Translations under genes and position numbers: made by a program
Shown: positions 1 through 64,000 of the stretch, one piece after another
Layout of the letters: the number at the start of each line of letters is the position of its first letter
Position numbering within the stretch: position 1 is the first letter of the stretch
Source of the DNA: a virus
DNA length: 64,000 nt
Direction: 5' to 3' (one strand)
Virus record (IMG/VR): IMGVR_UViG_3300032722_000006
Coordinates: 81,284-145,283 of that record
The notes under the pieces: generated by a model
Databases searched by the model: none
The model's input: only the letters and a program-made list of their open reading frames with translations
What the model was told of the DNA's origin: nothing

Positions 1-150
1 ATCGAGCGCATCCAGCTGTGCCTGAGGCGACAAGCCCGTCCAGTGCTTCAGACGCTCGGTGCCCTCTTCCTGCTGGATCTTCCTGTGGTCGGGTCGGGGT
101 CCACCACCTGTGAACCTGCGATCAGTGTTCGTCCTCTTTGCTTGTCCCAT
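1..150 (-). CDS. hypothetical protein, runs off the left edge
   Basis: ATG at 150, open frame to the edge (MGQAKRT...WTGLSPQAQLDALD), purine-rich SD. Confidence 0.6.
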   Translation of the reverse strand, partial: MGQAKRTNTDRRFTGGGPRPDHRKIQQEEGTERLKHWTGLSPQAQLDALD

Positions 151-205
151 CGTCTTCACCTGGTCCTTTCGTTCCATCAGACACACGGTGACCATCACCG
201 TGCAG

Positions 206-280
206 CACCCTCGGCAGGATTCGAACCTGCGTTACTACAGCTTAGAAGGCTGCGGCCTAATCCGTTCGAGCCACGAGGGC
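206..280 (-). tRNA. tRNA-Arg(UCU)
   Basis: cloverleaf; anticodon arm GCAGC-CTTCTAA-GCTGT. Confidence 0.9.
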
Positions 281-284
281 ATTG

Positions 285-358
285 TCTTCACGGCAGGATT
301 CGAACCCGCGACCTCTCGCTTCGGAGGCGAGTGTTCTGTTCCGCTGAACTACATGAAG
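285..358 (-). tRNA. tRNA-Arg(CCG)
   Basis: CTCGC-CTCCGAA-GCGAG. Confidence 0.9.
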
Positions 359-362
359 ATTG

Positions 363-437
363 TCTCCTCGGAGGGATTCGAACCCCCGACACCCGGTTTA
401 GGAAACCGGAGTTCTATCCTGGCTGAACTACGAGGAG
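363..437 (-). tRNA. tRNA-Arg(CCU)
   Basis: CCGGT-TTCCTAA-ACCGG. Confidence 0.9.
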
Positions 438-444
438 ATGAGAA

Positions 445-527
445 AGCACTTTCACCTGCCGCCGATCCCTACGTGAGACAGCTCACGATCCGTGAACGGG
501 ACAAATTATGCTGCGGTTACTCATGCT
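445..527 (-). ncRNA. AGUA/GAA-clamp RNA, copy A
   Basis: AGCATg-AGTAACC...AGGTGAAA-GTGCT between two tRNAs. Confidence 0.6.
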
Positions 528-530
528 ATG

Positions 531-613
531 TGCCAACGGAGGGAGTTGCACCCTCACGCTCTTTCGAACGGCGGATTCTGAGTCCGCTGTGACTGCTGTT
601 CCACCACGTTGGC
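531..613 (-). tRNA. tRNA-Leu(CAG)
   Basis: GCGGA-CTCAGAA-TCCGC, long variable arm. Confidence 0.9.
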
Positions 614-614
614 A

Positions 615-995
615 TTACGTGACCTTCTTGACCCTGCTGACCCACCACCTTCGAGCGAACCTTGAGACGAGATACGCTTCCGCGAGCCGCTTCGATCGCC
701 ACACCCTCTGTGCAAGAGCGCTGGGTGAGTACGATGACGTGACAGTGTATCCTTTCCTGAGACCGTATGCGATCGCTTCAGAATACAAGGCGAGTCCCAA
801 TCCTTTTCCTCTGTGCCCCTGATCGAGGTTTGAGTGCGTCTCGTACACCCTGACGGGATGACCCGCACAGTTTGCTGATGCTTCGACTACATTGACACTT
901 CCGATCTCCTTGCCGTTGAACTTTAGCTTCACGGTGTAGTCAGTGAAGTTTTCCTTAGGAGTGACGCTGATTGCGTATCCGGCCGGCAGCTGCAT
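615..995 (-). CDS. GNAT-family acetyltransferase-like protein
   Basis: HRGKGLGLALY acetyl-CoA motif; start set by GTGCAA-N18-TATGTT-N6-ATG promoter. Confidence 0.7.
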   Translation of the reverse strand: MQLPAGYAISVTPKENFTDYTVKLKFNGKEIGSVNVVEASANCAGHPVRVYETHSNLDQGHRGKGLGLALYSEAIAYGLRKGYTVTSSYSPSALAQRVWRSKRLAEAYLVSRFARRWWVSRVKKVT

Positions 996-1017
996 GAGAC
1001 CAACATACCACGTCGGT

Positions 1018-1503
1018 CTACGGATTTGCACTCTCTTCTTCGCTCCGACATTCCTCCCTAATTTCCATTAGAAGTCGCCCGAGCCAGTTCTGACCTACAC
1101 CTTTGTAAACGCCCCAGAACTTGTCACCCCACGTGTTACCCTCGACCAACGGGATATCTTCTGTCGCAAGTAACATTGACCTAAGAAGGGGGTTCTTGAA
1201 TTTTTCCTGCAGCAGATTCCGCATCACTGTCACCTTCTGTAGGTCCCAGTCAGTGGGTAGCTTGACAGAGTAACCGAGCTTTTTTGCAATGCCCGGTGAC
1301 GCTGCTTCGCGGATCATCTTCTTCGTCACCGGGTCGGATGACTTCGCCGCCTGGTACGCATGCTCCACTGTTGGGTAACGATCACCGTCGACCCAAATTG
1401 ATGCTGCGTAGAAATTGCTCAAGAACCCAAACTCACCTCTGAAGTGATCGATTTCTACGGGTTTCTCTGACGGAAGCTGCGGTTGGCGTGTTTCGTCGCT
1501 CAT
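1018..1503 (-). CDS. NADAR (YbiA-like) family protein
   Basis: FLSNFY, TVEHAYQAAK, D.FWG, G.NWLGRLLM.IR motifs. Confidence 0.9.
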   Translation of the reverse strand: MSDETRQPQLPSEKPVEIDHFRGEFGFLSNFYAASIWVDGDRYPTVEHAYQAAKSSDPVTKKMIREAASPGIAKKLGYSVKLPTDWDLQKVTVMRNLLQEKFKNPLLRSMLLATEDIPLVEGNTWGDKFWGVYKGVGQNWLGRLLMEIREECRSEEESANP

Positions 1504-2039
1504 CTGCTTCTTGTGACCTCTTCGCAAACGCTGACGTCATCTTCTTCATCGAGTTCCGTCGCCATGAGCGCCTGGATCCTCGAACCGTCGCCCCAATGGA
1601 TCTTGGCAACGTTGTCAGTCGCGTTGTGACAGTGACCGTGTGTGTAAGCAGTCAGAAGGTTGCTGTTCTTCATGCCTGCCTTCTGGCAGGCGGCAATGCT
1701 TTCGTCGAGATGGTGCAATGCGACGGCGGCTTGCTTCGAGACGTCAGGTGAACACAAAGCTGCTTTTTCTTGATCGTTGAACGGGTGGACCTGGAATGCG
1801 CCGAGTGCCTCGCCATGATCGCCTCTGACCTTGCATGAAACTACATCATCACGCCACCCACCGGTTTCCCATCGAGCGATCTTGATCAAGGTCTCGACCT
1901 TCTGAGGATCTGTCGTCGTTTGCACGATCGCATCGACGACATTTGTCATCGTGTGAAAATCGTAAGGACCCCAGTTAGAATTCCACGTGCTGTCTGTCAG
2001 GTTCATTGCGAAGATGAGGGCTGCCGTGGCTAGATTCAT
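1500..2039 (-). CDS. secreted lysozyme/transglycosylase-like protein
   Basis: hydrophobic N-terminus; ARWETGG...GAFQV motif. Confidence 0.5.
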   Translation of the reverse strand: MNLATAALIFAMNLTDSTWNSNWGPYDFHTMTNVVDAIVQTTTDPQKVETLIKIARWETGGWRDDVVSCKVRGDHGEALGAFQVHPFNDQEKAALCSPDVSKQAAVALHHLDESIAACQKAGMKNSNLLTAYTHGHCHNATDNVAKIHWGDGSRIQALMATELDEEDDVSVCEEVTRSR

Positions 2040-2144
2040 TCTTGTGTAGACTCCATGATGCCGGCGAGATAGGTGCCGACACCCCGTCATTATACTTCAC
2101 CTGTAAAAAATGTTTCACTGCCATGTGTTCATGATGAATAATTG

Positions 2145-2218
2145 TCTCCTCGGTGGGATTCGAACCCACGACCTCCGGCTTCGCAGACCGGTGCTCTAAT
2201 CCGCTGAGCTACGGGGAG
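2145..2218 (-). tRNA. tRNA-Arg(GCG)
   Basis: CCGGT-CTGCGAA-GCCGG. Confidence 0.9.
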
Positions 2219-2687
2219 ATGATGTTATGAGCCTCCACGGGATATTCGCCTTGACGACGCGGTCTAGCATGTCTGCTGTTCCGCGACTGTCCTGGACGTT
2301 ATTGTGAAATGCTACGCAAACATCGATGGGCTCTTCTGCCTTGTGTTCTTTGTCAAGCATCTGCTGGTTTCTGATGGGACCCGCAGCGTTCTTGAACTGA
2401 ATCCAATCAGCAGGATACGCTCTGACCTCAAAGTCCAACGCTTCTGCAACTGCAGCACAGATGATGTCCGCACCCTTGCATGCACCGTGAACTAGGATTG
2501 TGCCGGGCCTGTAGCCCTTCAGAACCTCAACGACTGAGGTGATGTCTGACCACTCCCTGTCACCGGTGACGAGAATTTTCTTGATGATCGTCTCGGAAGG
2601 TATGGTTCGACGCTCCTCATCGTCACGACGCTCGTGATAACGACGTTCGACTTTCTCACGACGAATTTTGCCTGTTCTTTGTTTCAT
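2196..2687 (-). CDS. SLOG-family (DUF2493/YspA-like) protein
   Basis: ILVTGDR, LVHGACKGAD, AAGPIRNQQML, SRGTADM. Confidence 0.85.
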   Translation of the reverse strand: MKQRTGKIRREKVERRYHERRDDEERRTIPSETIIKKILVTGDREWSDITSVVEVLKGYRPGTILVHGACKGADIICAAVAEALDFEVRAYPADWIQFKNAAGPIRNQQMLDKEHKAEEPIDVCVAFHNNVQDSRGTADMLDRVVKANIPWRLITSSPRSSAD

Positions 2688-2764
2688 GGTCTCCCTGGAG
2701 GGATTCGAACCCCCGACCTTCACGTTCGTAGCGTGCTGCTCTGTCCGGGCTGAGCTACAAGGAG
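2687..2764 (-). tRNA. tRNA-Arg(ACG), CCA encoded
   Basis: CACG-CTACGAA-CGTG. Confidence 0.9.
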
Positions 2765-2771
2765 ATGATTT

Positions 2772-2996
2772 TCAACGAATGTCGAGTTCAGAAAGTTTGA
2801 CACAACTAACGTCGCCGTCGGAGTGGTACCACCCGTCTTCTGACCATTCAACGATGACGTATTCTGGGCCTTTCTTCGAAAGGGCGATGATCGTGCAACC
2901 ACCGACCTGTTTAGGTCCACAGCACAAATCACGTAGGAATGCATGTTGACCGATGAGCGTCTTTTTCTTGCCTAACATGTGACGATCGTACATCAT
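2772..2996 (-). CDS. hypothetical protein
   Basis: ORF filling the gap between RNA genes. Confidence 0.5.
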   Translation of the reverse strand: MMYDRHMLGKKKTLIGQHAFLRDLCCGPKQVGGCTIIALSKKGPEYVIVEWSEDGWYHSDGDVSCVKLSELDIR

Positions 2997-3017
2997 CAGA
3001 CAGATGAATTACACTCT

Positions 3018-3046
3018 TGCGTCCTGGTGATGGGATTCGGACCCAC
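3018..3046 (-). pseudogene. orphan tRNA 3' half (T-arm + acceptor strand)
   Basis: GTGGGTCCGAATCCCAT-CACCAGGA with no 5' half. Confidence 0.55.
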
Positions 3047-3082
3047 TACCATTTACGTGACACGTGTTGTATATTCGTATAC

Positions 3083-3643
3083 ATGAACACTTGCCTAGAA
3101 TGTCACACAGATACGTATAACGCTATGTTTTGTTCACGAAAATGTGCGGTTACGTTCAATAATCGTGGTGTTCAACACAACAAGGTCAAACCAAGAAATT
3201 GCGCAAAGTGCGGTGACGTTTATTTCAACGTTTGCGGTCGACGTTCTCGCCTCTGCGTGAAATGCAGAGAAGAATTTGATAACAGAAGCGATGAGATTGA
3301 CAATCGAACGTTGCGTTTCTATTGGGATAAGACAGGGCAAATAAGCTCTCCTGCAACGTTTCACGAGGTACGACATCACGCCAACAGGCGAAACAAACAC
3401 CGTCTTCAAGCATGTCAACGATGTGGTTATTCAAAACACATCGAGTATGCACACATCAAACCCATAATCAGCTTTGATCTTGATACACCGATCAAGATCG
3501 TCAACGCTGAATCGAACATTCTGCTCTTGTGTCCAAATTGTCATTGGGAATTTGATAATGGACATCTAAAACTTGTGCCGGGAATGGGACTCGAACCCAC
3601 GCATGTCACTGCTTATGAAACAGCCGCTCTGCCTCTGAGCTAA
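3083..3643 (+). CDS. HNH homing endonuclease
   Basis: FCSRKC, CQRCG, AHIKPI...N.LLLCPNCHWEFD. Confidence 0.85.
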   Translation: MNTCLECHTDTYNAMFCSRKCAVTFNNRGVQHNKVKPRNCAKCGDVYFNVCGRRSRLCVKCREEFDNRSDEIDNRTLRFYWDKTGQISSPATFHEVRHHANRRNKHRLQACQRCGYSKHIEYAHIKPIISFDLDTPIKIVNAESNILLLCPNCHWEFDNGHLKLVPGMGLEPTHVTAYETAALPLS

Positions 3644-3649
3644 CCCGGC
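3576..3649 (-). tRNA. tRNA-Met(CAU) elongator, or Ile2
   Basis: GCTGT-TTCATAA-GCAGT. Confidence 0.85.
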
Positions 3650-3684
3650 ATGATGGGACGTAACCACCACGCCCCCACCACATT

Positions 3685-3756
3685 CTCGCTTTCACCTTCA
3701 ACGTTGGTGTACGTTTTCCGCATATTCAATTTGCGAATCAGACGGTTACTCGCTCG
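3685..3756 (-). ncRNA. AGUA/GAA-clamp RNA, copy B
   Basis: GCg-AGTAACC..two hairpins..AGGTGAAA-GC; short outer stem. Confidence 0.5.
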
Positions 3757-3839
3757 TACACCCAGAGGGACTCGAACCCCCACGCCCTTTCGGGCACTGC
3801 AGCCTAAGTGCAGCACGTCTACCATTCCGCCATGAGTGC
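3757..3839 (-). tRNA. tRNA-Leu(UAG)
   Basis: CTGCA-CTTAGGC-TGCAG. Confidence 0.9.
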
Positions 3840-3934
3840 ATGCAGGGGATTCTATGAACCCCTGTCAATGACGCGATCATCCGTTGTCATTAACTAGCGA
3901 CGATCATTGTCGATGATGACGATCGTCGTTATTG

Positions 3935-4007
3935 TGCCCCCGGAAGGAATTGCACCTTCGACATCCGGTTTCGAAGACCGGCGTTCTTTCTGCTGAACTA
4001 CGGGGGC
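3935..4007 (-). tRNA. tRNA-Arg(UCG)
   Basis: CCGGT-CTTCGAA-ACCGG. Confidence 0.9.
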
Positions 4008-4008
4008 G

Positions 4009-4356
4009 TGGGTGGTACGTAAGCGGGATTTTGTCTAGGATGATCATTCCTCTGTGATGTGTGTCACCACACATCTATAGCAACAACCCGCATGCTCGGG
4101 CGAACAGCCCTCAAACGCACACTGTTTGTCTTGCTCCGGGAGGGACCCCTTACCGTCTGCATTGCTGCATTCGTGGTGGGCTCTTACTCCACCGTTTCAC
4201 CATCACCTGATCCTCTTTTGTGAGGCCATCGGCTGTCTTTTCTCTGTTGAGTCTTCCGTCACCTTGCGATGCCCAGTCGTTAGCTGGTTCCCTGTTCTAT
4301 GGAGTCCCGACTTTCCTCTGCGCGTATAGTACGCAGCGATCATCTTTCTCCACCCC
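4009..4356 (-). ncRNA. rnpB: RNase P RNA (bacterial type A-like)
   Basis: GAGGAAAGTCGGGACT (CR-I), ACAGAGA, GGTGAAACGG..GTAAGAGC, GAGCAAG, ACAAAATCCCGCTTA (CR-V); about 350 nt. Confidence 0.92.
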
Positions 4357-4358
4357 TG

Positions 4359-4441
4359 TGCCATCGGAGGGAATTGCACCCTCACACCCTCGCGGGCGCC
4401 GGAGTTTGAAACCGGTGTGTCTGCTGTTTCACCACGATGGC
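4359..4441 (-). tRNA. tRNA-Leu(CAA)
   Basis: CCGGT-TTCAAAC-TCCGG, long variable arm, A73. Confidence 0.8.
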
Positions 4442-4535
4442 ATTACTTTTTCGTTTAGATTCTGAAATTTGTTTTCGAGTTTCAATTGTATGTTTTCTTC
4501 CTCGAAATCTGTGTGTTCCGGTGATAGAGTGACAA

Positions 4536-5042
4536 TTAGGACACAAATATTCGAGGCTTGCCCGATCCCACCCATGCGTTGATTTTCACTTTTTCCCATT
4601 GTTCTGGTGGACTACCGTTCTTGCCTAGCTGCAGGATGTTCATTGTCCTGTGCCAACCTTCGTACAATTCGTACCCGTCCACCCTCTTGATCACGATGAT
4701 CGGTTCGTTCTTTCCTGTTGAGACCGCGAGTTCCTTGTGCCTTGCCATTCGTTCTTCGTCATTGTGAACTTCGTATGGATTTATCGCACCAAATTGTCTC
4801 TCGAGGATGCGCCTGCGTGTGTCTGGAGCGAAGTCACTCAAGTTGACTATGATGACCTGTTGATGCCAATTGAGGCGATCGAATGCCTTGTACAGGGGAT
4901 GTTCACCCATCCCAGTCCTATAGAAATCGTGTAGTACGTATTCAGGGATGTTTGGGTACTTCCTGCGAAGTTCCTTGTAGAGACCTTTCCATCTCATCTC
5001 AATGATCAGGCTGATCGCCTCACGAAGCAACGTCAACGACAT
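4536..5042 (-). CDS. ParB-N/Srx-like domain protein, late-motif class
   Basis: EPIIV...YELYEGWHR; ATAGTTA-N5-ATG. Confidence 0.6.
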   Translation of the reverse strand: MSLTLLREAISLIIEMRWKGLYKELRRKYPNIPEYVLHDFYRTGMGEHPLYKAFDRLNWHQQVIIVNLSDFAPDTRRRILERQFGAINPYEVHNDEERMARHKELAVSTGKNEPIIVIKRVDGYELYEGWHRTMNILQLGKNGSPPEQWEKVKINAWVGSGKPRIFVS

Positions 5043-5058
5043 GTCAGTAACTATTCTG

Positions 5059-5142
5059 TGTCATCGAGGGGACTCGAACCCCTACGGCCTTTCGGCCACA
5101 AGCACCTCAAGCTTGCGCGGCTACCAATTACGCCACGATGAC
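5059..5142 (-). tRNA. tRNA-Leu(GAG)
   Basis: CAAGC-TTGAGGT-GCTTG. Confidence 0.9.
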
Positions 5143-5222
5143 ATTGGAGGAGGGAATCTGGTCGCCTCCCTCCGAGGGCGTTTTATGCTGATCGTCAGCA
5201 ATTTCTTGCCTCCCAGGCCAGG

Positions 5223-5305
5223 TGCTATCGAGGGGAGTTGCACCCCTACGCCCTTTTGGGCACAACGTTCTCACCGTTGCGTGACTGCTGTTCCACCACG
5301 ATAGC
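5223..5305 (-). tRNA. tRNA-Leu(GAG), second copy
   Basis: CAACG-GTGAGAA-CGTTG. Confidence 0.85.
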
Positions 5306-5317
5306 GTGTGATGTCTG

Positions 5318-5392
5318 TGACCCCAACGGGATTCGAACCCGTGTTCCCTGCTTGAAAGGCAGGTCGCCTAGGCCTCTAGCATTGATGGGGCC
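5318..5392 (-). tRNA. tRNA-Glu(UUC)
   Basis: CCTGC-CTTTCAA-GCAGG. Confidence 0.9.
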
Positions 5393-5519
5393 ATTTTCCA
5401 CCTGCTACTGCTCAGCTTTTTTCGGCCTGCCGTAGCTTTCCGGGTGATGGAAACCGTTGATTTGGTGACAATGCGAAGTTCGTTTTCCGTTCAAATTCGG
5501 TGTCCTTTCGCATTGTCGG

Positions 5520-5594
5520 GGTGACTGACGGGATTCGAACCCGCGAATATCCGATTCACAGTCGGACGCCTTAGGCCTCTTGGCTACAGCCACC
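5520..5594 (-). tRNA. tRNA-His(GUG)
   Basis: TCCGA-CTGTGAA-TCGGA; G-1:C73. Confidence 0.92.
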
Positions 5595-5602
5595 ATGAAA
5601 CA

Positions 5603-5701
5603 CTACTTCTTCTTGTTCTTCTTTTCGAACTGATCCTTGTAGACGTACATTGCAACGACAACGATGACGACGGCTGCAGCAATCTTGAGTTTGTTGTTCA
5701 T
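5603..5701 (-). CDS. small membrane peptide
   Basis: GTGTAC-N18-TATGTT-N6-ATG; MNNKLKIAAAVIVVVAMYVYK... Confidence 0.6.
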   Translation of the reverse strand: MNNKLKIAAAVVIVVVAMYVYKDQFEKKNKKK

Positions 5702-5742
5702 ATAGAGAACATACCACACCGGCTGGTGTTAGTACACTCAGG

Positions 5743-5814
5743 AGCTGACGAAGGGATTCGAACCCTCACACGGGACTTTACAGGAGTCCAACCCGACCGT
5801 TGGGCGACATCAGC
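5743..5814 (-). tRNA. tRNA-Thr(UGU), C33
   Basis: GGACT-CCTGTAA-AGTCC; GCTGA acceptor. Confidence 0.8.
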
Positions 5815-5908
5815 ACGTACCTTTCACTTTCGCTCAGGACTTGAACCTGATCTTAGGCTTGGACAGCCCCGTGCAACCGTTACACTAGCCTCAAGAGTTA
5901 CTCAGTCG
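5815..5908 (-). ncRNA. AGUA/GAA-clamp RNA, copy C, enclosing a degenerate Gly(UCC)-like tRNA body
   Basis: ACTg-AGTAACT...D-arm, anticodon arm, TCAGGTTCAAGTCCTGA...AGTGAAA-GGT. Confidence 0.65.
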
Positions 5909-5987
5909 TGGTCCCAGAGGGATTCGAACCCTCACGCATTCGCAGCGATTTTTAAGATCGCCGTGTCTACCGTTCCACCATGAGACC
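5909..5987 (-). tRNA. tRNA-Leu(UAA)
   Basis: GCGAT-CTTAAAA-ATCGC. Confidence 0.88.
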
Positions 5988-5992
5988 AGGTT

Positions 5993-6110
5993 CATCTCTT
6001 TCACCTGCATTCGATGGGACTCGAACCCATAAGCCTCGTCAGAGGCGCCAGCCTTTTTGTCGGCCCGCGTATGCCATTTCCGCCACGAATATTGATGGTT
6101 ACTTGAAACG
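5993..6110 (-). ncRNA. AGUA/GAA-clamp RNA, copy D, enclosing a degenerate Leu-type tRNA (6006-6091)
   Basis: CGTTTCa-AGTAACC..[tRNA-Leu-like, 8-nt loop GACAAAAA]..AGGTGAAA-GAGATG. Confidence 0.7.
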
Positions 6111-6111
6111 G

Positions 6112-6184
6112 AGCGGATGACGGGATTCGAACCCGTGTGTCCAGAGTGGCGCTCTGGTGCCTGAAACCTCTCGGCCACACCCGC
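6112..6184 (-). tRNA. tRNA-Gly(GCC), C33
   Basis: CCAGA-GCGCCAC-TCTGG; U73. Confidence 0.88.
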
Positions 6185-6185
6185 A

Positions 6186-6261
6186 TGGAGCTGACGATGG
6201 GACTCGAACCCATGTGTTCCTCTTTACCGAAGAGGGGCGCCTGCCTCTGCGCTACGTCAGC
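6186..6261 (-). tRNA. tRNA-Thr(GGU), C33, CCA encoded
   Basis: CCTCT-TCGGTAA-AGAGG. Confidence 0.9.
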
Positions 6262-6263
6262 GT

Positions 6264-6373
6264 TGAGTCGAGAGAGGGAGTCGGACCCACATGCCCTTCA
6301 GATGCCTACGACATCGTCCGGGCGGCCCGTGTTGGAACACGTGCTGTGCCTGCCGGTTACACCACTGAGGATC
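6264..6373 (-). pseudogene. degenerate tRNA-like sequence
   Basis: D-arm-like GGTGTAACCGGCAGGCAC and T-arm-like GGGTCCGACTCCC with expanded middle. Confidence 0.4.
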
Positions 6374-6391
6374 GTGCCTCAGGCCATGCGT

Positions 6392-7135
6392 TTACTGGGT
6401 CGGAGTCGAGAGTCGGACTTGAACCGACATACAGCTGTTTTGCAGACAGCTCGCTGAATCATTCGCGTACCTCGACGTAAATTGTGCAATTCTTTCTTGA
6501 AGTTGATCAATCGTGATCAATGATTTTGCATTCTTTCGTTGATTCTCTGTGTGACGAACTAGACGACAATTAGCAGGATGTGCTATCAACGTTGGATCGA
6601 TCCCGAATTTGAAACCATCAGCGATCGAAATCAGGTGATCACGTGACACTCCGTTCAAATTTCCTCCTCTGTTAGAGGCTGAATACCACCCGTATTGTTT
6701 AAGCAGATCAAGATCGAAATGCTCTGGGTAGTCATACACGTTGAACGTAAAGAGGCACAAGTACTTGTAACTCTCGCGTGAACTCCGTTGTTCGGCATGA
6801 AATCCCTTGTAGCACTCTACGTTACAAAATCGATGCTTTTGACGTCCTCGACGGCCGTACACACGATTGGGTTTCCCACACAAGTCACACTTGAAATCAT
6901 GTCCGGTAAGCGATCTACCAACGCCCATACCCTTCCTAGGAGAAGGTCGACCCTTCATTGTTTGTCGCGTTTTTTCCCTTGATTCTGCGCTTTGATGACG
7001 ATGATGTGATGCGCAACTCTGTGTGCAGTGTTTGCGTCTCTTTGGAGATTTGAACTGCTTCTCAGTGAGAAGCAGTTCAAACGAACTACCGCATGGACAG
7101 ATGAACGCGTATGACTTACGTGATACCTGATACAC
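6392..7135 (-). CDS. HNH-like homing endonuclease (NUMOD/Zn-finger N-terminus)
   Basis: CPCG, HCTQSC, FCNVEC, SRDHLIS...HPANC...N.RK; reads through tRNA-Cys. Confidence 0.75.
   Translation of the reverse strand: MYQVSRKSYAFICPCGSSFELLLTEKQFKSPKRRKHCTQSCASHHRHQSAESREKTRQTMKGRPSPRKGMGVGRSLTGHDFKCDLCGKPNRVYGRRGRQKHRFCNVECYKGFHAEQRSSRESYKYLCLFTFNVYDYPEHFDLDLLKQYGWYSASNRGGNLNGVSRDHLISIADGFKFGIDPTLIAHPANCRLVRHTENQRKNAKSLITIDQLQERIAQFTSRYANDSASCLQNSCMSVQVRLSTPTQ
6404..6476 (-). tRNA. tRNA-Cys(GCA)
   Basis: GCTGT-CTGCAAA-ACAGC; U73. Confidence 0.9.
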
Positions 7136-7165
7136 GTCAAATTGTAATCTGATGTACCAGATTGT

Positions 7166-7675
7166 TCAAGAAAGCGCTTCCCATTCTTGATTGATGTCAT
7201 CCCATCGCATGATGCGATTGAGAAGCGTTATGTTTAGTCCATCAGTACGTTTGTCGTTTGGATCTGCGTACAATGTTGGGGGGTTGTCATCTTCATCAAC
7301 ACGAAATTGCATTGTGTTCAGAAGCTCTTTGGGAGACATTCGTTGGGGTTGACCACCCAAGCTTCTTAGCATGACGATCCATCTCCTCGCAGCGTTTGGG
7401 AACATCATCAGTACCTGTTCGGGAGTTAGGATTCCTCCGTATGCCGGTGCAGTCGAAACGTTCGGTCCAGCGCTTCTTCCTCGAGGAGCCGGTTCCTTGT
7501 ATGCATCCATGAACGCCTCACTGAGGCCTTCGACGTTGATGTCTCCCACACGAGCAGGATCGTCAAGATCTCGATCGTCTGCATCATCACGGCTGTTCGC
7601 ACCACGTGGCAATCTTGCATGATCCGCGACCGCCTCACGGATTAGGCGCCTGAGCTGCTTCAAGGAAATCTTCAT
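7166..7675 (-). CDS. hypothetical protein, late-motif class
   Basis: ATACTTA-N4-ATG; MKISLKQLRRLIREA. Confidence 0.7.
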   Translation of the reverse strand: MKISLKQLRRLIREAVADHARLPRGANSRDDADDRDLDDPARVGDINVEGLSEAFMDAYKEPAPRGRSAGPNVSTAPAYGGILTPEQVLMMFPNAARRWIVMLRSLGGQPQRMSPKELLNTMQFRVDEDDNPPTLYADPNDKRTDGLNITLLNRIMRWDDINQEWEALS

Positions 7676-7692
7676 GTCCTAAGTATTCGTTG

Positions 7693-7764
7693 TCCACACA
7701 GTTGGAGTTGAACCAACACCTCCGGGGCTTCACTCCGGCGCGCGACCACCTACGCAATGTGTGG
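7693..7764 (-). tRNA. tRNA-Phe(GAA), divergent
   Basis: CCGGA-GTGAAGC-CCCGG. Confidence 0.75.
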
Positions 7765-7768
7765 ATAG

Positions 7769-7841
7769 CGGTGAAGGTCGGAATTGAACCGACGCGACCC
7801 TGCTCTTCAGGCAGGTGCTCTACCAACTGAGCTACTTCACC
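7769..7841 (-). tRNA. tRNA-Phe(GAA)
   Basis: CCTGC-CTGAAGA-GCAGG. Confidence 0.9.
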
Positions 7842-7848
7842 ATGTTTC

Positions 7849-7924
7849 TGGAGCTAGCAGTGGGAGTCGAACCCACGTGTTCCTCTTTACGGGAGAGGGG
7901 CGCCTGCCTCTGCGCTATGCTAGC
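7849..7924 (-). tRNA. tRNA-Thr(CGU), C33, CCA encoded
   Basis: CCTCT-CCCGTAA-AGAGG. Confidence 0.9.
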
Positions 7925-7932
7925 ATACGTTG

Positions 7933-8005
7933 TCAGGGTCGTGGGACTCGAACCCACATTCTCTCGCGTCCGAGGCGAGCGGGGCTCCATATCCCCTTCA
8001 CCCTG
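7933..8005 (-). tRNA. tRNA-Pro(CGG), A37
   Basis: CTCGC-CTCGGAC-GCGAG. Confidence 0.85.
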
Positions 8006-8006
8006 A

Positions 8007-8084
8007 TGGTCGGAATGGCGGGAGTTGAACCCACGATCTCTCGTCCCCCAGACGAGCGCGATAACCAGGCTTCGCTACATTCCG
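8007..8084 (-). tRNA. tRNA-Pro(GGG), CCA encoded
   Basis: CTCGT-CTGGGGG-ACGAG. Confidence 0.9.
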
Positions 8085-8869
8085 ATGATTGCTTTCGGGA
8101 ATCTCTTCTTGGCGTATTCGAGCCACTCGTACCTCACCTGAACAAGTACGTTACGAATTTCGACTGCATCACAGCCTTTCTTGACCGCCGCCGTAGCGAG
8201 TTCATCAAGATGTTCATCGATGACCTTGATGAAGGGTCTCCGCGTACGCTTGGCGAGGTGATAAAATCCTGCGACGAACGCTTCTTTTTCTGCGTCAGAG
8301 AGCATGTACCTTGCGAAAGTCCTAGGACTGTTCCATACGCTGTCTGGGATTGACATCAAGTCCTGGCTAGCTTGAATTCCTCCGAGCAATTTTTCGTCCG
8401 ACTGGACAGAGTGTTCAAACTCGTGCCTGATGACCTCGTACGATTGTTGCTGGATCATCGAGAGGTGTTGAGGCTTCATGATTCCTGTCGTTGAATCGAC
8501 AAAAATCTTGATGGAGAGCAGGTCCTTGATGGGAGACCATCCTCCTGATATTCCGACCTTGTCGACCGGAGCAGGCTTGTTGAGCAAGTAGATCATTAGT
8601 TGCACCGTCATCGCAGGAGGTGCGTTCGGATCGGTTCCCAAGGCCCGTGATCTTTCACGACGACCTTCGGGTGTTCCGAACCAGTCCTGCCTCTTCATGA
8701 ATGCCGGCCACGACTGCAGGTACTTCATGTTGATGCCGCCTTGCTTGTTGACCTTGTCCATCACCTTCTTGCATGCACGGATCAATTTCTGCGTCACCAT
8801 CCTCGTGAACGAGTCGATCTTTGATTCTGCAAGAAGCTCAATGACGACCTGTTCGTACAACGTATGCAT
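8075..8869 (-). CDS. HExxH zincin-like protein, late-motif class
   Basis: IRHEFEH..Q...EKEAF; ATAGTTA-N5-ATG. Confidence 0.65.
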   Translation of the reverse strand: MHTLYEQVVIELLAESKIDSFTRMVTQKLIRACKKVMDKVNKQGGINMKYLQSWPAFMKRQDWFGTPEGRRERSRALGTDPNAPPAMTVQLMIYLLNKPAPVDKVGISGGWSPIKDLLSIKIFVDSTTGIMKPQHLSMIQQQSYEVIRHEFEHSVQSDEKLLGGIQASQDLMSIPDSVWNSPRTFARYMLSDAEKEAFVAGFYHLAKRTRRPFIKVIDEHLDELATAAVKKGCDAVEIRNVLVQVRYEWLEYAKKRFPKAIIGM

Positions 8870-8890
8870 GAATGTAACTATTCTCATCTG

Positions 8891-8963
8891 TCGGGGTGGT
8901 GGGACTCGAACCCACGGCAGCCTGCTTGTAAGGCAGGTGATCTAGCCGCTGATCTACACCCCG
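8891..8963 (-). tRNA. tRNA-Val(UAC)
   Basis: CCTGC-CTTACAA-GCAGG. Confidence 0.9.
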
Positions 8964-8969
8964 ATTGTG

Positions 8970-9040
8970 TCAACGCGCCGGGATTCGAACCCGGGTTTCC
9001 TGCTTGTGATGCAGGCGCTCTGCCGTTGAGCTACGCATTG
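8970..9040 (-). tRNA. tRNA-Val(CAC)
   Basis: CCTGC-ATCACAA-GCAGG. Confidence 0.9.
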
Positions 9041-9043
9041 AAA

Positions 9044-9066
9044 GGAACGCAAGTTGTCAATGAACG
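9044..9066 (-). promoter_or_regulatory. boxA-like 23-bp repeat, copy 1
   Basis: CGTTCATTGACAACTTGCGTTCC, identical at 29167-29189. Confidence 0.6.
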
Positions 9067-9092
9067 GGAACGTCATACTGGCGTTCCATCCG

Positions 9093-9166
9093 TCAGCGAG
9101 GGGAGATTCGAACTCCCGAAAACCTGTATCCAAAACAGGTGCCCTAGGCCTCTAGGCGACTCGCTG
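9093..9166 (-). tRNA. tRNA-Pro(UGG), A37
   Basis: CCTGT-TTTGGAT-ACAGG. Confidence 0.88.
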
Positions 9167-9363
9167 GTCTACTTCTGTCTTCCGTCGGGAGTCTCTTCCC
9201 GGCTAGCCACTTTCAACCCTTTAAGGGGCGTGGCAATCGAAACGGCAGTACGCCTGAGGTATGGGACGTAAGGCAACAGACGCTTCCGCGCCGTTCGCTC
9301 TCACTCGTCCTACCTGTTAGCATACTCGACATCATTTGAATGACTCGTTTCGTAATCTATCTA

Positions 9364-9441
9364 TGGTGATCCCAAGGGGATTCGAACCCCTATTTCTGCG
9401 ATGAGAACGCAGCTGCCTAAGCCGTTAGCAATGATGGGACC
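9364..9441 (-). tRNA. tRNA-Glu(CUC), CCA encoded
   Basis: CTGCG-TTCTCAT-CGCAG. Confidence 0.9.
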
Positions 9442-9500
9442 GTCGTGAGTATACATTACCCTCTTCAAGAAGAGGTGTACACGGAAAACGCTTCACACGT

Positions 9501-9773
9501 TCACTTTGTTATGGGCTGTTTCACTATCTTCAACAATGCACCCTGTGTCCATCCACTTCCGTCAGGCCCAAGAACGTACACGTCACGGCCATCAAGTCCC
9601 TTGACGGCGATGACCAACGCAACGTTTCCAACCTTGAGCTTTGCAATGTGACGCAGATCCTTGCCGAAATATGCGCCGCCGGGCATGTTCGTCAGTTCAA
9701 TCTCTCCATTGTCAGAAGTTGCTGACCATTCATGGGGCGTGACGAGTTGACCTGCCTTGAACAGTGATGTCAT
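9501..9773 (-). CDS. hypothetical protein
   Basis: ATGA-coupled to upstream ORF. Confidence 0.6.
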   Translation of the reverse strand: MTSLFKAGQLVTPHEWSATSDNGEIELTNMPGGAYFGKDLRHIAKLKVGNVALVIAVKGLDGRDVYVLGPDGSGWTQGALLKIVKQPITK

Positions 9774-10033
9774 TCTTCGTCGTTGCCGTCCTTCTCCTTC
9801 TTACTTAGGATCGTCTCCAGCGCTGCGAGACCTTCGTTGAGAATCTTCGAACACGTCCAGATCAGCGACGTAATGACGAAGATGATGACAGCCTTCTCAC
9901 CCTTGCCGGCGCAGTCGACCACCATTCCAGCAATGACGATGAGCATGAAGGCGACCTTGATGAAGACACCGAAAGTGCCTCCGAACAAAGGGTTTTCGGG
10001 ATCGTGAGGGTGAGGCTTAGGCATGATGTTCAT
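9770..10033 (-). CDS. membrane protein
   Basis: two hydrophobic segments. Confidence 0.6.
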   Translation of the reverse strand: MNIMPKPHPHDPENPLFGGTFGVFIKVAFMLIVIAGMVVDCAGKGEKAVIIFVITSLIWTCSKILNEGLAALETILSKKEKDGNDEE

Positions 10034-10039
10034 GATGAA

Positions 10040-11554
10040 TTACCTCCATGCGCCCGTCATGGGCCGTTCCTTGCTGAGAAAGATCTGAATCTCGTTCGAC
10101 GGGAAGTGAAGATTGCATCCTTGGCCGAGAACCCAACCCCGACGAACGCGGCTCGACTCAGGCGCAGGTGCCTGACCGTCAGTCATGATTAGCATTCCGT
10201 CCCACCGACCACGATTCTTCGTGCTGTTCACGACCTTCGTGGGAGCGTCAAAATTCGTTCCGCCGCTCTTGACGCGGGTGAGTAGCGGGTTCGTGCCCTT
10301 TTTCCATTCGAAGATGTCCTTGTCACTGCAACTGCAGTCGAACGGGAGGATCGAGATGTCGACCTTCTTCGTAAGCTGCGTCAATTCAGCAAAGAACATC
10401 TCAAGCATCTCATTGCCTACAGAACCTGACATGTCGATTGCAACGATAAGCTTTGCAACGTACCCTCTCTTGAGACCCGGGTGGATGTACGGGTAGCGCC
10501 TATTGATGCGCTTGATCGACGTTGTCCGTGTTCCGCGAACAAGCATGCCAACGAACTGCCTGAGAACTCCCCGCCAGTCGACGATGTTCGACACTGAGCG
10601 ACGAATCTGCTCACGGATGTCCATCGGAATCGATCCCCAACCTTCGGTCTGGCTGTCTGCGTGGCGCACAGCCTTCTCAACGAGCGACTTGCGCTTTCCC
10701 TCGATGTACTCACGTTCTTCTTCGGTGATGTTCTTCCACGCGCTGTGATCGTCCATCGATGGGATCGCAACGTAGATGTCACCTCCACTGCCGGCATCGC
10801 CTTCACCACCATCGTCCGATTGTTCCTCACCTCCCGGACCAGGATCGCCTTTTCCCGGATCGCCATCATTTCCGGGCGAGCCTTTTCCCTTGCCACCTTT
10901 TCCCGGTTTCTTTCCCTTCCTTTTCGACTTTGAGTTCGACTGCATCTTCAGGTACTCATTGAAGTAGTACTCTGACGACATCAAAGGAGGAAGTCCTACG
11001 ATGAAGTCCGCGAGCTCATTCGTCGCTTCCTGCTGCCACTTGGGCAACGTATCGAAGATCTCAGGATCGATCCACGGGCGTTGACCAGGGACGAGGGCAC
11101 ACCTCGGAAGCGGTCGTGCGACCTCGCCTGGTTTCAGGTCGCGAGGCATCTCAGCGCTCTTCACGATCAGAGAATCGATGCCGCAATCTGTGGCGATGTT
11201 CCAACCGTCGGAGGGTTCACGAACACGAGCGCTCAGGTGACCGAAGACGATGTGATCGAGCTCGTGCTCGATAACGCCCTGAATCTCCCAGTTGGTGAGT
11301 CGCTCCATCTTCCTGACACGCTTTTTCTTGTCGTGCGGGCTGACCCACTCACCGCCGGTCATGAACGTCGGATTCACGAACAGCACGAGCTCATCTGCAG
11401 ACTTGTCGTAGCAGACAGCGGCTGTCGGAATGTCAAACGTGAAATGCTTGTGAATGTGACGCGACAACTCCGAATAGAACGGATTGTTAGCGAGGAACGG
11501 GATCAGGTGACGTGACAGGTTGAAGTCGACTTTGTCATCGCATACCGTGAACAT
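10040..11554 (-). CDS. DUF2201-like metallopeptidase-VWA protein
   Basis: HELDH, WNIATD, DMSGS MIDAS, GGTNF, MTDG. Confidence 0.9.
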   Translation of the reverse strand: MFTVCDDKVDFNLSRHLIPFLANNPFYSELSRHIHKHFTFDIPTAAVCYDKSADELVLFVNPTFMTGGEWVSPHDKKKRVRKMERLTNWEIQGVIEHELDHIVFGHLSARVREPSDGWNIATDCGIDSLIVKSAEMPRDLKPGEVARPLPRCALVPGQRPWIDPEIFDTLPKWQQEATNELADFIVGLPPLMSSEYYFNEYLKMQSNSKSKRKGKKPGKGGKGKGSPGNDGDPGKGDPGPGGEEQSDDGGEGDAGSGGDIYVAIPSMDDHSAWKNITEEEREYIEGKRKSLVEKAVRHADSQTEGWGSIPMDIREQIRRSVSNIVDWRGVLRQFVGMLVRGTRTTSIKRINRRYPYIHPGLKRGYVAKLIVAIDMSGSVGNEMLEMFFAELTQLTKKVDISILPFDCSCSDKDIFEWKKGTNPLLTRVKSGGTNFDAPTKVVNSTKNRGRWDGMLIMTDGQAPAPESSRVRRGWVLGQGCNLHFPSNEIQIFLSKERPMTGAWR

Positions 11555-11592
11555 GATTGTATCCTACCACTTTCGTTGAACGAGGTTCACTG

Positions 11593-11814
11593 TCACGCCT
11601 TCGCTGTCCAGGCGCACCCACCGATAAAACCAACGATCCCAACGATGATCATCGACGGGAAGAAGTCAATATTCAGCAGGAACACAAGTGGGAAGCCGAC
11701 GACGAAGTACGATGCAAAACAGCTCATGAGTACGTACGTTGCGTACTTGAAACCCGACGGAAACATCGAGCTCAACGCTGCACACACGAGCAAAAGTTCA
11801 AGCACGCCTGTCAT
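11593..11814 (-). CDS. membrane protein
   Basis: hydrophobic; leaderless promoter. Confidence 0.6.
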   Translation of the reverse strand: MTGVLELLLVCAALSSMFPSGFKYATYVLMSCFASYFVVGFPLVFLLNIDFFPSMIIVGIVGFIGGCAWTAKA

Positions 11815-11951
11815 GGTCTGATATTACCATGGCTGTCTAGGCATTGCACTGACCACTTAGGTGGTCTTGGGCGGCCCACCGTTGCCCTCACGTGGGCCTT
11901 TTGGGTCCAAGACAGGGTATCCTACCACCTGCCCGGGCAATTGTCTGTGGG

Positions 11952-12395
11952 TCAATGAAGTGTAAGAATGATCGCAATGGGCACGAGGCACACAAGATGG
12001 AAGATTTGGTCCATCGTGATGACGAGAATGGCCCCTACGGGCGTCGACATCATTGCAATCATTGCGGACTTGTCGTCAATTCTCGTATCATCGAACGCAG
12101 GGTGATGTCGCACGTGCTTCGCCCACCACATGACAGGCCTGTAACTGTCAATGAAAAAGTGCGTGAAGAACAGGATGCAGATGACTGCAACACATGCAAA
12201 GACGTTGATGTTCAGAGCGCATGCCCACGCCGGAAAGAACAGCAACGTGTACTCAGCGCAGTGCCGAGCTCGAACACGAGCGTCCTGTGACTTGGCAATT
12301 GCCATCTTGTGCGACTGAAACGTCCAATCAACAAAGAAGTGCCAGAGCATGAGAAGCGAGAACAATCCGCCTACTTCAGAGAAGTACCTGGTCAT
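11952..12395 (-). CDS. DUF3307-like membrane protein
   Basis: HFFVDWTFQ, HFFID, DQIFH. Confidence 0.8.
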   Translation of the reverse strand: MTRYFSEVGGLFSLLMLWHFFVDWTFQSHKMAIAKSQDARVRARHCAEYTLLFFPAWACALNINVFACVAVICILFFTHFFIDSYRPVMWWAKHVRHHPAFDDTRIDDKSAMIAMMSTPVGAILVITMDQIFHLVCLVPIAIILTLH

Positions 12396-12664
12396 GTGTC
12401 CTTCTTCTTTGCAATGTTCGAACGTGGTTGACCAAGCTTGAGGTTGCCACTTTTCTGTCGTTGGAGGCGATTGACCTTGAACTTCTCGCCCTTGTAGACG
12501 ATCGTCTGGTTGCCCACGTCATCGTTCATGACAGTCCGTGTCACGCTCTCCTCAATCAGATCACCCGTCTTCAGCTCGACAACGTCAAACGTCACCTTCC
12601 AATGGTTCTCAGCGCGAGCGGTGCTCTCACCTGCCGGGCACATCTTGGGAGAGTAACCCATCAA
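12392..12664 (-). CDS. hypothetical protein
   Basis: coupled ORF. Confidence 0.55.
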   Translation of the reverse strand: MMGYSPKMCPAGESTARAENHWKVTFDVVELKTGDLIEESVTRTVMNDDVGNQTIVYKGEKFKVNRLQRQKSGNLKLGQPRSNIAKKKDT

Positions 12665-13533
12665 CCGCCTTTATTCTCGTAGAGGGAAGTCTGGACATGC
12701 TTACGGAACAGATCTGACGTCCTCTTCCCGATCGCCTTTCGCGCGTCCTTCGAGTCGACGATCTCACCTGCACCTTCACGGGTGACGTCCTCGACCATCG
12801 CGACGATGACATCCTTCATGCGATCGAGACCGATCCCGGGATCGAGCTTGTCGAGGACGTGCTGCAACCGCGTAGGTGTGACCCACTCGTTCGCGATATC
12901 ATCAGCAGCCTCGAGCACCGCTAGCTTCGCAGGGTCGCCGACCTCGCGAGGCTTCGCTGTCTCACGTTCTTCGGCGCGCTTGTGCTTGCAGATGACGCGA
13001 GACCCGTCGTTCGTCTTGAATTCCTTCACTGGACGCAGTACGACCCCTTCACGGGGTTGATCGCCTTCGATCCCCCTGCGCTTTGCGACGATGGACGGTG
13101 CATCACGCTCAGCGTCGATCGCCTCGAACGTGGACGGGATGCGCTTGTACGGGACGAACTCGAGACCCATGCGCTCGACAATCTGACATGCGTTGTCCTG
13201 GTCGAGCCAGCAGTCGCCCACCTTGACCTCGAACGCAATGAAACACAGCGTCTTTCCGTAGCGCCACGACTGTCCTTGCTGCTTTCCGCCGTACGCCTCA
13301 CCAAAGATCACGATCTCAGGATGACCGATCGCCTCGAAGCCAGCCTTGAGCGCATCAACGTCAAAGATCTTGACGAAGTTATCGTGTTTCTCACCGCCGG
13401 CGAAAAGGTGCACGGTGCCCTCCTTCCACGAGATGTGCGCGGACGTGCCGTGCACCTTCTCAGAAGCAAAGAGTTCCTTGAAAAGGAGGAAGTCTTGTTC
13501 CTTGTATGCGTTCGCAATGTGCATGTATCCCAT
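12661..13533 (-). CDS. RNA ligase, Rnl2-like
   Basis: EKVHGT (motif I), FGEAYG, FIAFEV, EGVVLRP, ICK. Confidence 0.85.
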   Translation of the reverse strand: MGYMHIANAYKEQDFLLFKELFASEKVHGTSAHISWKEGTVHLFAGGEKHDNFVKIFDVDALKAGFEAIGHPEIVIFGEAYGGKQQGQSWRYGKTLCFIAFEVKVGDCWLDQDNACQIVERMGLEFVPYKRIPSTFEAIDAERDAPSIVAKRRGIEGDQPREGVVLRPVKEFKTNDGSRVICKHKRAEERETAKPREVGDPAKLAVLEAADDIANEWVTPTRLQHVLDKLDPGIGLDRMKDVIVAMVEDVTREGAGEIVDSKDARKAIGKRTSDLFRKHVQTSLYENKGG

Positions 13534-13553
13534 AGTGTGTCTCCGTAATGATA

Positions 13554-13808
13554 TTAGATGCCTTCTACCGTGGCTCCGACAGCTGCAAACCTCTCGTATA
13601 GTTCACACGCCTCGCGGCGAGAGACGCAGCGTAGAATGCACACGCGTTCGCCCGCCCGGACTCGATTGTAGGCCTTGATGACGTCAGCCAGAGGCCGAGG
13701 TAGTCTGTTATCACCATGGTGAAATTCCCTGATGAGTTTTAGTATCGCAAGCTTGTCACCGTCGACGCATGTGAGGTACGTATCGAACGTAGGAACAGGA
13801 TCTGGCAA
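13554..13808 (-). CDS. ribosomal bL12 C-terminal-like protein
   Basis: DKLAILKLIRE...SRREA...FAAVGATVE. Confidence 0.55.
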   Translation of the reverse strand: MPDPVPTFDTYLTCVDGDKLAILKLIREFHHGDNRLPRPLADVIKAYNRVRAGERVCILRCVSRREACELYERFAAVGATVEGI

Positions 13809-14011
13809 GATCTCGTACGGACCGGCATCATACGTTCTGCATCATCGTACTCAACGATCTCGTATCGAAGATCCTCATGCGGTGACATCACGTACTTCAT
13901 CGTGAGTGCTTCACACATGACGTCAGCCTTCTCACGCTCCCTTATGCCTTCAGCGATCTTGTGATGACCTATGCGACCTACCCCTGTGCCACTTCTGGAC
14001 TCGACAATCAA
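13739..14011 (-). CDS. hypothetical protein
   Basis: ORF in operon. Confidence 0.4.
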   Translation of the reverse strand: MIVESRSGTGVGRIGHHKIAEGIREREKADVMCEALTMKYVMSPHEDLRYEIVEYDDAERMMPVRTRSCQILFLRSIRTSHASTVTSLRY

Positions 14012-14196
14012 AACAGTTTCATGTGTCCCTCACGGATCCCACGTCATCCCGCGGGCTTTCTTTTCGTGTCGTGTGAGAAGCCACCACACGAGAGCAACCA
14101 ACTGCCTGTGACTCATCTCGTCAATGTCGTGCAGCTTAAGCGACCTTGCGAGCCTCAGCAGGTTCTCGTGCTTAGCTCGCTTGAGGTCTGACTTTT

Positions 14197-14481
14197 TCAT
14201 CGTTGAGGGTTGTTGCCGTTCTTCCTACCTTGCAATGCAACACGCATGATAGCAGGAATCTCCTTGTTGGGATCCGGGATCTCATGCTTAGCATAGCACA
14301 CAGCGCAGGTAAGGTAGTACGTGTAGTAGCTCTTGCCCGATTCTGGTTCTCGCATGTCACAGTATCCTTCATGGAACTGTGTCATGACATCATCAGCGTC
14401 AGCTTCAAGCTCTGACTCGCACTTGGCACATGTGAACCGGTGTCTCCAGTTCGACCAGTCAACCTTCTTGATGATCTTCAT
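14197..14481 (-). CDS. zinc-ribbon protein
   Basis: CAKC...CAVC. Confidence 0.65.
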   Translation of the reverse strand: MKIIKKVDWSNWRHRFTCAKCESELEADADDVMTQFHEGYCDMREPESGKSYYTYYLTCAVCYAKHEIPDPNKEIPAIMRVALQGRKNGNNPQR

Positions 14482-14482
14482 C

Positions 14483-14686
14483 CTACACCTTCTTCTGTAC
14501 CTCGATGTACGCCGCGAGGGCCTTGAAGAGCTTCTCTGCGTCGGACGGGATCAGAGAGAATCTGACAGTGCGTCCAGGGTTGTAGCGAGGTTGCATCTCA
14601 AAAGAGAACTCTCCCTTTGAGGTTTCCGCGCCCGGGTCGATGATGTGCATTTGTACAACTTTTTGTCCTTCATTTTCAATCATCAT
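14483..14686 (-). CDS. hypothetical protein
   Basis: ORF in operon. Confidence 0.55.
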   Translation of the reverse strand: MMIENEGQKVVQMHIIDPGAETSKGEFSFEMQPRYNPGRTVRFSLIPSDAEKLFKALAAYIEVQKKV

Positions 14687-15071
14687 GAACTTCCTTTGCT
14701 AGCCAGTGTGATTTGTTTGCGTATTGTAGAACGCGCTTTAGATAATCAAAATTCTCAATGATTCCAAGATTCAAATTACAACGTGCATGCAACAAACCTC
14801 TGACCGTGTTTGTCTGATGATCGTGATCAATGTATGGTGGCATGTTTGGCGTAAACGGTTTCAAACATATCAAACACACACCTTTACATGCAATCAACAA
14901 CGCATCATACGCAGGTTTCCCAATACCATACATTTGACATAGACGAGTATCACTCGTTGGTGCACACGTATAGCAAAATGCGCGCTTGTTGCCAACAGCA
15001 TAATGATCAAATTCATTACCACATACACGACAAATTAAGCGTCTAGGAATTCGTCGAACACCTCTAGTCAT
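14676..15071 (-). CDS. endonuclease VII-domain protein
   Basis: CLIC...DHDH...VRGLLHARCN..LG; AT-rich. Confidence 0.85.
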   Translation of the reverse strand: MTRGVRRIPRRLICRVCGNEFDHYAVGNKRAFCYTCAPTSDTRLCQMYGIGKPAYDALLIACKGVCLICLKPFTPNMPPYIDHDHQTNTVRGLLHARCNLNLGIIENFDYLKRVLQYANKSHWLAKEVHDD

Positions 15072-15108
15072 GGTCACCACTGTACCACCTCGGGGCCACA
15101 AATTTCAC

Positions 15109-15324
15109 TCACCAGAGGTCCCATGTGCTCATCGTGGGGGCGTTGAAGCACTCGTCATCGAAACTCTCAGGATCGAGGACGAATCTCCGGGTAATGCGAT
15201 TGAGTGCGCGCCGGTGGCGCCTGTTTGCTATCCTCTTGTGATCGCGGATACACTGTGATGAGATGCAGGCATAACGCTTGACGTGGCTGCAGTCTGCCTG
15301 GACTGCGGGCTTTGATGTGATCAT
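15109..15324 (-). CDS. hypothetical protein
   Basis: basic ORF with SD AAGGAG. Confidence 0.55.
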   Translation of the reverse strand: MITSKPAVQADCSHVKRYACISSQCIRDHKRIANRRHRRALNRITRRFVLDPESFDDECFNAPTMSTWDLW

Positions 15325-15390
15325 GGACAGGGTCTCCTTTCGAGCACCCTAAAGCATGTCACCCTCCATCATCATGATCGTACCTATCAC

Positions 15391-15651
15391 TCACTCGTGC
15401 GGATAGCCTTCAAACTGAGGCTCTTCGCCATGAAGAAACCAGCGTTCGGCCTCGTAGTTCCAGTGCCTGATGTCGTGAAGGTTGAATTCGAACATGTAAC
15501 TTCGAAGCTGAACGCAAAACGACAACCCGGCGTGGTTGCCACGAGAATTGATGTGCAGGTAGCAATCGAATCCCTTGAACGTCGTGCCAGTCTGATAACC
15601 GACCTCGAGCGCCTTGTTGCGTCCCAACGGCCTTGAGAAGTACTTGTGCAT
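15391..15651 (-). CDS. hypothetical protein
   Basis: SD GGAG; D.RHWNY C-terminus. Confidence 0.6.
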   Translation of the reverse strand: MHKYFSRPLGRNKALEVGYQTGTTFKGFDCYLHINSRGNHAGLSFCVQLRSYMFEFNLHDIRHWNYEAERWFLHGEEPQFEGYPHE

Positions 15652-15689
15652 TGTGTTGTCTCCGTAGCTATCGAACCGCATGAATGATC

Positions 15690-16037
15690 TCAGATGAACT
15701 GGTGCCAGACGTAGCACACGAGCAGGAACCACGGGTAGACGAACGCAATGTCTAAGAACTTCCAGAAGATGCTGTTCGCAATTGCCTCGTTAAGAGCGTC
15801 TTTCTTCTTGTCGTCAGACGTCTTCGTGTCAAGATCAGGCTTCTTTGTAATGCCCGCAACGTACGAAAAGATCGAGATGAAGAGCATGAGTCCAACTGCA
15901 TGCCACATGTTCACCTGCAGATCCGTGAACCTGCCGAGGATGAACCACAACCAGAGCTTAGCGATGATGAATCCCGCAAAGATGTCACGGACGATGCCGA
16001 ATGCCAACGAAACAAGTCCGCCGAATAGTGTAACCAT
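15690..16037 (-). CDS. membrane protein
   Basis: 3 hydrophobic segments; leaderless promoter. Confidence 0.7.
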   Translation of the reverse strand: MVTLFGGLVSLAFGIVRDIFAGFIIAKLWLWFILGRFTDLQVNMWHAVGLMLFISIFSYVAGITKKPDLDTKTSDDKKKDALNEAIANSIFWKFLDIAFVYPWFLLVCYVWHQFI

Positions 16038-16054
16038 GCGTCAATCGTACATCA

Positions 16055-16906
16055 TCACGGGATGTCTTTACACCCGCGTGTACCCGTCTCATACCACGCG
16101 AATCCCTCATAGTGAGCGACAGTCATCGGTCGGGCTCGACCCCGAACCCCTTGGATGTGGCCGCCCTTGAGGCCTGAGTGGTACGGACGTCCGCTCTCGT
16201 TGACGACCCATTCGTCGATATTTCCAACCTGATCGTGCACGCCAAATGGACTGACACACGTGTCACGTGTCCCAGACGGCTCAAGAAGGTTGTCGAGCGC
16301 TTTCGCCTCAGGCCCATCAGATGTCGTCGCCTTGAATACGTCCAGGCCCCGGGGCAGGAAATTGTCAGTGTTGCAAGCGTTCCTGTTGCGATGGTAACCG
16401 TCGCCGTACGGGTACGGATGCATGTCAGGACCTTCGGCGGCGAACGTCCATTCGCTGTCAGTGCACAGACGCTTTCCGATCGCCTCGAGCTCACGCTTAG
16501 CGTCGTACCACGTCATCCACGACCTCGGACGGGTACCCAAAGTGTTAGGAAATTCAAAGCGATCAATGCAGAAATGTTTGTGCAACGTGTGCTCTGACAA
16601 ACACCGAGTTGGGAACTTGAATTCTCCGCATCGACCAACTTCGGGACCCATCTGATCCGGATCTTCTGTGGGTTCTCCTTTGATGTCGACCCAACGCAGG
16701 CACACCTCTTCAACCTGCGGGCAATACTCACTGTCTACCTCTACCATGTCATCCGGGCACACAGACCGACCCACGTATTCATTGACAGGCACGGATGGTG
16801 TATCTACGGTCGCTGCAACACGCAAATTTTCAATCGGTTGGGCACCAAATCCTGGTAGCGCGACACCCGCACAGACAAAAGCCCCGACGATTACAACTCT
16901 TTTCAT
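16055..16906 (-). CDS. FGE-sulfatase (SUMF1/EgtB/PvdO) domain protein, secreted
   Basis: FCIDRFEFP, GKRLCT.SEW..A, PYPYG, SPFGVHD.VGN..EW. Confidence 0.88.
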   Translation of the reverse strand: MKRVVIVGAFVCAGVALPGFGAQPIENLRVAATVDTPSVPVNEYVGRSVCPDDMVEVDSEYCPQVEEVCLRWVDIKGEPTEDPDQMGPEVGRCGEFKFPTRCLSEHTLHKHFCIDRFEFPNTLGTRPRSWMTWYDAKRELEAIGKRLCTDSEWTFAAEGPDMHPYPYGDGYHRNRNACNTDNFLPRGLDVFKATTSDGPEAKALDNLLEPSGTRDTCVSPFGVHDQVGNIDEWVVNESGRPYHSGLKGGHIQGVRGRARPMTVAHYEGFAWYETGTRGCKDIP

Positions 16907-16909
16907 CTG

Positions 16910-17224
16910 TTATTCTTCACCTTCGTAACACCGGTCGCACCAGTCACCGCTCCAACAGAGGTGTACGAATCCCAGATCAAAACTGTCGTGGGGCCCATCG
17001 TAGTAACAGTGGTGACGTCCAAGCGACCAATATTTTGTGAACGTAATCAAGTAGTAACTCGACTTCATAAAGTGCCACTCGAGCGTCTTCGCATCCTGGT
17101 ACTGCTGTGACCAGCCCAGACCAAAGAGTTCAGTGTGAAACACCCAACGCCAACCAAGGATGCTGGGTCGAGCGATACCGTCCGGACTGACGTTTCTGTC
17201 AGGCTTTGTGGCAAAGAAAATCAT
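16910..17224 (-). CDS. hypothetical protein
   Basis: coupled ORF. Confidence 0.6.
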   Translation of the reverse strand: MIFFATKPDRNVSPDGIARPSILGWRWVFHTELFGLGWSQQYQDAKTLEWHFMKSSYYLITFTKYWSLGRHHCYYDGPHDSFDLGFVHLCWSGDWCDRCYEGEE

Positions 17225-18579
17225 GTAGCTTCAATGTACCTCACTCCTGCCTCAATGACCTTCGGATCAACATCAGCAGCCGAGCGGAGACGCATGTACA
17301 CCGGAAAGCGCATCTTGCCGTCCTTGCTCAGACCGTCAGCAGTGAGCGGATCAGGTTGCGCCTTACACTCCACGATCTTGCCGATCCATGCATCTGGAGT
17401 ATCGAGTTGGATCTGAGCACGTTCTGCGTCATTGAACCCGCCTCCGCACCGGGTGACGATGCCGTTTGGAAGCACTACGTAGAAACCTCCCCACAGTCCT
17501 TCACGCTTGCTACCGCGGTGTCCCTCATAGTGACCCACGATGACGCCTTCGTACGTGACGAAAGGCTTCAGTTTGAGGATATTCTCGCTGCGCTTGAAGA
17601 CGTACGGCGTATTGAGGGTCTTCAGCATGACGCCTTCGAAACCTTCGTCCATGCACTTCGCGAAGTACGCCTTGAGCTCGAGCTCATTCTTCGCCATGAT
17701 GTGCGGGACCTGCCGCACAGGAGATCCTTCAGGAAGAGCGTCCATGATGACGCCGACGTTCGCAGCTCGGAGACGATACTGTTCGTCGTCCTCCTGCGAT
17801 TCCCAACTCTTGATGCTCACACAGTCGAAGACGTTGTAGATGAGGTTACTGTCATCTTTCTTCGTCTTTGACGACATCAGGACGCTGGCACTCTCGTTCC
17901 AATCAGCAGCCATGGCCTCGCCATCGAGTACGCTGTTATCGAACGGTGCAGCCTCGAGCACAGCCTTGATGCGCGGGAGCGTATCGAGCACCGTGCCGTT
18001 GCGGGTGTAGAAGGTGACCACACCCTGCTTCTTCACTGCGATGCAGCGCAGGCCATCGAGCTTCGGCTCGACACGGACCGGGTAGCTCACGGGCTCGAGG
18101 ATCTTGATGCCTTCGCCTTTGACGAACTCGCTCTTGAGGGTGCATGCGAGCGCGACAGCAAAGCTCTTGACGATGCCTGGCCACACCTTGTTGATGCTCG
18201 ACTCCTGCACGCCACAACGCAGGTTCTTCAGGAGGATGCGTAGGCACCACTTCTGGAGCGTCTCATTGGGCATTGACCTGAAGCGACTCTCCACCAGAGC
18301 CTTCGCTGCATTTCCCGTCACCTTCCGTGTGGACAGCTGCGTCTGTAGCGTATCAAGAAAATCCTCAAGAAATTCATCATCACTGATCTCATGTGAGAGC
18401 ACGCCCGGCTTGGGCATCTTGAACTTGTTGACGTAGTACACCGTGTAGGGATCCTGCGCCGCCACGAACACACGCTTCAGGAGCTCGTTTTTTCGATGAA
18501 GCTCCAGGATGTCGCGCTTCGCATTGCTTCCAGCAGTCGCCTCAAGCTCTTCGAGAATGTCAATGACCGTGTCGCTCAT
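17221..18579 (-). CDS. ATP-dependent DNA ligase
   Basis: EPKLDGLR, LDGE, VFD, EGVMLK, LKLKP, MRFPVY. Confidence 0.95.
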   Translation of the reverse strand: MSDTVIDILEELEATAGSNAKRDILELHRKNELLKRVFVAAQDPYTVYYVNKFKMPKPGVLSHEISDDEFLEDFLDTLQTQLSTRKVTGNAAKALVESRFRSMPNETLQKWCLRILLKNLRCGVQESSINKVWPGIVKSFAVALACTLKSEFVKGEGIKILEPVSYPVRVEPKLDGLRCIAVKKQGVVTFYTRNGTVLDTLPRIKAVLEAAPFDNSVLDGEAMAADWNESASVLMSSKTKKDDSNLIYNVFDCVSIKSWESQEDDEQYRLRAANVGVIMDALPEGSPVRQVPHIMAKNELELKAYFAKCMDEGFEGVMLKTLNTPYVFKRSENILKLKPFVTYEGVIVGHYEGHRGSKREGLWGGFYVVLPNGIVTRCGGGFNDAERAQIQLDTPDAWIGKIVECKAQPDPLTADGLSKDGKMRFPVYMRLRSAADVDPKVIEAGVRYIEAT

Positions 18580-18818
18580 GGGTCCACCTTACCACAGCCG
18601 CCCGCGGGTTGCACAAGTGCCCGGGCAAGAAGACTTGCTTCGATGCTTGTCATGACAGTGCGAATCGCTTCGCCGTCGTCATTTATCTGAACGATCTCAA
18701 TCTCTCCCGAACGTCGATCGCGATAGACGTAGATCGTTGATCGATCGTCAGCATCGTCATGCTCAAAGATCTGATCGCAGGAGTCCCTATACGTGTCGAG
18801 GTTGATGATGTCTCCCAT
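18576..18818 (-). CDS. hypothetical protein
   Basis: SD GGAG; ORF. Confidence 0.55.
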   Translation of the reverse strand: MGDIINLDTYRDSCDQIFEHDDADDRSTIYVYRDRRSGEIEIVQINDDGEAIRTVMTSIEASLLARALVQPAGGCGKVDP

Positions 18819-18827
18819 TTCGATCTC

Positions 18828-19262
18828 CTACAGAAGCTTCAACACGTTTAGATCGTGGACTATGCAGCGACCGACGGGCGTGATGAACGTGTGCTTGACA
18901 ACACGTACCTCATGAGGAACACCCGAGATTACCTTGCGTTCAGAGACCCTTACCGGTCCTGAATACATCAGTAGCGATCCTTTCGGAACAGGCGCCTTTC
19001 CATCATCACCATGATATTTTTCGAGCGGAGCGAACGGATACACACCACGCTCAGTCGAAATCTTCATGTCAAACTTTGCCATCACTGGGTGACCGGTGAC
19101 AAGCGCTGAGGCGATCTCGTTGTTCTTCAACGAGACGGGTGCTTTGTAGGGTGCCGGGATCGCTCGCTTGGACGAAATCGGTCCTGTTTGCGGATCCTTC
19201 CACTCGATCGTAGTGTCCACCGCAATCTTGATGGGCTTTTTATTGTTGGTGTAGTGCCGCAT
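18828..19262 (-). CDS. hypothetical protein
   Basis: GTGTAA-N18-TAGTAT-N6-ATG. Confidence 0.65.
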   Translation of the reverse strand: MRHYTNNKKPIKIAVDTTIEWKDPQTGPISSKRAIPAPYKAPVSLKNNEIASALVTGHPVMAKFDMKISTERGVYPFAPLEKYHGDDGKAPVPKGSLLMYSGPVRVSERKVISGVPHEVRVVKHTFITPVGRCIVHDLNVLKLL

Positions 19263-19493
19263 AGAACAATACTACCACCCGTGGAGTGTACTTTACACAG
19301 TACGACAATGGGCCCGTGTCTCCGACGTTTGCTGTCGTATGACCGGGCCCTACGTTACTTGCGATAGGCAGTTCTCGCGTTCACATTCTCTTATCAAGTG
19401 ACCCGCATGCGTGTGTTACACGCTGCCCGGGCGCTTACTTGTGGGGGCCAAAGCACACTCCCCCAACGTTAGAACACTGTGTTTTTTCTCATG

Positions 19494-19934
19494 TCATGCA
19501 CTTGTTCCTTTCGCCATGCGTTCACGATCAGGGTTCTCAAATCTCTCTAGCAGAGGCACGATGTACTTTTCCCACATCATGTCACATACCATGTCCTTGC
19601 GTGCTGTCTTCTCGTCCCTAGATGGAGTCGTCTTTCCTACACCAAGCCTGTGCGTCAAACCGATCGATGCAGTTTCACTTGCGGATGTCCCCGACTGCTT
19701 CAGGACCTCATTTACCTTCGCTCGAGCTGCCTTGCGCCAAAGCTTGCGAAACTTGCGCTTGAGCGCGCGGGCTTCCTCGCGTGATAGCTGTGATAGCGCT
19801 CGACGCATGTCAAGATGAGAATTTTCCATGGGAAGGATACCGGACTCGAACATCACCGCGTTGATGAACGCACGGTCAACGTCCCTGAGTTCGCTAAGCC
19901 TCGTGCGTTTTTGCTTCTTTGTTGTCCACGCCAT
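19494..19934 (-). CDS. hypothetical protein
   Basis: basic helical ORF. Confidence 0.6.
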   Translation of the reverse strand: MAWTTKKQKRTRLSELRDVDRAFINAVMFESGILPMENSHLDMRRALSQLSREEARALKRKFRKLWRKAARAKVNEVLKQSGTSASETASIGLTHRLGVGKTTPSRDEKTARKDMVCDMMWEKYIVPLLERFENPDRERMAKGTSA

Positions 19935-20469
19935 GTCCGTACCCGTCGACTTTCAATGCAGCTTTCAAGTGGGTCTTTATGCAGTCTGCTTTCGTACGAT
20001 TGTATCTCTCCACGCTAAGATCTACATTCAAGCGTTCTGCAAGTTTGAGCCCACGTGCCCACGCTTCGAATTCTTCGTCTATGATGTCAACCTGATGAAC
20101 GAACGTGCGCGTGACATCAATGTCACTCGAGCGGTAACCGTTGCCAAACCTGTCAGTCGAATCTCGCTCCTTCGTCTCAACGAGATGGTGCCCGCATTCG
20201 TGCAAAAGCGTGTGAAGTTGCTTCTCGGGACCTAGATGACAGCTAATCTTGATACGTTTTTCATCATGAATGTAAACACCCCCGTTGGGGGTCTTCACAA
20301 ACTCAACCATCACGCCACGAGTTTTGCACCACTCGATGATGACTCCCAACCCCTCGATCGAAGGAATGTCGATCATGTACGTTGTTGACCGTCGTCCCGT
20401 TGCTACGACCTTCTGGAGTCGTTGGTACGCACGTGTCCTCCAGAGGTCCGGGTCGAAGCTTCTCGGCAC
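19894..20469 (-). CDS. ImmA/IrrE-like zinc metallopeptidase
   Basis: TLLHECGH...EEFEAW; GTACTTA-N4-GTG. Confidence 0.7.
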   Translation of the reverse strand: MPRSFDPDLWRTRAYQRLQKVVATGRRSTTYMIDIPSIEGLGVIIEWCKTRGVMVEFVKTPNGGVYIHDEKRIKISCHLGPEKQLHTLLHECGHHLVETKERDSTDRFGNGYRSSDIDVTRTFVHQVDIIDEEFEAWARGLKLAERLNVDLSVERYNRTKADCIKTHLKAALKVDGYGHGVDNKEAKTHEA

Positions 20470-20512
20470 GATCTAAGTACCGTTGACATCGACCCGGACG
20501 CCTCTCGTTACC

Positions 20513-21748
20513 TCACTTTGCCGCCTTCGGCGGGCTGAAGACGCCTGGAACGTTCGGGATGACGCCCACGCCTTGCTCGCCCATCGGGACACCGAACACT
20601 CCCAGGACCGTCGAAGCGCAGTACTTGTGAATGCTCTTCGCGAGGTCGACCTTGTCGATTCCGGACGCAGTGAGCTTGCTCCAGAGCGAGATTTTCAGCT
20701 CGTCAGGAAGATCCTTGATGAGCTGCGAGATGTTGTTTCCCTGCTGTTCAGTGAGCTTATTGACGCTGCCACCGGTGACGTAGTCAGCAACCTTTTCAAC
20801 AATCTCGTTGAGCTGACCTTGCTTGCGACGACCAACCTTCGTCTTCACCTTGGGATCCTGCATGTACTTGTTGACGATTTCCTCGCCTGTGACTCGATTG
20901 TCGATGCTCTTTGCGTACGCCCTGAATGCGATCGACGCCTCGACGCCGAGGAATCCCAGGCAGATGTGATAGAAGAGCCCGTTCTCCGGCTTCTCCAGGA
21001 CGTCAGCGTACACGAGTGCATTGTGCGTCATGACCCACGAGCGAGGACTCGTTGTGACCTCACCCGGATCGACCTCCTTGGGAGGATACAGCCATGATCC
21101 TCCCTTCGGACGCTTTGTCGCGGCGATGAAGTCCGGGAACAGCGGGTCGAGATTGCCTCCCTGTTCCGGAGTCTTGTCACGTGCCCACTCGCACCACTCT
21201 TCCTCATCCGGCTCGAGATCAATGACGAAGAAGCGGTCGAGCAGCGCCGGATCCATCTCATTGACCGTATAGATCGAACCTGTGTTGATCGCGCTGTACA
21301 CCCGGCTTTCGGGGTGCAGCTTCCACCCATTGAGCTCACGATCAAGGACGATCTGGAACGCTGCCTGCATGACCTCAGGCGTAGCGCGGTTCAACTCGTC
21401 TAGGAAGAGTGCAGTCGGTTCTCTGCACGCTGCCTTGTACCAGTCGGGAGGATTGAAGCGAGTGCACTCACCATCAGTGCTCGGAAGACCTACCATGTCG
21501 CCTTCAGACATCTGGCTGAGGCGCCTGTCGGTGACCTTGAAGAAGTCCTTCAGGTCTTTGTACTTCGACATGTCTACGATCTTTACCGTCGCATCGCAGT
21601 GCTTCTTGCGAAGCAACGAAACTACCTGCCTGATCACTTGCGACTTTCCGATGCCGTGCGGCGAGCGGAGCAGAACTGACGTGCAAGGAGGAAGCGCGAT
21701 AGCGACCTTCTTGAACGTCTTGATGGACATTGACGTCTTCGTACCCAT
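20513..21748 (-). CDS. MoxR-like AAA+ ATPase
   Basis: PHGIGKS, LFLDELNRA, MDPALLDRF, SPRSW. Confidence 0.9.
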   Translation of the reverse strand: MGTKTSMSIKTFKKVAIALPPCTSVLLRSPHGIGKSQVIRQVVSLLRKKHCDATVKIVDMSKYKDLKDFFKVTDRRLSQMSEGDMVGLPSTDGECTRFNPPDWYKAACREPTALFLDELNRATPEVMQAAFQIVLDRELNGWKLHPESRVYSAINTGSIYTVNEMDPALLDRFFVIDLEPDEEEWCEWARDKTPEQGGNLDPLFPDFIAATKRPKGGSWLYPPKEVDPGEVTTSPRSWVMTHNALVYADVLEKPENGLFYHICLGFLGVEASIAFRAYAKSIDNRVTGEEIVNKYMQDPKVKTKVGRRKQGQLNEIVEKVADYVTGGSVNKLTEQQGNNISQLIKDLPDELKISLWSKLTASGIDKVDLAKSIHKYCASTVLGVFGVPMGEQGVGVIPNVPGVFSPPKAAK

Positions 21749-21863
21749 TCGTCGTTCTCCTGGTTGATGGAGCTACCGTACCACGATGGAGCGCAAACTT
21801 ACACTCGCATGACCGTGCAACATGGTTCAGTGTACCACTGCGTCACGCAGCTATACACTTTTG

Positions 21864-22262
21864 TCAAATGAGGCGCATACGCACACGAGCAGCGATCGTA
21901 GGAAGTTCATCCGCTAGCTCTTCGTATACTTTCCACTTACCTTTGAGGATCCTGTGGCATGTGTAGTACGACAGGCGTCCAATCGATTCAATGACCTCAC
22001 GATCGCGTTCAATGCTAGCCGGCGCAATTGCATCGATCCACAACACCCAATCACCGATTCGTTGGAATGCCGTGAAGTCACCTGCTTTGCGAGCGTCGGC
22101 GTATGCAATTACAATCGAACGGTTCACAAAGACATCTTCGTCCGTTGGGTGACTCAGCGTCTTCAACACACTCGTGACGTACGCGACTGTTTCAGGTTCG
22201 TAGTTCAATCCTGTGAGCCTGTCGGCAAACCACGTATCCAAACTCTTGATGATGTCCATCAT
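21864..22262 (-). CDS. hypothetical protein
   Basis: RIGDWVLW...GRLSY...YEELA helical protein. Confidence 0.6.
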   Translation of the reverse strand: MMDIIKSLDTWFADRLTGLNYEPETVAYVTSVLKTLSHPTDEDVFVNRSIVIAYADARKAGDFTAFQRIGDWVLWIDAIAPASIERDREVIESIGRLSYYTCHRILKGKWKVYEELADELPTIAARVRMRLI

Positions 22263-22301
22263 GGTTGCGTAACGGAGGCTGCCTCCTGGCTGTGATCCTA
22301 C

Positions 22302-22760
22302 TCAATCGTCTTGTGTACCGCTCTTTTTATGTTCAGTGGTGGATACCACCTTCGTTGCACGAGCCTTTTTTGATGTGGCAACCGTGGGCCCGTCAATTGC
22401 CGTCAGGAACGGCACTGTGGATGTGAAAGAGACGCCTGGTTGTGACACCGGCGCGTCGGGGTCGATCGGCGTGCCTGTTGGTTCATCGATGACAGGAGGC
22501 GCTTCAAGAACGACCACGCCTTCCCGTGCGCTGTTCACCTTTGCTGCTGCTGGAAAGGCATGAACGAACTCTTCTGCAGTAGGAGCGACCACACCCATAC
22601 GATCGCACCATTGTTGCAGACCACCGTGGGTTGTCACGCCCAGTTCAGTGACAAATTTTGCAAGCGTCGTCTTCCGACGTCTGAGAAGATGTGCCAATGT
22701 CAACTTGGGCTGGTTCTTCAAGACTACCCGACCGGGCGTGCCACGTCCTTCTCTGGCCAT
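22302..22760 (-). CDS. hypothetical protein
   Basis: ORF following HTH gene. Confidence 0.55.
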   Translation of the reverse strand: MAREGRGTPGRVVLKNQPKLTLAHLLRRRKTTLAKFVTELGVTTHGGLQQWCDRMGVVAPTAEEFVHAFPAAAKVNSAREGVVVLEAPPVIDEPTGTPIDPDAPVSQPGVSFTSTVPFLTAIDGPTVATSKKARATKVVSTTEHKKSGTQDD

Positions 22761-22764
22761 TGTC

Positions 22765-23073
22765 TTATCTATTCTTCCTACGCCGACGTTGCGCTTCGAT
22801 GATCTGAAGAAGATCGGCCACTCCGTGTTGGAAGCCCGGATCTTTTGCGATCTCGTAGACTTTCTTTTCGTCGAAGTCAACGTCCATGTCGTCAGTGAAT
22901 GCCTTCACGAACTTCTGCATGACGCGCAGGACGTAGTTACGCGCTGACGAGTGGTTCATGCTGAACCCAAGCTCTGTCATCGTGTCAGCGATCTCGCGGT
23001 AGTTGATGCCGTCGTCCTCTGTGACAGTTACGTATCCTCTGTTTACGTGTGAACCCTTGCGCAGTGTCATCAT
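22765..23073 (-). CDS. HTH DNA-binding protein
   Basis: GINYREIADTM...HSSARN. Confidence 0.6.
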   Translation of the reverse strand: MMTLRKGSHVNRGYVTVTEDDGINYREIADTMTELGFSMNHSSARNYVLRVMQKFVKAFTDDMDVDFDEKKVYEIAKDPGFQHGVADLLQIIEAQRRRRKNR

Positions 23074-23085
23074 AACCTCTTTCGT

Positions 23086-23517
23086 TCACTTCTCAGGCGT
23101 TGACTTCGATGATTGTTGTGCGACGGGCGTAGCCACAGGCTGACGCTCGTGACGACTTTCCTTGATGAATTGGACCCTATTGTTGGGAGGAACAGGCGCG
23201 GAACATGCGTCTCCGACCGGCGCCTTACGTTGAGGTGGAGGTGGAGTGTCATCAGCATCGACGAAAATGCGCCTGCTAATCTGCGGTGCGAACATCGATG
23301 TTGCTTGCGTCAGTTCGCGCGTAAGCTTCTGAGCGTTTCCTTCACCTGCGTCAGCCACGATCTCTGACTGCTTAGCATACTGACTGTGCAATTGAGACTG
23401 TTGCACTGCAGGCGCAAGCGGCCTGCGAGCTGTCATGATCAGGCGGATTGATGTCGCAGTTGACAGCATCGCTAAGCTGCCAGCTGCGACATACGTGAAG
23501 AAATCCGATGGGATCAT
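23086..23517 (-). CDS. membrane-anchored hypothetical protein
   Basis: N-terminal hydrophobic helix. Confidence 0.55.
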   Translation of the reverse strand: MIPSDFFTYVAAGSLAMLSTATSIRLIMTARRPLAPAVQQSQLHSQYAKQSEIVADAGEGNAQKLTRELTQATSMFAPQISRRIFVDADDTPPPPQRKAPVGDACSAPVPPNNRVQFIKESRHERQPVATPVAQQSSKSTPEK

Positions 23518-24350
23518 GTGAGCCCGGTGCCAGCCTCGAGGACCATGCGGGCTTCCTCCTCAGTGATCGGATACTCCGCTGAGTTCGTTGCGTCCTCTAC
23601 GAGACCGAAACGAAGACGAAGGATCGCCGCTTCTTTCTGTGAGAGACCATTGAGCACCTGCTGCGTGATCTCCAGCAGTTGCTTCTCTGCAACGTTCGTG
23701 AAGGGATCGCAACCGGGACGTTCGTCCTCAACCTTATCCTCAATGGTGTCGCCGTCACCGCTCGAGGAGAGCGGTTGCTGCAGAGAGATCGTCCCGCGGC
23801 CAGAGTGCATCGTAGCCTTGACGACTGTCTCGCTTGCACCGACGATGCCCTGGAGTTCTTCCTGCGTGGGCTCACAACCCATTGTCTCGCGAAATTCCTC
23901 CGCTGCCTGCAACATCTTACGTTGCACTGCTGCTGCATGTGCCGGGAGACGAATGATGCGCTTTCGCTTCAGGATCGCCTGACCGATCGCCTGCTTGATC
24001 CACCACGTTGCGTATGTGGAGAACCTGAAGCCTTTCTCCCACTTGAAGCGGTCGATCGACTTCATGAGGCCGATGTTGCCCTCCTGGATGATGTCCTCGA
24101 TTGGGATGTTGTGTCCCTTGTACTGCTTCGCGATCGAGACGACGAGACGGAGGTTGCACTCCGTCAACTTCGCTCGGATCTTCTTGGCTTCCGAAGTACG
24201 ATCGATGACTTCGTTCTCCGCGTCACGAGTGCAGCCCGCATCGTACTTCTTGAAGAGCTCTACCACCTCAGGGTGCTTGAGCTGTGGGAAGTTGTGAAGT
24301 GCGTCAAGGTACGACCTGACGATGTTGTGTTCTGTGTTATCTGCGCGCAT
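23514..24350 (-). CDS. sigma-70 family factor (RpoD/SigA-like), region 4.2 degenerate
   Basis: NLRLVVSIAK, DIIQEGNIGL, FSTYATWWIKQAI, IRLP, LRLRFGL. Confidence 0.92.
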   Translation of the reverse strand: MRADNTEHNIVRSYLDALHNFPQLKHPEVVELFKKYDAGCTRDAENEVIDRTSEAKKIRAKLTECNLRLVVSIAKQYKGHNIPIEDIIQEGNIGLMKSIDRFKWEKGFRFSTYATWWIKQAIGQAILKRKRIIRLPAHAAAVQRKMLQAAEEFRETMGCEPTQEELQGIVGASETVVKATMHSGRGTISLQQPLSSSGDGDTIEDKVEDERPGCDPFTNVAEKQLLEITQQVLNGLSQKEAAILRLRFGLVEDATNSAEYPITEEEARMVLEAGTGLT

Positions 24351-24739
24351 CAGCTCCACCTTGTGGGTCGTCCACCCGTTGCGGCGTACACGAACGCCAT
24401 GTTGTCGAAGTCACCGGCGGGCAGGTGCCGCTCGTCGGACTCGAATTCTACGCCCGCAGTCCGGACGAACTCTGCATGCGTCTCGCGCCTGACTCGCCTG
24501 ACCTGCTGTTCACGTCTGACGTAGGCAATCTCCTCCTGCCACACTCGAGGATCAGATCGACCGTTCGTTTCTGCACGGTCGAGCCCCTGCTCGAGGGCTC
24601 GCAGGTGGTCAATCATGTCCTCATCCGACATCGTCGCTAGCACATCGATGCTCACGACCTCAGGCGTGTTCACCGCGCTGTACGTGCGCTGCGTTGCGGT
24701 TTCAGTCGTCTCGTTGCGCTGCTTCCTATTCTTCTGCAC
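24350..24739 (-). CDS. hypothetical protein
   Basis: coupled to sigma gene. Confidence 0.6.
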   Translation of the reverse strand: MQKNRKQRNETTETATQRTYSAVNTPEVVSIDVLATMSDEDMIDHLRALEQGLDRAETNGRSDPRVWQEEIAYVRREQQVRRVRRETHAEFVRTAGVEFESDERHLPAGDFDNMAFVYAATGGRPTRWS

Positions 24740-24865
24740 GTGTTCCTCTTTTCGTTAGGGCCCCGTGAAGGGCATTCAACGTTTGACATCTGTGTATGCT
24801 GTGAGGCAATTTAGACGTTAGGGACGTATGGTGTTTATATTACACCTCCTTCGAGGCTTGTACAA

Positions 24866-25069
24866 TCACTTTGTTTGAGGTGGATTCTTCGTGTTTGTGT
24901 GGCCGATCCTGATTCGCTTGATGTCATCCATCGCCCTGATCGTCGCAAGCGCGAGCTTCATCTGACCCTGCGAACCCGAGATCACCGCAGTGCATAGCAC
25001 GTCAGCAGCGGCGACAAGGGCAGCGACCGCGTCAAGTACTTCGGTGTCAACTGTCACAGTTTTGTTCAT
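24866..25069 (-). CDS. hypothetical protein
   Basis: SD AAGGAG. Confidence 0.55.
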   Translation of the reverse strand: MNKTVTVDTEVLDAVAALVAAADVLCTAVISGSQGQMKLALATIRAMDDIKRIRIGHTNTKNPPQTK

Positions 25070-25081
25070 CAGGCGTCTCCT

Positions 25082-25420
25082 TCAGTTGAGGTCAGAACCA
25101 AACTTCTTCGTTGAGATTGTTTCGACGAGCTGCTTTGTCTCATCAGCGATGCGTGTCAACTCAGTGACGTACCGGGAACAACGCTCGAACGTTTCATCAT
25201 CGAGTTTCACCTTTATGTCCTCGTAGTATTCAGTCTCCAGGACAAAATTCATGATCTCGACGTATACGATGGCCGCCATCTTCATGTGCTTGCACGCCTT
25301 CGCAAGATCGGGCTTGATGCCCAACGCTTCCTTCGAAAGGTTCAGCTGTTCATCTGCAACGTCAAGAGCCTTGTTGACAGTCTCGTTAAGCGTCAATGCG
25401 TCCATGGAGTACCCTATCAT
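25082..25420 (-). CDS. hypothetical protein
   Basis: ATGA-coupled helical ORF. Confidence 0.55.
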   Translation of the reverse strand: MIGYSMDALTLNETVNKALDVADEQLNLSKEALGIKPDLAKACKHMKMAAIVYVEIMNFVLETEYYEDIKVKLDDETFERCSRYVTELTRIADETKQLVETISTKKFGSDLN

Positions 25421-25836
25421 GGTTTGTACCCACGTTGCACTGTCAGAGGAATGCCGCCGCACTTGATGGGACACAATGATTCATATATGCCCGTGCGATC
25501 TTTGATCACGTTCCAGACGCCTGATTGCGGTTCAAAACGCCAGACGACATCCGCACCGGACATGAGGCCTGCCGGCATCCTACCACCTCTCTCGAGCATC
25601 CTCATTATCGATGCGTCCTCAATCACAACGAGATGGATCTGTCCATCATCTGGGCTGACGTACGTGTAGCTTCGCGGGATCGTCAATGCATTGATTGTTG
25701 TGACCAGGTCGTCTACCTCATCGCTGTCAGTTGTTCTCCTGATCCTGCGATAACACTCAATGAGCATTCGCGACCTTTCACCCACGAGAGGGACGTCCAT
25801 GAGAACATCATACCTCTCCAGAGAAGGGACTTGCAC
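25417..25836 (-). CDS. hypothetical protein
   Basis: ORF; start uncertain. Confidence 0.5.
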   Translation of the reverse strand: MQVPSLERYDVLMDVPLVGERSRMLIECYRRIRRTTDSDEVDDLVTTINALTIPRSYTYVSPDDGQIHLVVIEDASIMRMLERGGRMPAGLMSGADVVWRFEPQSGVWNVIKDRTGIYESLCPIKCGGIPLTVQRGYKP

Positions 25837-25850
25837 AACTTGCGTTCCGA
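25835..25850. repeat. 16-bp inverted repeat partner of 29165-29180
   Basis: ACAACTTGCGTTCCGA vs TCGGAACGCAAGTTGT. Confidence 0.75.
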
Positions 25851-25947
25851 CGAAGCGCGGGGAGAAGACGGACCAGCCGTAGTCTCCCAGGCACAGTTAT
25901 CCGGTGCGCACCGGACACCCTTCCTTTTCAGGACGTGCTGTGGGATT

Positions 25948-26022
25948 TGGTTGAGGCAGTAGGACTTGCACCTACGTGATCAGGGTCAGAACCTGACATA
26001 CTCGCTGCTGTATGATGCCTCA
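25948..26022 (-). tRNA. tRNA-Gln(CUG), CCA encoded
   Basis: TCAGG-TTCTGAC-CCTGA; U1:A72. Confidence 0.88.
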
Positions 26023-26023
26023 G

Positions 26024-26096
26024 TTGAGGTGGAGGGATTCGAACCCCCGTATGTGGCTTCAAAGACCACGGTCCTGGGCCGCTGGACGACACCTCA
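26024..26096 (-). tRNA. tRNA-Gln(UUG)
   Basis: GTGGT-CTTTGAA-GCCAC. Confidence 0.9.
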
Positions 26097-26236
26097 ATGG
26101 TGATGCTTTTCTTTTATCGTGCTACACACTCTTGTGCTGGTTCGACGTCGATAATTTCACTGGGAGAGCATCAACTCGCAATGAAAACAGCTAACGTTAT
26201 CCACACAAGACACTGCGTCGATTTGAGCGCAGTTAG

Positions 26237-26308
26237 CAGGGGCACTCGGACTCGAACCGAGGTGATCCGTTTTGGAGACGGACATCCTAGCCGCTAAATG
26301 ATACCCCT
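26237..26308 (-). tRNA. tRNA-Trp(CCA)
   Basis: TCCGT-CTCCAAA-ACGGA; G73. Confidence 0.9.
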
Positions 26309-26346
26309 GTGAAACACGCATGTTCTGCCGATTGAGCTACATTCAC
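26309..26346 (-). pseudogene. orphan tRNA 5' half
   Basis: GTGAATG-TA-GCTCAATCGGCAGAAC abutting tRNA-Trp. Confidence 0.5.
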
Positions 26347-26410
26347 GTTCCCTGCCACTGTCGAGGGATTGTGAAGACGACGTAGATAAACCGTAAAACA
26401 TTGCGTGTAG

Positions 26411-26481
26411 CGGACACGACGGGATTCGAACCCGCATGCGTTCCCTAGACAGGGGAATGGCCTCCAGTGGCCCACGTATCC
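26411..26481 (-). tRNA. tRNA-Asp(GUC)
   Basis: TTCCC-CTGTCTA-GGGAA; G73. Confidence 0.82.
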
Positions 26482-26700
26482 ATTTCGTATCAGTGCCGAC
26501 TCCTGGTGTTGAGCCAGGCCAATCCTCCTGTGACCGCTTCACATCACTGATTCGCAATGATTCGAGATCTCGGTGTGAATGCCGGCTGATGTAGCCGGTG
26601 GGTTTCGTCGCTCCCTCAATCGGCGTAAGATGCTGCTGACTCCCGGGAGGCGAACGCCTCCACTCGAGAGGCGTGAATTCGTCTCTCTAGGACTCAGCGG

Positions 26701-26773
26701 TGGAATTGAAGGGATTCGAACCCTCTACCTCCTGCATGCCGTGCAGGCGCTCTCCCAATTGAGCTACAATCCC
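26701..26773 (-). tRNA. tRNA-Ala(GGC), C33
   Basis: CCTGC-ACGGCAT-GCAGG; G3:U70. Confidence 0.9.
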
Positions 26774-26774
26774 G

Positions 26775-26851
26775 TGGACCCGGAGGGAGTCGAACCCTCA
26801 ATCACGTAGGTTCCATTGTCGGCTTTCCTATGTGACTCGCCTTTCAGGCCC
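26775..26851 (-). ncRNA. tmRNA tRNA-like-domain-like mini RNA (no ORF region)
   Basis: acceptor GGGCCTG/CGGGTCC with G3:U70, A73; stemless D region; 9-bp P2-like stem; T-arm GAGGG-TTCGACT-CCCTC. Confidence 0.65.
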
Positions 26852-26895
26852 TTTTACGCCGAGTGAAACACAACCGCACTGTGCCATGGCGTTAG

Positions 26896-26968
26896 TGGAA
26901 CTCACGGGATTCGAACCCGTCGCCTCCTGCGTGCAAAGCAGGCGCTCTCCCAAATGAGCTAGAGTCCC
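26896..26968 (-). tRNA. tRNA-Ala(UGC)
   Basis: CCTGC-TTTGCAC-GCAGG; G3:U70. Confidence 0.92.
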
Positions 26969-27003
26969 AAAAGAGGCAGATTGACCGCTGCCTTCCTGGT
27001 ATC

Positions 27004-27759
27004 TTACTGTAAGCCTGCCTGTTGCGTGATCGTCTGAATCGCCGCTGTTCCCCTGACATTGGACATCCCAAGGTCGATGAGTACAAGCGTGCCGTCGTCT
27101 CTTTTCATCATGTTGCCGGCATGGTAGTCGTGAAAGTCAATGCCAAGTTCCGTGAGAGTCTCGAACAATCCCTTCACACCGTACTTCTTGACTAGGAGGC
27201 TCCACTGTTCGTTTGCGTGTGCGATGAACTTCTGCGCTTCAGGTGAGGTGAAAGACTTGAACTTCTTCTTTGCAGTTTCCTTGATGTGTTCCTTCGTGAG
27301 TTCCTTGACCTTGTCCCAGGAGCCTCCTGCACGTTTGACCCAAAGCGGAAATGCTGTCGTCACAAGTGCGTCATTAAACGATTTGCCTTCTTCTGCGCTG
27401 ATAGTTTGCAACTTTTCTTGCAGGATCGCGAATGTACCCGTGTCGCCTAGGCTCCATACGCCGTAAAAATTCACAACTCCGCTGACGTTCTTTCCCACGA
27501 GGATTGATGCTGCGTGCGCTTCTTTGCCGTCGTTCGTGACCTTGAGAACCTTGTCGCCTACCTCGAAAACTGTACCCCGCGTGCCCGTACCGATCGGTTG
27601 TAATGAATCAACGTCCTTGATTCCTAGTTTCGCCGCACCTTTCGGAAAGCGTTTGAGAAGTTCTTTCGCCTCATCGGGCGTCACGGGCTTGTTTTCCTTC
27701 GCCTCGAAAATGAGTGCCTCACGCACGAGTCGACGAAGACGTCCTAGCTTGATTCTCAT
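27004..27759 (-). CDS. protein kinase-like fold enzyme, late-motif class
   Basis: IGTGTRGTVF, VLKV, E, HDYHAGNMM, LIDLG; ATACTTA-N5-ATG. Confidence 0.85.
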   Translation of the reverse strand: MRIKLGRLRRLVREALIFEAKENKPVTPDEAKELLKRFPKGAAKLGIKDVDSLQPIGTGTRGTVFEVGDKVLKVTNDGKEAHAASILVGKNVSGVVNFYGVWSLGDTGTFAILQEKLQTISAEEGKSFNDALVTTAFPLWVKRAGGSWDKVKELTKEHIKETAKKKFKSFTSPEAQKFIAHANEQWSLLVKKYGVKGLFETLTELGIDFHDYHAGNMMKRDDGTLVLIDLGMSNVRGTAAIQTITQQAGLQ

Positions 27760-27780
27760 TGCTGTAAGTATGCCCTTCTT

Positions 27781-27857
27781 TGGAAGCGGAGGTCGGATTT
27801 GAACCGACGACTTCGAGGTTATGGGCCTCGCGAGCTACCTGGCTGCTCTACTCCGCA
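27781..27857 (-). tRNA. initiator-like tRNA-fMet(CAU), C33, CCA encoded
   Basis: 1:72 mismatch, GAGCAGCCAGGTAGCTC D-arm, CGAGG-CCCATAA-CCTCG. Confidence 0.85.
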
Positions 27858-27858
27858 G

Positions 27859-27931
27859 TGAATCCAGAGGGAGTTGAACCCTCAACCCTCGGGGTAAAAG
27901 CCCGCTGCGCTGCCAATTGCGCCATGGATTC
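27859..27931 (-). tRNA. tRNA-Lys(UUU)
   Basis: CGGG-CTTTTAC-CCCG. Confidence 0.88.
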
Positions 27932-27932
27932 A

Positions 27933-28310
27933 TTATCGATATTTGCCGGCATATTTCTTCATAGTCTTAGCGCGTTTACTGTTCACCACTTTACCGATAT
28001 TGCGACCACGATATGTTGATGTTTGCGCATGGCAATTTGGACAGATGAGTCTGAGATTTTCTTTTGCTTGGTTCTCAGGATTCCCATCAATGTGATCAAT
28101 TTCGATTGGGATGGGTCTATTCAACCAAATTGACGTGTTACACACTTCACATTTGTGTCCTCTTTCTTCAAGAAGACATCTTTTCTTAATACGGATGTCG
28201 TCTGTTCCTTCGAACGTCTTGCGATATTTCTCAGGAAAGTGTGCTCGTCGATGACCACCCAACGCCCCGGGAGTTTCAAACTCCTGTAAACATGTCTTAC
28301 ACACATACAT
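27933..28310 (-). CDS. HNH endonuclease with C2H2-like N-terminus
   Basis: CEVC, EIDHIDGN..N...NLRLICPNCH. Confidence 0.9.
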   Translation of the reverse strand: MYVCKTCLQEFETPGALGGHRRAHFPEKYRKTFEGTDDIRIKKRCLLEERGHKCEVCNTSIWLNRPIPIEIDHIDGNPENQAKENLRLICPNCHAQTSTYRGRNIGKVVNSKRAKTMKKYAGKYR

Positions 28311-28333
28311 GCTAGATAGTACCCCACCCGTTG

Positions 28334-28403
28334 AGCCCAAGGTTGGAGTTGAACCAGCGACCTCCCAGTGGATACCGGGCGCTCTGCACTGAGCTACGTG
28401 GGC
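28334..28403 (-). tRNA. atypical tRNA-like gene (6-nt anticodon loop)
   Basis: CCCGG-TATCCA-CTGGG; D-loop lacks GG. Confidence 0.55.
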
Positions 28404-28405
28404 AG

Positions 28406-28479
28406 TTGCAAAGGAAGGGCTTTAACCTCCGACCTCCGGGCCATTACGCCCGGCGCTCTCTCTCCTGAGCTACTTCGCA
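28406..28479 (-). tRNA. atypical tRNA-like gene (8-nt anticodon loop)
   Basis: CCGGG-CGTAATGG-CCCGG; T-loop TTAAAGC. Confidence 0.55.
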
Positions 28480-28480
28480 G

Positions 28481-28553
28481 TGGGAAGGGAACGGATTGAA
28501 CGTCCGACCTGCGGGCTAAATGCCCGCTGCTCTTTCTCCTGAGCTACCTCCCC
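28481..28553 (-). tRNA. atypical tRNA-like gene (UUU, A33)
   Basis: GCGGG-CATTTAG-CCCGC. Confidence 0.55.
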
Positions 28554-28560
28554 ATAATCA

Positions 28561-28628
28561 TCGATGATTTCACCTCCGCCGGCAGCTTCAAAGGCTGACA
28601 GTGTCGCTTGCGCTGGTTACTTGATCGA
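28561..28628 (-). ncRNA. AGUA/GAA-clamp RNA, copy E
   Basis: TCGATca-AGTAACC...CAGC-CTTTGAA-GCTG...AGGTGAAA-tcATCGA. Confidence 0.6.
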
Positions 28629-28631
28629 CTG

Positions 28632-28706
28632 TGCCTCCGGTGGGATTCGAACCCGCAACTTTCGGTGTAAGAGACCGCTACTCTAATCCAGTTGAGTTAC
28701 GAAGGC
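28632..28706 (-). tRNA. tRNA-Lys(CUU)
   Basis: CGGT-CTCTTAC-ACCG. Confidence 0.9.
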
Positions 28707-28840
28707 ATTGCGAGCGTTTTTGTCGTGGGGCGCTCGCCCACGGGTGAATTCCGCTGTGAGTTTGTTGGGTTCACCATTCCCGGTGCTCACATGCTAATGA
28801 CGCTGGATGGGCCCGCGATTGCAGACACTACCAACGTCGG

Positions 28841-28913
28841 CTGCTCATATGGGAATCGAACCCATCGTCTTCCGCTTAACAGGCGGCCGCTGCACCAAGC
28901 CAGCTAATGAGCA
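28841..28913 (-). tRNA. tRNA-Asn(GUU)
   Basis: CCGC-CTGTTAA-GCGG; G73. Confidence 0.88.
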
Positions 28914-28990
28914 ATGAAAGTTTTTGGCGGGACCTCAGATCAAACGCTCAGATGAATACCACCCATGTTGCGATTCATCCTCAGTCCCTG

Positions 28991-29063
28991 CTGGCACAGT
29001 AGGTTTCGAACCTACATCCTCTCGGTTAACAGCCGAGCGCACTGCCAATTGTGCTACATGCCA
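28991..29063 (-). tRNA. tRNA-Asn(GUU), second copy
   Basis: CTCGG-CTGTTAA-CCGAG. Confidence 0.9.
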
Positions 29064-29090
29064 ATGAGCCGATACGCTTTCTTGTATCGG

Positions 29091-29162
29091 TGCCCCCGGG
29101 GATGGGTTCGGGCCATCGTCTCCGCCACAAAGAGGCGGGCTCTGCACTGAGCTACCCAGGGA
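29091..29162 (-). tRNA. atypical tRNA-like gene (UUU, C33/G37)
   Basis: CCGCC-TCTTTGT-GGCGG; T-loop CCCGAAC. Confidence 0.5.
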
Positions 29163-29166
29163 TATC

Positions 29167-29189
29167 GGAACGCAAGTTGTCAATGAACG
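29167..29189 (-). promoter_or_regulatory. boxA-like 23-bp repeat, copy 2
   Basis: identical to 9044-9066. Confidence 0.6.
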
Positions 29190-29210
29190 TGAAGGACTAT
29201 GCCTTCGCGG

Positions 29211-29291
29211 TGCAGGGGGCCGGATTCGAACCGACACAGTACTAAACGGGTGGTTTACAGCCACTTGAGCTCGCCGATGCTCAGCCCCTAC
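29211..29291 (-). tRNA. tRNA-Tyr(GUA)
   Basis: GTGG-CTGTAAA-CCAC, long variable arm. Confidence 0.88.
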
Positions 29292-29306
29292 ATGTGTGTT
29301 TAAACG

Positions 29307-29338
29307 AAAAAACCGAGAGAAGATCCTTTCTTCCTCGG
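29307..29338 (-). terminator. intrinsic terminator/attenuator upstream of tRNA array
   Basis: CCGAGGAAGA-aagga-TCTTCTCTCGG-TTTTTT. Confidence 0.75.
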
Positions 29339-29402
29339 CGTCGAATTGGCTTCTATTCCCAACTCATTCGCTCCGGAAGCTCGGAGCGAGAGTGCGCTCC
29401 GT

Positions 29403-29474
29403 TCACGTATCCGTATTTGCGGCGGCATACTGCCACTGCTTTTGCTGATCCTTGTTATATGTTGAAGTTTTCAT
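29403..29474 (-). CDS. putative 23-aa leader peptide
   Basis: MKTSTYNKDQQKQWQYAAANTDT followed by alternative hairpins and terminator. Confidence 0.5.
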   Translation of the reverse strand: MKTSTYNKDQQKQWQYAAANTDT

Positions 29475-29548
29475 GACCGTGTGGTGCGTGTTGCTTACTA
29501 GTACTCTATCCAAGACCTGTGCTTTGTTTCACAGTTTTTTCAATTTTG

Positions 29549-29622
29549 TCGGTACGAGTGGAATTGAACCACCGACCTCCTGCTTATCAGGCAGGCGCTC
29601 TAGACCCCTGAGCTACGTACCG
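29549..29622 (-). tRNA. tRNA-Ile(GAU)
   Basis: CCTGC-CTGATAA-GCAGG. Confidence 0.92.
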
Positions 29623-29730
29623 CTGCACTAACAAGAGTAACTATACTGCTGTAGCCCACTCACGTACACTTTTGTTTTGCACTGTGACGTTGGTGGTTCG
29701 CGTGTATGTTACATAGTGATCAGACAACCG

Positions 29731-31005
29731 ATGAATGCGCCCGCGATCCACGTGCACACCGTGTCAGACCGTTCGACCGTCAAGTACGTACAGTTCATGT
29801 GGGATACGATGCGTAACCTGGCGACTCGCCCTGACGATCTTAGGTTGACTGTGCATTGCCTAGGAAACATCGTCAACGCGTTCGGTGAACTGAAGAACGG
29901 ACGCTGCGTCATCGTCAACATCAACAAGGACAATGAAACAGGATCGAACGCGCATGCCGCCGGCGTTGCTGACGCGATCAGGCAAACAAACGACGGCGCG
30001 ATTCACATCATAGCCGACTCTGACACCGTCGTTGTCGTGAAAGGTTGGGACGACTACGTCAGGTGTAAGCTCATCGATGAAAAGATCGGGATTGTCGGCG
30101 TGACGTATGAGGACGTCGGCGGCTTCAGCTCGGGCGACAAGAGAACGCAAACGTACAAAGGCATACCGAACGTCGTCTGGTGCGCACTATCGCCTAGGCA
30201 CAGTTGGTCAGGATTGTCCGTGATGCCTGCGAAGCACAAGACTTTCCAGATCAGCAATGATCGTATGTCAAAGATCTACAACCTACCAATCGGGTACGAC
30301 CTGTTGCGCGATGTTGCATGGCAGATCCCGCAGTACCTTGCCGACAACAACATCACGTACGTCGGCTGGAAACACCTGAAGGGATCACGCGGTGGGAAGG
30401 TCCTTGCGAAGGACATCAGCGATTACAGTGAAGAATTTCATGTCGATGATGGAATCCCGTTCGTCGTCCACCAGCGCGGAAGCCTCAGGAACGGCTACCG
30501 TGACAATGGAGTCTCCAAGAACTTTTACGATCGCGTGGATGCGCACCTGAACGTTGAAAGTGCTGCGCCACCGAGATGGACGTGGAATGGAATGTACGAG
30601 GTCGTCACGCCATCGCCTGCGATTGTGTCGGTCGATCCGATCATACCTGACGATCCCACTGCGTCGTCGGGGGACGGTGGCAATTGCCCAGCGGGCGAAT
30701 GGATCAAGGCAACATTTGATGGGACTATCGTGTGGCCCAAGCAAAGGACGCCGGCCCCTAAGACGCTTGACGTCAAGTTCTTACCCGATCATGGGATCAA
30801 GAGCCTGAGGCTCGAAGGGACGACGAAAGATCTGTTCGTTGCAGTCCCTCCGCTGAACGGGTACGCTCACGCGATGACGATCAGGAACATGACAGCGGGC
30901 GTCGTGACTGTCAAAACGTCAGAAGGCGATCGCACCGTCGCAGTGCCCAAGGACGCGTGTTGGATGTTGCTCGTTGATATTGACGGCGTCGTGCACGTTA
31001 CGTAG
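29731..31005 (+). CDS. GT-A-like glycosyltransferase with C-terminal beta-rich domain
   Basis: GS.AHA.G, IIADSD (DxD), GWD, RDV.W. Confidence 0.6.
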   Translation: MNAPAIHVHTVSDRSTVKYVQFMWDTMRNLATRPDDLRLTVHCLGNIVNAFGELKNGRCVIVNINKDNETGSNAHAAGVADAIRQTNDGAIHIIADSDTVVVVKGWDDYVRCKLIDEKIGIVGVTYEDVGGFSSGDKRTQTYKGIPNVVWCALSPRHSWSGLSVMPAKHKTFQISNDRMSKIYNLPIGYDLLRDVAWQIPQYLADNNITYVGWKHLKGSRGGKVLAKDISDYSEEFHVDDGIPFVVHQRGSLRNGYRDNGVSKNFYDRVDAHLNVESAAPPRWTWNGMYEVVTPSPAIVSVDPIIPDDPTASSGDGGNCPAGEWIKATFDGTIVWPKQRTPAPKTLDVKFLPDHGIKSLRLEGTTKDLFVAVPPLNGYAHAMTIRNMTAGVVTVKTSEGDRTVAVPKDACWMLLVDIDGVVHVT

Positions 31006-31357
31006 ACCTCGGACATCTCCGCATGACGATGAACGCTCCGATCGCAGCGATGAGTATGAGCGCCTGCTCGACGTACGTCACCTGCCTGTTCGATGGGATG
31101 AACCCGAAGACGTAACGAGCGAACTTGACTGTAAACCACTCGTTGTCCCACGTCCCACCGGCCCACCTCGCCATGCGTGTCAGGATGCACTCTCCCAGGA
31201 TGTAGTGTGACACGCGGTTGACGACGATGAACGACACGACGTAGATCGCAGACCATGTCGAGAGAACGCGCCACCTGTGCCAGAACATGAACGGGAAGGA
31301 CGCGACCCATGCGACCATCAGCAACGCGTGGATGAACTCAATGATCGTCGTCATCAT
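30998..31357 (-). CDS. membrane protein (DUF2784-like)
   Basis: H in TM1, GECILT motif. Confidence 0.6.
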   Translation of the reverse strand: MMTTIIEFIHALLMVAWVASFPFMFWHRWRVLSTWSAIYVVSFIVVNRVSHYILGECILTRMARWAGGTWDNEWFTVKFARYVFGFIPSNRQVTYVEQALILIAAIGAFIVMRRCPRST

Positions 31358-31652
31358 CGAGTACAATGTGAAACAGGTCGACATGTTGATGCGTGCCGAA
31401 CGTAGTAGTGGCGTCCTTCGCAGTCCACATCACGTGTACGGTTGATTTCTTCACGTCTGTACCCGGCATGAACATCTCGAACCTCTCTTCCACGCCTATG
31501 ACGATGCCGATGCGTCCACTTCTACGAACGGAGAAGTTCCTCAATTCAACGAGGTCACCAGGCGCAAAGTTCTCGTCCCATTCCTTGCTGATGCGTATGA
31601 TCTGCTTTTGCGTGAGAACAGGCTCGACGGTTGATCCGGACTTGAACATCAT
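31338..31652 (-). CDS. hypothetical protein (SH3/KOW-like)
   Basis: PGDLVEL...GIVIGV. Confidence 0.55.
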   Translation of the reverse strand: MMFKSGSTVEPVLTQKQIIRISKEWDENFAPGDLVELRNFSVRRSGRIGIVIGVEERFEMFMPGTDVKKSTVHVMWTAKDATTTFGTHQHVDLFHIVLDDDDDH

Positions 31653-31984
31653 TTCCCGACGCTACGCAGGGCCCTTGCGATCGCTCTGCACTCCGCCATC
31701 TTTGAGTACCACATATCATCGAGCTTCTTCGTCAGTAGATGAAAGATTGATTCATCAGCGTTATCACCCCAAGCACACCAGTACCCTTCAAGAGAGCCGC
31801 AATTAACGAGGTAGGATACCCCACGAGCATTTTTGCAGCACTCTCCTCGGTCAGGGTGTGCCTCGCAGGAGCCTTCTACCTTACAACTGGAAACAAGCGT
31901 GTCATTCCTCGACCAGGCGCAGTCGATCTCCGTGAGCAACGTCGCGATCCTGTCAACGTAGTTCGCAGGAGGCAGTTCGTTCAT
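31649..31984 (-). CDS. hypothetical protein
   Basis: leaderless promoter upstream. Confidence 0.55.
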   Translation of the reverse strand: MNELPPANYVDRIATLLTEIDCAWSRNDTLVSSCKVEGSCEAHPDRGECCKNARGVSYLVNCGSLEGYWCAWGDNADESIFHLLTKKLDDMWYSKMAECRAIARALRSVGK

Positions 31985-31999
31985 GGTCGTACAGTACCA

Positions 32000-32401
32000 T
32001 CAGCGTGCCTGGACTTGCACCTCTCGCCAACGTGTCGACCGCTTCTCCTGAAGTGCACGTATCACTTCGTCCGCGCGACCGCCCTTCCCAGCGTGACGAT
32101 CATGGCGGATGCCCTTTTCATTGTTGCACCTGCTGCAAGCCAGCGCAAGATTGTGAGGATCGGTGGGATCACCTCCGTCGCATAACGGTGCGATGTGCTC
32201 GATCGTTGACTCTGTTGAACCTTGCATCGTCACGTAGAGATGTGTCTCACAGTGGATACAGCGTCCCATCCAACCAATCTGACTTCTTAGAGACAGACGA
32301 TGTGCAAACTCTTCTTGCGTCGGACGTCCGACGACGGGAGAGAATGTGTTGTCAGTGGCGACGATCGACAGGACTACCTCAGCTCTCTTGTTTTTGTTCA
32401 T
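32000..32401 (-). CDS. HNH endonuclease-domain protein
   Basis: CIHC, TIEHIAP...GG...NLALACSRCNNEKG. Confidence 0.85.
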   Translation of the reverse strand: MNKNKRAEVVLSIVATDNTFSPVVGRPTQEEFAHRLSLRSQIGWMGRCIHCETHLYVTMQGSTESTIEHIAPLCDGGDPTDPHNLALACSRCNNEKGIRHDRHAGKGGRADEVIRALQEKRSTRWREVQVQAR

Positions 32402-33032
32402 ACTTAATTTCACCGTTGATAACAACACGCTTACAACCTTTATTACCGGGAGAACGACCCTTACTAGCGAGCGATATCTTTGACCGTGTGACATCACTCA
32501 TTCGTTTTCCCCTGTGAGAAAGGGACATTTTCATCTTTGTTTCATCTGATAATGGGTGTGCATCAAATGTAGCCTTGACCGCAGCTGACAATTTTGCTTT
32601 GTGTGTATCAGATTTTGCCTTTCCTTTGAAAGAGGCAGACATTCTTGCACGAGTTTCTATTGATAGATGACATCCTGCAGTGCCTTCGCCACCATGAGTG
32701 AAGTTACACCCGATGTCGTTGTCATCATCATGTGAATGGTTCGTCGAAAACGTCTTCATCAACGTGATATTCTCAATCTCCCAAGTACATGCCGCTACGT
32801 CAGCAGGACATCTTTCGCCAGAAAGATGTTTATGTTCATTGCACATAAATGATATGCATTCCTCAACACGAAGTCCAAGTCGTTTGACGATTGCATGCCA
32901 CTTGTGATTACGTTTATGTAAACTTCTAGAACGACCTTCAAGTCCCTTACCCACATTGAAGCAGCGAGAAGGTTCTTCAAGAGACCAATGTTTGTAACCA
33001 TAGAACGTCTTTGCGCTAGCGCGTTCACTCAT
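32379..33032 (-). CDS. GIY-YIG-like/NUMOD3 homing endonuclease
   Basis: FYGY.H, FNVGKG..R, N.T.GGEG, repeated S.ET+.KMS; AT-rich. Confidence 0.75.
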   Translation of the reverse strand: MSERASAKTFYGYKHWSLEEPSRCFNVGKGLEGRSRSLHKRNHKWHAIVKRLGLRVEECISFMCNEHKHLSGERCPADVAACTWEIENITLMKTFSTNHSHDDDNDIGCNFTHGGEGTAGCHLSIETRARMSASFKGKAKSDTHKAKLSAAVKATFDAHPLSDETKMKMSLSHRGKRMSDVTRSKISLASKGRSPGNKGCKRVVINGEIKYEQKQES

Positions 33033-33050
33033 AATCAATTCTACAGTTCG

Positions 33051-33935
33051 TTACAAGGATTGTTCACTTGCATCATCAGAGTTTTCTTCTCCCTCTTCTC
33101 CTTCGACGCCCTCGCCTTCTTCGCCTTCTTCCCCATCGCCCGATCCTACATCACTTGCCGGCGCCTTTGCACTTGGCCCCAACATCGTTGATGTATCGCC
33201 TCCACCAGAGAGTTGCCAAATTTCGGGCGCTCTGCGAGATGCATTTCCTTCCTCACCGTTTACCGCAGGATGCGACGTTGAATCCCTGCGATCGGGTGGG
33301 TGAAAGCCCAAGCGTGACGCAGGATCCTCAGTGCGGAACGGATCGCCTGCCGTCCCCTTCTGTTGCCCGGGCGACTTGTACCACGTAGCGGACAAGTCGT
33401 CAGTGCCCGTGTGATCCTTGACAGGGTCATAATTCGTGTAGAAACCCTTCGGGTCCTTCGTGGGATCCACCATGCCCGCTCCGGCAGGGTATTCCTGAAG
33501 CATGTATCGTTTGATCTCACGGTTGAGCATCGTTGCTTCCTGGACGTCCTTCATCACCTCGTTGTCAGGCGGGTCGCCCAGAGACAATTTTTCATCGTCA
33601 CCACGCAAGTGGGCGGAGATCCTGAAGTCATCGCTGTCTGGGTCATTGCGATCCTTCTCTCCATTGCCGAGGTTATCGCCTATGTTGAAGCCGTCAGTCT
33701 CACCGAGAGGTTCTCCCAACCTGGACGCTTCGTCGTCATCGAGGGGCTCTCCCTCGGTCGGATTCCACCTACCGGGAACCCATGCCTCTTCATCGATCGC
33801 AGCACTGTCCGGTAACTCTGATGGAAGATGACCCGGAGTCTGTGCATCATCGTCGCTGCGCGCTGAACTGCTGTTTGCACGAGCAACAAGTTCCTCATTG
33901 ATGAGCCTGCGTAGGTCGCCTAGTCTGATCTTCAC
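33051..33935 (-). CDS. acidic low-complexity protein, late-motif class
   Basis: ATAGTTA-N5-GTG; MKIRLGDLRRLINEE. Confidence 0.7.
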   Translation of the reverse strand: MKIRLGDLRRLINEELVARANSSSARSDDDAQTPGHLPSELPDSAAIDEEAWVPGRWNPTEGEPLDDDEASRLGEPLGETDGFNIGDNLGNGEKDRNDPDSDDFRISAHLRGDDEKLSLGDPPDNEVMKDVQEATMLNREIKRYMLQEYPAGAGMVDPTKDPKGFYTNYDPVKDHTGTDDLSATWYKSPGQQKGTAGDPFRTEDPASRLGFHPPDRRDSTSHPAVNGEEGNASRRAPEIWQLSGGGDTSTMLGPSAKAPASDVGSGDGEEGEEGEGVEGEEGEENSDDASEQSL

Positions 33936-33947
33936 GTGAGTAACTAT

Positions 33948-35252
33948 TCACTTCCTTGGATCTGCGTTGAACACGTCGATGATGCGCATCGCAACCTTGT
34001 CCCACGTGTTCTCTGAAATGTACTCGAGTTGACGGTCAACCTGAACTTTGCGCGCACATGGATTCGAGAACATGCAGTCAAGATTGTTCGCAATTTCCTC
34101 AGGCGTGTCAGCCTTGATCGTTGGAACATCAGAGAAGTGATTTGCGCTCGAAGTGATGACTGGTAACGCCTTCGACATCGCGTAACGTGCAGCACCGGAC
34201 GCACCGAACACCTCGTGTTCATGGTGAGTGACGTATGGAAACACGATCGCCTGGTTCGTTCTCATGTATGAGTCAAGCGCAGTGTCAGACTGATAGCCGC
34301 GAATGATCGCCACGTTGTTTGACATGTCGAGCTCGTTGACCAACCTCATAAGCTCATCGTAGTACACCTGGTGATCGACAGCATTGAACGGTGACTCGCT
34401 GAATAGGGCCGTGAAGAAGACATCACTGTATTTTTCGTGCAGCACATGTGCGGCTCGAATCGCCGTCTCCCAACCCTTGTACCTGAAACCGAACCCTGCT
34501 TGCATGAACGTGTGCTCGCTCTTGTAGAAGTTCCACAGGCGCTCAGTTTCAGTGACTGGCATGCAACCGTGCGGGATGACGTGGATCGGCGCTGTGATCC
34601 CTTTTTCATCCTGCAACACCTTCCTCGCGCCGTCGAGGTGAACTATGATCTCAGGCATCGCTGCCTCGACAATCGTCTTGTCACGATGATGAAAGACTGA
34701 ATGCATAGTCACGATGACACGATAGTCGCTGAGCTGGCTCATGAACGACAACCATGCCGCAGCATTGCTCCACAGGCCAAATTCGTGTTGGATCCACACG
34801 ATATCGGGGTCGTACGACTTGATCTCGCCGATCAACTCTCCCAGAGGTTGTCCTCTGTTCCAGCACGACATGACCTTGTCGGGCGGCACGGCAAGGTTTC
34901 CTATGACGTTGATCGGGCCGGTCGGACAGTCATTTCTCTCGATGAACAGTTTGAAATCGCCGACGTGCTTAGCGACCTCGGGCCACAGGTTCTCACTGTA
35001 CGTCGCGATGCCGCATCGCATCTTCCAATTGCCGACGAACGCTACTTTGAGTGTGGATGCTTTGCCGCCGTACCGTCGCTTCAATCTCCCGTTGACAACG
35101 CGAAAATCTGTGAAGACGCTTGCCTTGGAAAACTCACAACCATCAGTCGGGACGTTCAGAACCTCAATTCCTGGGTCATCGCTGACAATCGGCGAGCTTG
35201 ATACGACGTAGATGCTTCCGCTACGGATCCCTGCGTACAGATTCTTCGACAC
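33948..35252 (-). CDS. GT4-family glycosyltransferase
   Basis: CGIATYS, IQHEFG, VIPHG, GF...YKG, SGA. Confidence 0.85.
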   Translation of the reverse strand: MSKNLYAGIRSGSIYVVSSSPIVSDDPGIEVLNVPTDGCEFSKASVFTDFRVVNGRLKRRYGGKASTLKVAFVGNWKMRCGIATYSENLWPEVAKHVGDFKLFIERNDCPTGPINVIGNLAVPPDKVMSCWNRGQPLGELIGEIKSYDPDIVWIQHEFGLWSNAAAWLSFMSQLSDYRVIVTMHSVFHHRDKTIVEAAMPEIIVHLDGARKVLQDEKGITAPIHVIPHGCMPVTETERLWNFYKSEHTFMQAGFGFRYKGWETAIRAAHVLHEKYSDVFFTALFSESPFNAVDHQVYYDELMRLVNELDMSNNVAIIRGYQSDTALDSYMRTNQAIVFPYVTHHEHEVFGASGAARYAMSKALPVITSSANHFSDVPTIKADTPEEIANNLDCMFSNPCARKVQVDRQLEYISENTWDKVAMRIIDVFNADPRK

Positions 35253-36243
35253 GGGATCTCCTTTCCTGCGTGACGATCTGCGACATGGCGGAGGCAAGAC
35301 CGTCGTACACCTCCCGAGAAACACGTGATGGTTCACACTTTGACTTCATCGCAGACTTGCACGCCGAGAACAACCCATCCTTCGTTAGGCCGTGATATGG
35401 AAGATTTTCGCCGCGGCGTGGCCATGCATACTTCAACTTATCATGATGATCGATTGAGATGCATGGGACTCCCGCCATCTCCGCAAGGATGATGCCGTGA
35501 TAACGCTGCGTGATGACGACCTTGTACCTGCTGACGAGATTCGTCAGGTGTTGACTGTCAACTGGCTGGTTTGCATGCAGGTCGAAGTATGTTGAGCGAT
35601 TCTTCATCCTTGCAACGATCTCCGTTGCCACCCAGGCATCGTTCACCGAGCTGTTCTGGCACATGATCAGGAACGCCGGACACTTCGTTAGACGTTCATC
35701 GATGACCTGGTCCATGAACTGGGCACACTCGTCCTTAAAACGCTCGAATGCGACGTGTTTCCAGTGAGGCTCGTTCCACGTGGGTAACACCTCTACGTTT
35801 GGAATGAATAGAACATCGTGCTTATCATCGTCAACGTCGCCTTGAGGCAATGCATACACGAGGTCAGGCGCTCCGTATGTTTGCTTGGGAACCCAATCGG
35901 GCCACGGTGTGGGGGAACGTGTGATGACTACCCTTGCGATCTGCATGAGCGATCGGTGATCAGCATGAACCTCTGTTTCGATCCCGACACCCACGTAGAA
36001 GCATGGCCGCATGTTCTTCTGCAACATGTCAAACGCATCCTTGTCAATGACGGGCTTGTCATACAGCATGCTGCCGCCGCCGAAGATGACGCCATCGCTC
36101 TGGATGAGCATCGTGCCGGTTATGTAGTCAACGAACTGCAGGTCGATGCCGTGAGGATTCAGCATCGACAGCAACGCTTGCGCCATCAATTCATCGCCGA
36201 GATTCCCGCGCCCGTACCAGCCGTACACCAAGACCTTTGCCAT
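35221..36243 (-). CDS. polysaccharide pyruvyl transferase family protein
   Basis: GWYGRGNLGDE, FGGGS, PDLV, RYHG.I.A. Confidence 0.88.
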   Translation of the reverse strand: MAKVLVYGWYGRGNLGDELMAQALLSMLNPHGIDLQFVDYITGTMLIQSDGVIFGGGSMLYDKPVIDKDAFDMLQKNMRPCFYVGVGIETEVHADHRSLMQIARVVITRSPTPWPDWVPKQTYGAPDLVYALPQGDVDDDKHDVLFIPNVEVLPTWNEPHWKHVAFERFKDECAQFMDQVIDERLTKCPAFLIMCQNSSVNDAWVATEIVARMKNRSTYFDLHANQPVDSQHLTNLVSRYKVVITQRYHGIILAEMAGVPCISIDHHDKLKYAWPRRGENLPYHGLTKDGLFSACKSAMKSKCEPSRVSREVYDGLASAMSQIVTQERRSRVEESVRRDP

Positions 36244-36266
36244 GCCTTGATTGTACACGATCTACG

Positions 36267-36590
36267 TCACTCTGGGATGTAGATCTTCCACAAGATAGTT
36301 CGCGCTGTGCTCACCGTCCAGATGATCTTGAGCCGTAGCTCCTCTTTTTGGGTAAACTTCGCAAGTCTGGGATTTTCACTGTGCACGGTGCGCAGGAACA
36401 GCTCCCAATCAAGATCGTCAGGCGAGTCGCTGCCACACGGCGGGGGACACGGTTCGTCAGGATCAAATTCCACGCTGATGAAGATCTCCGGAGACTCGAG
36501 CACTGAACGAGGCAACACCTCATTAACGACTGCTGAACCTGATGACGTGACGAGCAGCTCTCCTTCGGCAAAGATGTTCTTGTGTTTCAT
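36267..36590 (-). CDS. hypothetical protein
   Basis: ATACTTA 15 nt upstream. Confidence 0.6.
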   Translation of the reverse strand: MKHKNIFAEGELLVTSSGSAVVNEVLPRSVLESPEIFISVEFDPDEPCPPPCGSDSPDDLDWELFLRTVHSENPRLAKFTQKEELRLKIIWTVSTARTILWKIYIPE

Positions 36591-36611
36591 GTCAAACTCT
36601 CTTGGTAAGTA

Positions 36612-37070
36612 TCAAGGCAACACCCACTTCGCCTGAATAGAAATATTCTCCATCGGGAATTGAGGTTTGATCTCAACTTTCACTGTCATGACGCCGGGAT
36701 CATCACCTGCTTTTGGATCTGATAACACGACACCGTGTCCTTCACCGTCAGACGAGATGATCAACCCTTCGCACACCTCCTTGATAGTTCCCGTCCTTTC
36801 ATCATCAACCTTGACGATGAATAAATCACCGGGTAGTGCATCGACTGGGATGTCAGTCTCATACAATGCCTTATGTCCCTTGTTGTCGACGACGTCAACG
36901 TTGAAGTTCTTAATCGCGTCTTGACTTATCAAGTTCAACAATGATGCATAGATCATTGAATGAAGCTGCTGCACCGAAATGCCTTGTAACGCATTATTGA
37001 CTACCTGACGGATATTGTCCTTGACGAGCTTCGTCAGACGCGCGCGATTAATTTCTGTTTCATAAGACAT
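36612..37070 (-). CDS. hypothetical protein
   Basis: TACGAT-N6-ATG. Confidence 0.6.
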   Translation of the reverse strand: MSYETEINRARLTKLVKDNIRQVVNNALQGISVQQLHSMIYASLLNLISQDAIKNFNVDVVDNKGHKALYETDIPVDALPGDLFIVKVDDERTGTIKEVCEGLIISSDGEGHGVVLSDPKAGDDPGVMTVKVEIKPQFPMENISIQAKWVLP

Positions 37071-37120
37071 GTGCAGATCGTATCATCAACACGCGCGATG
37101 TACAGACGATACTTATGCGT

Positions 37121-37983
37121 ATGAGAATGACATTGGGTGAGCTACGTTGTATGCTTTATGAAGCGATGAGTCTCAGACCAAGGGCGATGAGTGGGAAGTG
37201 ACAGCCGATCTGATCGCAGGTGATTATATGGGTTTCACGATAAATCGTGGAGACATAATGAAGAATAAAGAACCTGGATACACTACGAATGGAATCTGGG
37301 CGCCTATGCAAGCGTTGAAGGAAAAGAATGTCGATCTGAATTGGGTCACAGGGCACCCTGTCCCGAATGCCAATGTTACTGCGAATGAAATGTTGGACGT
37401 CTTAAAAACGGGAAGATCACTTACGACAAAAACGGGTATTAAATTGATACCTGAGCCTGATCTGCTTGAAAAGGTCACGACAAAACTTGCAAGAATGACA
37501 TTCACGCAAGTCAAGGGATTGAAACCTGACTATGTCGTGACGCCTGAATCAAGCAGTCGTGTTGCAGAATTATTCGGTGACAAGTTAGCAGCATTGTTGG
37601 GGGCAGATCACGTCCCGGCGGGGGTAATAAAGACAAGAGACGCAAACAAGCCTCGCTTCGACGTCCCACAAAAAATGAAAGGGAAGCCGTCTGAAAAGAC
37701 GGCACTCGCTTCACTTGAGCGATGGAAAAAGAAAATACGTAAGGGTGAGACGCCTAGCTTACGATCGCACTTTGATGCCCGTTCGCGTCATCATCTAAGT
37801 CATTTTATGGATCCTAGCGATAAACTTATACAACGTTGGGCCGAAGAACCCACGGGCAAGACTGTGTTACTTGCTGATGACGTCGTCACAACGGGGACAA
37901 CGCAGAAGGACTCGAGGCGAGCACTAGAAGAGTTGGGTTACGTGATCGTAGGTAGCGTTGCAATGTTCAAAGAACAAAGCTAG
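37121..37983 (+). CDS. phosphoribosyltransferase-domain protein, late-motif class, frameshifted near 37175
   Basis: VVTPESSS, VLLADDVVTTGTT; N-terminal MRMTLGELRCMLYEA in a different frame. Confidence 0.75.
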
Positions 37984-38732
37984 CGCATTAGTTGGTCCCA
38001 GCGCGCCTCGAGAAACCTCGCATAGATGATGCTTGGCAACCCGTAGGAGCCGACTGCGTACCCTTCGTTCGCCTCAATGAGGACGGTCGTTTGACGATCT
38101 TCTTCGCTAAACGGCACGATCTCGCGGACTACACCCAGGTCGAGGACGTACGCATCAGGCATCTTTCCCCTTCCTTCACGAACTGCACGCTCGAGGACGC
38201 CGAGCGTAGGTGCGTACCCCCAGTCGCCCTTGTAGTGTTTGACACCGACGACCTTGTGGTGCCTGATGAAGCACCGCCACTCGCTGATGATGTCGATCTC
38301 GTCAGCTACGAGGCACGGCGTATCTGATTCGTAGATCGCAACGTTCAATCGCGATCGTGGATCATCAGGGTCCCAAACGAAACCGGTGAACTGCTTCTGC
38401 TGCACAGGCTTGACAAACTTGCGGGTGATGAGACCACGCACTTCCTCAAGCGTACACTCCTTGATCTCCCGTCCCAGCATCCACCTCAGATGATCGGGAT
38501 AGTCGATGTTGGGAGGGATTGGCTTTCCACACATTGTGAGCGCGGACCTGATATCACCGATGTGACCGCAGACGATGACGTTGGGCCCGATGTCACCGAA
38601 CTTCTCTAGGTCACCAAACCCATAGTACGGAACGACAGGGATTCCCTGCTGAACAAAGCCGTCCGCCGCGGCATAGGTGTTCTGGTTGTCGGGCAGGTTC
38701 TCACGAAACCTGACGTACGCCTTGTCGATCAT
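37980..38732 (-). CDS. ATP-grasp domain protein (DUF4343-like)
   Basis: IDYP, FVKP...KQFTG, SEWRCF, YVLDLG, IEAN.G. Confidence 0.85.
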   Translation of the reverse strand: MIDKAYVRFRENLPDNQNTYAAADGFVQQGIPVVPYYGFGDLEKFGDIGPNVIVCGHIGDIRSALTMCGKPIPPNIDYPDHLRWMLGREIKECTLEEVRGLITRKFVKPVQQKQFTGFVWDPDDPRSRLNVAIYESDTPCLVADEIDIISEWRCFIRHHKVVGVKHYKGDWGYAPTLGVLERAVREGRGKMPDAYVLDLGVVREIVPFSEEDRQTTVLIEANEGYAVGSYGLPSIIYARFLEARWDQLMR

Positions 38733-39718
38733 CAGTCAGTCTCCCCTCTTCTGTCGAGAACATCCTGCATGTCTGCGTGAATCTCTCTTGCGATCTCTTC
38801 CTGCAAAGCGAAGAGTGCCTTCGTTCCTTCGACGGCGTACCACTCGGCGTCCTTGTCGGTCGGGAGGTCGCCGGAAAACATCATCTGCTCGAGACCGTCG
38901 CGGATCGCGTTCAGTGCAGGGCCGATGCTACAGATCCCGCGCTGAATGATGATGCCCATTGTGTTCTTAGGAAGCCTGGGCCTTGCGTCATCGATACGAA
39001 CATCGATCACGCGCTTCACCATCGCGTCCACCCGCGCCACGTTCGCAGCACGCTTCGATACGAACTTTGACGTAGCGTCAGCTCGCCCGAGCGCAGCGAG
39101 CAGGGTGAATCCCACGCTTCCACCCATGTCAGCTACGATGCGCCTGCAGCTCGAGTCTGTCCAGTGATCGACATTGCAGTGAACGCGCATGTGATTGTAC
39201 ACGAGCCGATCGACAAGGTCGTAGGTCTTGTCGTCGAACAGCTTCATGCGTTCCTGCAGCTTTTCGAGCATGCGCCCGCCGACTGCATCGTGACCGTGAA
39301 ACGTCACTTTCCCCTCGATGAACCTGAGGGTGCGTGCCTTCCCAATGTCGTGGAAGAGGGCACCGTATCGTAGCGGACGAATCTTCGCTGTGTTTGCAAC
39401 GACTTGCTTGGTGTGCAGCCACACGTCCTTGTGTTTCAGTCCCTTTCCGTCAGTCTCACCATCGTTCCCAAGGTCCTTCAACGCCTGAAGCTCTGGAAAG
39501 AGAGCGCGGATGATGCCGGCCTTCATCAGTAGCTCGAGGCCGTCAGCGACGTGGTCGCCCAGGATGAGTTCATCGAACAGCTGGACACAGCGGTCGTGAT
39601 TGAGAGCGTACATCTGCTCGTACTCTCCCAGAGAAAAGATGTGTGGGACTACAATGTCATCAGGCGCGCCGCGGAGGGATCCTTCAACACATAGCTCAAG
39701 TACTTCGATGGGTTCCAT
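38732..39718 (-). CDS. HD phosphohydrolase resembling the C-terminal half of CCA-adding enzymes
   Basis: LFPEL, HKDVWLHT, LFHDIGK, FHGHD.VG; no nucleotidyltransferase head. Confidence 0.8.
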   Translation of the reverse strand: MEPIEVLELCVEGSLRGAPDDIVVPHIFSLGEYEQMYALNHDRCVQLFDELILGDHVADGLELLMKAGIIRALFPELQALKDLGNDGETDGKGLKHKDVWLHTKQVVANTAKIRPLRYGALFHDIGKARTLRFIEGKVTFHGHDAVGGRMLEKLQERMKLFDDKTYDLVDRLVYNHMRVHCNVDHWTDSSCRRIVADMGGSVGFTLLAALGRADATSKFVSKRAANVARVDAMVKRVIDVRIDDARPRLPKNTMGIIIQRGICSIGPALNAIRDGLEQMMFSGDLPTDKDAEWYAVEGTKALFALQEEIAREIHADMQDVLDRRGETD

Positions 39719-39776
39719 GCTCTCATTCTAACACAGGATGAGGTAAATTTGCACTGTGGTGGTGTAGGATGTGAAG

Positions 39777-40739
39777 ATGAAGGCCCAGTTATACGATCTC
39801 ATCGAGAGTCACGAGTACGATGCGAACGACCTCTACATGACGAACATCAGCGAGACGTTGGAGGAACGATTCAACATCGTGAAGGTGACGAAGAAGCAGT
39901 TGTATGCCCTAACACCTGGCGCGCTCGATTACGGGATGCAGAAGAACAACGTCCTGTGTCGATTGAAACTGCGTACTTTGTACAACGACATCGATCGTAT
40001 CGCTCCGTTGCTCAAGAACACGAATCTGATCGTCAATGACTTCGACACGACTGAGAACTTCATGCCAGACTCTCCTTACTTCGGATCATACCAGAAGATC
40101 ATGGAGAAACTGCCCAACATTCGCAGATGGCTCGTCCAGTCGTGGTGGTGGTCAGAGCAGGTGCGAATGGCTGGAATGCCTTGCGTTGCGGCAAAACAGT
40201 GGATCAATCCGAAGTATTGCTGTCAACCCATCCCGTGGAAAGACAGACAACGTGATGTCGTTTTCAGCGGATCGATGCATGGGCACAGAAAGGTGTTCTT
40301 TGAAGAGCTTCAGAAGGCCGGGTTGAAGGTCGAGGTGAGGCAGAGGACGCCCGGGTTCATCGACTACCTCAACTACTTGTCGAACTCACGCGTCATGGTC
40401 AGGAGCGAGCGGCGCAACCAGGTCGTGCGACTTCCTGGGACACGTTTCTTCTACGACATGGAACTTCCGATGCCAAACACGCTCTGGCAACGTGACGTGG
40501 AATGCGCAGGACGAGGTTGCTTCTCACTTCGGGAACCCGACGAAGAGATGTACAACTGGCGTGTGCACGATGTCCCATCAATCGTCACGTTTGAGACGAT
40601 CGAGGAGTGCGTACGCTTGGTAAAGACGATCTTGAACAACCCGTCAGTTGAGACGCTCGTTGAGGAAGGAATCGAGGTTGTGAAGTTCGATGGGGGTCAC
40701 ACGTCAGTCGCGGACCTGGTCGCATCGTTCATCGAATGA
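39777..40739 (+). CDS. glycosyltransferase-like protein (GT-B)
   Basis: DVVFSGS..G.R, RDVECAG.GCF. Confidence 0.6.
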   Translation: MKAQLYDLIESHEYDANDLYMTNISETLEERFNIVKVTKKQLYALTPGALDYGMQKNNVLCRLKLRTLYNDIDRIAPLLKNTNLIVNDFDTTENFMPDSPYFGSYQKIMEKLPNIRRWLVQSWWWSEQVRMAGMPCVAAKQWINPKYCCQPIPWKDRQRDVVFSGSMHGHRKVFFEELQKAGLKVEVRQRTPGFIDYLNYLSNSRVMVRSERRNQVVRLPGTRFFYDMELPMPNTLWQRDVECAGRGCFSLREPDEEMYNWRVHDVPSIVTFETIEECVRLVKTILNNPSVETLVEEGIEVVKFDGGHTSVADLVASFIE

Positions 40740-41003
40740 TCACAGGTTCTCGATCTGACTGTCAGGGAACAACACACCTAGACACCTGATCATGTCAACC
40801 AACCGCCTCTGACGCTCACCGTAGGACATCTCGATGCCTGACCAGAACACAGCCAGGCGAGAAAGGAGCGCGTAGGCCAGGTAGGACTGTTCACCGCCGG
40901 CATCGATTATTCCTGAGAGCCTCTGTGCCGTGGCTTGGGCCGCCGGAGGGTACGCAGGGACGCGTGGTTGCCTGTTCCTCGCCTGCTCTGTTTTCTTGCT
41001 CAT
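40740..41003 (-). CDS. hypothetical protein
   Basis: coupled ORF. Confidence 0.5.
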   Translation of the reverse strand: MSKKTEQARNRQPRVPAYPPAAQATAQRLSGIIDAGGEQSYLAYALLSRLAVFWSGIEMSYGERQRRLVDMIRCLGVLFPDSQIENL

Positions 41004-41461
41004 GCTCGCTTCTTTCTCTTTCCGGTGAGGACGATAGAGTCGTACTTGTTGTTCTTCCACAACTCGGCGTAGTATGCGTTCGTATTGTGCTCCTGGTTTG
41101 GGCCCGGGTCAAGGAACCTCTTCTTGAAAGGATCCCAGACGACAGCATGGCATGCGTTCGGATCGCCAGGGTACGCCCTCCCGGGTAGATGGTACGAGAG
41201 GAACGTGACGACAGGAAGGTCAACGTCGCAAGGATTCTCCTTCCGAAACTCAACCGTGAATCCCAGCCGCTGGATGACCTTGAGCATCGCCTGAGCTGAG
41301 ACCCACAGTCGCTTGTCGTCCTTGATGACCTTGCGTCGAGGAAAGAACTCGTGCCGGGCCCGCTCGTACGAGACGCCGCACACTGTCGCAGTCGCACCGA
41401 TGCCGCAGCCGTTCCAGTCGCCTTGCTCAACGCGCTTGATCTCAAAGAACCAACGATCCAT
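41000..41461 (-). CDS. peptidase C39-like protein
   Basis: Q....GCGI.A.A, HAVVWD...LDP. Confidence 0.65.
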   Translation of the reverse strand: MDRWFFEIKRVEQGDWNGCGIGATATVCGVSYERARHEFFPRRKVIKDDKRLWVSAQAMLKVIQRLGFTVEFRKENPCDVDLPVVTFLSYHLPGRAYPGDPNACHAVVWDPFKKRFLDPGPNQEHNTNAYYAELWKNNKYDSIVLTGKRKKRA

Positions 41462-41910
41462 CAGAACTTCACACTCTCTTCCTTGTCGTTGAACTTCAGC
41501 TCGATGTCACTGTGGTTGAGTTCGACAGCGTCGACGACCTCGAACTGTTCAATGATCTTCCACGCCTTCGCCGCAGATTCCTCATCCTTGAAGTGCACTA
41601 GCGGCGTCCTCTGCGGCTTCTCGACCAGGTCCTTTGCAAGCTTGAGGGGCATGTCCTCTAGCTGACGGATCGCCTTGATCAGGTTGATCTTGCTCACCTT
41701 GTACCAATTGACGTCCTTCCTGAGCGTGAGCACCATGGGACGCTTGAGACCCATGAACACGTGCTCGATTGCCAGGCCACAGCGTTGGAAGAAATCGTAT
41801 AGGTTGAGCAGTGTGACCTCGTCGCCCATCGTCACGAAGCGCGCCTCATCCGTGGATCCCTCGTCGAGGATCTCACTCACTCGAAAGTCAATGCGGAACT
41901 TGGCTGTCAT
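41461..41910 (-). CDS. protein with bL12 C-terminal-like segment
   Basis: KINLIKAIRQ....LKLAKDLVE. Confidence 0.6.
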   Translation of the reverse strand: MTAKFRIDFRVSEILDEGSTDEARFVTMGDEVTLLNLYDFFQRCGLAIEHVFMGLKRPMVLTLRKDVNWYKVSKINLIKAIRQLEDMPLKLAKDLVEKPQRTPLVHFKDEESAAKAWKIIEQFEVVDAVELNHSDIELKFNDKEESVKF

Positions 41911-42013
41911 GCTAGCATCGTACCACGGTCGCTAGCCCAGTTGCACTGTCCCAGGTTAAGACGCACACCGCCATTCACAGACGACGCAGGATGCGATCGC
42001 TGATGAACTTTCG

Positions 42014-42211
42014 CTATTCTGTCAAACGCGTGAAGGACACCAAGCACGTCTCGTCGCTCTCTTCTTCTTCCACGTTTTGGGCCGCACGAAGTACGTCCTC
42101 GATCGTCAAGAAGGTGTTTGCCTCTGCACAGTCAAGAGCGTCCCCGATCGCGTAGCAACCACAGGAGGCACACTGAGGAACGAGAGAATCATCGTAGGCG
42201 TGGGCACACAT
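42014..42211 (-). CDS. hypothetical protein
   Basis: SD GAGG. Confidence 0.45.
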   Translation of the reverse strand: MCAHAYDDSLVPQCASCGCYAIGDALDCAEANTFLTIEDVLRAAQNVEEEESDETCLVSFTRLTE

Positions 42212-42213
42212 CG

Positions 42214-42513
42214 TTACCTCGGACCGGTACGAGGGAATTCATCGTGGTACAGCGTGCTAGCCGTGTCAGGAGGGATGGGAAGCATCGAAGATGAATCCTG
42301 ATCCTGAACGAGGCGATCGATGTCAGAGTTTGACCTGAATTCCTTCTTGATCGGCTCGTGATCGAAGAAGCTCTCGTGCGTGCGATCGATGTTTTCAACA
42401 AGCTTCACTGCGTCCTCGATGAAGACTGTCACCATCACGCGGTCCGTGATGGCGTGGGGCTCTTGTTCGAGCATCTGCAACACCAACCTCGCAATGAAGT
42501 CCTTTTTTGTCAT
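42214..42513 (-). CDS. hypothetical protein
   Basis: ORF. Confidence 0.5.
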   Translation of the reverse strand: MTKKDFIARLVLQMLEQEPHAITDRVMVTVFIEDAVKLVENIDRTHESFFDHEPIKKEFRSNSDIDRLVQDQDSSSMLPIPPDTASTLYHDEFPRTGPR

Positions 42514-42692
42514 GAGCTTCTTTCTTCGCGTGAAATCATCGCCCCACATGCGTACATCACGGGATGCGATAACCCCACTTCTTGAAAACATATTCACATC
42601 CCCTCCTGACGAGCCAGGAAAGTCCGCGCGCAGCAAAGTACGCGGCGATGATGAATATCGTTATTGATGCGTACAGGATGATGATCAAGCGG

Positions 42693-42887
42693 TTATTCGA
42701 CCTTCTTCAAGGCAGACACGAGGGTTTCAAGCCTGTGAACCGCTCCGGATTCATCATACCATACGCAGCTGGCTATTGCACCGTCCGTGTAGTCGACGGT
42801 CATCCTCAGATCCGAGAGTCCCGGAGGACCGCACTTGAGCGAGACGGTGTCGCCCTCGAGGATCACCCTGTCAAAGAAGTCGTTCAT
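42693..42887 (-). CDS. DUF2158/YodC-like small protein
   Basis: GDTV.LK.G...MTV......CVW.D. Confidence 0.65.
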   Translation of the reverse strand: MNDFFDRVILEGDTVSLKCGPPGLSDLRMTVDYTDGAIASCVWYDESGAVHRLETLVSALKKVE

Positions 42888-43498
42888 GGTCGATTTCCTC
42901 TACCCGTGATGATCTGCTCGGTGACCCGCGCGGCGGGCACCTCCGCAGGATCGATCGCACCCGCTAGCTTGAACGGGCTGACGATCACGCGCACCTCGAA
43001 GTACACGGGCTTCACGTCGGTGCCGTTCGGGTCCTTGCACAGGATCCACGTGCCCTCAGCGGAGGGAGGGGCGAAGAGGCCGTTCGGATCGGCCTGAGGC
43101 ATGACGTCCCCGCGCCAGAGGGGCGTACCTGAGCGGACTGAATCGCGTGTGTACTGCAGCTTCTGAGGGGAGGTGTACTGCGTCGCGTACGGGAGACCGT
43201 AGCCGACAGAGCGACACCGCATGATGAGCTGACCCGACATCGTCTCCGAGTAGGTGAACGTCGACAGGCCTGCCTGGTCCCTCAGTTCGATGATGTCCTT
43301 CATGAGCTTGCGCTCTGTGAAGTTCCTGATCGCCGGCATCCCCGTCTGGGCTGTGCCTTCCTTCAGGATCGTCTCCTGCTGCTCACGTTGAATCTCGTCG
43401 GCGGACGGGGGCGTGTTGTCGCAGGAGGCAACCCCGAGTGACAACGCAAGGCAGCACGCCGCCACCAGGAGGCACCGGTTCGATCGATCGCCGATCAC
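42884..43498 (-). CDS. lipoprotein
   Basis: lipobox VASC; GYGLPYATQYT, QADPNGLF. Confidence 0.75.
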   Translation of the reverse strand: MIGDRSNRCLLVAACCLALSLGVASCDNTPPSADEIQREQQETILKEGTAQTGMPAIRNFTERKLMKDIIELRDQAGLSTFTYSETMSGQLIMRCRSVGYGLPYATQYTSPQKLQYTRDSVRSGTPLWRGDVMPQADPNGLFAPPSAEGTWILCKDPNGTDVKPVYFEVRVIVSPFKLAGAIDPAEVPAARVTEQIITGRGNRP

Positions 43499-43500
43499 GG

Positions 43501-43689
43501 TCAGCCTCCCGTCGCAGCGTCGAGGGTGACGACCGCGGGTGCGGACCCATCAGGCCCAACGCCTGCATCGGTGAGCGTGATCGTGGCGTCCGGACGGGAC
43601 GGAAGGTTGTTGGGCGCCGAGCACAGCAGGCCGACAACGCAGACGACGAACAGGACGACGATGACGAGACCGATCTTCTTGAGATTCAT
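43501..43689 (-). CDS. small membrane protein
   Basis: TM helix plus DAG-type low-complexity tail. Confidence 0.5.
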   Translation of the reverse strand: MNLKKIGLVIVVLFVVCVVGLLCSAPNNLPSRPDATITLTDAGVGPDGSAPAVVTLDAATGG

Positions 43690-43726
43690 TTTGAACAGTT
43701 TCCTTTCAATTGTTGATGATGAGAGG

Positions 43727-44125
43727 TCAGCGGCCGAATTGCCGCGAACGTAGGTCAGAGACGAACATCTGCAGGTCAGGCGACAAACGGGACACATCAA
43801 CGCTTGCGACCTCGTGGAGGACGATCGATGCGATGGCGTCCTTCTGGTCCTTGTCGCCCTTGACGAACTCGACCTGGAGCTGGTGGAGGTGCTGGTTCAC
43901 GCCGTCGACGTAGGCCTGCGAATGGGTGAACGTATCGTGGCGAACCTGCTCGTAGGCAGGGTCAAAGACCTTGTGCTGGGCGAGGTCGTTCGCCTGACCG
44001 CACCATCCCAATGCAACGCTGCTCATGACGATGCACATGCCGGCGGCGACGGTGCCCACGATACCGAGTCCCCATTTCACGAGCGACACTGATTCATCTT
44101 CTTGAAGGTTCATGTAGTGACCCAT
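43727..44125 (-). CDS. membrane-anchored protein
   Basis: TM helix; VR..TF..SQAYV.G. Confidence 0.65.
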   Translation of the reverse strand: MGHYMNLQEDESVSLVKWGLGIVGTVAAGMCIVMSSVALGWCGQANDLAQHKVFDPAYEQVRHDTFTHSQAYVDGVNQHLHQLQVEFVKGDKDQKDAIASIVLHEVASVDVSRLSPDLQMFVSDLRSRQFGR

Positions 44126-44216
44126 CTATGTATTCCTCACACGTGTTTGGTCGTCCAGCCTGCAGCTCGGAGCTTGAGAATCAGGTCAGCGCTAATGTCG
44201 TGCATGCTCGTTTCAT

Positions 44217-44438
44217 TCATAGCAACCCCACCTCGTGTTCCGCGAACTTGATGAACGCGCGTTCGTCGCCGCACGTCACCCATAGCCCTCCGCAACCCTC
44301 GGTTGCGGGTCCCAGCTTGAGGCACCAACCGGCCAAACAATCCGTACGATCATCATGCCGTTCGGAGATCGACCAACCCAGCGAGATCAGCACGTCCATC
44401 GCGTGCTGAAGCCCAATGATCTTCGTTGAGATGCTCAT
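44217..44438 (-). CDS. hypothetical protein
   Basis: ORF. Confidence 0.5.
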   Translation of the reverse strand: MSISTKIIGLQHAMDVLISLGWSISERHDDRTDCLAGWCLKLGPATEGCGGLWVTCGDERAFIKFAEHEVGLL

Positions 44439-44442
44439 CGTT

Positions 44443-44766
44443 TCATCCGATCAGGTTGTACATGACCGTCCCGTTCGAGAGCGGGTTGAACCGGCCGAAG
44501 ACGCGGGGGTGTCGCTTCAGGGCGAGGAACACTGCGGCGTACGTGACGTGCCGGGCGTTCGTCGGGTGTTCGCGTAGGGCGGCGAGGAGCTGCGGGATCG
44601 ACGCGAGCTCGTGGCCGCGTCGACCCATGACCTCCTTGAGGAGGGAAGGAACGGAGCGGACGAGAAATGCGTCACTCCTCGGCATCCTGGGTTGCTTGAC
44701 CCAACGCTGCATGGTGTTGGCGGGCTTGTATTGCCTGACGGTGTTGGGAGCTAGCCTGGTCTTCAT
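44443..44766 (-). CDS. hypothetical (HTH-like) protein
   Basis: ORF with -10 upstream. Confidence 0.55.
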   Translation of the reverse strand: MKTRLAPNTVRQYKPANTMQRWVKQPRMPRSDAFLVRSVPSLLKEVMGRRGHELASIPQLLAALREHPTNARHVTYAAVFLALKRHPRVFGRFNPLSNGTVMYNLIG

Positions 44767-44819
44767 GCTCTGGATGGTACCAACTGGGCACCCAAATATA
44801 CACCGTCATGGGTAGGCGG

Positions 44820-45011
44820 TCACTTCTTTTCGAAGAACAAGGCGTGCACGATGGTGCCCACGACGACCACGGGGGCCAGGACGACGAAGGCGGCCTGGAA
44901 CAGCAGCCCGAACGCTGCAATCAGCGGGATCATTGCGATGATGACAGCGGTGAAACCCGCGATCCAAGCGTAGTCCTTCAGCACGAGAGGCTCAACATTC
45001 TGCTTTTTCAT
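44820..45011 (-). CDS. membrane protein
   Basis: hydrophobic. Confidence 0.55.
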   Translation of the reverse strand: MKKQNVEPLVLKDYAWIAGFTAVIIAMIPLIAAFGLLFQAAFVVLAPVVVVGTIVHALFFEKK

Positions 45012-45444
45012 CTGCGACGTCGCCCTTCTTCGTGGAAAGGTCCCGTCGACGACGTGCAGAAGCGCACACCTTCGTATTCTCGCTACGTGGTAGTGGTAGT
45101 GTTGTTCATCCTCAGGGGGATGAGACTGCTGTCACGGCACCTTTCCACGGATCTAAGTAGGATCGCGCGGGGACTTTGTTAGAGCTGTACCATTCGAGTG
45201 CGCATCAAGGCCGTCAGCGCGCAATGTCACGAAATTTCTCGTGTCACGTGCGCACAGTGAACTTAGGTGCACGGGATCTTGCGCGTGATTTTTGTGCAGC
45301 CGGATCAGGCGTACGCACCGCGGGATGGCCCTACAAAGGTTGCCAGAGGGGTGGGGGGCCCCACCCCCTTTTAGGGGGCTTCGTATGGGGCCTCGCGTGC
45401 CTTCCCGAGGGGCCCCGCCCCATGGGGCCCCCTGTGACCCCGTT

Positions 45445-45660
45445 TCACCCGGCGACCTTGATCCACCCGCCGTCGAGCCACACGTACTTCTGACCCTTCC
45501 CGGTGCCGAGACCGGCGCCGAAGAAGGAGAAGCAGTTGAGGCACATGTTCGCCCAGGGACCGCGGCGCGTCTTGCCGTCGACGTAGGCGTGGTCGCAGGA
45601 GGTGCTGCAGAAGTCGCAGTTGATGTGATCGGCGTGGGTGGAGGCGGCGTGGTTGATCAT
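45445..45660 (-). CDS. small Cys-rich protein
   Basis: leaderless promoter; CDFC...WANMC..C. Confidence 0.7.
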   Translation of the reverse strand: MINHAASTHADHINCDFCSTSCDHAYVDGKTRRGPWANMCLNCFSFFGAGLGTGKGQKYVWLDGGWIKVAG

Positions 45661-45729
45661 GATCTAGATCCTATCATCGAAAGCCGATGGCTTTCACTGA
45701 GGCTTTCCACCACCGTTGGGACCAGGTTT

Positions 45730-45954
45730 TCACCGCATCTCATCGAGGAGGTCGACGAAGGCGAAGGCGTCCGGGGTGAGGCACTCTGCCACGTACCCGG
45801 CAGGGACGTGCTTGACGTTGAGGTCAACCTGGTCGACCCTCTTGCCGAAGGGAGCGAGGACGCCAATCTCGTCTCCCATGTCGTTGCGAATCGAGACGAC
45901 GAGGCCGAGCTGGTGCGAGGTGACCATGACCTGAGTTTCGGTGAGGATGATCAT
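45730..45954 (-). CDS. hypothetical protein
   Basis: leaderless promoter. Confidence 0.7.
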   Translation of the reverse strand: MIILTETQVMVTSHQLGLVVSIRNDMGDEIGVLAPFGKRVDQVDLNVKHVPAGYVAECLTPDAFAFVDLLDEMR

Positions 45955-45984
45955 GATCAGACTGTACCACCGATCGTGGTTGGG

Positions 45985-46197
45985 TTACACCGCCTCGCAG
46001 TTCCGGTCGTGGTCCTCCCCCGCCGGCTGACCGCAGCCATGGCAGTCGCCGTCCCCGATGAGAAAGGGAGGCAGAAGCTTCCCGCAGCCGGCCGGGCCAT
46101 GACAGTACAGCGCATCCTCGTGGAGAGGTCCGGCGTTGCAGAACGGGCACTTCCAGGGATCCTTGCCTGACCACAGCGGGTTGATTTTGGCTTCCAT
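45985..46197 (-). CDS. Cys-rich zinc-binding protein
   Basis: leaderless promoter; CxxC motifs. Confidence 0.65.
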   Translation of the reverse strand: MEAKINPLWSGKDPWKCPFCNAGPLHEDALYCHGPAGCGKLLPPFLIGDGDCHGCGQPAGEDHDRNCEAV

Positions 46198-46218
46198 GGT
46201 CCGATCTTACCACCTATC

Positions 46219-46371
46219 TCAGTCGAGTTGCACCGTCGCACCGAGCAACCGCGCCAGCCGCTTCGCCCTCTGGCCGCAGATGTAGTGCAGTTGGCCGGTC
46301 TTCTTCACCCGCACGCAGATCATCAGGCCGATCCACATCTGGACGTCCACCACGTCGAGGTAGGCGTTCAT
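46219..46371 (-). CDS. hypothetical protein
   Basis: ATGA-coupled to 26-aa peptide. Confidence 0.5.
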   Translation of the reverse strand: MNAYLDVVDVQMWIGLMICVRVKKTGQLHYICGQRAKRLARLLGATVQLD

Positions 46372-46448
46372 CGTCTGCCGACGTTCGACCAGGCAAAGAG
46401 CGTGATGATTGCTGCGACGATGCAGACGAAGATGCCGATGGGTCCCAT
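46368..46448 (-). CDS. 26-aa membrane peptide
   Basis: GTGCAA-N18-TAGACT-N5-ATG; MGPIGIFVCIVAAIITLFAWSNVGRR. Confidence 0.6.
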   Translation of the reverse strand: MGPIGIFVCIVAAIITLFAWSNVGRR

Positions 46449-46553
46449 GGTTCAGTCTACCACGGTCTGAAGTGCCGTTGCACTGAAGCACCTCAGGTCG
46501 AGCCGATGGCTTTCACTGAGGCTTTCCACCACTGAAGTCGTTGGTGTTGCACC

Positions 46554-46877
46554 TCACATCCACTCGCAGGTGGCCGCCGTGCCGGAACCCTGCAGGAGCT
46601 CCTTCTGCTCGCCGCACGTCCATCGCAGTGCACTGGGCTGCACTGCTGAGACCTTCGCTGCCGGAGCGTGGCCGACGATGACCATCATCGGCACCCGGAT
46701 GATCAGGGGAGGGTCGGCCGGGAGGTCGAAGGTGACCACTGCCTCAGGGACATGCGAATTGACGTGGGTCTGCGAGTGGGTCTGGTTGTTGGGAGCGTAC
46801 GTGGCCGCCCGGGCGATGAGTGCGAAGAAGGTGATGAGGAGGGAGAACGTGAGGATTGCGGTGGTTGCCTTGATCAT
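46554..46877 (-). CDS. secreted hypothetical protein
   Basis: signal peptide; leaderless promoter. Confidence 0.7.
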   Translation of the reverse strand: MIKATTAILTFSLLITFFALIARAATYAPNNQTHSQTHVNSHVPEAVVTFDLPADPPLIIRVPMMVIVGHAPAAKVSAVQPSALRWTCGEQKELLQGSGTAATCEWM

Positions 46878-46912
46878 GAATCCATCTTACCACCGACAGA
46901 TGGTGGTATTCA

Positions 46913-47281
46913 CTACGCATCCTCGTACTCGAGCTCCTCCTGCTCGGCGTCCTCGTACGAGAGGCGGGCAGCGTAGGGATCGCTGTCGTCTGCCGGGACT
47001 GCGCAGTGGTGGCAGTTGTCGCCGCACCCGAGGAACTCCTCGAGGGTGTCCTGCTCGACGCGCTCCTCCAACGTCATGTAGCGCGGGTTCCCGTCCTCGT
47101 CCGTCGTCATCCGGGCGCGGTCCAGGAGGACCATCGCCTCCGTGACCTCCCGAGGCGCCTCGAGGTCGCGGGAGAACTCGCCGCCGTCGAAGCTGCGGTC
47201 TGCTTTTGCGAACGCAGCATAGTCCATGACGTACTGGTGTGCTGCGACGAGGATGACCTGCTCAATCAGGGTGTGGTTCAT
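46913..47281 (-). CDS. acidic hypothetical protein
   Basis: leaderless promoter. Confidence 0.7.
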   Translation of the reverse strand: MNHTLIEQVILVAAHQYVMDYAAFAKADRSFDGGEFSRDLEAPREVTEAMVLLDRARMTTDEDGNPRYMTLEERVEQDTLEEFLGCGDNCHHCAVPADDSDPYAARLSYEDAEQEELEYEDA

Positions 47282-47527
47282 GGTCAGATCCTATCACCGT
47301 TGATGGTGGTGTTGCACCGTCAGTGGACGCGGTAGGCGACCTCGCCGCACTCTCAGCGAGCGTGTCTGTTCGCCTTGAGGAACGCCTTCGCCTCACGCTT
47401 CTTAGCGAACCGGGCGATCGCCCCCGAGGGGCGCGCTGGTGATGGTGACCTTCTTGGGAACTGCGAGGACCATCTTACCACGGTCCCACCGATTATTCAC
47501 CGATGGAACCGTGGGTTCAGGTGATGG

Positions 47528-47833
47528 TCACCCGCAACAGGACGGGTTACCCGTCCACACCTCCTCGACCTGGGTCTCCCCCACACGGGTGAGGAACAAC
47601 TCGTAGCGATAGGGACCCACCCTGTCGCCGGCGTGGTGGGTGACCTTCTTCAACGTAGGATGGAAGAGGTCCTCGTCGAGGCTGACGACACACGCCTGGG
47701 TCGGACCGTCACACGATCCAGGAAACACCTCGTCGAAGTGTCCGACGAACGTCACCTGAACGCGTGACCGGGGTGTGACCTTCAGGAAAAGCTTCTGACC
47801 CGGTGTGAGTGAGGTAACCTTGTGATTGATCAT
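47528..47833 (-). CDS. hypothetical protein
   Basis: leaderless promoter. Confidence 0.7.
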   Translation of the reverse strand: MINHKVTSLTPGQKLFLKVTPRSRVQVTFVGHFDEVFPGSCDGPTQACVVSLDEDLFHPTLKKVTHHAGDRVGPYRYELFLTRVGETQVEEVWTGNPSCCG

Positions 47834-48121
47834 GATAAAACTATAACATAGTTCGACCATGACTTACACAGGTCAGACCTCAGTGCACCTGCTTGAGGAA
47901 CCGCCTCGCATCGTGCTTCCGCGGGAACCTCGCCACCGCGCCCGTGGGGAAGATGAGCTTGACGCCCTTGTGGCTGACGACGTACGCGATGCCGTGCTTC
48001 TTCGCGAGCTTCTTCATGGCCTCTTCACCTCTTGGGTCGATCCTACCACAGATCATGGTGGTTTACACCGTTAATCCTCGCGCTGTCGTGCAACGCGTGC
48101 CGCCGTCCGAACGCGTGTCCT

Positions 48122-48340
48122 CTACCGTCCGCCGAAGGCGTCCAAGACGATGTGACCGGAGACGTCCTTGACCAGCATGCCCGAGCGCTTCCCGCCGTCC
48201 ATGGCGATGAACTCGGCGACCGTGCCGGGGACGAGGCGCCGACCCGGGACGGGCTGGACGTCGAAGAAGCGACCGATCTCGCGGCGGTCCGTCGCGTGGA
48301 TGACGTTGATCGAGGAGACCAGGATCTGGATCTTGTTCAT
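48122..48340 (-). CDS. hypothetical protein
   Basis: leaderless promoter. Confidence 0.7.
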   Translation of the reverse strand: MNKIQILVSSINVIHATDRREIGRFFDVQPVPGRRLVPGTVAEFIAMDGGKRSGMLVKDVSGHIVLDAFGGR

Positions 48341-48409
48341 GGTTGGATCGTACCTCCGTCAGGGACCGGGTTACACTGCGAAGATAAGCTAAGGAAGCGG
48401 TGCGTCAGG

Positions 48410-48736
48410 TCACTGCGTTGCGAGCCAGACGTCGAACGCTTTCGCGTACCTACGACCCTTCGGGGTGAGTGCGTAGAGGAGGCGTCCTCCCTTACCCCTG
48501 TGACGCATCGTCTTTCCCACGACCTTGATGAAGCCTCGGGTGACGAGGGAGTACTCACCGCCGTTGCCGTGTCCGTAACGGGTGAAGTAACAGTGGTTGG
48601 ACGTCTCCTTGAACGGGATCGTGGATGGCCCGTCTCGGTGCACTGCGCGGAGAATCTCCAACCGCGTGCAGGGTTGGGGATGCACGCTGAGCAGGAATGA
48701 ACAGATGTGATGCGTCTTGGTGTTGTTCTTGATCAT
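48410..48736 (-). CDS. winged-helix-like protein
   Basis: LV.RGFI...YALTPKGR; leaderless promoter. Confidence 0.65.
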   Translation of the reverse strand: MIKNNTKTHHICSFLLSVHPQPCTRLEILRAVHRDGPSTIPFKETSNHCYFTRYGHGNGGEYSLVTRGFIKVVGKTMRHRGKGGRLLYALTPKGRRYAKAFDVWLATQ

Positions 48737-48777
48737 GATCAGATCCTATCACCAAAGTGGACCGGGTTACACTGCGC

Positions 48778-48981
48778 TCAATTACCTTCACCGTCCTCGT
48801 CGGGATCCTCGAACGGATCGATGTCAGCGTCGTGCAACGCCCGGTGGAGGGCGTTGCAGACGTCGGAGCTGGAGGAGTAGAGGTCGTTGGCGTCGTTTAT
48901 GACGACGGTCAACAGTGACTCGAGGAGCTTTTCCTGGGCGTTGGGGGCGAGTTGCTCGATGATGTCCTTGGCCTTGATCAT
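48778..48981 (-). CDS. hypothetical protein
   Basis: leaderless promoter. Confidence 0.7.
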   Translation of the reverse strand: MIKAKDIIEQLAPNAQEKLLESLLTVVINDANDLYSSSSDVCNALHRALHDADIDPFEDPDEDGEGN

Positions 48982-49053
48982 GATCAGATCCTATCCCAGA
49001 TTGTGGTCGGGTTTCACTGCGAAGATAAGCTAAGGAAGCTGTGCGGGATCACA

Positions 49054-49365
49054 TCACTCGTTGAACTGCTTGATGAGACGCTTCAGGTGCTTCAGGTCCC
49101 GCACCTTGACGTTCAGGTCGCTTGAGTGCTTCTCCCTGTCAGACCAGATGTTGATGAAGTCGACGCCGGCGTCGTAGTACTCGTTGTCGTTCCCGCAACA
49201 GGTGAGATACCACCCACACCCGTCACCATCAGGCTTGGGACCCACGACGAAGACGCCGTCTTTTTCCCACCTCTCACACGAGGTGACGTCCTTCACACCT
49301 GCGTCCCGCAGGATGCGCTTCAGGTCTCCCACCAGTTTCTTTGTGACCTGTGATACGTTGATCAT
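49054..49365 (-). CDS. hypothetical protein
   Basis: promoter + SD. Confidence 0.65.
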   Translation of the reverse strand: MINVSQVTKKLVGDLKRILRDAGVKDVTSCERWEKDGVFVVGPKPDGDGCGWYLTCCGNDNEYYDAGVDFINIWSDREKHSSDLNVKVRDLKHLKRLIKQFNE

Positions 49366-49430
49366 GTGTCCTTCCTTTCCACCATGGAAGACCATTCTAC
49401 CACAGATCACGGTGTTTTACACCGTCACCC

Positions 49431-49607
49431 TCAGTGGTTGTCGTTCGTCCTCACCCCGACGAAGGGGGTCCCGTCTTCGGTCTTCCGGAACTCGAGGAAC
49501 TCGATGTCAAACTCGACGTCTGAGTCGGTGTCCATCAGGAGTTCCTTGTCCCCGTGTCCCTCGGACGCCAGGTCGTCCACCAGTTCCTTCAACTGATTGA
49601 GTGTCAT
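49431..49607 (-). CDS. hypothetical protein
   Basis: promoter + SD GGAGG. Confidence 0.65.
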   Translation of the reverse strand: MTLNQLKELVDDLASEGHGDKELLMDTDSDVEFDIEFLEFRKTEDGTPFVGVRTNDNH

Positions 49608-49775
49608 GTGGTTTCCTCCATCTGAGACCATTCTACCATAGTTCCTTGTGAGTTACACTGCGCACCCCCGGATGTAGAATCCGGGGGCACCAGGAGCGCT
49701 AACTCACCGCGCTAGTACATGCACCGGAGTGCAATCACGCACCTTGGTACGCTTGATCAGGGTGCGCACCGGCTC

Positions 49776-50153
49776 CTAGAGCTCCCAGTGACCGATGAAC
49801 GCCGAGTGCCGCGTACCCTTGTGCAGGTCGCACTGGCAGTCCGGAAAATCCGCGGTGTGCACCGCAAGTAGTTTGGCGTGGTCACACTGCTCGAGGTGCT
49901 CAGGGTCCGGACCGTATGCGCACAGCATGCCGTAGCACACCGCGTACATGGTGGCGCCGGGAAACTCGGTGAGCGTGCCGTCTGCGAAGAGGGGTGTGAG
50001 TAACGCCTTTTCGAAGCGCATGAACTCGATGGTGTCGGGATCGGTGATGTGGGTGTGTACGTCGAGTTGGAAACGTGGCGTGCGCTTGGCGAGTGCGTTG
50101 GGCATGTGGGCACCATGAGCGTGTGGGTTTTTATTTTCGCTTACGTTAACCAT
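49776..50153 (-). CDS. hypothetical protein
   Basis: promoter with TATAAT. Confidence 0.6.
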   Translation of the reverse strand: MVNVSENKNPHAHGAHMPNALAKRTPRFQLDVHTHITDPDTIEFMRFEKALLTPLFADGTLTEFPGATMYAVCYGMLCAYGPDPEHLEQCDHAKLLAVHTADFPDCQCDLHKGTRHSAFIGHWEL

Positions 50154-50256
50154 CTGAGACCATTATATCACAAATCACTGTGATATACACTGCACTCTTG
50201 GTACCTGTCTCCCCGCCGCAGGCACGCAACGCGTGCCTGCGTCCGAACGCGTGACA

Positions 50257-50625
50257 TCAACCGTCGCTGTGGAAGTCCTCACGCCCCGTGTCCGGAGGAC
50301 GTACGTCGTCCTCGTCGTCCTCGCACTCGCACTCGTCGATCGGGAGGCCGCACCCCTCGCACTCCTCCTCGTCCTCCAGTTCCTCGCCGTCGCAGTCCCG
50401 CCCCTCCTCCAGGACCCACTCCACCATCTTCTCGACCACGCCCGGGTTGTCGTCCAGGAAGTCGAAGAGGCTGGTCGCCGAGGCGCCCTCCGCGCCACGG
50501 GTGGTGCATCCCATGTGGAGCTGGGACCACGATCCCCGACCGTAGCCGAGGAGGAAGGCGAGCGCCGCAGCCTGCCGGGACCCGCTGTTCTCGTGAAGGT
50601 TCTCGATCTCCTTACGCGTCGTCAT
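50257..50625 (-). CDS. acidic hypothetical protein
   Basis: promoter + SD AAGGAGG. Confidence 0.7.
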   Translation of the reverse strand: MTTRKEIENLHENSGSRQAAALAFLLGYGRGSWSQLHMGCTTRGAEGASATSLFDFLDDNPGVVEKMVEWVLEEGRDCDGEELEDEEECEGCGLPIDECECEDDEDDVRPPDTGREDFHSDG

Positions 50626-50669
50626 GGTGACCTCCTTGGTTTGTGATCAGATCCTATCACCGTTGGGAT

Positions 50670-50855
50670 TCAGTTTTCACTGTAGAAGAAGTGGTTGACG
50701 GCGCGCCTGACATCGGCGATGGCCACGTCCTCCTGCAGCGTGCGCAGCCACGTGGGACGCTTCACGAACTCCTCGCGAGGTGACGCGGAACGCGTGTCGA
50801 CCTTGAGCGGGGCGTAGCGGATGTCGATCTCGACCGGAGCCTGGATGGTGATCAT
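50670..50855 (-). CDS. hypothetical protein
   Basis: leaderless promoter. Confidence 0.65.
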   Translation of the reverse strand: MITIQAPVEIDIRYAPLKVDTRSASPREEFVKRPTWLRTLQEDVAIADVRRAVNHFFYSEN

Positions 50856-51164
50856 GGTCAGATACTACCATCGAACACAGTCGATTTACACTGCGCTTTA
50901 ACGACGAATGGGCCGGAAACCGGCCCCATCCGCGCCTCGCTGTCATGGGCGCTTAGGACGCCCGGCGAAGATTTCTGTCTTTAGCTGCGGCCTCTCCGCC
51001 GCACGCTTTTGCCCCGACGTCTCATCATCTGGTTCATGCCCTTCGAGGTGGGAAGCAGGTGAGGGGGTCTTCATCGCATCCGGTGCCCGCCTCTACGCCG
51101 GTCCTTCAACACACTCATCGCACAAGTTGCTACGGAGGTGCTCTTGCCATGTCCTTATCCTACC

Positions 51165-51488
51165 TCAGGTGCCAGGTACCTTGCACTGCGCCTTCTCGTT
51201 CGCGATCCGGGCGAGCTGACCGGCGTGGTAGAGGACGATGTCCTTCGCCCGCGAGTAGTGCTGACCGGTCAGGTGCTTCCCGGCGAGGAGCCACCGGGCG
51301 TAGTAGGAGCCGCGCTTGCCGCGGATCCCGTCGAAGCCGATGTTGTTGTGGTGCTTGGTGCGGGACTCCGCCTTCTCGTCGGCGGTCTGGCGCTCGTAGA
51401 TGGCCAGGATCCCCCGCTCGATCGCCTTGCGCGCCGTGTCGGGGTTGGTGGAGTTGATGAGAGCCTGGATACTTTCCTTGGTCCACAT
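51165..51488 (-). CDS. conserved-looking phage hypothetical protein
   Basis: IYERQTADE......HN.IGF; leaderless promoter. Confidence 0.75.
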   Translation of the reverse strand: MWTKESIQALINSTNPDTARKAIERGILAIYERQTADEKAESRTKHHNNIGFDGIRGKRGSYYARWLLAGKHLTGQHYSRAKDIVLYHAGQLARIANEKAQCKVPGT

Positions 51489-51625
51489 GAGTCCATTCTA
51501 CCACAGTGCACCAAGGATTGCACCATCGTCGCGGGCACCTAACGCGTGCCCTTGGCGAAGGATGGTCAGAAGATATTACCTCGTGGGGTCAGCGGGTTAC
51601 ACAGTGCATGAAACTGCGCCGTTGA

Positions 51626-52315
51626 TCACCCCCGCTTGTTGGGCTTCAGCTTCGCCAAGGCCTTCGCCTCGATCGCCATGATGCGCTCTCGCACGCCGTC
51701 GTCGCTCGTAACGCGTGCCTGTGCAGGGACGCCGAAGCGAAGCCGGAGGACCTTCTCCTCACGGGGCGTGAGCGCCTTGAAGACAGCGCACAGGCTGTCG
51801 ATCTCTGCCTTCGCATCGAGGATCGCCGCCGCCGAGGGCGTCGCATTGTCCGCGACCGTATCCCCAAGGTGTGCCCCGTCGTCATCACCGATGGGAACGT
51901 CGAGGCTCACAGGGTCCTTCACGGTCTTGAGGAGCTTGCGCACCTGCTCGACCGGAGCTCCCAGCTTCTGGGCGATCTCGTCGTGGGTGGGCTCCCGCTT
52001 CAGCTGGTGGGTGAGCGCCCGGGCGGCCTTGACGAGGACGCTGATCTCGGCGAGGGTGTGTTCCGGGATCCGGATGGTGTGGCCCTGCTCCGCCAGCGCG
52101 CGGTTGATCCCCTGACGGATCCACCACACCGCGTACGTGGAGAACTTGACGCCGCGTTCCGGGTCGAACTTCTGCGCCGCGGTCATGAGCCCGATAGCGC
52201 CCTCCTGGACCAGGTCCTCGTGCGCCAGGCCCCTGTTCTTATATTTGTTCGCAACCCAGTGAACGAGCTTGATGTTCTCCTTCACCGTCTTGGCAACCTC
52301 TTGATTGGTCATCAT
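51626..52315 (-). CDS. sigma-70 family factor (RpoD-like, lacks region 1, altered region 4)
   Basis: DLVQEG.IGL, FSTYAVWWIRQ, TIRIP, LTPREEKVLRLRFG, IEAKAL.KL. Confidence 0.92.
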   Translation of the reverse strand: MMTNQEVAKTVKENIKLVHWVANKYKNRGLAHEDLVQEGAIGLMTAAQKFDPERGVKFSTYAVWWIRQGINRALAEQGHTIRIPEHTLAEISVLVKAARALTHQLKREPTHDEIAQKLGAPVEQVRKLLKTVKDPVSLDVPIGDDDGAHLGDTVADNATPSAAAILDAKAEIDSLCAVFKALTPREEKVLRLRFGVPAQARVTSDDGVRERIMAIEAKALAKLKPNKRG

Positions 52316-52470
52316 GAGATCACTGTACCACAGTGGCCGTCAGGTTACACTGTGATACCGTTGAGGGTTGTACGACAAAAAGACGGTGCGAGCGCGCGCT
52401 TCGCTTTCCTGGCCGGCATAAAGGTGCCGGAACCCAATTCGCAGGGGGCGTCCGTCCCGCCTAAGTCATG

Positions 52471-52743
52471 TCAGTTCTTCTCGCGCTTGCTCGCCTTCTT
52501 GGGCTCGCCCCCGCCGCCCGACTTCTTGCCGTTGGTCCGGCCGATGCGCTTCAGCGGAGCGGCGCAGTTCGCCCGCTTGTTGAAGGACCAGTCCTGGAGC
52601 TGGGACAGCGTGAGGCGGAACGTCCCCTCGCCAGCGCGGATGCGTGCGCGGACCCACGCCTTGAGCGAGAGGCCCGACGCGGCCTTCTTCCACTCGTTCT
52701 TGATGCGCTGCGACTGCGACGGCTTGAACGACTTCGCCTTCAT
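52471..52743 (-). CDS. basic hypothetical protein
   Basis: K/R-rich ORF with SD. Confidence 0.6.
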   Translation of the reverse strand: MKAKSFKPSQSQRIKNEWKKAASGLSLKAWVRARIRAGEGTFRLTLSQLQDWSFNKRANCAAPLKRIGRTNGKKSGGGGEPKKASKREKN

Positions 52744-52756
52744 GCGTGACCTTTCG

Positions 52757-52861
52757 CTAGTGGATGAGTGCTTCGACGAGCGCGGCGCATCCGATCAAGA
52801 GAGCGATCGAGATCACGCCGGACGCCAGCAGGAGACCCGTGTAGAAGAGCACCTGCTTCAT
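52757..52861 (-). CDS. small membrane peptide
   Basis: leaderless promoter; hydrophobic. Confidence 0.55.
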   Translation of the reverse strand: MKQVLFYTGLLLASGVISIALLIGCAALVEALIH

Positions 52862-52947
52862 GCTGCTACAGTACCACCTCAGTGGTCCGTTGTTCACTGG
52901 CCCAACGTCGCTAGGCGACTTGGGTGCACCGGGTGCATGACCTTCGG

Positions 52948-53094
52948 TCACTGTCCCCCGTCGAGGTGCTCCTTCTGGCGACGAGCGTCCTTCGGACGCC
53001 TGTCTGCCCGGTGCCGGTGGGTGGTCTGCGTCTTGCCGAAGCGTGCGAACATTGCGACGGCGATCGGGTTGCGCGGCTTGGCGGGCTTCTTCAT
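52948..53094 (-). CDS. small basic protein
   Basis: MKKPAKPRNPIA...; promoter upstream. Confidence 0.6.
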   Translation of the reverse strand: MKKPAKPRNPIAVAMFARFGKTQTTHRHRADRRPKDARRQKEHLDGGQ

Positions 53095-53129
53095 GATGGA
53101 TCGATCCTACCAGGTTCGAGGTGGAACGT

Positions 53130-53483
53130 TCACTGCCGGGGATCGGGACCCGGTGTGAAGTTGGACGGGACAGGCATCTCCCGCCGGACGACCCTCCACG
53201 GGTGTGCCGTCGCCGGCCGGTCGTTCCGGTGCCAGCGGGTCTTCCCGTGGAGGGTCACCTTCCATGCGAAGGTGTTGAGGAGTCCGATGTGATTCTCCAC
53301 CGCACCTCGCAGGTTGCTGTTCCACCACTTGCGACAGCGTTCACTCTTGGGGTTGTACTTCGGCCCACGTGGGTGGGACAGTCGCCACGTGAGGGCGACG
53401 ATCTGCGGGTAGGTCATCCCGCGGTGGGCCGTCTTGGCCAGTGCATCGAGGATCCGAAGGGTGATCGAACGGTGCTTGATCAT
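53130..53483 (-). CDS. hypothetical (HTH-like) protein
   Basis: leaderless promoter. Confidence 0.65.
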   Translation of the reverse strand: MIKHRSITLRILDALAKTAHRGMTYPQIVALTWRLSHPRGPKYNPKSERCRKWWNSNLRGAVENHIGLLNTFAWKVTLHGKTRWHRNDRPATAHPWRVVRREMPVPSNFTPGPDPRQ

Positions 53484-53497
53484 GACCAGATCCTATC

Positions 53498-53680
53498 TCA
53501 GATCGTCGTCACCTTGCACAGTTCACGGTAGAGGACGGCGAAGGGCGAATCGCCCACGGGCTTGCATGAGCGATTGTGAACCGCCTCGCCGAAGAGGTCC
53601 TCCATCTCTTGCTTCAGGAGGCGCGCCTCGTCGTGGGTCATGGTGACGTCCAACACGAATGCTCTCTTGTATGTTACCAT
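53498..53680 (-). CDS. hypothetical protein
   Basis: leaderless promoter. Confidence 0.65.
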   Translation of the reverse strand: MVTYKRAFVLDVTMTHDEARLLKQEMEDLFGEAVHNRSCKPVGDSPFAVLYRELCKVTTI

Positions 53681-53728
53681 GGTCAGATCCTAACACAGAA
53701 TGGAACTGTGTTACACCGTGGTATATAA

Positions 53729-54331
53729 TTGAACATGCCCGCCCCTCGTGACCTGATGCCCTACAAGGACGCAATCGTTCGTATGTTCTGCGAAGAACGA
53801 CTTCCACTCACGACAATCGCGCAACGCGTGACGGAAATGGGAGAACCCGTCAAGCGCGTACGTCTACGTGCGTTCATCAACGAACTTGAGCTTACACGTC
53901 AATTTCCTGCACGAAAGCACACGTACAAGACGACGTTCGAGCCTCAACTTAAGTTGAAGGCACCCGTCAAGTGCAAATCATGCGACAATGATTTCATACG
54001 CTCGGTCGCATGGCAAACACATTGCCGCGCTTGCATTCCAACACACTCAGCATCAAACTGTTACCACAATCACGGCATCACGCTTCCTCAGTATGAGGCT
54101 ATGATCGTAGCGCAAGGAAACAGGTGTGCAATTTGCACGATGATATTCGATCGTGCCATGCGAAAACTTGTTCCTCACATTGACCATGATCACACGTCGG
54201 GCGAAGTTCGTGGCCTATTGTGTGCGAGCTGCAACGTCAAACTTGCGGGTGTTGAACAGGTCGATTGGCATGAACGAGCGTTATCCTATCTCGCAAATCC
54301 ACCAGGCGTTCCGAAGACAACGTCTTCGTAA
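53729..54331 (+). CDS. endonuclease VII-domain homing endonuclease
   Basis: Q.NRCAIC...HIDHDH..G.VRGLLC.SCN..L; opposite strand to neighbours. Confidence 0.88.
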   Translation: MNMPAPRDLMPYKDAIVRMFCEERLPLTTIAQRVTEMGEPVKRVRLRAFINELELTRQFPARKHTYKTTFEPQLKLKAPVKCKSCDNDFIRSVAWQTHCRACIPTHSASNCYHNHGITLPQYEAMIVAQGNRCAICTMIFDRAMRKLVPHIDHDHTSGEVRGLLCASCNVKLAGVEQVDWHERALSYLANPPGVPKTTSS

Positions 54332-54483
54332 CCTTCACCAAGATGGAGATCGTGCCAGCGTCGAGCTTCTTCAAACTCATAGTCATGATCGAAGTTGCAT
54401 AGACTACAGGGCTCGTAGTCACAATTGCAGGTGAAGTGATCCTTTGCCTGGTGATCGTGGCCACAGAACTCACATGGGTTCAT
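54286..54483 (-). CDS. Cys/His-rich small protein
   Basis: C..CGHDH / C..CNFDH repeat. Confidence 0.55.
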   Translation of the reverse strand: MNPCEFCGHDHQAKDHFTCNCDYEPCSLCNFDHDYEFEEARRWHDLHLGEGYEDVVFGTPGGFAR

Positions 54484-54619
54484 GCTCGTCCTCCTCCCTC
54501 TCTGGGAACCACTGGTCGTTGAGTTGCGCCTGGAGCTCGTTCTCCGAGTCGGGCGTGGGCGGCGGCACGCGGACGAGCACGAACGCGTGCCAGATGCGTG
54601 CCAACAGCCTGCGGATCAT
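54470..54619 (-). CDS. small hypothetical protein
   Basis: leaderless promoter. Confidence 0.55.
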   Translation of the reverse strand: MIRRLLARIWHAFVLVRVPPPTPDSENELQAQLNDQWFPEREEDEHEPM

Positions 54620-54649
54620 GGGTAGACTGTACCACGGATCGGGCTTGGG

Positions 54650-55009
54650 TTACACTGCCACGGCAGGCTCACGCAGGACGTTCTTCTCCGAACAGAGCGT
54701 CCCGTCAGACGGGTAGACGCGGTACCAGCAGCTCCCGTACGGGAACTCGAAGATCTCCATTCCGCTCGCACGTCCGTTGTACAGGACGCCCTTGAGCGTG
54801 ATGCCGGCCGGTAGGAAGAGCGGGACCGGGTTGTTCCGTTCGAAGCCCTTCGTGACCGGGATGCCGTCCTCCCACGTCTCACCCGTCCAGTCGACCTTGT
54901 GGTACTCGCACTCCTCGACGAGGGTCACCTTCATGACGCACGATTCCGTGCCGTCCTGAGCGTTCTCTTCTGCGTAGAGCGTGACTGCGTTCGGGTTCTT
55001 GACGAACAT
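54650..55009 (-). CDS. hypothetical protein
   Basis: promoter + SD GGAGG. Confidence 0.65.
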   Translation of the reverse strand: MFVKNPNAVTLYAEENAQDGTESCVMKVTLVEECEYHKVDWTGETWEDGIPVTKGFERNNPVPLFLPAGITLKGVLYNGRASGMEIFEFPYGSCWYRVYPSDGTLCSEKNVLREPAVAV

Positions 55010-55094
55010 GGGTGCCTCCAACGCAGTGCAGCGGATGCACTGCTAGGTTGATGGTCAAATTCTATCACTGTCGGACCTGGACTTGCACCTCACT

Positions 55095-55373
55095 TCATGT
55101 TCTTGATTTCGCAAGTCTGCGCTTGATCCTCATCTCCTTCGTCTTGTTGCGGTAGTCGAGCAGGAGGTCACCGAGGTCCATGTCCTCGAGGTAGAAGATG
55201 TCCTCCGGGAGGCGACTCTTGGCCTTGTCGTCGGAGTTACAGGCGTTGACGAGGAGCTGGCCCAGGCGCAGCTCAGGATTCTCGAGCCACGTTGCCATCA
55301 GCCCCTCGATGATGAGGCGCTTCTGCCAGTGTTCGGCCGCTCGACGGGGAAGCTTGGGAGGCGTTGAGTTCAT
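55095..55373 (-). CDS. hypothetical protein
   Basis: W..NPELRLGQL...FYLED motif; leaderless promoter. Confidence 0.7.
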   Translation of the reverse strand: MNSTPPKLPRRAAEHWQKRLIIEGLMATWLENPELRLGQLLVNACNSDDKAKSRLPEDIFYLEDMDLGDLLLDYRNKTKEMRIKRRLAKSRT

Positions 55374-55405
55374 GGTCAGATCCTACCTCGTGTTGGGACG
55401 ATCGT

Positions 55406-55750
55406 TCACTCGTTTTCCTCTTCGTCATCGACGTCCGGGTCGCCCTTCACGTAGGGGATGCTCGGGAAGTAGTAGATCATGTCGCGGCCCATGTTGTCCT
55501 GCGACATCCGCCGCCATGCCTTGCAGATCTGGTCGATCGTGTCGCACGAGGAGTCCTCGTGGTGCATGACATCGAGGACGCTGGCAAAGAGCTCGCCGAG
55601 GTCGCCTGACCGGACAGTCACGCCCAAGCACTCCTTCCCGTACATCCCGCGGCCGGAGTACGACCGGACGTGGATGTCGACATCGCCCGCTCGGCGAACG
55701 GTCTCGAGCAGCTCCTGCAACGCGTGCTTCCGTGTTTCCGTGTTTTCCAT
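55406..55750 (-). CDS. conserved-looking phage hypothetical protein
   Basis: RSYSGRGMYG..C.G...DNMG...IYYFP. Confidence 0.75.
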   Translation of the reverse strand: MENTETRKHALQELLETVRRAGDVDIHVRSYSGRGMYGKECLGVTVRSGDLGELFASVLDVMHHEDSSCDTIDQICKAWRRMSQDNMGRDMIYYFPSIPYVKGDPDVDDEEENE

Positions 55751-55824
55751 GGTCGTATCCTATCATTGAAAGCCGATGGCTTACACTGAGGCTTTCCACC
55801 TCCGTTCGATGCTGCGTTGCACCG

Positions 55825-56028
55825 TTAGGCCTTGGCACTGACGTCGGTCGCGACCGCGTACCCCGTGATGTAGGCATCGAGGTGCGACCTCTCCTGGAAC
55901 TCAAGCGGGTACCCGTCGTACTGGATTATGACGAGCGGGAAGATCGTGTCAGGATCCTCACACAGTGTGATGAAGGCGACGAGCAACTCCTCGTCTGTCG
56001 ACGACCAGTCGGGACGGTATGTCTTCAC
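55825..56028 (-). CDS. hypothetical protein
   Basis: leaderless promoter (GTG). Confidence 0.6.
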   Translation of the reverse strand: MKTYRPDWSSTDEELLVAFITLCEDPDTIFPLVIIQYDGYPLEFQERSHLDAYITGYAVATDVSAKA

Positions 56029-56164
56029 TGTCCGATCTTACAACACGATCAGACCGACTTGCACCCCATCTCTTCTGCGCAGTTCTCGCAGCACCGGGGC
56101 GTTGCCATCGCCATGCCCTGCCCGGCGGGCGCATCCCTCACGGAAGGCGCAGTTTCACTGCACT

Positions 56165-56440
56165 TCAGCTCCTCCGGCGGCGTCGGTGGCCGGTCACCGT
56201 GCCGTCGCCGTCGCCGTTGCCGTTGCCGTAGCCGTCGCCGTAGCCGTTGCCGTAGCCGTTGCCGTAGCCGTTGCCGTTGCCGTCGCCGTAGCCGTAGCCG
56301 TTGCCGTTGCCGTTGCCGTAGCCGTAGCCGTAGCCGTTGCCGTCGCCGTTGCCGTCGCCGTAGCCGTAGCCGTTGCCGTAGCCGTAGCCGTCGCCGTAGC
56401 CGTAGCCGTTGCCGATGGGCTTTGTCACAGTTAGCATCAC
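56165..56440 (-). CDS. Gly-(Tyr/Asn/Asp) repeat protein
   Basis: (G-Y/N/D)35; coupled to upstream ORF. Confidence 0.65.
   Translation of the reverse strand: MMLTVTKPIGNGYGYGDGYGYGNGYGYGDGNGDGNGYGYGYGNGNGNGYGYGDGNGNGYGNGYGNGYGDGYGNGNGDGDGTVTGHRRRRRS
56201..56410. repeat. hexamer tandem repeat (GCCGTN)35
   Basis: 210 bp, variation only at position 6. Confidence 0.95.
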
Positions 56441-56766
56441 AGACCCCAGCTGTCATCGACTGGAACGCGGAAGAGTTCACATTCAGCCGGGACGTTGAAG
56501 CCATTGGCTAGCGGAACGATCTTCACGTCCTTGCACTTCGGATTCGCGACCATCCCATCGAATCCAACATTCGACCAATGACGCACGTGGAGCGCCCGCG
56601 TGACGAGGATGCGACTATCCTTCTCCTCGAGGTCGCCGGCGACGATCCAACCACGATCGAGCACAAGCACGTGACGCTTTCCCGGGACGATGGGCGATGC
56701 GATGCTGTCGGCGCGTACGTACTTCACGCCATCGAGGGTGATTTCTTTGAGATTGCAATTTGACAT
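56437..56766 (-). CDS. Sm-like/DUF6948-like small protein
   Basis: VLDRGW...G.L......A...R.W. Confidence 0.6.
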   Translation of the reverse strand: MSNCNLKEITLDGVKYVRADSIASPIVPGKRHVLVLDRGWIVAGDLEEKDSRILVTRALHVRHWSNVGFDGMVANPKCKDVKIVPLANGFNVPAECELFRVPVDDSWGL

Positions 56767-56830
56767 GTTCCGTTCTCCTTGACTGTCATGATCCTACCAC
56801 ATCGGAAGGCGCAGTTTCACTGCACTTCCT

Positions 56831-57046
56831 TCACGCAGACTTGCGCTCGTGCACGAGCTCTGCACAGTCATCGCAGCACCGAGGCACGGCGTGCTGGCGC
56901 TCGAGCTCTGCATCTCCGTCCCAGTACGACAGGAAGTCGCGGCGAACGAGCACCCTTCCGCAGTCCTCGCATCGCGGGCGGCCGTCCGAACGCGTGCTCT
57001 GGGGAGACTTCAGTGCGATCAACCTGCGCTTTGTGGCGTCATTCAT
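56831..57046 (-). CDS. zinc-ribbon small protein
   Basis: CEDCG...CCDDC; leaderless promoter. Confidence 0.65.
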   Translation of the reverse strand: MNDATKRRLIALKSPQSTRSDGRPRCEDCGRVLVRRDFLSYWDGDAELERQHAVPRCCDDCAELVHERKSA

Positions 57047-57283
57047 GTCACCACTCTACCACGGCGGTCCCGCGCCTTGCACCGCAGCATATATTCGTAC
57101 GTTTCGGCTGTATTGTCCAGCACGGTGTGGGCACGAATATTCTAGGGTGCTGCTCTAGAAGAAGGAAGTGCAGCTCGGGCACTTCCGTAGAAAGAGCACC
57201 GGCGGGACATCCCTTTCGGGAGCCCGCCGTCGGGGGTCGGACCCGCTAGTGCCGCCGGCGTCGTGTCCCGCCGGACGTTCTGT

Positions 57284-57943
57284 TCAGACCGCCTCGGCCT
57301 GCGCCTCGGACTCGGCCGCCGCGGCGGGGGCCACGTCGCTGGTGAAGGCGTAGTGCACCTTCTCGACACCGTCCAGCTGGACGTAGCACCGGATGCGCTG
57401 CACCTTGGTGAGGGTGCCCACCTGCCCGATGAAGCGGGGGTCGCCGCCGGTGACCGTGACGCGCTGGCCCGCCTCGAGCTTCGTGTTGAGCGCCCGGATC
57501 GTGCTGTTCTCCCGGTTGAAGTGTTGAATGTGAGCCGCGAGCACCGTGAGGTCGGCCGCGCTCAGGTTCGTCGTGGCCTCGTTGAAGAGGAGCTGCGCGT
57601 CCTCGCTGAGCGCCCCGAGCTTCGACGCCGCGGCCTGGACCTTGGCGAGGTGAGCGGGGCGGGTGTTGGCGCTCCGGGCAGCGAGCTTCTCGGCCCGCTT
57701 GGCCTCGCGCTCCGTCTTCCGTGCGGCGCGCTGCTCGGCGATCTTCGCCTGCCGGGCGCTGCGCTCCTCCTCCGTGATGCGGGGGCGCGGGGTACCCGCA
57801 GCGGGGGCGGCGGGAGTGCCGTCGGCGTTGGGGGTGGCCTTCGCGGCCTGGCGCTTCCGCGCCGCCTGGAGGGCAGCGTCGATGGCGGTGACGCTCTGGT
57901 CGGTGGTGGACTCGGTGGTGGTGACTTCGGTGTTCTCGGACAT
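57284..57943 (-). CDS. Ala/Arg-rich protein with C-terminal KOW/SH3-like domain
   Basis: LEAGQRVTVTGG...GQVGTL; SD GGAG. Confidence 0.65.
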   Translation of the reverse strand: MSENTEVTTTESTTDQSVTAIDAALQAARKRQAAKATPNADGTPAAPAAGTPRPRITEEERSARQAKIAEQRAARKTEREAKRAEKLAARSANTRPAHLAKVQAAASKLGALSEDAQLLFNEATTNLSAADLTVLAAHIQHFNRENSTIRALNTKLEAGQRVTVTGGDPRFIGQVGTLTKVQRIRCYVQLDGVEKVHYAFTSDVAPAAAAESEAQAEAV

Positions 57944-58087
57944 TGTGTGTATCTCCGTAGCGTTGGATGTTGGGACTCGCAGTGCATCGAGTGCACTGCT
58001 TTGGTGCTCTCCGCACCGTTTCATGGTTCCACTCTAACCCCTGCGGTGGCCTTTTTGCACCACCGCAGGGGAAAGAGTTTCATCGTG

Positions 58088-58405
58088 TCACTGCTCCTCG
58101 GTCGCCTCCGGCGCGGGGGACGAGGCCTCGACCGTGGGGATCTTCGCCGCGTGCGGCTTGAACACCACGTTCTGCTCTCGCCAGGTCTCGACGACCTCGC
58201 CCTGCGTGACCTGGATGCGGCGCTTGCCGCCCGAGGGCTTCAGGACCGAGACACCGGTCTCGTCGAGTGCGATGCTGATGAGCCCCTCCTTGTTGAAGGC
58301 GCTCTGCTTGACCGCCTTCCCGTAGTACTTCCCGTCGAAGCAGACCAGGAACTGGTCGGCGCGGACGTAGGGGCGGCGGGGGTCACTCTTCTTCTTCATG
58401 GACAT
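58088..58405 (-). CDS. hypothetical protein
   Basis: promoter + SD AGGAG. Confidence 0.65.
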   Translation of the reverse strand: MSMKKKSDPRRPYVRADQFLVCFDGKYYGKAVKQSAFNKEGLISIALDETGVSVLKPSGGKRRIQVTQGEVVETWREQNVVFKPHAAKIPTVEASSPAPEATEEQ

Positions 58406-58530
58406 GGTGTTCTCTCCTGCGTGAGGAAGTGCATGATTGCACCTCCGTGTTGAGGTTCGCGGAAGATGTTTTCCTCTCCGCTTGATGGTTCCAATCTACC
58501 ACTGCGGTGGATCGGGTTACACCGTCGCTC

Positions 58531-58764
58531 TCAGTCGTTGAAGACGGTGACGGTGCAACCCAGATTCGAGTAGTACGCGGCGATCACATCGCCATCGGGC
58601 GTGCGCTTGAAGCCTTCAAGGTAGAACTGCACGTTCTTGCCGTCGACGTCGACCATGAACATCTGCTGGGGCCACTCGCCCGGGCGGAGCCCGAGGTCGG
58701 AGGCGTCGATCGACCCGAAGTTCGGGCCGTGCCACGTGACCGGTGATGTGGGATCCTTTTGCAT
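58531..58764 (-). CDS. hypothetical protein
   Basis: ASDLGL..G.WP...VFND; leaderless promoter. Confidence 0.7.
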   Translation of the reverse strand: MQKDPTSPVTWHGPNFGSIDASDLGLRPGEWPQQMFMVDVDGKNVQFYLEGFKRTPDGDVIAAYYSNLGCTVTVFND

Positions 58765-59806
58765 GGTCCGATCATACCTCCGTCAGCCGCCGGATTTCAC
58801 AGTCGCCGGTAGTGCTCCCGGGCGCCGTCAGCCATCCACCCGCAGGCGATGCAGCCCACACCGTAGAGGACAAACTCCCAGGGGGCGCCGGCGACAGCGC
58901 GCCAAATGCACAACCCGCCGAACCCCGCACCGATGACGACGTACATCCAAGGTCTCAGCACCATGTGTACATCCTACCTCGTTCGGCTCCGTCCTTGCAC
59001 TGTGCAACGTGTGCTACGTCCTTGGTAGAACAGCTGCATGAACACCACGAACCCGACCGCGAGGGGCGATCCGTAACGCGATCAGATCGCAATCGATCAT
59101 GATCTGCTCGCCTCCCCGCGCGGGCAGCAAAATGGGCCCGTGCTGGCGGTTCAAGCCTACGCATGTACTCGTGTACCGCGCGGACTCATAACGATTGCTC
59201 GTGCCAGCGCTCGGGCCGAAACCATACGACATCTTGATCCGCGCGTTAGACGCCCGCCCGCGGGCGCGAATGCGAGTGGCCATAGGTTGGGATCTGTGGT
59301 TGGGAAGATCCTGAAATGATTAGTGACGTGCGGAACGCGTGCGGAACGGGATCTGTGGCTCGCCGCGAACATGAGATCAACAGCGAAAGAGATCGCCTAT
59401 GATGACGATCTGTAGCGCCACGAGTGTCTCCCCTCCCCTTCCTCCCCACGTCACCCCGCATCCCTTTCTCAGCTGCACTCCCGCACCGTGGGTCAACACT
59501 GATATGGCAACTAGGGTATCGCGATTGCACACCGTTGTCAAAACGCCCCTCTGTGAGAAAGGAAGTGCATGTTCTCCGCGAGTTCCGCCTCTCTAGCCCG
59601 ACACTATCCTCGCCTGGCGAGCTGTAGCCTTGCTCGTGAGTATGTTCGCCCCACCGGTTGATGAGCAAGCCCGGGCAGGTGAACTTCATGGTTGGATCCT
59701 ATCAGGTCAGTCCCATTCTATGCACTGACGTTTTCAGCTCCCTCACCGTGCTGTGATCATTTCGCTGATGACTTTACGTCGACGAGCGACATGTCACGCG
59801 TTCCCG

Positions 59807-60199
59807 TCACTGGGTCGCATAGATCGTGTAGGTCGCTTGGCATGGCGAAGAGCCTTCGCAGCTGACCCACGCGGTGCCAGAGGCCGAGGACCCTTCGTAG
59901 GTGACTTTCGACATCACCGTGCATGTTCGCCCCGTTGCGACGTCGACGCAGCCCGCCGAGAGCGAACTGCATCCGGACTGGGTCACGCTCTCGCATGCCA
60001 GGGTGAACAGCGACCCGTCGTCGTCGAGCTGGGTGACGACCGCTTGGTTCGGGAATGCGCCGCAGTGCCCGCCGGGTTCCTCCACGATCGTCCTGACGAC
60101 GTACGTCGCCTTCGGATCCGCGCAGGGGTTGGCGTTCGTCTCCGTCGCACCGCAGTTGATGAGGGTGAGCGCTCCGATGAGTGCTAGTGTCTTGATCAT
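59807..60199 (-). CDS. Cys-rich lipoprotein
   Basis: signal + LINC lipobox; leaderless promoter. Confidence 0.7.
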   Translation of the reverse strand: MIKTLALIGALTLINCGATETNANPCADPKATYVVRTIVEEPGGHCGAFPNQAVVTQLDDDGSLFTLACESVTQSGCSSLSAGCVDVATGRTCTVMSKVTYEGSSASGTAWVSCEGSSPCQATYTIYATQ

Positions 60200-60297
60200 G
60201 AAGCCATCCTACCCATGGTCGATGCAAACTTGCACCGCCTTGCGTTGTGTATTGCTCATGGTCGTATCCTACCTCGCCGGTTCGTGTCGTTGCACAG

Positions 60298-60579
60298 TCA
60301 CTTGACCTTCTGCGACATGAACTCCATGACCTTCTTGCACTCGTGCTCGACGTGTTTCCGGGCGGGCTTGAGCGCGTGGAAGTGCTGCGTTCCCCGCGTG
60401 GGTGTCATGGCGAGGTAGTAGACGTGGTTGTCCATGTCGTACCCTCGACGGATCTTCCCCCACACTTGGTGGTAGTAAGAGTCGACGAGGACGTGTTGGA
60501 ACTCACGCTTCGGGTTGTAGTCCCAGGCGACGAATGTCTTTTTCACGGCTGTTGCGCCTGCTGGACGTTCCTCGACCAC
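60298..60579 (-). CDS. hypothetical protein
   Basis: ORF; start uncertain. Confidence 0.5.
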   Translation of the reverse strand: MVEERPAGATAVKKTFVAWDYNPKREFQHVLVDSYYHQVWGKIRRGYDMDNHVYYLAMTPTRGTQHFHALKPARKHVEHECKKVMEFMSQKVK

Positions 60580-60755
60580 TCTTCGCAGGCGAAGGAGATC
60601 TCTTCTCCCGTGAGCTTTCGGCGCAGGTCGAAGGAGATCGCGTCGAGTACGTCGTGGTTGGGTTCCCAGTCCGTGTCCTCGTCCACACTCCCGTTCCCGA
60701 TCGTGACGTTGTAGATGAAGTCGGCGATCTTTGCCTTCGTTGCCTTGTCGATCAT
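60543..60755 (-). CDS. hypothetical protein
   Basis: leaderless promoter. Confidence 0.65.
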   Translation of the reverse strand: MIDKATKAKIADFIYNVTIGNGSVDEDTDWEPNHDVLDAISFDLRRKLTGEEISFACEEWSRNVQQAQQP

Positions 60756-60930
60756 GGAATCATCCTACCTCGGTCGAGGGTTGACTTGCACTACGACCGG
60801 CGCGAGACGATGAGCCAGCACACGGCAGACGCGGCCGCGATCCCGACCTCGGCGCCTGTCGAATCGTAGACGACGTAGCCGAGGAGTGCAGAGGCGAGAC
60901 ACGCGGCAATCATGATGGGGGAGAGCTTGT

Positions 60931-61206
60931 TCATGGCTTCGTCCTGGTGACGGACTCGAACATCGCCTTGTCGCGAGCGAGCTCAGCGTAGCGCATCCCT
61001 TCGGGAGTGACCTGCATGCGTAGGAGTTCGACCTTGACTCCCGTTTCTCGCCAGCTCACCGCCGAGTTCAGAGCCCAACAGGTTGCAAAGACGCAGCCAA
61101 TGATCGTGACGATCGAACGCCACACCTTCGAGTACATCGTGTTCTCATCCATCTCGAGCTTCATGGTCTCTTCTCTCCTCGCGGCAGTTCTGTAGGGTCC
61201 GAACAT
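60931..61206 (-). CDS. membrane protein
   Basis: TM helix; leaderless promoter. Confidence 0.65.
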   Translation of the reverse strand: MFGPYRTAARREETMKLEMDENTMYSKVWRSIVTIIGCVFATCWALNSAVSWRETGVKVELLRMQVTPEGMRYAELARDKAMFESVTRTKP

Positions 61207-61220
61207 GGAAGCATCCTACC

Positions 61221-61592
61221 TCAGGCAGTCAGCGACTTGCACTGACAGTCTAGGGTCGCGGACTTGCACAGGTACACGATGTAGTTTCGCTCTTCGTCAT
61301 CCCGCGGGACGTAGACGATGTACCCGTCCTGGAGCGACGCGGACGGGTGCGCCTTGAGGCGGTCAAGGATCTTCTTGATCATCAGAAGGCTTCGGGCGTT
61401 GCCCTTCGGGCGATCACGTTCCTCGAGCTCTTCGTTGTGAAGAGGGTTCGAGTAGTACTTGCCCAAGCACCCGCACATGCAGCCGTGCTTGCCGCTGTAC
61501 GCTCGCAGGACGTGGTCAGGCGTGAGCGACTGGATGAAGGCATGTGCCTCTTCGAGCGTGATCTCACGGGTGGCGCTGGTGTTCGTTTCCAT
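61221..61592 (-). CDS. hypothetical protein
   Basis: YSGKHGCMCGC.G.Y motif; leaderless promoter. Confidence 0.7.
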   Translation of the reverse strand: METNTSATREITLEEAHAFIQSLTPDHVLRAYSGKHGCMCGCLGKYYSNPLHNEELEERDRPKGNARSLLMIKKILDRLKAHPSASLQDGYIVYVPRDDEERNYIVYLCKSATLDCQCKSLTA

Positions 61593-61624
61593 GGTTGTAT
61601 CCTACCAACGAAGTTGTGTGAGTT

Positions 61625-62323
61625 TCACTGCACGTTGAGGAGACCCTTCTTGACGAGCGCCTCGAGGGCGTACCGCTTCACGGTCGGCGACTTCCCATTC
61701 TTCGAGAGGAAGACGAGCGTCTCGCGAGATACGTTCGGGTGACCGATCGCATCGTTCTGGATCCCAGCCTTCTTCGTCTTCCGCGCACAGAGGTCGACGA
61801 TCGACGACGAGGCGCTCTTGTTGTGCAGGATGAAACACGCCATCTCGCCGCCGCGAGTGTCCTTCACCGGGTTCTTCTTTCCTGTGCCCTCGATCAGCTC
61901 GCGCAGGAGGGTGTCTGGGAACGACGGGTTGTCGACGAGGGAGATCGCGAACTTGTCGACGTAGTTGTCGTAGAGGTACTGCAGGATGCGCGGGTCGATG
62001 TTTGGATCGTGGAGGAAACCGCTGAGCGTCCAGTGAAGCGTCACGAGGAGACCTCCCTTCGCTTCCTCCTCCTGGAAGAGTGACCAGTCCTCGCCGACCT
62101 TGCGGTACCACGCCACGTACATGTCGACGAGGGGCTTGAAGTTCTCGAGCGTCGGGACCTCGTGGAGGATTCCCAACTTCTCGTAGTGATCGATGTGGTC
62201 CTGCGAAGAGGGACAGTTCCCACCCTTGCGGGTGATGTCCTTCTCTACATACCACTTGTCAGTGTGTCCCCTGGCGGGTGATCGGCGCAGGTACCAGTCG
62301 TACGTCCTTGTGGTCTCGCTCAT
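61625..62323 (-). CDS. protein with C-terminal helical (LRV/HEAT-like) repeats
   Basis: repeated NP/HP..S...L..L; leaderless promoter. Confidence 0.65.
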   Translation of the reverse strand: MSETTRTYDWYLRRSPARGHTDKWYVEKDITRKGGNCPSSQDHIDHYEKLGILHEVPTLENFKPLVDMYVAWYRKVGEDWSLFQEEEAKGGLLVTLHWTLSGFLHDPNIDPRILQYLYDNYVDKFAISLVDNPSFPDTLLRELIEGTGKKNPVKDTRGGEMACFILHNKSASSSIVDLCARKTKKAGIQNDAIGHPNVSRETLVFLSKNGKSPTVKRYALEALVKKGLLNVQ

Positions 62324-62552
62324 GGTTCCACTCTACCATCACTGGGTTAGGGTTTGCACTGCACATCACCGAGGCGGGGGACCGTGCCTTGCTTCGAACG
62401 CTGCGATGCGTTCTGCTTCGGTCGTGGGTCGAAAACCGACCGCCTCTCCTCGGGCGTTGAGGACGATCTCGTTGGTTGGGTTCACACGTGCCTTCTCGCG
62501 AAGTTGAGCGTACAGTTCCTTGCTTAGCATGGCACCATACTACCCCACGTGT

Positions 62553-62963
62553 TCAACCGGTTACACTGCGGGCTTGAGCGCCCGGGCACGCCTTCTGCGC
62601 ATCTGGAGGCGTGAGGTCGCTGTCAATGATGACTTCAACCTCGCCGAACTCTTCGTGATCAACGAGCACGTGGCTGTCACAGTCAGCGAAGTGCTTTCCG
62701 CACACGCCGCACGTGTCCGGGCTGTCTCGACTCGTCCCGCACGCCCTGAGGATACGCTTCGCCTCTGCCAGCTCGCGCTCGTAGTCTTCGATCATCTTCC
62801 CGCGCTGTTCGAGGCGAAGTCGCTGTTTCTCGCACCGTGCAAGCGCCGTGTTGCGTTCCTGGACGACTTCCTCAACCCACGTCGTGATGTCCTTCAACTT
62901 GACGTTCATCTCGCCGAGATGTGCCGAGAGCGGCGGAATCGGATCATCCCTGTCATCGTTCAT
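62553..62963 (-). CDS. coiled-coil hypothetical protein
   Basis: leaderless promoter. Confidence 0.65.
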   Translation of the reverse strand: MNDDRDDPIPPLSAHLGEMNVKLKDITTWVEEVVQERNTALARCEKQRLRLEQRGKMIEDYERELAEAKRILRACGTSRDSPDTCGVCGKHFADCDSHVLVDHEEFGEVEVIIDSDLTPPDAQKACPGAQARSVTG

Positions 62964-62971
62964 GGGTTATC

Positions 62972-63256
62972 CTACCTTCGTCGCGGGTCAGATTGCACAG
63001 TCTTGAGTTCACTGAGCATTTTGAGGAAGCGAGTGTGCGCCCTTCGCATCTCGGTCTTCGCACAACCGAGAGTCGAGTGAGAGTACGCGTACGCTGGACA
63101 TGGCGTCCTGATCCTGTATCGCATGACGCCCTCCGGCGGCGCAGGCCAGTTGGGCCACTCACGGTGGCGTGTGATCATTCCCCACACGACGCCCCCGACG
63201 CGGAACGCGTGAGCGCCTGTCTTTCTGTCGTAAGTCCACGTCGTGACGTTCTTCAT
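62972..63256 (-). CDS. hypothetical protein
   Basis: ORF. Confidence 0.55.
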   Translation of the reverse strand: MKNVTTWTYDRKTGAHAFRVGGVVWGMITRHREWPNWPAPPEGVMRYRIRTPCPAYAYSHSTLGCAKTEMRRAHTRFLKMLSELKTVQSDPRRR

Positions 63257-63275
63257 GGCTTAGTGAACTCCAGGT

Positions 63276-63602
63276 TCAGGTGTCGCGGTGATACACGCAC
63301 TGTGACTTTGGCAATCCACACTTGCAGTTCCCGACGCGGGGAGCGTTGTAGCGCTTTCGAAGACGCGTCTCCTCGGGATCGCTGTCCTCTTCATCCGCGC
63401 TCGTCCACGTGATCGTGGTGGTGAACGAAGTAGGCGGGACGGGTTTGAAGCGCTTTGCTTTGAAGCGACCACCGCTCTCGAGCTCGTACATCTCCTCGCC
63501 GTCCTCACGATGATATTCTTGGATGATGGTGTACACCTCGCCGGCGATCAGTGTCTTGTCACTCGACCCCCACGAATCATCGATGCAGATGACCTTCTTC
63601 AT
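63276..63602 (-). CDS. hypothetical protein
   Basis: KVICID...L..G.VYT; leaderless promoter. Confidence 0.7.
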   Translation of the reverse strand: MKKVICIDDSWGSSDKTLIAGEVYTIIQEYHREDGEEMYELESGGRFKAKRFKPVPPTSFTTTITWTSADEEDSDPEETRLRKRYNAPRVGNCKCGLPKSQCVYHRDT

Positions 63603-63609
63603 GGTACGA

Positions 63610-63984
63610 TCATACCAGGGGATTACGCCGGGTTACACTGCTGTCGATCTGCTTGAGAGCGAGCTTCAGAGAGTTCAGGACGCCGTCGTGGGTGCAGTAC
63701 TTCCACGTGCCTCGCTTGTTGATGATGTAGGCGTAGTGACACCCCGAGCGCTTGAACTCCTCGAGGAAGGCGTCGACGTTCGTCACCTTGCGATGAGGAG
63801 GTCCATCACGGTAGTGATCGTCGATCGACGACATGTCGCCCTTGAGGATGAGGGCGCGTGCCTGTTCACGCGTCATGCCGACGACGTCCCGACCGACGCC
63901 CTCGAGGTAACCGTCGAAGTGACAGTAGACGTACAAGACGCTGCCGCCGGGATTCTCGATTGCGATGAGTGAGTGAGTTGACAT
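63610..63984 (-). CDS. conserved-looking phage hypothetical protein
   Basis: MST.S.I...VYCHFDGY..GVG...GDMSS. Confidence 0.75.
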   Translation of the reverse strand: MSTHSLIAIENPGGSVLYVYCHFDGYLEGVGRDVVGMTREQARALILKGDMSSIDDHYRDGPPHRKVTNVDAFLEEFKRSGCHYAYIINKRGTWKYCTHDGVLNSLKLALKQIDSSVTRRNPLV

Positions 63985-64000
63985 GTTCTGATACTACCTC

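Follow-up and report, generated by a model that had tools for sequence, protein, structure and literature searches.

A conserved tRNA-Leu-like RNA in a loop-E-like clamp, probably a non-decoding tRNA mimic, in the tRNA array of a huge phage

Introduction

What is a tRNA-shaped element doing in the tRNA array of a phage when neither its acceptor end nor its anticodon arm is that of an ordinary tRNA: is it a dying gene, or an RNA with a function of its own? The tRNA arrays of phages have come to be regarded as counter-measures to host enzymes that destroy tRNA and, to our knowledge, all known cases of such counter-measures use working tRNAs. If a conserved, tRNA-shaped RNA that neither charges normally nor decodes is indeed maintained within such an array, it would add a second principle to this picture, that of mimicry as opposed to replacement. 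A sequence-only reading of the locus considered here had proposed that a complete Leu-type tRNA body was captured inside a clamp and repurposed as a structural mimic that cannot be charged. Here, the element is dissected and traced through related phages, and its possible identities are weighed against one another.

The phage and its tRNA array

The stretch of DNA that was analysed (64,000 nucleotides; hereafter the window) comprises bases 81284-145283 of a 145-kb IMG/VR virus record with a CheckV completeness of 39%. ARAGORN called 52 tRNA genes in the record, 45 of them within the window, on the minus strand for all except one. A type A bacterial RNase P RNA (Rfam, 224 bits) is encoded at window 4004-4357 (-), between tRNA-Leu(CAA) and tRNA-Arg(UCG), and the same RNase P RNA lies within the arrays of G012 and G014, both complete, and of G017. 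Relatives were defined by their ATP-dependent DNA ligase, which is 56-72% identical to that of the window phage; they include complete genomes of 340 and 369 kb, and the complete relatives carry more than 50 tRNAs each, split over two arrays. Taken together, the sizes of the complete relatives, their complement of more than 50 tRNAs and the RNase P RNA mark out a clade of huge phages with near-complete tRNA sets, and the source of the window is a phage of ~350 kb with more than 50 tRNA genes and an RNase P RNA of its own.

The ordinary Leu tRNAs of the window phage, as called by ARAGORN, have the anticodons CAG, UAG, CAA, GAG (two copies) and UAA. With a canonical Leu set already present, the clamped copy described below is not needed for decoding. 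U33 is missing in 8 of the 42 window tRNAs that have a normal 3-base anticodon, being replaced by C33 in three Thr tRNAs, Gly GCC, Ala GGC, one Met and one Lys, and by A33 in one Lys UUU. These substitutions suggest that this region of the anticodon loop is under pressure. A scan for promoters and terminators returned nothing adjoining the element, with counts no higher than the shuffle level.

Anatomy of the element

The whole element measures ~122 nt (6109 to 5988, minus strand) and fills the entire spacer between tRNA-Gly(GCC) and tRNA-Leu(UAA), the latter starting from 5987 after a short tail that follows the 3' strand of the outer stem (Table 1). Its core is the Leu-type body, which the sequence-only reading had placed at 6006-6091 and which ARAGORN recovered with one base more, with D arm, variable arm and T arm all normal. 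Canonical features of tRNA-Leu are present in the form of A14, G18G19, a long variable arm, a T loop of the type UUCRANU and the discriminator A73 (position 6006), and six of the seven acceptor pairs can form. The canonical features that the body fails to provide are a 7-bp acceptor with processable free ends, and a 5-bp anticodon stem bearing a 7-nt loop with U33.

Table 1. Parts of the clamped element, in window coordinates
Feature	Position	Strand	Sequence, pairing and remarks
Outer clamp stem, 5' strand	6105-6109	-	GUUUC, directly 3' of tRNA-Gly(GCC); pairs with GAGAU at 5998-5994 (MFE fold)
5' half of loop-E-like (bulged-G type) motif	6100-6104	-	A + AGUA; from the spacer pattern, three-dimensional motif presumed
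Inner clamp stem, 5' strand	6097-6099	-	ACC; pairs with GGU at 6005-6003
5' linker	6093-6096	-	AUCA, from clamp to tRNA-like body
tRNA-Leu-like body	6006-6092	-	87 nt, class II (ARAGORN)
Acceptor	6092-6086 with 6013-6007	-	AUAUUCG with CGAAUGC; five Watson-Crick pairs, U2.G71, A1.C72 mismatch
D arm	6083-6067	-	contains GGCGGAAAUGGCAUACGC; reads GCGG-AAAUGGCAUA-CGC
28-nt block	6047-6074	-	identical in the L016/L024/L029/L059/L060 lineage
Anticodon-like arm	6050-6065	-	GGCC (6065-6062), GACAAAAA (6061-6054), GGCU (6053-6050)
Variable arm	6049-6031	-	19 nt, 5-bp stem
T arm	6030-6014	-	AUGGG-UUCGAGU-CCCAU, canonical
Inner clamp stem, 3' strand, and 3' half of loop-E-like motif	6000-6005	-	GGU + GAA, directly after A73
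Outer clamp stem, 3' strand, with flanking bases	5993-5999	-	A + GAGAU (5998-5994) + G (MFE fold)

The anticodon-like arm counts 16 nt against the canonical 17, arranged as a 4-bp stem and an 8-nt loop, with G31.A39. In ARAGORN's version, G.A closes the stem as a fifth pair, leaving a 6-nt loop (ACAAAA) and an 'anticodon' of two bases. An 8-nt loop without U33 had been read directly from the letters, and this stands: position 33 is A, and U33 is missing in ARAGORN's drawing too. The call that ARAGORN attaches to these 87 nt is tRNA-???, or 'tRNA-?(Leu|Phe)(aa)'. The model RF00005 did not match 6006-6092, either at its gathering score (29 bits) or at E<=10, a result to be read with the caveat that the ordinary class II tRNAs at 530-613, 5221-5305 and 29209-29291 were likewise missed at the gathering score. 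In Rfam, neither the window at the gathering score nor positions 5200-6500 at E<=10 gave a family, tRNA and RNase P aside, that accounts for the element, and its MFE z-score of -1.22 is unremarkable.

The clamp

The acceptor end had been described as running straight into its 3' flank, and it does so, GGUGAAAG occupying 6005-5998 directly after A73. The pairing proposed between AGUAACC and GGUGAAA stands in part: ACC (6099-6097) pairs with GGU (6005-6003), whereas AGUA and GAA can associate only through non-canonical contacts of the loop-E/sarcin-ricin type. The linker and positions 1-2 of the body together form a 6-nt unpaired 5' side that faces a 3' GCA; linkers in relatives range from 2 to 20 nt. 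The sequence GCAGGUGAA is kept in the window, L029, L103, L101 and L110, and outer stems in relatives consist of other sequence with pairing retained.

The clamp pattern, defined as AGUA within 40 nt of the spacer start and, next to it, a triplet complementary to the triplet that precedes a downstream GAA, was sought in same-strand tRNA spacers of 45-400 nt, drawn from the window and from 40 kb of each complete relative (G012, G014). It was present in 20 of the 75 tRNA spacers and in none on the opposite strand, with shuffled spacers giving a mean of 0.7 and a maximum of 3. Regular-expression hits for the clamp number 11 in G014 and nine in G012. Inner-stem pairs covary across clamps, as ACC/GGU (13 cases), ACU/AGU (2), AAC/GUU (2) and ACU/GGU (3). 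The flank motif of the clamp is real and not a product of chance. Two other uses of the flanking bases were rejected: pairing of CAUC in the 5' linker with GGUG is ruled out by the covarying inner pairs ACC/GGU, ACU/AGU and AAC/GUU, and AGGUGA with AUG is not a Shine-Dalgarno signal, as the L029 group and the other clamps do not retain the start codon.

Four further clamps of the form AGUA-ACY...RGU-GAA, with unrelated interiors, occur in the window at 438-529, 3650-3755, 5815-5907 and 28554-28630 (all -). That at 5815-5907, in the slot from Leu(UAA) to Thr(UGU), holds a Gly-like anticodon arm with a base other than U at position 33. The same Gly-like clamp is found at G014 12676-12759, at G012 16900-16983 within L118, and at L094 15739-15822 in the slot from Gly(GCC) to Thr(UGU). 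Loops of these Gly-like clamps read UGUCCAA, CGUCCAA and CAGCCAA, and the L029 group has a Thr-like CUUGUAA there instead. At L094 17072-17159, a clamp surrounds an ARAGORN tRNA-Val(UAC) in which the A1.C72 mismatch and the ...UGCAGGUGAA end are as in the Leu-like element.

Homologues in related phages

Several routes to homologues returned little. An exact-word search with the anticodon arm, which is biased to lineages with a conserved arm, recovered a single related lineage (L016, L024, L029), of which two metagenome contigs hold identical copies, and a 16-mer of the arm occurred at 39 places in viral contigs, of which 36 were unrelated hairpins. Scanning metagenomes with a 19-mer returned copies identical to the L029 group, unrelated places and nothing else, and a gapped flank-motif pattern gave eight new places, all of them chance matches in unrelated sequence. 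Single neighbouring proteins (a 247-aa HNH-like ORF and a 270-aa ORF) led to no relatives; megablast against the nearest phage records yielded only a 39-base tRNA match. The Leu D-arm word occurs at more than 120 places in bacterial genomes from many phyla; it is the generic tRNA-Leu D arm and carries no clue to the host.

A search unbiased by the odd loop was therefore provided by the ligase-defined relatives, which required a two-sequence ligase alignment and whose whole records were scanned for a Leu D-arm pattern; a search with the clamp pattern was added in the two complete genomes. Clamped Leu-like homologues are present in at least eight related phage lineages, every one of them between AGUAACY and RGUGAA. 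They comprise L103 (G007), L101 (G014), L110, which is the L094 place (G023), L104, which is the L097 place (G024), L115 (G017), L102 (G011), the Cys-to-Thr(GGU) spacer of G012 and probably L106 (G016). Conservation of the flanks had been put forward as a test of the mimic reading, and the flank motifs are kept in these homologues, which were found independently of the anticodon arm.

The usual slot of the element in relatives is between tRNA-Cys and tRNA-Thr(GGU), a slot that holds a Leu-like clamped element in G014, G012, L029, L094 and L097, and the window has its element two genes beyond it. In the window itself, the Cys-to-Thr(GGU) spacer (6262-6401 (-), 140 nt) contains no clamp, and occupation of this slot in relatives together with its clampless state in the window indicates that the modules have been rearranged. 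To speak of a 'captured' body, as had been done, is misleading, since throughout the clade the Leu-like body sits in the same clamp. The family goes back to a tRNA-Leu(YAA) gene that was already in this clamp before the clade radiated.

Conservation and covariation

Because MAFFT alignments of the elements were structurally incorrect, six 'open' homologues were instead split by short motifs and their pairs counted by script. In the acceptor-like helix, only pairs 3-7/66-70 are kept in the six lineages; 29 of 30 cells are canonical, with two to four pair types per position, and among the 720 permutations of the 3' strands the true assignment alone reaches its score. The anticodon stem is canonical in 24 of 24 cells, with three of its four positions varying (4/720 permutations), and the T stem in 30 of 30 (6/720 permutations). 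The stems are maintained by compensatory change, and the 3' half of the anticodon-like loop is maintained in sequence.

The loop GACAAAAA, with G31.A39, occurs unchanged in three lineages (the window, the L029 group and L103), and the stems beneath it read GGCC/GGCU in the window and in the identical L029 arm, as against UCCG/CGGA in L103. The 28-nt block listed in Table 1 spans the D arm from G19 to its 3' end together with the entire odd anticodon arm; no exact match between the window array (9.6 kb) and the L016 array (7.8 kb) is longer, and the orthologous ordinary tRNAs of these two arrays are 56-72% identical, the ligases of their phages 70%. The ligase tree is a star-like polytomy in which the lineages that bear GACAAAAA are resolved neither as a clade nor as independent, and the shared block may have spread between lineages by recombination.

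Conservation of elbow versus anticodon had been suggested as a check, and here the outcome is mixed. The elbow is conserved in most lineages, D-loop GG and T-loop UUCGAGU being retained in seven of eight, but not in the L029 group. On the anticodon side, loop positions 34-38 are kept everywhere, as YAAAA or YAAAC throughout and as in real tRNA-Leu(UAA/CAA), whereas positions 32-33 and the length of the loop vary: UUUAAAC in L104, CUCAAAC in G012, CCUAAAA in L110, the 7-nt CACAAAA in L101 (that is, G014), GACAAAAA in three lineages and the 10-nt UCUAAAAAAA in L115.

The acceptor end

A canonical acceptor end is found in no member of the family. The 3' trinucleotide GCA before GGU is kept, and in L029, L103 and L101 positions 1-2 never complement G71 C72. 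In L115, L102, L106 and G012 there is no acceptor 3' strand, the T arm being followed by GCA or GUA and then by the clamp; in L115 and L102 the 'acceptor' is a closed hairpin, in which a run further upstream (CCCGGG...CCYGGG) serves as pairing partner of the strand preceding U8. That such hairpin variants might be permuted tRNAs from which a working tRNA is made was ruled out, L115 having a 10-nt loop. Other defects are particular to single lineages: the L029 group is without D-loop GG, a long variable arm and a 7-nt T loop (its T loop has 8 nt, and there are five acceptor pairs only), and L104 has lost some acceptor pairs. The MFE fold of L101 consists of the clamp and a full cloverleaf. L110 and L104 have 7-nt loops with the anticodon UAA, and ARAGORN calls L110 a tRNA-Leu(UAA), one whose 8-bp acceptor includes A.G and whose position 33 is C; the ancestor of the family may therefore have been a decoder, as perhaps some members still are.

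The absence of a free NCCA end had been offered as an argument that the RNA cannot be charged. This argument fails, as only six of the 45 window tRNAs encode CCA and 39 do without; most tRNA 3' ends in this array continue into other sequence, and such a continuation carries no evidence on chargeability. Across the family, a chargeable acceptor end is maintained nowhere, and is impossible in at least four lineages; the window copy, with A73 and six of seven acceptor pairs, may itself be chargeable.

Comparison with known systems

YrlA Y RNAs, encoded by bacteria and phages, are non-coding RNAs closed by a stem of their paired ends, and contain a non-decoding tRNA-mimic domain (Chen et al. 2014, PMC4201824); they adjoin a Ro60/TROVE gene and bear the 5' motif GNCGAAN0-1G (PMC4201824). 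They are the nearest analogue: like the element, they have a tRNA-like domain, with D and T arms and an acceptor-like helix, and a stem in which the 5' and 3' ends pair. In contrast to YrlA, the closing stem of the element carries AGUA/GAA and leaves from the acceptor end, and a full anticodon-like arm is kept. TROVE (PF05731) was not found in G000, G012 (99% complete), G014 (100% complete), G004 or G001. By eye, GNCGAAN0-1G was not seen in the element, whose 5' region reads GUUUCAAGUAACCAUCA and whose only CGAA lies in the 3' acceptor strand and is preceded by A-U, and no Y RNA family figured among the Rfam matches at E<=10 over 5200-6500. With no TROVE gene, no such motif seen and no Y RNA match, the element fails the defining features of YrlA.

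Phage tRNAs have been reported to escape anticodon nucleases through changes in the loop (van den Berg et al. 2023, PMC10264068), and to neutralise the effectors of PARIS (PMC11464382) and of retron Ec78 (PMC11555353). The element shares with them a setting in tRNA arrays, altered anticodon-loop positions and the logic of anti-defence. However, anti-defence phage tRNAs are working molecules that replace cleaved host tRNAs, whereas the arm of the element is shortened and a canonical acceptor end is missing; unlike a replacement tRNA, the element could therefore serve solely as a mimic or decoy. The words 'decoy' and 'pseudo' are absent from the main text of PMC10264068.

Identity with a frameshift-suppressor tRNA was ruled out, the arm of the element being shorter and not longer. 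Suppressors of the sufD and sufB2 types carry their 8-nt loop on an 18-nt arm with a full 5-bp stem, and retain U33 and an ordinary acceptor; the arm of the element can likewise be folded with an 8-nt loop, but its stem has 4 bp (a 16-nt arm), position 33 is A and the acceptor is defective. The sarcin-ricin/loop E (bulged-G) motif has the consensus AGUA/GAA, with examples in rRNA, T-box leaders, viroids and riboswitches, and we know of no case in which it closes the spacers of a tRNA array. The clamp agrees with this motif in sequence and in its sarcin-ricin orientation (AGUA-helix-GAA) only, and the flanking Watson-Crick pairs covary. In the tRNA cluster of phage T4, 'species 1 and 2' are small stable RNAs of unknown function that are co-transcribed and processed with the tRNAs; they set a precedent only for non-tRNA products of phage tRNA clusters.

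What the element may be

An element whose acceptor and anticodon arm are non-canonical, and which is nevertheless conserved in related phages, points to a tRNA mimic with its own job and not to a dead gene, and we consider it probable, though well short of certain, that the element is a selected, non-decoding tRNA mimic. The earlier proposal of a repurposed mimic in place of a decaying pseudogene is thereby largely supported: kept flanks, covarying stems and the odd loop argue that the body is not decaying freely. The parts that are kept (the elbow, the stacked helices and an anticodon-like loop with an altered 5' side) are those that a tRNA-binding enzyme sees. Several observations weigh on the other side. 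Lineages have lost different tRNA features, a pattern also expected from relaxed constraint; L110 and L104 retain 7-nt loops with the anticodon UAA, one of them being called tRNA-Leu by ARAGORN; the MFE z-score, at -1.22, is unremarkable; and the ligase tree shows the GACAAAAA lineages neither as a clade nor as independent.

Were constraint on the body relaxed, selection would act on the clamp as a spacer module, and the Leu-like body would be a dying tRNA-Leu copy that survives inside it, made redundant by the neighbouring tRNA-Leu(UAA). This we hold to be rather unlikely. The defect does differ lineage by lineage, clamps do hold unrelated cargo, some of it not tRNA-like, and a canonical Leu(UAA) gene does lie next door in both the window and L029, but all three tested stems covary, three lineages carry an identical 8-nt loop on stems that covary, no word common to both arrays is longer than the 28-nt block, and D-loop GG and T-loop UUCGAGU have been kept in all but one of eight lineages. 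An element that works solely in cis is also unlikely. Its fold and clamp would recruit RNase P (with the phage's RNA or the host's) or 3'-processing enzymes, and would so order or punctuate the maturation of a polycistronic array, with no role in trans. RNase P recognises the tRNA elbow and the acceptor/T stack, and it is the elbow and this stack that are the best-kept parts of the element; the presence of an RNase P RNA inside the array of this phage and of its complete relatives, and the filling of a whole spacer between two tRNAs, fit such a role too. Yet real tRNAs only 17-18 nt off on either side already supply cleavage sites, a normal RNase P site is missing from those variants that lack an acceptor 3' strand, and processing leaves the sequence conservation of the anticodon-like loop unexplained.

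Very improbable, in our judgement, is a working tRNA of unusual decoding, with normal ends, CCA added, charging by LeuRS and an 8-nt loop that reads, for example, a quadruplet or frameshift-prone site of the UUG/UUU type. LeuRS does not read the anticodon, as is established for E. coli, and A73, A14 and G18G19 are all present, with six of seven acceptor pairs possible and the variable and T arms intact; encoded CCA is missing from most tRNAs of the array too, and the odd loop is conserved. These points are set against an arm that is shortened to 16 nt and not expanded to 18, the missing U33, positions 1-2 that are unpaired in L103, L101 and L029, the want of any RF00005 match and, in L029, a homologue with the same loop that has no D-loop GG, an 8-nt T loop and five acceptor pairs.

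On the favoured reading of a selected mimic, the element would be transcribed together with the tRNA array, and processing of the 3' end of tRNA-Gly(GCC) and the 5' end of tRNA-Leu(UAA) would release an RNA of ~120 nt. Its predicted ends would be held, and so protected, by the outer stem, the AGUA/GAA loop-E-like motif and the 3-bp inner stem. Such an RNA should retain a tRNA-like L-shape through its D arm, T arm and 5-bp acceptor-like helix, with CAAAA shown in the anticodon-like loop. With an anticodon arm that is short by one base and lacks U33, it would be unable to decode normally and would itself stay out of translation. It may act in trans, by occupying a factor that binds tRNA-Leu(UAA/CAA), the likeliest candidates being a host defence nuclease that targets tRNA or an enzyme that modifies or processes tRNA. 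The leading guess on function, and a tentative one, is that the element is a decoy or inhibitor of a host defence tRNA nuclease; we know of no bacterial nuclease with demonstrated specificity for tRNA-Leu(UAA/CAA). Broader, and no less tentative, is the suggestion that each genome encodes some 10 loop-E-clamped, tRNA-shaped RNAs, unchargeable and uncleavable, as decoys or inhibitors of host tRNA-targeting defence nucleases. In that speculative set, each RNA might show the anticodon loop of one tRNA with positions 32-33 altered (CAA for the Leu-like element, UCC for the adjoining Gly-like one), and, if this is true, RNA-based counter-defence would exist beside replacement tRNAs. A conserved mimic of this kind would also provide a defined RNA of ~120 nt as a testable bait for its partner. 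Calls of 'tRNA-???' or pseudo-tRNA in the arrays of huge phages can conceal selected RNAs, and the AGUA/GAA clamp is a simple signature by which to find them.

Other unusual tRNA genes

Departures from the ordinary are not confined to the clamped element. The tRNA-Leu(UAA) beside it (window 5908-5987 (-)) is only 80 nt long, with a much shortened variable arm, the Leu(UAA) of G012 has 75 nt, and in L111 (G017) a Leu(UAG) combines C33 with a short variable arm. At window 5320-5390 (-), Rfam detects a tRNA (36.5 bits) with anticodon UUC (Glu) and a defective acceptor stem that ARAGORN did not call. Further tRNA-like genes with 6-nt or 8-nt anticodon loops lie beside Lys tRNA genes at window 28333-28403 and 28405-28479 (-), and in a relative, L078 1045-1479 holds three such odd-loop genes (tt, ttta, tt), with a clamp after each. 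Outside the ligase-defined relatives, a 302-kb viral contig has at L006:5344-5470 an identical Leu D arm followed by CACUG-AAAAAGGA-CAGUG, whose 8-nt, A-rich loop is without U33 and after which there is no recognisable T arm; this locus may be an unrelated case of the same kind. Finally, the same phage encodes outside the window (G000:C1:76570-76661) a 92-nt class II tRNA which ARAGORN assigns the anticodon UUA, of the ochre suppressor type, and the complete relative G014 has a CUA (amber) tRNA at 36781-36856, which together hint at suppressor tRNAs or at reassignment of stop codons.

Follow-up and report, generated by a model that had tools for sequence, protein, structure and literature searches.

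The sequence analysed here, hereafter the window, is a stretch of 64,000 nucleotides that covers positions 81284-145283 of an IMG/VR viral contig of 145 kb with an estimated completeness of 39%. The contig is a fragment of a jumbo phage from freshwater, and the minus strand of the window carries 45 tRNA genes called by ARAGORN. Between two genes for alanine tRNAs we read directly from the sequence an RNA gene of 77 nt (26775-26851, minus strand). One of these neighbours, tRNA-Ala(UGC) (26895-26968, minus strand), lies 43 nt ahead of the element, and the other, tRNA-Ala(GGC) (26699-26773, minus strand), starts 1 nt past its end, with a single C (26774) between them. The gene, its coordinates and its flanking tRNA-Ala genes had been reported by a reading of the sequence alone (the sequence-only reading) and are correct. 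Many metagenome runs from lake water contain the same locus. Contigs of three independent runs span the element without differences, and independent lake-metagenome assemblies carry the identical sequence. Contigs from four lake or biocathode runs show no variants, so these runs offer no covariation at the level of populations. No consensus terminator was found between the element and its tRNA neighbours, and a scan for promoters and terminators gave counts no higher than those of shuffled sequences.

The tRNA array has other unusual components. A complete bacterial class A RNase P RNA (4004-4357, minus strand; 224 bits, model positions 1-367) sits flush between tRNA-Arg(tcg) and tRNA-Leu(caa); a limited literature search returned nothing obviously relevant on phage-encoded RNase P RNA. 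Three tRNA-shaped genes have abnormal anticodon loops (6006-6092, 28333-28403 and 28405-28479, all on the minus strand) and are reported by ARAGORN as 'tRNA-???' with 2-nt anticodons; the last two are also above the Rfam tRNA threshold. The 217-nt gap between tRNA-Asp and tRNA-Ala(GGC) (26482-26698, minus strand) has no call of a tRNA, of an Rfam family or of the covariance model R1 described below.

Structure of the element

The ends of the RNA form a 7-bp acceptor stem in which G3, the alanine identity base, stands opposite a U (26778; tRNA position 70). Its 5' strand (RNA 1-7, GGGCCUG) is encoded at 26845-26851 and its 3' strand, with the discriminator A73 (RNA 70-77), at 26775-26782; these and all the following parts are on the minus strand. 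Structural alignment places next a purine-rich D-loop without a stem (RNA 8-14, AAAGGCG, 26838-26844), which has the invariant GG and no 'UUCGAC' of tmRNA. A helix resembling P2/H2 follows: its 5' strand (RNA 15-25, 26827-26837) pairs with RNA 42-52 (26800-26810), with one mismatch at a conserved position (A·C), and a conserved cap closes it (RNA 26-41, 26811-26826). The T-arm (RNA 53-69, 26783-26799) has a 5-bp stem and the loop UUCGACU, and it corresponds to positions 347-363 of the Rfam tmRNA model.

The MFE fold of the element returns the same three helices (-30.1 kcal/mol, z = -2.4), so that direct reading and folding both confirm the G3:U70/A73 acceptor, the long irregular stem and the canonical T-arm first described from the letters. 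Two details of that description need revision. The D region indeed has no stem, but the family alignment (see below) shows that its last two bases, AG, are pairable with the UU that had been taken for a 2-nt linker; with this pairing, the helix of the window element extends over 11 bp up to the T-stem, leaving a D-loop of 7 nt. The 16 nt at the tip of the helix, reported as a loop, are there as a cap, but are better read as an asymmetric internal loop (AAAG/AA) and a 3-bp mini-hairpin (CCG/UGG) with the tetraloop ACAA. The three pairs of this mini-hairpin are invariant or vary on one side only, and for this reason are unproven by covariation.

The element resembles tRNA-Ala by its G3:U70, its A73, its T-arm and its location in a tRNA array. 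Unlike tRNA-Ala, it has no anticodon, and two features of the tRNA cloverleaf (RF00005), the D stem and the anticodon stem with its 7-nt loop, are absent. No tRNA is called at the element by ARAGORN, by the Rfam tRNA model at its gathering threshold, or by Rfam at E-values up to 10.

A family of mini-RNAs in phages

We fetched related jumbo-phage loci using as anchor the gene of a 251-aa protein that lies inside the tRNA array of the window (27004-27759, minus strand) and has 54-61% identity in four related contigs. The homologue of this protein gene in the related contig L012 has no tRNAs called around it. The array of another relative includes a tRNA with the anticodon UUA (L009:5545-5620, plus strand; 'tRNA-Stop' according to ARAGORN), a putative ochre suppressor. 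In a 340-kb contig (L011), a homologue of the element lies between tRNA-Ala(CGC) and tRNA-Ala(UGC). The start of its D region and its cap match those of the window copy, and the sequence of its helix differs yet pairs.

A scan of IMG/VR with a pattern made of the cap and the T-arm gave 16 stretches, and a second scan, with five cap bases left free, gave 52; the exact 5'-end pattern had no match in the same database. Most of the 52 stretches are of a 78-nt form with the D-loop GGUUUCGAC and a helix ending in GGAC before the T-arm, which is the signature found in the Rfam tmRNA consensus. We call the copies that keep this signature canonical. BLAST identified the window-type element, unannotated, in at least 44 cultured Streptomyces phages of about 131-134 kb. 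In the Streptomyces phage LukeCage it lies between tRNA-Val and tRNA-Leu, and thus the alanine-type acceptor is no by-product of tRNA-Ala neighbours.

We aligned 38 distinct copies to the covariance model R1, which has an explicit structure and was built from 19 canonical copies only, with no window-type or DS6A sequences (see below) in its training. Modelled partners pair in 97.4% of the cells of the alignment, against 35-49% in controls in which the partners were slid, and 15 of the 23 pairs show changes on both sides. All eight modelled pairs of helix 2 covary, having changed on both sides across the family, and so do four of the five pairs of the T-stem. G1, G2 and G3 do not vary, and every member (38/38) has G3·U and A73; a C follows A73 in 37/38, and only 2/38 encode the CCA. 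The GG of the D-loop is invariant across the family. The cap is identical in all 14 window-type copies of the structural alignment, save for its last base (A or C), and does not differ between siphophages of Streptomyces and jumbo phages from freshwater. Window-type and canonical members have 'AAAGCC...GGA' in common, the canonical ones having come from a search pattern with five loop bases left free.

In a set of 185,579 bacterial species genomes, the window-type loop pattern had four matches, none with a TLD (tRNA-like domain) context, which corresponds to chance. The R1 model found no copy in 151 sampled genomes of one phylum, in a filtered search that is a weak test. A 91%-complete relative of the window phage, G002, has no mini copy, which means that the RNA is dispensable in some lineages. 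We considered a candidate relic in the syntenic gap of this genome and rejected it, the alignment being unconvincing.

The structural alignment separates a divergent, window-type branch in which the copies of the BE1 Streptomyces phages group with those of the window, L023, L011 and L022. The branch has the cap CCG-ACAA-UGG, against CCG-CACG-CGG in canonical members, and a shortened D-loop that has lost 'UUCGAC'. In three of these copies, from the window, L023 and L011, both G·A positions at the helix base have gone as well; the window copy has U-A and G·U in their place, next to a further A-U, and its helix runs straight into the T-stem. SmpB grips the elbow of the TLD and holds its single-stranded D-loop extended, and contacts between D-loop and T-loop are required (review PMC3968760). 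Set against these contacts, the changes in the D-loop and at the G·A positions make the binding of SmpB by the window-type branch uncertain, and the affinity of the window clade for SmpB may be low.

Relationship to tmRNA and to the DS6A RNA

With R1, the window copy scores 58.3 bits (E about 1e-13). Family members reach at least 49 bits, whereas the best tRNA in 643 kb of phage DNA has 31.8 bits and real tRNA-Ala genes do not exceed this value. A search with tmRNA models had been suggested as a check of the sequence-only reading, and its outcome depends on the copy. The gathering score of the Rfam tmRNA model (RF00023) is 47 bits. Canonical minis pass it with 51.6-67.8 bits, through their two ends only, the message and pseudoknot part being deleted (about 306 model positions). 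The DS6A RNA has 43.2 bits and close relatives of the window copy have 34.2 and 39.8 bits. The window copy itself gets 14.9 bits, less than a neighbouring true tRNA-Ala (22.8 bits), which makes this score uninformative alone. Among the features of tmRNA, the window copy has the G3:U70/A73 acceptor, the tRNA-type T-arm and the stemless D-loop with GG. It lacks the 'GGxUUCGAC' D-loop and the 'GAC...GGA(C)' tandem G·A platform of the Rfam consensus, a motif that canonical members and DS6A keep. The mRNA-like domain is also absent, only 16 nt separating the two strands of the helix. A low-scoring match to YrlA (RF02553; 30 bits, with 69 needed) spans the T-arm of the element and the D-arm of the next tRNA, and is an artefact of two adjacent genes.

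An RNA of this kind has been published. An entry 'Mycobacterium phage DS6A (TLD only)' appears in Hudson, Lau & Williams 2014 (PMC4131195), and the gene is recorded in the tmRNA Website as tmID 11587 (JN698994 at 28478-28557). It scores 61.3 bits with R1, and in architecture and kind of cap its sequence matches the canonical minis from metagenomes. The window element is like the DS6A RNA in being phage-borne and about 80 nt long, with a G3:U70/A73 acceptor, a stemless D-loop with GG, a short P2 and a T-arm. Both lack a tag frame and a phage SmpB, and both have the same kind of cap, an A-rich bulge followed by a CCG...CGG mini-hairpin. Unlike the window copy, DS6A keeps the GGU..UCGAC D-loop and the G·A platform, and its cap tetraloop is CACG instead of ACAA. 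The phages also differ: the temperate DS6A has a genome of 60 kb, lacks a full tmRNA and has its mini gene outside any tRNA array, whereas the window lineage is that of a jumbo phage with tRNA arrays, whose relatives also have a full tmRNA.

In summary, the window copy has what characterises DS6A-type mini-tmRNAs, i.e., a phage gene of about 75-80 nt that scores with R1 well above tRNAs and has compensatory changes in its helices. We conclude that it is very probably a message-less mini-tmRNA descended from the TLD of tmRNA and a member of the same family as the 'TLD-only' RNA of DS6A. The proposal of a stand-alone, message-less tmRNA TLD therefore stands, through homology to DS6A and to minis that are above the Rfam tmRNA threshold. 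The window element is a homologue of a kind of RNA already described in a phage, a precedent that the sequence-only reading overlooked, citing only the message-less tmRNAs of protist organelles.

These organellar CDS-less tmRNAs are found in jakobid mitochondria and some plastids (Mallomonadaceae, about 65 bp; PMC11915505). By their description, they are like the window element in consisting of the tRNA-like part only, with no tag frame. Unlike it, they belong to a cellular lineage and their SmpB is nucleus-encoded. Relative to one-piece tmRNA (RF00023; BE1 phages, G001 and G002), the element has the same Ala-type acceptor, T-arm and D-loop GG, and its helix leaves the TLD at the place of the variable arm. 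One-piece tmRNAs are of 270-370 nt; the element, of 77 nt, has no pseudoknots, no resume codon with stop, and no tag. We also considered the cap as a mimic of the resume codon and rejected the idea: a 9-mer is common to the cap and the start of the G002 tag, but 122 of 2000 shuffles score as high. The resume regions of G001 and LukeCage have no match to the cap. No in-frame stop follows the cap GCC in 36 of the 38 copies.

Full-length tmRNA, SmpB and release factors in the same genomes

Window-type minis are found with a full-length tmRNA in 8/8 complete genomes (six BE1-like phages, LukeCage and G001), whereas canonical minis are found without one in 13/13 (five genomes of 111-119 kb, seven of 40-57 kb, and DS6A), where nothing else is tmRNA-like. 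The eight window-type genomes represent only two independent lineages, and the association between the type of mini and the presence of a full tmRNA is suggestive rather than proven. The contig of the window has no full tmRNA, and is only 39% complete. The relative G002 has a full tmRNA and no mini. The full-length tmRNAs of G001 (L073:93-452, tag ANDNGALPLRLAA) and LukeCage (L075:83-361, tag ANSNVASAYALAA), both co-resident with a mini, and that of G002 (L074:104-475, tag ANDNGVAPLALAA) are all one-piece. Those found alongside window-type minis encode an ...LAA tag.

No SmpB was found in six phage genomes, including the 99%-complete 340-kb relative, LukeCage and DS6A, which implies that any SmpB is that of the host. 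No phage Pth was found either. Two relatives, G001 (L076:572-1195, minus strand) and G003 (L077:594-1190, minus strand), encode truncated RF1-like proteins of roughly 200 aa that correspond to the C-terminal half, with the GGQ motif. Both are under every curated NCBIfam cut-off (RF1 176-187 bits, PrfH 82-90 bits). The truncated gene is absent from the contig of the window, from LukeCage and from BRock.

Possible functions

The window RNA is a conserved and structured homologue of the TLD, with intact alanine identity elements and no message. As to its role, we tentatively favour competitive interference with host tmRNA, i.e., with trans-translation, at a little less than an even chance. The mini-RNA would be transcribed with the surrounding tRNA array and freed by RNase P and 3' processing, the RNase P cut of the downstream tRNA-Ala(GGC) setting its 3' trailer. 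Its 3' end would be completed by the CCA-adding enzyme, and the host alanyl-tRNA synthetase (AlaRS) would then charge it via G3:U70/A73. These first steps are deduced from established tRNA and tmRNA biology. The Ala-TLD could next engage EF-Tu, host SmpB and the empty A site of stalled ribosomes, where it would supply neither a resume codon nor a degradation tag. The net effect would be a competition with host tmRNA that disturbs SsrA tagging in infected cells. A docking role is probable for the conserved cap.

An action on trans-translation is suggested by precedent. A molecule similar to the TLD-only RNA of DS6A is cited as a strong inhibitor of tmRNA, 'perhaps titrating SmpB' (PMC4131195), and the 2025 tmRNA database paper mentions inhibition of the endogenous E. 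coli tmRNA by the DS6A form (PMC11915505). Both papers cite Mao et al. 2009 for this result, which, as they give it, concerns the canonical DS6A-like form and not the window clade. Furthermore, the TLD alone, with SmpB and EF-Tu, docks on stalled ribosomes (PMC3968760). The idea of a simple SmpB sponge is nevertheless weakened for the window clade, because 'UUCGAC' and the tandem G·A are lost and because a co-resident phage tmRNA would need the same host SmpB: a sponge would also inhibit the phage's own full-length tmRNA (8/8 complete genomes). Given the eroded SmpB-binding signature, competition in the divergent branch may act more at AlaRS, EF-Tu or the ribosome than by titration of SmpB.

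The determinants that would serve interference (charging, T-arm and D-loop GG) would equally serve a tag-less rescue, which we consider unlikely. In that case the alanylated mini-TLD would enter stalled ribosomes with host SmpB, take over the nascent chain and add only alanine. The peptidyl-RNA would be resolved by a codon-independent release factor or by drop-off, and ribosomes would be freed for phage translation with products left unmarked for proteolysis. This is how the CDS-less tmRNAs that jakobid mitochondria and some plastids have kept together with SmpB are interpreted (PMC11915505), the close relatives G001 and G003 encode the RF1-like GGQ half-protein, and these phages also invest in a full tmRNA. 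However, there is no consistent partner, neither the truncated RF-like gene, with its patchy distribution, nor a phage Pth, and the SmpB signature is eroded in the window clade. Moreover, the sole experiment reported on such an RNA, as cited in the two papers above, showed inhibition.

Alternatively, the window-type RNA might be a re-purposed TLD that has become independent of SmpB, with the cap and the altered D-loop binding another partner. The partner might be a protein of the phage, a site on the ribosome, or a host factor attacking the acceptor ends of tRNA-Ala or tmRNA, for which the RNA would be a decoy; it would then act alongside the co-resident phage tmRNA and not against it. The perfect association in the searched genomes (8/8 with and 13/13 without a full tmRNA) and the loss of the D-loop 'UUC' and G·A platform, together with a cap that is invariant across siphophages and jumbo phages, point in this direction. 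Yet the eight genomes come from only two lineages, no partner gene is consistently adjacent (the flanks are tRNA-Ala here, tRNA-Val and tRNA-Leu in LukeCage), and the strict conservation of the AlaRS and T-loop determinants fits a role linked to translation. We regard this re-purposing as doubtful. It is also conceivable, if quite improbable, that the window-type mini is the second RNA of a phage two-RNA ribosome-rescue system, re-tuned off SmpB and working beside the full tmRNA. One possibility would be a template-free addition of alanine followed by release, in some jumbo phages with the truncated RF1-like GGQ protein; another would be that the cap docks a new partner.

A functionless, decaying tRNA-Ala pseudogene might be suspected from the two flanking tRNA-Ala genes and from relatives that have three tRNA-Ala genes where the window has two and the element. 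This is very hard to reconcile with homologues at non-Ala positions in unrelated phages, with helices that pair through many double changes while cap and identity bases are invariant, with the L011 locus, which has all three tRNA-Ala genes plus the element, and with the identical sequence in independent metagenomes. Recent decay from a tRNA-Ala, a doubt raised with the sequence-only reading itself, is thus excluded by conservation, with compensatory changes, across unrelated phages. The element is almost certainly not the acceptor piece of a two-piece (permuted) tmRNA with a coding piece elsewhere, even if part of the window's genome is missing: the gene is a collinear, hairpin-closed single molecule of 77 nt that begins with the 5' acceptor strand and ends with the T-arm and 3' strand, the complete one-piece tmRNAs of relatives have their own TLD, and in 13 complete genomes the mini is the only tmRNA-like RNA. 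The separate coding piece that had been suggested does not exist as such; what relatives have elsewhere in their genomes is a complete one-piece tmRNA.

Implications for phage tmRNA and its annotation

In the literature examined, the message-less form of phage tmRNA has so far been treated as a single curiosity, that of DS6A. What is new here is a widespread and unannotated family with a conserved cap, which includes at least 44 cultured Streptomyces phages, and within it a window-type branch that lacks the D-loop/G·A signature of tmRNA and co-occurs with a full phage tmRNA in 8/8 complete genomes. This conserved, structured family is missed by tRNA and tmRNA finders and by GenBank annotation, and dozens of the phages that carry it are cultured Streptomyces phages amenable to genetics. 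With two forms distributed according to whether a phage has a full tmRNA, the family offers a direct experimental handle on whether phages block, bypass or re-wire the ribosome rescue of their hosts. The results also correct existing annotations: the BE1 Streptomyces phages were counted as having 'one tmRNA' (PMC5764925) and have two tmRNA-derived genes. Among phages with canonical minis, the spot of the gene is without annotation in BRock, LuckySocke and Alone3, and in the Streptomyces phage GiJojo (PP725410.1, 17025-17102) it is overlain by a 'hypothetical protein' CDS, which is probably a mis-annotation.
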